Positions 1 to 20,000 of a DNA stretch of 20,000 bases are shown here, piece by piece. Below the pieces are notes generated by a model. The model ran no database searches. It was not told the origin of the DNA and saw only the letters and a list, made by a program, of their open reading frames with translations. Each line of letters begins with the position of its first letter. Within the stretch, counting starts at the first letter, position 1. Source of the DNA: Trichodelitschia bisporula (lineage: Eukaryota); contig ML996701.1 of NCBI GenBank assembly GCA_010356995.1, forward strand, positions 795,437-815,436, written 5' to 3'. The position numbers were made by a program, and so were the translations under genes.

Positions 1-585
1 GCGCGCAACCTCGCCCAGACCTTCCACGAACATGGCATCAAGCTCGTCTACGGCGGCGGCACCGTTGGCATAATGGGCGAACTGGCTCGCACGCTGGTTA
101 GCCTATCCGGGCCGGACGCCGTCCACGGCATCATCCCCGCGCCGCTGGTAGCCTACGAACAAGGTACCGATGCCAACAACCCGGCGGTAGGCAACGTCAT
201 CGATGAGGCGGTCTACGGGCGCACGACGGTCGTGAAGGATATGCACACGCGCAAGCAGATGATGGCCCAGGAGGTCATTGCCGGCGGCAGTGGCAGTGGC
301 TTCGTCGCCATGAGTGGAGGTTACGGCACCCTGGAGGAGATCATGGAGATCACGACGTGGAATCAGTTGGGCATCCACGACCGCGGTGTCATCATGTTCA
401 ACGTCGACGGGTACTGGGACGGTATCATGCAGTGGATCCGGACTGCCGTCTCTAGCGAATTCATCACGCCTGTGAACGGGGGGATCGTCGTCGAGGCGCG
501 CAACACCGATGATGTTGTGACGGCGCTTCGAGATTACAAGAACTCGGAGGGGCGGCTGAACCTGCAATGGACTGCAGAAGGATAG
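1..585 (+). CDS. LOG1: LOG-family (Lonely Guy / lysine decarboxylase-like) nucleotide phosphoribohydrolase, 5'-truncated by the window
   Basis: Frame is open from base 1 (ARNLAQTFHEHGIKLVYGGGTVGIMGE). It contains LVYGGG, DMHTRKQMM, SGGYGTLEE (LOG PGGxGTxxE motif) and TWNQLGIH. Stop TAG at 583-585. Confidence 0.92.
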   Translation, partial: ARNLAQTFHEHGIKLVYGGGTVGIMGELARTLVSLSGPDAVHGIIPAPLVAYEQGTDANNPAVGNVIDEAVYGRTTVVKDMHTRKQMMAQEVIAGGSGSGFVAMSGGYGTLEEIMEITTWNQLGIHDRGVIMFNVDGYWDGIMQWIRTAVSSEFITPVNGGIVVEARNTDDVVTALRDYKNSEGRLNLQWTAEG

Positions 586-1593
586 AGTCTGGACAGTGTC
601 TCAGGTGAACTTGCTGCATTTTTTGCATGCGGGAGCCGGCGGATAGAGAAATGGAAATGGAAACGGGAATGGCATGAATGATGCTAGATGAATAGGCTGG
701 CGTTAAGAAATTCAGATGCATGCGTGATTGCACCAATTGGTAGAAATGTCGTTGTCAGTGAAATGGTATCAAACTGTGAACTTTAAGCTCTGGGCATTCA
801 TCTTATCCTTGGTCTACCATATACTCACTACCAACGACTTCGAAACAGGCTCTCACTGGGGAAGCCTGTGCCTTCGTGACAGATATTTCGCCTTGAAGAA
901 GATTCACGGTCAAAATGAAGGTGACAAAATTATTAGCGGGATCCGCTCGGTGAGCTATCGCAGTTCAGTGACGATGGGCTGGTGACGGTCGAGTCCCGTC
1001 ATAGGTCCGACTCTGTCGATAAATACCACAAAGCGGTCCACTGTAACCCATTTTGACATCCTCATCACCACTCTAACACGGAGACTCTCGTCCCAGTCGT
1101 CATCCACGAGGGGAGCCTTGTCGTCTTGTACCAGTTCGCGCGAGGGTAGGCAATACCTGCGCTTTGTGACGATGCTCGACACCTGGATCAGTCTGGACCA
1201 GCTCCTGATATCTTCGCTGAAATGGAGCCTGGTGTGTGTCCCAATTGGTGCAGCACTCGCCGCTGTTGGAGTATCTGGTCAAAGTGTGTGCTGCCCTAAC
1301 CTATAGAAGTCGGATACGACAAATAGAGCGGAGGCTAAAACAGCAAGTTTGCTCAGAGATGCCATCTCGATGGTAGTGCTCTGCGTCTTACCGTGCATGA
1401 GGCGAGGCAACTAGCAGCACAACGTCGACATCCCTGAAGGCTCGAGCCAACGCGTCCACGGCATCTTCCACGTGCGGATGCCATCCGATGAGGGACACGG
1501 CTAAAGTCTCAATCGGCTGACTTTCGTACTTAGCTATATATTCTTCTCATATTCGCCAGCTACACCGATTGTTGTCGTACATACAATTGGTCG

Positions 1594-1606
1594 TATATAT
1601 ATATAT
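1594..1606. repeat. Short (TA)n microsatellite
   Basis: tatatatatatat, about 410 bp upstream of the ATG at 2020. Confidence 0.7.
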
Positions 1607-2019
1607 GTTGTGGTGGTATACATATCGGGGCGCGGCATGCCCTGTTGTCGGGTGAGGCGCGGGGACGGGAGGTGGAAAGTCGAGGTTGCTTGGCACTCAC
1701 CAACTCAGCCAGCCTGGGCAACGACTTCAAGTCACCAGCTCGCGATCCTTTCACCTGCCCACCCCGCCCTTTCACCTAAACCACAAGATAAATATCGATT
1801 TCGCGCCGCCAAGAATTCTATCTGCATCATACAACCTTTCTGGAAAGCCCAATTCTCGTTGCAAAAGCTTCGCGTCGACCTTCCATTCCGGCCCCAGCCA
1901 CCCCCGACACCGACACGCGTGCAAATTAAATCGCCGCCGGCACCTACCCACCGCGCACCCCCAAAACATCCATCCCGCGGCCAAAACTTTCCACTCCTTC
2001 AGCCTCGCGTTTGCCCGCC

Positions 2020-2703
2020 ATGGTGGTCCACGAGATATCGACGCGCGCCCAGGTCGTCGGCCTCAAGGCCGCGGGCATCACCAACGTGGAAATCCACCGC
2101 CTGACCGGCGTCCCCGCCCGCACCATCAACCTGATGTACGCGCGCGCCCAGCGTCGCGGCTTCAACCCCGAGGTCACGCCCGCCATCGTGCTCGACTCGC
2201 ACGTTCGCGACGCGCCGCGCTCTGGCCGCCCACGCAAGAACCCGAAGCCGGAAGATGGAAACCCGGCCGACCCTGCCAACCCTACTGCCGGTCCGACTGA
2301 CGGCGCGCTCCCCGCTGTCGACGACCCGTCCCGCGACGAGTCGCCACTGAGCCAGACGGAGGCGGCTGTGGCGACGCATCTCCAGGCGGCCGTGGCGGCA
2401 GAGACACTTCAACAGGATGCGCGTGCCGCCGGCGCTCAGTCCGGCGTGGGTGCTCAGTTGCCGCGTCCGCTGCTGCCTGGCATCACGTCGGCTAACCATC
2501 AAGGTCAGGGCCAGAGCGGTCCTTACTATTCCGGTATCGCCAACATGTCTCTCGTCGACCCGCAGCTTCGCAACCTGCCGCCGACGTACCCTGCGTTCCC
2601 GTACCAGCAGCCGCAGCAACAGCATCCGCAGCAACAGCAGCAACAGCAACAACAGCAGCAGCCACAGCAGCCGCAGCAGCAACCGCCGACCGAGGGATCT
2701 TAG
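2020..2703 (+). CDS. 227-aa protein: Tc1/mariner transposase-like N-terminal HTH plus GRPR motif, then a low-complexity and poly-Q tail; no DDE domain
   Basis: ATG at 2020 in good context (cccgccATGG). The N-terminus EISTRAQVVGLK...EIHRLTGVPARTINLMYARAQRRGFNP...VRDAPRSGRPRK resembles fungal Tc1-like transposase N-termini. Codons are strongly GC3-biased like the neighbouring host genes. Stop TAG at 2701-2703. Confidence 0.8.
   Translation: MVVHEISTRAQVVGLKAAGITNVEIHRLTGVPARTINLMYARAQRRGFNPEVTPAIVLDSHVRDAPRSGRPRKNPKPEDGNPADPANPTAGPTDGALPAVDDPSRDESPLSQTEAAVATHLQAAVAAETLQQDARAAGAQSGVGAQLPRPLLPGITSANHQGQGQSGPYYSGIANMSLVDPQLRNLPPTYPAFPYQQPQQQHPQQQQQQQQQQQPQQPQQQPPTEGS
2605..2682 (+). repeat. Coding CAG/CAA repeat (poly-Q, longest pure run Q11 at 2629-2661)
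   Basis: Encodes QQPQQQHPQQQQQQQQQQQPQQPQQQ from mixed CAG/CAA codons. Confidence 0.95.
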
Positions 2704-4768
2704 CGCTCTGTTTAGTGGGAGGAGGACGGCTTCGAGGCTCATGCCCTGCCGTAGAGTCTGCTATTTACAAAGGTATGGAGTTTGCGATGATACCCGGACT
2801 GTCTCGTATGTGGTGTTATTGGTCTGGATGCTGTCTTCGTAACTAGTGGTCGATGTCTTACGGTACCAATGCCACTGGATACAGCTTTACATGGTCTTTT
2901 CCAAGTGCTTACTCATGGATATGCGCCCAAATATACTTTTGATGCGGTGCCTTCCCACTGATTTCACGAGGTTTAGGTTCACGATCTCCAACACGGGGGA
3001 TATGCGGTCAGTCAACGAATACGCGCCGTAGACTGTTCTTTGGCGGTAATCGGATGCTTGGTCCACGTGCATTCAGCTGCCCTGGCGGTGGTTGACCCTT
3101 GCCGGATTTCGTCCAAACTGCCTAACCGAATACTTTGGTTGTGCAGCCGATTAGAGCCATATGGGAGCATGACGTGTGTCTAAGCTATTGGGCATGCCTC
3201 TGCTGTCAATACTTAACATCAATACCATCACCTTCTTCAGCGGCTTTGCCTTAGACTAATATTTCAACAGAATAAGTGACGAAGTGGCCGTTCGAGCACC
3301 TTTTAGTCACCGTTTCTTGACACACTTCTTCCCCTTTCTCGTCAATGATACAATCGGAGGAGGAGACAGATCCATCCTGATGGAGGGAAGAAGCCACGAA
3401 GGGAAGAAGCCACTACAGTATAATCCATTTACTAAATCACTGTGCACGAGCGGCCATGCTCACCTCTTAATATAGGGGAATCTCATTCGAAACTATGAAG
3501 CACACGGTCATCAGATTTGAAGCCGGCGCCGCAAGGCTAAGGCGATTTCCTGGACTCTGCCATCAGCCCTGGCAGTGCCGATAGCAAATCTTGCTCCCTT
3601 TGGGAACAGGCGACGATCAGCCATATCAGGGCATCATCAGAGCCGCCAAGCCTTACCGGGCATGCCGGTATAATAGCCAGAAGGCTCCTCGGCGGTTACA
3701 TCATCCAATCGGCCCGAACATGTATCCCGAGCTGGAGCAGTGACTTTGCCCGACTTTCGGGTGTCATTTCGAAGGGGCTCGAAGCTGTCGGCGGAGCCTT
3801 GTCGTCAGCACCGTCTTCGAGGTTCTCCTTTTGGAATTCACCCGGCCGACTGAAGCCAGATGAATGACTTGCCCTCCATCATTGAGTGACCAGCAGATGA
3901 GAATGTTCTTGGGATCAACAAGCAAGTACTTCAATTTGAAGGCGGTAAGAAACCAAACACGGGTATTTGTCATAGAACTCACGGTTATGGGCTTTCGACT
4001 AAAGAGTGACGCTTGATTCGAAGAGCATCTAGAACTAGAACTAAGCTGCAGGCCTGCACCGCCGCTCATTATCTCACCGCTTCGACGCCCGTTGATCTAG
4101 CTACTGTACAGCATCATCTTCATCAGTTTTGAAAAGCTGTGTACTTGTCGAACATGGCCTCCAGTCGTGCAAGGAGCATCCACTCTGTAAGTCCTCACCC
4201 TACGGTGCCCGCTGCTGTAATGTCGCAGTGTAATCACGCACTTCGCATCTGCTCCATGAGGCTGCGAACCAATGCCACATATTACGGCAATCTGCGGCAA
4301 TCTACGGGCGACCCTGCCGGACTACAAAAGCTCCGCAGCAAATTGCCATAGTGCTCTGCCTCTAGCACATGCCTTCAGCCTTGCCTTGTGGTCGCGGCCG
4401 AAGGATAGCCCGCTGACCTTGATCCTGGCCAATGCACCCCACACCGACGGATGAAATATCGAGGGAGTGGCTGAAACTCGGGATTTCCGGATGCCAACCG
4501 CCTCACTCTGCTTGAACCAGAGACTTGAGGGTGTTTGGCCAGGGGTTGGAAGGAAATATACGTGCCGTTCCTTCACACCAGAAGTGCAGGAGGGATCGGC
4601 AACTATTTTCTACCCGCCCATGAGTAATGGCACTGGGGCTGCATGGTGCCAATGCGTCCTCTTTGCACCTCTGCCTGATTGAATTTGAGATGCCCTACAC
4701 CTTGGCTTGTATAAACATTTACATACACGCTGACCGGGCCACAGCCTTCTGAGCGAGAATGTCATGAT

Positions 4769-6875
4769 ATGTCGCGACAACCGTCACCCGAATCGTCATC
4801 GGAATGGTGCCGCAAGAAGCGCAGAACGTTTGCATGTCACGCCTGCCGGCGAAAGAAGGTACGCTGCGATCGTGTGTACCCGGTGTGCGGGCGGTGTCGG
4901 TACTTTGGGCAGTCGGGACACTGCGTGTACGATTCGAAGCCGTCAGATGCGAGCGAGAGCGCCGCCTTTTCGTACTCGGTGCCGCCCGACACCCCCAGCG
5001 ACCGGCTGGCCGAGATGACGGATTTGGTGGTGCAGCAGTCACAGCGTATCAAGGAACTTGAGAGCCGAGTCGCCCACCTGGAGCTTGATTCGGGCCGCAC
5101 GTCGCCCATCGAGCGGGACTGCTTCTTCCAAAACAGTGGATCGGACAGCCGGTTCGGCGGGCCTAGCGCGCCGCTTAGCATCGTCGACACGTCGTTGATG
5201 ATCCTCACTAGCGTGAGTATTCTCATCTATGAGATGCGTCAGCTAATCTCCAGTTCCCCGAGCTTGCTATCTTCATGTCTGACCCCACCGGCCACAGCCC
5301 AGCGCTGCTCCAGGCACGGAGCGAGGCATGGCAGCTCAAGCCGCGGCTTGACTATGCGCGCCTGGTTGCGGCGGCGGCGGCGTCGAGCAGCCTGACCGAC
5401 TTGCTCCCTGACCAGGCCGAAGTCGCGCGGCTAACGGCGGCCTACTGGGAGCACCTTGAGCAAACGACGCGTGTGCTCCATGCGCCGACGTTCTGGGCCG
5501 CCTTTCGCGCGTTCGAAAACGGCACGCGCAGCGAACCCTTTGTTGTGGTGCTTTTGCTCGTCATGGCGGCCGCGAGCTGCATGGCACGTCCAGTGGCCTA
5601 CATCGGCATTAGCCCAGTCACCCGCGAGAGGGCCGTTACCTGGATCAATGCGTGCGCTGCATGGCTGGCTGGCGGGCCCAAGCTGGCGGTCCGCGAAGAG
5701 TTGCAGATCCGGCTGCTAATTTTGGTCGCCCGTCAGGCCAATGGCGTACCCAAGCTGTGGGAAGAGGCGGCGTCGTTACTCAATGACGCGCTTGCGGCCG
5801 GGCTGCACGTCGATGGTGGGCGCTTGGAGAAGACGTTTTCGATGGAAAACGCAGCCACCGGCCTGCCGGGCGTGCCGCGCGCCCCGCTATCCGTTTTCGA
5901 AAAGGAGATACGGCGCCGGCTGTGGGCGAGCATTGCCGAGCTCGAGTTGCAGGAGGCGTTCGACCGGGGGATGCCGTCGTCGGCGGCGGCAATGGCGTCG
6001 GACTGCGGGCCACCGGCCAATGTCAGCGACGACGACTTTCACCAGCTCTCGGCAGATTTACCGTCCCCCAAGATGCACACGCGTATGGCGTATCTGCACA
6101 CGTCGCACCGCAGCTTCCGGCTCCGTGTCGCGCTTAACAAGGCGGTTAACGACCCAACAACCGCCTTGACATATAACCGAGTACTTGCGTACGACGCCGA
6201 AGTCACAAAAGAGCTTGAGCAGCTGCCAAAAGACATCCCGAGGGTGGCAGCCCTGCAGCTTAACGTCCAGTTGCGCCAATTTCTGCTCCCGCTGCACGTC
6301 CCATTTGCGCGGCGCACCACTACGAACCCAAGGTACGCCTACTCGCGCATGGCGTGCGTCAACGCCGCGAGCGCCATCTTGCAGCTACATGCGGACTTGG
6401 AGACACCAAGTGCCAACATTATGCGCGAAGATGTCTTCCGGGCCGCGCTGACCCTGTGCCACAACATCGTCCTTTGGAAGGCCCTGAGCGGGGAGCCCTT
6501 CATGAACCAGCTCGGTGGACTGTTCCTCCAGCAGGTGGAGAAGGCTATCGAGCTGATCGAGGAAAAAATTATCTACGTGGGCCAGCACTGGGGCCAGATT
6601 TGGTTTGCCGTGGCCGGGCAGGGCATCCTCCGGACCGCTGTGGCTCCCCAATTCATTGAGAGCCACATGCAGGATATCACGAGCCGGCTGGCAAAGCTGT
6701 TCTACAAGGTGTTAGCGGCGCAGGAGGTGGATGTGAATAGAGGGGTAAACTTTTCCGCATACAACTCGCGCGGGCTGACTGACAATCATAGCGAAACGCC
6801 CCCGCCGTATTTGATAGTGAAGTACCGCATTCCGAGGATGGCCCACCGTGGCCGTGGAACGGAGTTTTTGGCTAG
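4769..6875 (+). CDS. Zn(II)2Cys6 fungal transcription factor with fungal-specific TF middle domain; exons 4769-5212, 5254-6744, 6792-6875
   Basis: CHACRRKKVRCDRVYPVCGRCRYFGQSGHC binuclear cluster; RVLHAPTF, AGLHVD and EIRRRLW middle-domain motifs. Intron 5213-5253 (GTGAGT..GCTAAT..CAG) joins ORFs 4769 and 5275 in frame. Intron 6745-6791 (GTAAAC..CTGAC..TAG) gives a last exon ending PWPWNGVFG*; this last exon is less certain. Confidence 0.9.
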
Positions 6876-7274
6876 AGTTTCCCTTGACTTAGCAGTAGAC
6901 GTATCTTACGGCAATGTATTCAAATCGAAATGCAGTAGCGTCTTCGGCGTGCCCTACCCAACCGCATACTGCGAAACGCATCTCCGCCCCATCTCCGACG
7001 GATCGCGACCCTATGCGACGATTACCCGCGGAATTCGAGACATGACACTATTGCAGTGATCAGCGTATTTGCATTGGTTTGGACAAGATGTTGTTGGGAT
7101 ATCTCGAGATCAGTACTTGGTGACATGGACAAAAAACGTTGTCATGCCGACAGCGCTGCTTACTAGCTTTGTTGAGCATGGCACTCCTCCCACCGCATGA
7201 ATCGAGTCTCAAAGTATCTGGCGCGGTTGTATCTAGAAAACACTTAAGTACCTCCGCCAGACCACCGCAGCAGC

Positions 7275-8549
7275 CTAATTCTCGCCATCGCTCTCTTGCT
7301 CCTGCTTCTTCAAAATCTCTTTCCACTGTTCCGCAAACTCCCGCATCTGAGTGGGTCCTGCTGTGCTCGCATCAACGACATCACGCGGTAGCTTGTGTGC
7401 GCTATACTGCGGTGTGGAAAAGCTGTATGCCTCGGGATCATCGCGGCGAATGAGTCGGAATTCTGGCCTAAACAGCTCCACCACGTCGGACTCGGACTCC
7501 GACTCGGACTCGGGGTATGATATTGAGCCCGAAGCCTCCGCTTCGCCGTCAGGTGCCTCTGCCGTCTCAGCCGTCTCGCCCTCAACCGACTCGGTCGCTC
7601 CGGCCGTTTCTCCGCTGTTCATTACGTCGTTCGAGTCTGTGAGAAGTTCTAGCCAGCTAAAGAGGAGAGGATCCGTCCGTTGGGCCCAAGGATTGAAGTC
7701 TATAAGCCAGACGCGCTCGTAGGGCGGCGGGATATAAACGTCAAAGACGAAGTTGTCGTCTGGGAAGTCGCGAAGGTCTTCGTCGAAGAAGGCCTGAATC
7801 CGCTTCACAAGCCGGTCCTGCATTTCGAACAGAAATTCAAAGTGGTTTTGGTCGCGTTGGCAGATCCCTATGATTCGACTTTTGCGCACGAAACACCGGA
7901 ACTCGAGCGCGGGATTGAGCTCGACGTGCTTGCGCAGCACGAGGTAGTAGTCAATCTCCTGGGACGCACTGCCGTCGGCGCAATCATCGAACGCGTGGTC
8001 GAGGTCATGTGTCACGAAGTCGGAACTCTTGAGTAAGAGATAGACGTCGTTGGGCGTGCGGCATTCCATGCTATTGTTTAGCATGAACGTGGCGTCCTTG
8101 GGAGCGGACCAGTTGAGTTTCGGAACCACCTTGCCGCCTAGCTCGGCAATGGTGCGCTTGATGCTTTCGTGAATCTCGGGCCAGTCGGCCGAAGGATCGA
8201 CTTCCGGTTCGTCGGAATCATCTGTGAAGATGCCGCTATCAGCGTCAGAGTCGACGATGACGTCGGACTCCGGCGGAACCACGATCCCATCGGCACGGAG
8301 GTACTCGACAAACGGAACCGAGAGCTTGATAGTACGAGCCTTAGGCGTCACGGCCCGGTACCTAGGGGGTAAGCGGCGTCCCATGACGGTGTATACCTCG
8401 GGGGCGTACCGCGCGTGCCAGGAGGGATACGAGCAGTTCAGTATGTGTGCTTTGGTGAGAGGAGGGAATGGGAGTTCGGTGAGCCTCTCTGGGCCGCTCT
8501 TCTCAGGAGGTGCAAGGCTTGCCTCGGAGGAATGATTAGACTCCGCCAT
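7275..8549 (-). CDS. CDC123: Cell division cycle protein 123 (D123 family, ATP-grasp, eIF2 assembly factor); exons 8549-8410, 8361-7275
   Basis: Motifs [57 protein letters not shown] 48-nt intron at 8409-8362 (GTACGC..CTTAC..TAG) restores [11 protein letters not shown]. Start taken at ATG 8549 (MAESN). Confidence 0.95.
7486..7512 (-). repeat. Coding hexamer repeat encoding ESESESESD in CDC123
   Basis: Repeated tcggac/tccgac units on the + strand. Confidence 0.75.
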
Positions 8550-9070
8550 GCCGATGCGTTGCGGCGAGGTTGACGTCGCTGTTGATGTTGATGTTGTGGT
8601 TAACGTCGAAGTTGGTACTTGCCAATGAAATCCAGACTTTTGTCGCAAGACTGATCCCGAGAGGACTGAGTAGTGTACAAGAATGTGATCGCTCTTGACT
8701 CTTCCGTTCAACACCTTATCGACGTTAGTTTTTAAACACAGGAAGAGTCATTGGTAATGACTGGAGGCGAACCAAATATGTAATTCAACCGTCGAAACTG
8801 AATCAACAACAGGGGCTCTCCGAATTTTCAACCGATCTGATTTCCCAATCATGAGAGTAATAAAGACCACAAGTGTTATTGTAGAGATCCTGAAGGCCAG
8901 GAATTTTTGACAGATATCTTTCAGTTGGCGTCTGCGGCTTCGACTTTGACCATCGCGCTTGGCAGGCCATCATCCGCCACACGCCATCAGTGCGCCACAC
9001 CCCGCTCCTCCCACCATCACCGACCTCGCCGTTGCACGATCACCTGTCTACCGTACAACTATCAACCATC

Positions 9071-9598
9071 ATGTCTGCCAACGTCGGCCTCTCTACCCCC
9101 CGCGGTAGCGGTACCTCCGGCTATGTGCAGCGCAACCTCTCGCACCTGAAACCGCGCGATCACGCCGCGCCGTACCCGACCGATGACCTGCGGCGCCACC
9201 GCCAGCGCCAACCGGACCCTGAGATCCTGGAGCACGAGCGGCGGCGCAAGATTGAAGTTAAGGTGTTTGAGCTGCGAGACAAACTGGAGGAAGAGGGGTA
9301 CGTTTGACCGCCCCAGACAGGACTCGGCTGATTAGGCAGTGTCGACGAGGACGAGATCGACGAGCGGACCGACCAACTGCGCAAGGAACTCGAGGCGGAA
9401 GACCAGGCCAACATCGGTAAGGGGACTGACGCACGCGGGCTCAAGTCGCACCAAGTGCACGACCTGGCCAAGGCGAAGATCGAGGAAACAGAGCGACTGC
9501 GTAAGGCATTCGGCATCCGGGAGGACTACGAGGAGGGGAGTCACTGGAAGCGACAAGAGGAGCGGCTGCGGAACACTCTCGCGGAGAACGAGAAGTAG
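9071..9598 (+). CDS. CWC21: Pre-mRNA splicing factor Cwc21 (SRRM2 N-terminal homologue); exons 9071-9297, 9340-9598
   Basis: N-terminus [23 protein letters not shown] and [26 protein letters not shown]. Intron 9298-9339 (GTACGT..CTGAT..CAG, 42 nt) continues into VDEDEIDE...[16 protein letters not shown]...YEEGSHW. Stop TAG at 9596-9598. Confidence 0.95.
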
Positions 9599-9724
9599 GC
9601 GGATAAAGGCGTTTGGTGTTGGTTATGAGAGGGCGCATTGATACCCGCCCGAAATTGACAATGCAAAGGGCTTGATCTACATGACTTCTACTTTCGAACT
9701 GCACCTGTCCATCCGACCTGCGAT

Positions 9725-10723
9725 CTACAACTTGTGCTTCTTCGTCCCCGCCGCGATCGCAGCGAAGTGTCCCTGCGGGATGCCGGCGACAAAGCGGTCC
9801 AGACCGCCAAACACTTCCAACACGCCCTGCGCGTCGAGTGCTTTGCGCCCCGGAGCCTGGATGAGCGCCTTGACCTTCATCATACTATCGCTGTCCAGGT
9901 GGTCTCCCATACGGTCGTCGACCTCAGCCAGTACAGCCGCCAGAAACTTGTCGCTGTCCTTGCCGGTGTCGAAGATCTTGTTGACGAAGCCAACTTGCAC
10001 CAGCTCCTCGGCCGAGATGCGCTTGCTCTGAATGAGCGCCTCGTTCGCCTTGGCTATCCCCAGCCGCTGCACGAAGCCGATGCTCGCGCCACCCTCGGAA
10101 ACGAGGCCCAGCGACGTGAAGGGCGTGAGAATGAACGTGTGCGGGGCCGCGTAGACGAAGTCAGCGAACCCAACGAGCGCGGCCGAGAGTCCGACAGCGG
10201 GGCCGTTGAGCGCTACAACGAGGATTTTAGGGTGCGAGTAGAAGGCGTGGGTGATGAAGAGGTTGTTTGACACAAAGGAGCGTAACCAGTGCCGGCGTAT
10301 GTCCTCGCCCTCGGTAGGCGCGGACGACGAGAGGCCTACATCAGCGCCACTGAGCTGTTAGTCGTGGGGAGAGAGGATAGAGAGAGGGGGGTAGTCGGGT
10401 TAGGGAGGAAGAATGCGGGGCGGAATGGAGAGGAAACGGGAAGGGCGGAAGGTGAGGAAGGGGGGAGTGAGGGAGAATGGGCGAGAGTGGAATGAGATGA
10501 AAGAGAGAAGTGGAATGAGATGAAAGAGAGAGACATACGCAGAGAAGAAGCGGCCCTTGCCAGTCAGGATGGTGATGGCAATCTCCGGCTTCGCGGCGAC
10601 CTCGTTCATCAGCGTCGCGAGCCGGTAGTAGAGATCCAAGTTGAGTGCATTGAGTTTCTTCTCGCGGTTCAGTGTGATGATGGCAATCTTGCCGCGCGTC
10701 TCGAGGGTGATTTCGTCCGACAT
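9725..10723 (-). CDS. ECI1: Peroxisomal delta3,delta2-enoyl-CoA isomerase (crotonase superfamily); exons 10723-10539, 10349-9725
   Basis: KKLNAL, GRFFSA|GAD joined across intron 10538-10350 (GTATGT..CTAAC..CAG, 189 nt), VALNGPAVGLSAA, PFTSLGLVSEGGAS. C-terminal HKL is a PTS1-like signal. Confidence 0.9.
10486..10531. repeat. Perfect 23-bp tandem duplication inside a purine-rich tract in the ECI1 intron
   Basis: agtggaatgagatgaaagagaga at 10486-10508 and again at 10509-10531. Confidence 0.9.
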
Positions 10724-11026
10724 AGTGATTGTTTGGTGGTACTAAGATGAGATTGAGGTTGAGCAGCAAAGGCGGGCCTTCATAGCTCAAGGCTCAGGCG
10801 CGCAACGCAGCCGTGAGTGTGGGGAAGCGCTGAGTCTGGGTGAGAAGCCTCGGCCATGGCGACGGCGCTCACCAGCCACAACGGGAAGCGTTCTCCAGTT
10901 TCACGTGCTGTGGCGTCTGGCGCATCTTAGCCGTGAATTGTGCATCTCGAGACCGCCACACCTCTGTCGAGCCATCATTATTCACACCACCAGTATCCTC
11001 ACTACGGTACCGGTACCACCACAGCA

Positions 11027-11343
11027 ATGGGAGGCCCCAATCTCGAAGTCTTCAAGGTGCGGCGCTCGTCATCATCGCCTAAAATCCCGCTGACCAACAG
11101 TTCGGCATGTACATCATGTTTCCCATCGGCATCATGTACTACTTCGGAACGAACCTTGACAGCAAATTCTCTGTACCCAACTTCTGGCCCAGCCCCAGCC
11201 AGATGCACAAGATCCCCACTGAGCGAGATGAGATTGACGCCGAACTGCAGCGGCTGCGCGCGCGGCGTCTCGAGTTGCGTCGGCAGCGTCTGATGCGAGA
11301 GGAGATGGAGAACCAGTCTGGGAACCAGTCGGAGAACAAGTGA
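11027..11343 (+). CDS. PET100: Mitochondrial cytochrome c oxidase assembly factor Pet100; exons 11027-11056, 11101-11343
   Basis: MGGPNLEVFK|FGMYIMFPIGIMYYFG...FWP...IPTERDEIDAELQRLR. Phase-0 intron 11057-11100 (GTGCGG..CTGAC..CAG, 44 nt). Confidence 0.92.
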
Positions 11344-11394
11344 AGGGACAAAATGGGACGGCGTACGGTTCACTTGACGGTTGACTTGTAAATA

Positions 11395-12262
11395 TTACGG
11401 CCCTGCGGCGTTTGTGTATACTCCCTGCACAGCAGAGTGATTATTCAGCTCCGCAATGGCCGCCTGCAGTGCTGTCGCGTCCGCTACAGGGACCTCATCC
11501 TTGGGCACCCACACCATGTCCAGCTCGTCAACTTCCAACTCGAGGCTGCGCGCGAGTGTGTCGGCCACGACCTTGGTCGCTGGCGGCTCGGTCGTCACAA
11601 CAATGCGCCCGTCCTGCGACTCCACGTCCAGACAGCCGTCCACCTCAAGGCCGGCCTCGAGCGCCGTGTCCAGGTCTACCTCTGCCGGCTTGAACGCCAC
11701 CCTGCCCACCATGTCAAACAGATACTTTGTTGGGGACAGCTGCCCATTATGCGTCTTGGTAATGACCAGCCTGAGCTCCTGCAGCGTGCGCGCCTTATTG
11801 TCCGTTAGGCTTTCGACGATGACGGCCACGCCCGGCGGGAGGAGCGCCTCGACACGGAGTGACTCGAGCTGGCTGCCACCAGGCGCGATGCCCTGACCGC
11901 GCATGATAGCGGCCTCAATCGAGGCCTTCGGGAAGCCAGCCTTTTTGGCGGCGGCGAGGACACGCGCGAGATGCGGGTTGTCATCGGGGTTAGCCCCGCC
12001 CACTGGGACGGTCAGAGGATATTTGAGAGCGGGGTAGCTACAGGATGGGTATAATCTACGTACGCTTGCTCGCAAGCTCCAATTCGTGTGCAAACACTGA
12101 GCGCTTCTTGTTTTTGAGTGCGTCGTTCTTGGCCTTGTCGTGCTTGATGGTCGACCATTTGTTATGGCCCGAGGCGCGGGCGCATGAGGTTGAGAGCGGT
12201 CGCAGTTGGTGTTGGCAATTGCGACGCAGGATGCGAAGGAGGTTGGCAGTTGGTGCTTTCAT
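11395..12262 (-). CDS. TACO1: YebC/TACO1-family mitochondrial protein; exons 12262-12064, 12002-11395
   Basis: Basic presequence-like N-terminus then SGHNKWSTIKHDKAKND, GGANPDDNPHL, FPKASIEAAI, VESLTDNKART, VYTNA. Intron 12063-12003 (GTACGT..CTGAC..CAG, 61 nt) joins the two track ORFs in frame. Confidence 0.93.
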
Positions 12263-12706
12263 CGCGGGGGGGAGCAGAGAGAACGTATACGAGGGCCTTG
12301 GGCGGAGCTCCCGTTGAAGCTGCGGCGCAAAGTCACAGTTGAAGTTTTCCACCCCGGAGTTGAAGGGTGCGGGCAGCGCTCGAGGGGGAAGCGATGAGGA
12401 GCTGTTGTCTACGCTTGCAGTTTGCCTCTCAGTCGTGAAGTTAATGGACCACGCCGGCCATCTTTCGTAACCTTGTTAGCAATTGATTCGTGGCGTTGGC
12501 AATTCTTTGGGCACCTCCGAGCGCCGAACCTCGCCGCCCGCACCCCCAGTCGCGGAGGCAACGATAATCCGTCACCAATCGCAATGACGCAGGCTTCGCG
12601 AAGTACCCCCTTGAAGCTGCTTGAGCATACCAAATGTGTCCCCAACAACAGGTCTCGATCGTGTCGCGTATCTGACAGCCTGACAGTGCCGACCCGAATC
12701 GCCACC

Positions 12707-15700
12707 ATGGCTACCGCTAACGGCGACCCCGCTCCCGAGCTCGATATCCAAAAGCTTCACGCACTCTCCTCGGAGCAGCAGGACCTCTACCTCCTTACCT
12801 TCACCGCCGACCTCGCCAAGTTTGTCAAGGAACTCGACGCAGACGGCGCCTCGGCTCACCAGATCTATGTCAAGAAGGAGCTTTTCAAGATCATCAACCT
12901 CCCCTCGCCGGCACCCACACGCGTTATCCGCAACAATCTCGCGCGCTGCTTTGCTGGTATCTTCGCCAAGGGTGACCGCAAGCTGCTGTTCGAAAGTATC
13001 AACGAGCTCGTGGCTATCCTCAATGGCGGCAGCAAGGCGGACAAGGAGAGCCGGGCGAAACATGCCGCTGCCCACTGCTTGGGAGTCGTGTACGAGGCCG
13101 CTGGTGACAGCGCTATCCACCAGTCCACCCTCGCCGTGTCCAGCTTGCTGCGCGTGCTCAAGGGAGCGACCCACGCCGGCCTCCGCGCCAGCATCTACGG
13201 TGCTCTTGGGCGCGTCTACGTGAGCATCGGCGCGTCGGGAGACGAGGCAATCGTGCGCGATGTGTGGAAGCAGGCCCGTTCCGCCGTCGGTGACAAGTCG
13301 CTGCTCGTGCAGTCCAAGGCGTGCTACTGCCTCGAGCAGCTCGCGGCCCATACCCCTTTCTTCGACAACTCCAATGACTTTGACAAGTTGCAGTATGCCG
13401 CATGGCGCGCGCTGGAGTCACCGTCTCACCTTGTGCGCGAAGCGGCTGCCTCCTGTTTTGGGCGGGTGCTCGTCAAGCACTACTCGGAGACTGCCGCCAC
13501 CGTCGCGCTACCCAAGCCGAAGACGAAAAAGGCGAAGCGGCAGTCACGCATCGACGGCGACGATGAGGACGAGCGGCCGGGGTCGCCGGCCCCAACGAAG
13601 CCGGTCACAACACTCGCCTTTACGCTTGCCGACATGCTTCGACAGCTTTCGGACCACTACTGTCGCCCGCACACGTCGAACCGCGCCCGTGCCGGCGTTG
13701 CTTTGTGCTACATCAACGTGCTGCGACACCTGGGCGAGGCGGTGGTTGAGTCCAACTACTCCAGCATCGCGAAGCACCTCTTTACCTACTTGCTCGGCTA
13801 CCCTAGCATTACCCACAGCCGGTACCGTCTGCTCATGGCACGCAAGTTTGTGCGCGTCATTTTGGAGGATGTTGTTGGGCGCGAGATTCTCGGAGAGTCG
13901 GCACAGCTTTCGGCGGCCAGGTTCCTTATCAACGACATCCTAAAAGACTACCCACAGGCACTCAAGGAGCGTCCAGAGCCATCCAAGCACAGCCTGACCG
14001 GGGCACTGAGCGCGCTCGCCTCCCTTATCTCGTCTCTCGGCTCGGCGGTGTCTGTCATTGCGGACACGTGCCGTGACGCGCTGCTGCAGGTTCTGATGCA
14101 CCCGAGCTACACAGTGCAGGTGCACGTGTCGCACTGCCTGCGGGCTTTTGTCGTTGCGTGCCCGCAGCAGCTGCTTACATCGGTCACCATTTGCATTAAC
14201 AGTGTCAACCGCGAACTGAACCTCCTCGGCGGCCCGCGGCAGTCCCCGCGACGGTGCGTCGGCTATGCCAACGGTCTGGCTGCTGTGCTAAGCACCTCCA
14301 GCTCGCAGCCGCTGTACGGATCGGTCGATGTGTATTCGCGCGTGCTCTCGCAGGCGACTACGCTGCTGAAGTCGAGCAGCAGCTCTGACCTCCGCATATC
14401 AAGCACGCAGATCCAGGTCGCATGGATTCTGCTCGGTGGGCTGATGAGTCTCGGGCCGAATTTCATCAAGATTCATCTGTCCCAACTGCTCCTGCTATGG
14501 AAGAACGCCCTCCCGAAACCACTGAATAAGGACAACATGACGAACCGCAATCTACTCGAGCTCAGCTTTCTTGCGCATGTCCGCGAGTGCGCCCTCGGAT
14601 CGATTCTGACGTTCCTCGAGTACAACAGCCGGCTGCTGACGATTGATGTCACGAAGCGCCTTGCGGCGATGCTCCAGAACACATCCGCCTTTCTTCACAG
14701 TCTCCCCTCAAAGAAGGCAACGGACGACATTGCGCAGCGCCTTTCCCCCGCGCTACAGCTGCAGGATTTTGACATCATGGTGCGTCGGCGCGTGCTGCAG
14801 TGCTACACCAGGCTCGTCGAGGACGGTCCCGGCGGCGAGGCGCTGTTCCAGTCGAACCTCCTGCCACTGGCCATTTCGTGCTTTGCGGACCCTGAGAACT
14901 ACGCTAACTCGCTGAGCGCGTCCATCGCGAGCTCTGCCGGCAATTTCGAGAGCATCTGGGACGTCGGCGATAACTACAGCTTTGGCGTTACGGGGCTTGT
15001 CAACGGCTTCGACCTAAAGCCGCTCGCAGGCGAGTCGGAGCGCAGTGACCGGGCCCACTGGATCACCCGGCGTGGGTTGGAGGCGCAGATCGACCGGCTT
15101 CTCGTGACGCCGGCCTTTGGCGCGCGGGAGCACGACTCCATTATGCTCTACAGTGGGAACACCGAGTTATCGGACCCGCCCGCGACGCAGGTCGTCAACG
15201 CCGCCATCTACCTCTTCGCAACAGCGCTCCCCGTGCAGGCCCCGAAGGTCCAGGAGAGTATCCTCGAGCAGCTGACTTCATTTTTATCCGACAGCAACCT
15301 GCAGCGTGACCCCGCCCGGAAGGCCGCCATGTCCGTCAACATTGCGACAGCCCTCTTCATGGCGCTTAAAGTCGCGACTCGCGAGACCAGTCTGCCGCCC
15401 GGAGACATCCGTTCAGAACCAGTCCAAAAAGCGATGCGCGAGTTGTTGCGCGTCTTCTTGCTAAGCTCCGATCAATTCGTGCGGAGTATCGCCGCGCAGG
15501 CACTCGGACGGTTGTGCAAGTCGGCCGGCAACGCCTTCACCGTTAGGGAGGTGGATGACCTCATTGACCAGATCATCGCAAACCGCGATCCCGTTGCTCG
15601 CTCCGGGTTTGCGACGGCGCTGGGCCACATTTACGCGCAGCTCGGCGGTATGGCTGGCGGCTTCCACTTGAAGAAGATTCTTGGGGTGCTCAACTCCCTG

Positions 15701-18700
15701 AGCAGCGACCCGCACCCAGTTGTCCACTTTTGGGCGCTGGAGAGTATCTGCCGTGTGGCCAATTCGGCGGACCTCAACTTTGCGCCGTTTGTGACGAGTA
15801 CCCTCGGCATGCTCGCGCAGCTGCTCATTGCCGACACGCATAACGAGGAGGTTGGCTCCGCCATTTACTCGAATCTGGAGGTGGAGCTCCCCACACCAGC
15901 GGTGATTGCGCGCTGTGTTGATAGTATCATCAACGTCCTGGGCCCTGACCTGCAGGATGCAGCCAAGACGCGCGACTTGATCATGGTGCTGCTTGAGGAG
16001 TTTAGCGGCGACGTCGAGGAGCTGGAGCTGATCGAGACACTTAAATGTCAAGAGCATCTGTCGCTGTACGCCCCGGGGCATATGAACTTCAAGGAGTACG
16101 TCTGCCGCCTGCAAGCCAACCTGGACTCGAGTTTCCCCACCCTGCGCGCCATGGCCGTCGACGGCCTGCACAATTTGATGCGCCGCAACGCTGACGAGGT
16201 CATCCGTACCGCCCAACCTGGCCTCGAGGAGAAGCTTTGGCTACTGCTGGATAGCACCCCAGACGACGACGCCGTCAAGAACATTATGCGCAACTGGCTG
16301 CACCAGACAGCGCTGACGGATACGGCTCCGTGGGTGCAGCGGTGCAATACCATCTTGACGAAGGTCATGGTCAAGTCTCGGGCCGAAGCCGAGGCGCCGA
16401 AGAAGGCCGCCCTTGACCTCCAGGACGAGGAAATTGCCGGCTTCGCCACCGCCGCCGGCACTGTTGAGGATGAAAAACCGGCGGGTAGCTCATCACAGGA
16501 GCTTCTGCGGTGGCAGACGCGAACATTTGCCATGGACCTGCTAAGCGAGCTAGTCGTCATGGTTGCCCGCGATGCAAGCGCAAGCGACGAGTCCGCCGCA
16601 TGTCTCGCGCTGCAGGGCAAGGTGGCCGACGTGGTGCGCATCGCCTTTTCCGCCTCAACCGCTGGCGTGATTGCACTGCGACTGCGCGGCATGAAGATTA
16701 TTGACCAGATCCTGAAGGTGAGTTTTTACTCTGGATTCCTCGCCACTGTCCGAACTTTACCATGGAACGAACAATCACTGACCCATCTGCTGGCAGCTCT
16801 TTGGCAAAACACCTGATCCCGACTTTCCGGAGGCCTCTCTGCTCGAGCAGTATCAGGCCCAAATTGGCTCCGCGCTGACACCCGCCTTCGCCGCCGACTC
16901 GTCCCCCGAGCTTGCCGCCGCCGCCATCAACGTCTGCGCCAGCTTCATCGCCACCGGCATCGTGACGGACGTCGACCGTATGGGCCGCATCCTGAAGCTG
17001 CTCGTCTCGGCGCTTGAAAACTTCTCCGCCGACACGGAGAATGCGTCCATCGGGGACCTCAAAGGCCTGAGCTCGAACGCGCTCGTGATGGTAAAGATGG
17101 CCGTATTTTCCGCTTGGGCCGAGCTGCAGATCGCCAGCGCCGAGCAAAACTACCTCGTCGAGGTCGTGAAGCCGCACATCGCTAAGCTTACGCCCCTCTG
17201 GCTTGCGTCGCTGCGGGAGTACGCGCGTCTGCGCTTCGAGCCCGACATCTCGACTACTGGCTCCGCCGCCATGTCCGGCAACCTCGACTCCATATACGCC
17301 GCCCTCAACCGCGAGACTCTACTGCACTTTTACCAATCGTCGTGGCTCAACCTCGTGGACGCCATTGCAAGCCTCATTGATGAGGATAGCGAATTTGTCT
17401 TTGACGCCCTGGATGGTAGAATTGATGAGAGCCCCAATGGCGAGCCCAAGCCAACCGACATCAACTACCGCGACGAGCCCGTTGCATTTTTCTTTGTTCT
17501 CTTCGGTCTGGCCTTTGAGGCCCTCGCTGGTCGTTCTGACTCGCAGACCAGCAAGGAACAAATGCTTGAGATTCTACACGCCGTCAAGAAGATTCTGCGC
17601 CCGTCCGTCGCTGGCCTTGCCATCTATCAGGAAGTTGTCTTTTCTGAGGCCATGGACATGTTCGATCGCCTCGTGCTAACCGAGGCGCTTAATGTACAGG
17701 CTGTGGTCGTCGAGATCGCGAAAAACCTCTGTCTCGCGCATCCCTCTGCCCGTATCGGCCACGCACCGGAGGAGGAGAAGCTGTCTGAGGACATTGACCA
17801 GCTCTTTGAGTTGACTCGTATCATCGTGCTCGTGATTGGAGGACTCGTGCCCAACCTAGCCGAAGACAAGAGCAGAGGTATGTCTTTCTTTTTCTGTCCG
17901 TTCCTCACTGACCGTTAGTGCGCCACGAACTCAACGACGAAGCCGTTGGCCTGTTGACGCTGTCTCTCAGCGCCCTTGTCGATGCCTCTGCGGTCTTTCC
18001 GTCCGTGATCAAAACGGATCTATACGCCTGCATCATCCACATCTTCGCCACCATCCTCGCCACACCTTCCTGTCAGACGACCGTCGTTCCACAAGCTCTC
18101 CCTATCCTTCGCCGCTTCCTTTCCAGCCTCGTACAGACTCCGCAATCCGAAACACCCGCCCAGCTCCGCAGCGCCCTCGCTCGCTTCCTGGCCATTCTGT
18201 CCGTCGCGCAGCGCCGCGAGTTTGACGACGCTCTCGCCTGCGAAAAGAACACTTTACTCGCTTGCACCGTCCTCTTGAGCACGGCCGGCAGTCTTTTCGA
18301 GCCCGCCGACCCAGTGCTTGCGCGCACCGTCTCCGCAATCACAGACTGCCTCGCCAGTCGCCTGCCCAGCAAAGTCGCCGCCAGCTGTGTGCGCTCCCTC
18401 TTGCTCCTTCCGCGGCGCGATCAAGTCGCCGATGCGCTGGCTACCCGACTTCTTCCGCAGCTACTGACATTTTCGACGCAGCCGACAGACATTGAAGGAT
18501 TGGCCGAGAGCCGCGAAATCGTAGTTGCCGCGCTAACTACGTGGGCCGTCACCATTAATCCTTCGAAGCGTCCCACTGCCGTCGCGCTCGTTGTGCCGGC
18601 GCTGGTCGGCCGAGCGGCGTGCGACGGACGCGAGACGTATCGCGAAACAGCAGGGCGGCTGCTCGAGCTTGCCGCAGCCGACGCCGCCGCATTTAAAGCG

Positions 18701-18832
18701 GTCGTTACTGGGCTTATACCGGGCGTGAAAAGTTTGCTTGAGGAGGTAATTCGGGAGGGAAACGTAAAGAAGAGCGCGGGGCTGGAGGAGGGCAACGGCG
18801 AGCCAACAATCGCGTTAAAGATGAACTTTTGA
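12707..18832 (+). CDS. LAA1: Large HEAT-repeat AP-1 accessory protein Laa1/Sip1/HEATR5 (about 2001 aa); exons 12707-16717, 16797-17877, 17919-18832
   Basis: GCCACCATGG start. Motifs QLLLLWKNALP, DPHPVVHFWAL, FGKTPDPDFPEASLLEQYQAQI, C-terminal PTIALKMNF. Introns 16718-16796 (79 nt) and 17878-17918 (41 nt) join the three large ORFs in frame, 6006 nt in total. Confidence 0.92.
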
Positions 18833-18838
18833 GTAGAA

Positions 18839-18860
18839 TAGATAAAGCGTAGATAAAGCG
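18839..18860. repeat. 11-bp direct duplication just after the LAA1 stop codon
   Basis: tagataaagcg twice in tandem. Confidence 0.8.
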
Positions 18861-18902
18861 CAAATAATAGACGAGTTTAGTAATTCCCGCTAGCGTTTCG
18901 TA

Positions 18903-18997
18903 GGTTACCCGGCATTTAGCAAGTTACCCGGCATCTAGTAAGTTACCTGGCATTCAGCTAGTTACCCGGTATTGAGCTAGTTACCCGGTATCACGCT
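18903..18997. repeat. Tandem array of five 19-bp units with conserved GTTACCCGG core
   Basis: Units: ggttacccggcatttagca / agttacccggcatctagta / agttacctggcattcagct / agttacccggtattgagct / agttacccggtatcacgct. Confidence 0.95.
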
Positions 18998-19157
18998 AGA
19001 CTACCCATTTTCTTCCCCGTACAATCAATGTTTGTTAAACCTACACTCTGCTCACAGTGATTGCCGTGGACCCCTGACACGTTAATTGTAACAACTGACG
19101 TAAGTCTCCCTTCCAGCAACTCCGTTTCAAGACACGAACAAGTTTTCGCACGAAAGA

Positions 19158-20000
19158 ATGAACCAGCAATCGGACAACCAACAACAGAGGCTGAGCGAGC
19201 TGGCGGAACTCGCACGGACGAACCCCAATGAATTCATTCGCATCTTTGACCAAGGAAGGGAACGCGAGACGATACCTGACGTTCTAACCCCGGAATCGAC
19301 CACTCCGTCAAGCTCAGCCTTCGCCCAGCTCATCGCGGCTCTACAAGGGTTTACCGCAGCCGCAGCTGCGGCCCCACATGCTCTCCAGACAATAACTGCC
19401 GCTTCCGCACGTCGGGATAGCGTGAAGGTCACACCCTATGACGGCAACCCAGAACTCCTCCACCGCTTCCTCGCCGACCTCACTTCGAAGTTGAAACTTG
19501 AGAAATGTGAAGACGAAGAGGAGAAGGTTGTCATTGCCGAGAGCCTCCTTGTCAAGAACAACCGCGCTGATAAACTCATGGACTGCCATTGCGTCCTCGG
19601 TCAAACGACCATCAAAACGTTTGACGGATGGAAACAGGCTCTTACCGACCTCTGCCAGGACACCGGCGCCCAGGAGAAAGCGAACCTCAAATTTCACGAC
19701 TTCCACTTCGATAAGTCCCTTCATAAGTCTTTTACCGAATTCTTCTCCGAATTCTTCTCCGAATTCTTCTCCGAATTCTTCTCCGAATTCTTCTCCGAAT
19801 TCTTCTCCGAATTCTTCTCCGAATTCTGCGCCCTCGCCGGAAAAACATGCAAATCGGACTCGGAAAAATACGACCAGCTCGTGATGGGAACGCCAGCTTG
19901 GTTAGGACGCCTCGCCCGGCCTATCCCCACTGAAGCCCAACGACCATTCTGGCGAGCTCTTGGGCACTACTACAATGACGTTTTTCTTGAAGACGAACAA
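19158..20000 (+). mobile_element. Retrotransposon Gag/capsid-like ORF (Ty3/gypsy-like), 3'-truncated by the window; absent from the ORF track
   Basis: Open from ATG 19158 to the window end (281 codons, no stop): MNQQSDNQQQRLSELAELAR...VTPYDGNPELLHRFLADLTSKLKLEKCEDEEEKVVIAESLL...IKTFDGWKQALTDLCQDTGAQEKANLKFHDF...KSFTEFFSEF..CALAGKT. Motif order matches the retrotransposon Gag capsid pattern. No pol gene or paired LTRs are visible. Confidence 0.7.
19735..19827 (+). repeat. Perfect 12-bp minisatellite (GAATTCTTCTCC)7 plus partial unit, encoding (EFFS)7-EF
   Basis: Seven identical units at 19737-19820, then gaattct; eight GAATTC sites in phase. Confidence 0.97.

What the first reader, a model, noticed from the sequence alone, without database searches (positions are those of the whole stretch)
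2020..2703. Candidate domesticated Tc1/mariner DNA-binding domain rebuilt as a poly-Q transcription-factor-like gene
Seen: the first 73 codons (2020-2238) end in DAPRSGRPRK, followed by an acidic/Pro-rich linker, an SLVDPQL segment, a Q/P-rich tail and a clean stop. There is no DDE/D domain downstream, no terminal inverted repeats I can see, no disabling mutations, and codon usage is host-like. Established: Tc1/mariner transposases bind their TIRs through an N-terminal paired-like HTH followed by a GRPR AT-hook-like motif, and Q-rich tails are typical of activation or prion-like domains. Inference: this is an exapted transposase DNA-binding module working as a host regulator, or as a repressor that occupies TIRs of related elements.
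Basis: partly seen in the sequence, partly recalled or inferred. Interest (0 to 1): 0.72.

Follow-up and report, generated by a model that had tools for sequence, protein, structure and literature searches.

The report
Fungal gene built from transposase head
A fungus appears to have kept only the first DNA-gripping piece of a jumping-gene enzyme, joined it to a floppy glutamine-rich tail and turned it into an ordinary single-copy, spliced gene, probably a new gene regulator; similar tamed pieces turn up in other filamentous fungi.

Summary
The ORF (2020-2703, 227 aa) is as described. Residues 1-74 are the first HTH plus RSGRPRK linker of a fungal Tc1-type DD34E transposase family (58% identical to a 432-aa member). 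The second HTH and the catalytic domain are absent. It looks like a host gene. It is single-copy apart from the CAG repeat, has no TIRs, and no catalytic domain of this family was found in the genome. An RNA contig spans the ORF with a GT..AG intron in the 3' UTR. GC3 in the HTH is 68/74, against 42/75 in a broken paralogue, while 25 of 27 family-conserved residues are kept. A modelled homodimer passes its controls but may reflect solved structures. No orthologue was found, so dN/dS is missing; DNA binding and activation are untested. A TIR-repressor role lacks a cognate element. Other Pezizomycotina carry conserved HTH+GRPR+unrelated-tail genes, including a Q-rich one in Botryosphaeriales; orthology to it is neither shown nor rejected. 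The scan earlier noted a different, double-HTH Tc1 domestication on other fungal DNA (e1-7647260). Verdict: domestication likely (~0.8); regulator role ~0.6; new member of a known kind.

The parts
2020..2703 (+). Intron-less ORF, 227 aa (P0001): Tc1-derived HTH + GRPR linker + low-complexity tail
   Evidence: start in GCCCGCC-ATG-G context and the only ATG in 1725-2030; same sequence is on record in NCBI/UniRef as a one-member cluster
2020..2241 (+). First HTH (PAI-like) of a fungal Tc1 DD34E transposase, aa 1-74; predicted helices 6-17, 22-29, 33-45, 59-62
   Evidence: 58% to 432-aa P0203 over aa 4-78; Pfam HTH_23 23.6 bits, under the 24.6 cut-off; AlphaFold2 mean pLDDT 92.6; GC3 68/74
2218..2238 (+). 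RSGRPRK: AT-hook-like linker motif (possibly also a nuclear signal; inference)
   Evidence: G69, R70, P71 are 96-100% conserved in 50 transposase-type homologues; motif role from passages of 10.1101/656579
2242..2601 (+). Non-transposase tail, aa 75-194: acidic/Pro, then Ala-rich, then G/S/P/Y-rich segments, incl. SLVDPQL (2548-2568)
   Evidence: No match to a transposase profile in any frame; no BLASTP hit among the session's proteins other than itself; GC3 86/120, P 9e-6 against 0.52
2605..2682 (+). Q/P tract, 21 Q in 26 residues (CAG/CAA repeat)
   Evidence: the only part of 1400-3400 with DNA matches elsewhere in the genome (48 of 49 matches)
1725..2019 (+). C-rich leader covered by the RNA contig, with no ATG (5' UTR by inference; a contig end is not a transcription start)
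   Evidence: X3 record 9 covers 1725-2592 without gaps
2773..2970 (+). 198-nt intron in the 3' UTR (GTATGG...CTGAT...GAG), 69 nt after the stop codon
   Evidence: Joint 2770>2969, GT..AG at cut +2, in RNA-like runs X3 and X4 (one sample) and not in DNA run X1; ends read
2971..3168 (+). 3' UTR exon as far as the X3 contig reaches (end inferred)
   Evidence: Contig length 1246 = 1046 + 200, consistent with bin depths

Best explanation
A domesticated transposase fragment. The 5' end of a Tc1-type DD34E transposon (first HTH + GRPR linker) was kept after the second HTH, catalytic domain and TIRs were lost, and now heads a host gene with a disordered Q/P-rich tail. Shown: origin, truncation, single copy, a spliced RNA contig, host-adapted codons with preserved protein motifs. 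Inferred: it is translated and nuclear; helix 3 (aa 33-45) reads the major groove and RSGRPRK the minor groove of short AT-containing sites descended from TIR half-sites; pairing through helix 1 may give two reading heads in place of the lost second HTH; the tail recruits co-regulators or condensates. It would act as a low-abundance, lineage-restricted transcription/chromatin regulator, possibly kept low by nonsense-mediated decay through the 3' UTR intron. About 0.8 for domestication, about 0.6 for the whole statement.
For: Origin: 424 library proteins at E<=0.001. Of the best 150, 50 run on into transposase sequence. 42 of 46 full-length relatives could be parsed and all 42 are D34E. Truncation. 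Copy number: two HTH matches in the genome (itself and a paralogue with a TAA inside). RNA: a contig spans 1725 to about 3168 with a GT..AG joint; the same runs skip two introns at 8357-8406 and 8712-8771, in the D123/CDC123 gene region, that the DNA run keeps. Selection, indirect: HTH GC3 68/74 vs 42/75 in the broken paralogue (Fisher P 6e-7), reached by 1% of 397 host 74-codon windows; codon log-ratio +0.59 bits/codon vs -0.11 (paralogue), -0.31 (another Tc1 ORF in the genome, L004), intergenic maximum -0.03; 25 of 27 family-conserved positions kept (transposase-type mean 23.2; paralogue 20). Fold: three-helix HTH, pLDDT 92.6. Dimer model of aa 1-78: score 0.64 vs best control 0.01, runs agree in 100% of contacts, pLDDT >=76, interface aa 5-30 and 53-62, leaving helix 3 free; that mark was reached by 21 of 30 solved pairs and 0 of 23 single chains in microbes, by 17 of 29 in eukaryotes but only 1 of 7 without an older solved relative, so the pass may be from memory of solved transposase heads. 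The isolated PAI of Sleeping Beauty binds transposon DNA (PMC11754664, passages). Precedent in kind: Botryosphaeriales HTH+Q-tail proteins keep 72/72 and 63/72 domain residues while tails share 136/150 and 62/141.
Against: No orthologue: no database protein exceeds 58% identity in the domain, so no dN/dS or synteny; I could not calibrate this against neighbouring genes. RNA evidence is contigs from one sample, flagged as a guess by the tool; the region downstream is widely covered and partly antisense-spliced, so transcription alone does not show function; translation is not shown. HTH+GRP followed by a short or unrelated tail is common among predicted proteins (85 of 135 with the motif), and many are probably decaying fragments. 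The codon contrast rests on one paralogue and one unrelated Tc1 ORF; the donor element's own GC3 is unknown (one foreign copy has 0.39). Structure matches to Tc3 (Z 5.8 and 5.7) are below the level that marks more than a common HTH, and IstA ranks higher; Foldseek found nothing at E<=0.001. Sleeping Beauty PAI binds as a monomer (PMC11754664). SLVDPQL-like motifs occur in 3 other long ORFs of this genome's fetched DNA (4 hits in 16,108 aa), so the motif is not diagnostic.
Confidence: 0.6

Rival explanations
1. Transposon guard: the protein occupies TIR-derived sites (e.g. on MITEs or incoming Tc1 elements) and blocks or silences them instead of regulating host genes.
For: Intact HTH+GRPR. A TA-flanked, about 180-nt hairpin repeat with about 36-nt arms occurs in this genome: 20 matches, the non-self ones at 72-88% identity. 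An intact, distant DD34E ORF (L004, 382 aa) exists.
Against: No catalytic domain of the cognate family was found in the genome. L004 aligns only weakly (27-28%) and from residue 39 of P0203 on and has no TIR in its flanks. No MITE arm resembles the flanks of this gene (7 arm-region tests per arm, lowest p 0.07). The family's TIR sequence could not be obtained.
Confidence: 0.12
2. Functionless relic: a transposon 5' fragment that landed in front of GC-rich or formerly coding DNA, is transcribed by read-through and has not yet decayed.
For: No orthologue. Such truncated ORFs are common. The genome holds a broken copy of the same domain. Pervasive RNA cover of the region. 3.8% of shuffles of the tail are stop-free.
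Against: A recent fragment should keep flanking element DNA, a TIR and close relatives; none found (best identity 58%). An old one should have lost motifs and GC3 as L002 has; this one keeps 25/27 motifs with GC3 0.92. Only ATG of the leader is the ORF start, in a strong context.
Confidence: 0.12
3. Domesticated but not sequence-specific: an HMGA-like architectural or scaffold protein that uses the AT-hook and the helix-1 dimer surface for loose chromatin binding or protein pairing.
For: The second HTH is lost. The invariant residues cluster in the core and the GRP motif. Dimer model.
Against: Recognition-helix residues R34, Y40, A43, R46 match the transposase consensus; isolated PAI binds its site in Sleeping Beauty (PMC11754664).
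Confidence: 0.14
4. On history only (compatible with the best explanation): this gene is the orthologue of the Botryosphaeriales HTH+Q-tail gene, i.e. one old domestication, not an independent one.
For: Same architecture; VDPQLR here vs VDPSLR in P0139. The AU test does not reject a joint clade (p 0.34).
Against: The free tree leaves P0001 in an open fork away from that clade. Identity is 45-48% to those proteins vs 55-57% to transposase-type ones. They share EDGKRTGRP where this one has transposase-like DAPRSGRP. A profile of their C-termini scores this tail no better than shuffles (243 of 500 equal or higher).
Confidence: 0.2

Closest known systems
Fungal Tc1-like DD34E transposases (Pfam HTH_Tnp_Tc3_2 + DDE_3; about 420-445 aa; e.g. 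P0203, Fusarium P0196/P0233/P0255)
   Same: First HTH and DAPRSGRP linker, up to 58% identical.
   Different: No second HTH, no DDE, no TIR, single copy, host-type codons, unrelated tail.
Drosophila CG4570, cag and toy ('DNA-binding module' route of Tc1/mariner domestication; PMC13548663, abstract and sections 15 and 20 read)
   Same: Catalytic domain lost, HTH kept, no TIRs, expressed.
   Different: Those have orthologues and measured purifying selection (dN/dS about 0.1 for CG4570); animal; this one keeps only the first HTH plus a poly-Q tail and has no orthologue yet.
SETMAR/Metnase and PAX paired domain
   Same: Tc1/mariner-type DNA-binding head used by the host; SETMAR's EDEERSGRPS aligns with the family's EDAPRSGRPS (E 0.12); weak fold matches to 7s03, 1pdn. 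PAX origin from Tc1 is recalled.
   Different: Both keep two HTHs; SETMAR has a SET domain and many genomic TIR copies to bind; no such copies are known here.
Fission-yeast Cbp1/CENP-B family (10.1101/2022.12.06.519325, passages)
   Same: Fungal host genes from IS630-Tc1-mariner-group transposases.
   Different: pogo/Lemi-derived, mostly keep tandem HTHs and the DDE fold.
Uncharacterised Botryosphaeriales protein (Botryosphaeria KAF4313877.1, Macrophomina KAH7061311.1, Phyllosticta KAK8197538.1)
   Same: Same domain + GRPRK + Q/P-rich tail, 233-274 aa.
   Different: 45-48% identical in the domain, tails not alignable; conserved across genera, whereas this gene is a singleton.

Membership tests
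Active Tc1/mariner transposon | N-terminal first HTH and GRPR-like linker | tested here: met
Active Tc1/mariner transposon | Second HTH (RED-like, PF01498) | tested here: not met
   No Pfam hit; no profile hit past aa 76 in any frame
Active Tc1/mariner transposon | DDE/D catalytic domain | tested here: not met
Active Tc1/mariner transposon | TIRs with TA target duplication | tested here: not met
   Only chance-level inverted repeats
Active Tc1/mariner transposon | Dispersed copies | tested here: not met
   DNA matches only in the CAG tract; one 36% broken paralogue; genome search counts are lower bounds
Domesticated transposase-derived gene | Homology to a transposase | tested here: met
Domesticated transposase-derived gene | Single or low copy, no TIR/TSD | tested here: met
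Domesticated transposase-derived gene | Intact ORF | tested here: met
   no other letters or gaps in the laid contigs, though the CAG tract 2593-2690 was skipped by the tool
Domesticated transposase-derived gene | Expression | tested here: met
   Spliced contig in X3/X4, one sample; RNA status inferred from intron skips absent in the DNA run; level and translation not shown
Domesticated transposase-derived gene | Syntenic orthologues in related species | tested here: inconclusive
   None found; no related genome is held, and the absence was not calibrated on neighbouring genes
Domesticated transposase-derived gene | Purifying selection (dN/dS < 1) | not testable with these tools
   No orthologous DNA; indirect signs only (codon adaptation with motif retention)
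Sequence-specific transcription factor | Folded DNA-binding domain with intact recognition helix | tested here: met
   Model only; consensus residues kept
Sequence-specific transcription factor | Measured binding motif, nuclear location, effect on transcription | not testable with these tools
   Needs bench work
Botryosphaeriales HTH+Q-tail orthogroup | Monophyly of the domain | tested here: inconclusive
   Not joined in the free tree; AU p 0.34
Botryosphaeriales HTH+Q-tail orthogroup | Shared C-terminal motifs (helix + YPPPPP..VP) | tested here: not met
   Profile score -6.1 bits; 243 of 500 shuffles equal or higher

The most novel reading that the evidence does not exclude
Filamentous ascomycetes have repeatedly and independently turned the first HTH + AT-hook of one Tc1 DD34E family into small dimeric regulators with freshly acquired tails: a poly-Q tail here and in Botryosphaeriales, a Cys-rich tail in the P0137 group, a folded C-terminal domain in the P0006/P0265 group, an acidic tail in Thermoascus. 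They would form an unrecognised, turnover-prone source of lineage-specific transcription factors that falls just under Pfam cut-offs, with this gene a living case and its broken paralogue (L002) possibly a dead one.
Probability: 0.4. Interest if true: 0.65.

Novelty: new member of a known kind. Interest (0 to 1): 0.45.

Why it matters
Domesticated Tc1/mariner DNA-binding heads are documented in animals, and pogo-derived ones in yeasts; five literature searches listed no paper describing Tc1-derived single-HTH genes in filamentous fungi, though most subscription journals are not searched. If these are regulators, fungal transcription-factor inventories miss a class (HTH_23 scores of this protein and 4 of 6 tail-bearing relatives scanned sit under the cut-off and 2 have no hit), and the 74-residue module gives a simple test of how half of a transposase DNA-binding domain is rewired into a host regulator. 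The Botryosphaeriales copy is directly testable in culturable fungi.

Tried and rejected
1) Hidden catalytic domain or frameshifted transposase tail: none in six frames. 2) TIRs/MITE relic in the flanks: chance-level only. 3) Cognate elements in the genome: P0084 and P0203 match only the two HTH loci and, weakly, L004. 4) Orthologue in metagenomes: 1 locus of 218 candidate stretches, a 12-residue match to the GRPRKNPKPE motif in an AT-rich acidic ORF, rejected as motif coincidence. 5) Parent-element DNA for TIRs: none in viral contigs (78 candidates, 0 confirmed); one decayed copy in a prokaryote-labelled contig without TIRs (L020). 6) PDB sequence search: 0 hits with the single domain; with the profile only weak HTH hits. 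7) ESM Atlas: no usable feature hit for the whole protein; for aa 1-80 best 0.86, under the 0.9 bar; top structure neighbours are ascomycete transposase clusters (TM 0.86, 0.83); leads only. 8) RIP signature: none in the ORF (TpA/ApT 0.56). 9) Orthology to the Botryosphaeriales gene through the tail: not supported. 10) Tree placement: 74-78 columns do not resolve the donor. 11) No run is on record as RNA; X3/X4 are treated as RNA because of intron skips; contig depth was not used to rank genes. 12) The Tc3 bipartite-domain structure paper was not held, so HTH1-mediated pairing in Tc3/Mos1 is recalled, apart from a passage in PMC6698652. The script printed 6 of 15 planned pair comparisons before stopping.

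Full report
Setting. The window is from a 25.8-Mb, 44-contig genome (G000:C15). Neighbours are a Lysine_decarbox (LOG-type) gene, a Zn2Cys6 factor, D123/CDC123, a TACO1/YebC gene and a HEAT-repeat gene. With the named homologues all from Pezizomycotina, this points to a filamentous ascomycete (inference).

Observation. The ORF is exactly as reported: 227 aa, DAPRSGRPRK ending at 2238, acidic/Pro linker, SLVDPQL, 21 Q in 26 residues, TAG. The same protein is on record as a one-member cluster. No inverted repeat above chance brackets it.

Origin of the head. A search with aa 1-78 found 424 proteins at E<=0.001. Of the 150 listed, 135 carry the GRP motif; 50 continue into transposase sequence, 44 have tails under 40 aa and 41 have other tails. 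A profile search of longer proteins returned 187 hits among 8000 scored candidates, mostly annotated HTH_Tnp_Tc3_2, many with DDE_3. Of 46 relatives of 410-460 aa, 42 could be parsed; all have D34E spacing, with about 155 residues between the first two aspartates. The closest full-length member tested is 58% identical over aa 4-78. AlphaFold2 gives a three-helix HTH at pLDDT 92.6. Structure searches are consistent but not diagnostic: Tc3 1u78 Z 5.8 (rmsd 3.6, 61 aligned), 1tc3 Z 5.7 (rmsd 2.1, 49 aligned), below IstA at 6.6 and all under Z 8; Foldseek had no match at E<=0.001. The sequence evidence carries the assignment.

What is missing. A profile of the 46 full-length transposases matches the window only at the head; the tail is not out-of-frame transposase. 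So the second HTH is lost as well as the DDE domain. In Tc1-like transposases the GRPR motif lies between the PAI and RED subdomains and is thought to bind the minor groove (10.1101/656579, passages). The gene thus keeps PAI + linker only.

Genome context. Protein searches of the genome find the gene, one paralogue on C2 (36%, TAA inside helix 2, preceded by a partial repeat of helix 1, no in-frame ATG ahead of the domain), and a distant intact DD34E ORF on C4 (L004). No catalytic domain of the cognate family was found; these counts are lower bounds. At DNA level only the CAG tract matches elsewhere.

Expression. No run is on record as RNA. Runs X3 and X4 (one sample) skip introns at 8357-8406 and 8712-8771 that DNA run X1 keeps, so I treat them as RNA. 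X3 has a 1246-nt contig covering 1725-2592 without gaps, and both runs show a joint 2770>2969 that reads GT..AG. The intron is 2773-2970, 69 nt after the stop; lengths add up to a contig from 1725 to about 3168; the only ATG in 1725-2030 is the ORF start, in GCCCGCC-ATG-G context. The GT..AG orientation implies a plus-strand RNA (inference). Junctions >=50 nt after a stop can trigger NMD, and the exon junction complex acts in Neurospora NMD (PMC6173133, one passage), so the message may be NMD-sensitive (inference). Against over-reading: X4 joins this contig to downstream, partly antisense-spliced RNA, and level and translation are not shown.

Selection, indirectly. HTH third positions are 68/74 G/C, against 42/75 in the broken paralogue (P 6e-7); only 1% of 397 overlapping host windows reach 0.92 (two of the nine host stretches included their stop codon). 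Against an intergenic model the HTH scores +0.59 bits per codon, the non-repetitive tail +0.19, the paralogue -0.11, L004 -0.31, and no intergenic window exceeds -0.03 (host genes formed the training set). One other frame of the tail (+0.14) and one antisense frame (+0.17) also score positive, so the tail's signal is weaker than the head's. Meanwhile 25 of 27 family-conserved positions are kept (paralogue 20). Silent sites that look like the host's, with amino acids that look like the transposase's, are best explained by long purifying selection on a translated protein. The donor's own GC3 is unknown; one foreign copy has 0.39.

Orthologues. None found: 2 hits among 21 candidates (one is itself), 0 among 52 longer ones, none above 58% in the profile searches, and one spurious metagenome locus. 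No related genome is held, so this may reflect sampling.

Parallel cases. Among 285 proteins held, 65 have non-transposase tails; they form 8 groups and 22 singletons, with near-identical cluster members counted. One group of 9 looks like out-of-frame transposase text (inference), i.e. relics. Others are conserved. Botryosphaeria and Macrophomina proteins share 72/72 domain residues, and 63/72 with Phyllosticta, whose tail shares only 62/141; they have Q/P-rich tails. A Cys-rich-tail group keeps 66/72 and 49/67. A further group is fused to a common C-terminal domain. P0001 sits in an open fork of the tree, outside the Botryosphaeriales clade, but a joint clade is not rejected (AU p 0.34); its tail does not fit their C-terminal profile. 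Independent capture is more likely than orthology.

Mechanism. Most likely a nuclear DNA-binding regulator. Isolated Sleeping Beauty PAI binds its site, as a monomer (PMC11754664, passages). A two-copy model of aa 1-78 scored 0.64 against a best control of 0.01, with full agreement of contacts and pLDDT >=76; the interface is helix 1 and aa 53-62, leaving helix 3 free. The mark was met by 21 of 30 solved pairs and 0 of 23 single chains in microbes, and by 17 of 29 in eukaryotes but only 1 of 7 without an older relative; the Tc3 domain is described as a dimer (PMC6698652, passage), so the pass may show likeness only. The tail's role as an activation or condensate region is inference from composition. 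A TIR-guard role is possible but has no cognate element; a TA-flanked hairpin repeat family exists (lead from e1-7702650, checked) with no link to this HTH.

Comparison with what is known. It works like the DNA-binding-module route of Tc1/mariner domestication in Drosophila (PMC13548663; abstract and sections 15 and 20 read). It is not a transposon (second HTH, DDE, TIRs and copies tested, not met). As a domesticated gene it meets homology, copy number, intact frame and expression; orthology is inconclusive and dN/dS untestable. Searches listed no description of such genes in filamentous fungi (listings only; PMC5751038 passages do not discuss them; supplements were not read).

Verdict. Real feature; domestication about 0.8; regulator reading 0.6; new member of a known kind; interest 0.45, higher (0.65) if the repeated-capture pattern across Pezizomycotina holds.

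Noticed in passing
L002:1393-1788 (G000:C2:1171447-1171842): Broken paralogue of the same HTH: TAA in helix 2, a decayed partial repeat of helix 1 in front, a short acidic tail ending in RRRRA, GC3 0.57. Its tail is not transposase either, so it may be a dead domesticated gene. Expression not tested.
   Followed up: partly
L004:955-2103 (G000:C4): Intact 382-codon Tc1-like DD34E ORF of another family, single match, no TIR found, GC3 0.50, between a C2H2 zinc-finger gene and a GDI/REP-like gene (names by recalled resemblance). Recent insertion or catalytic-type domestication is open.
   Followed up: partly
P0167/P0168/P0069/P0170/P0139 (Botryosphaeriales): Conserved HTH+GRPRK+poly-Q/P gene with length-variable Q tract, shared by Botryosphaeria, Macrophomina and Phyllosticta; the best candidate for dN/dS and knockout work.
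   Followed up: partly
P0137/P0277/P0278/P0279/P0089: Unnamed fungal-type family with this HTH followed directly by a conserved CRCK..CQRC motif (possible metal site).
   Followed up: partly
P0006/P0032/P0141/P0265: Same HTH fused to a shared C-terminal domain of about 200 aa or more (precomputed PF28402 on P0265; no hit in the local Pfam copy).
   Followed up: no
P0012/P0190/P0205 (Claviceps): Both HTHs kept, DDE replaced by an acidic repeat (EAGSPEMD-like), in several Claviceps species.
   Followed up: no
window 5226-5284 and 6701-6763: RNA contigs skip CT..AC introns inside the plus-strand Zn2Cys6 gene, i.e. spliced antisense RNA, apparently running on from the convergent D123/CDC123 gene; a GT..AG skip at 6743-6791 is also seen.
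   Followed up: no
window 1283-1348 and 3399-3474: A GT..AG skip in intergenic DNA upstream (X4 only, depth 3.5) and a non-canonical 74-nt skip downstream (X4 only).
   Followed up: no
L022:2092-2271 and L027-L037: TA-flanked hairpin repeat of about 180 nt; several copies lie within 10 kb of contig ends and share longer flanking sequence, suggesting part of a subterminal repeat.
   Followed up: partly
L020:646-2841: Decayed member of the parent Tc1 family (two internal stops) on a contig filed in a Bacteroidetes MAG, probably eukaryotic contamination; it is followed in frame by a long Q/E-rich coiled-coil-like stretch.
   Followed up: partly
window 19158-20000 (+): Open ORF resembling a retrotransposon Gag by recall (no Pfam hit) with a tandem FSEF-type repeat; GC3 0.63.
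   Followed up: no
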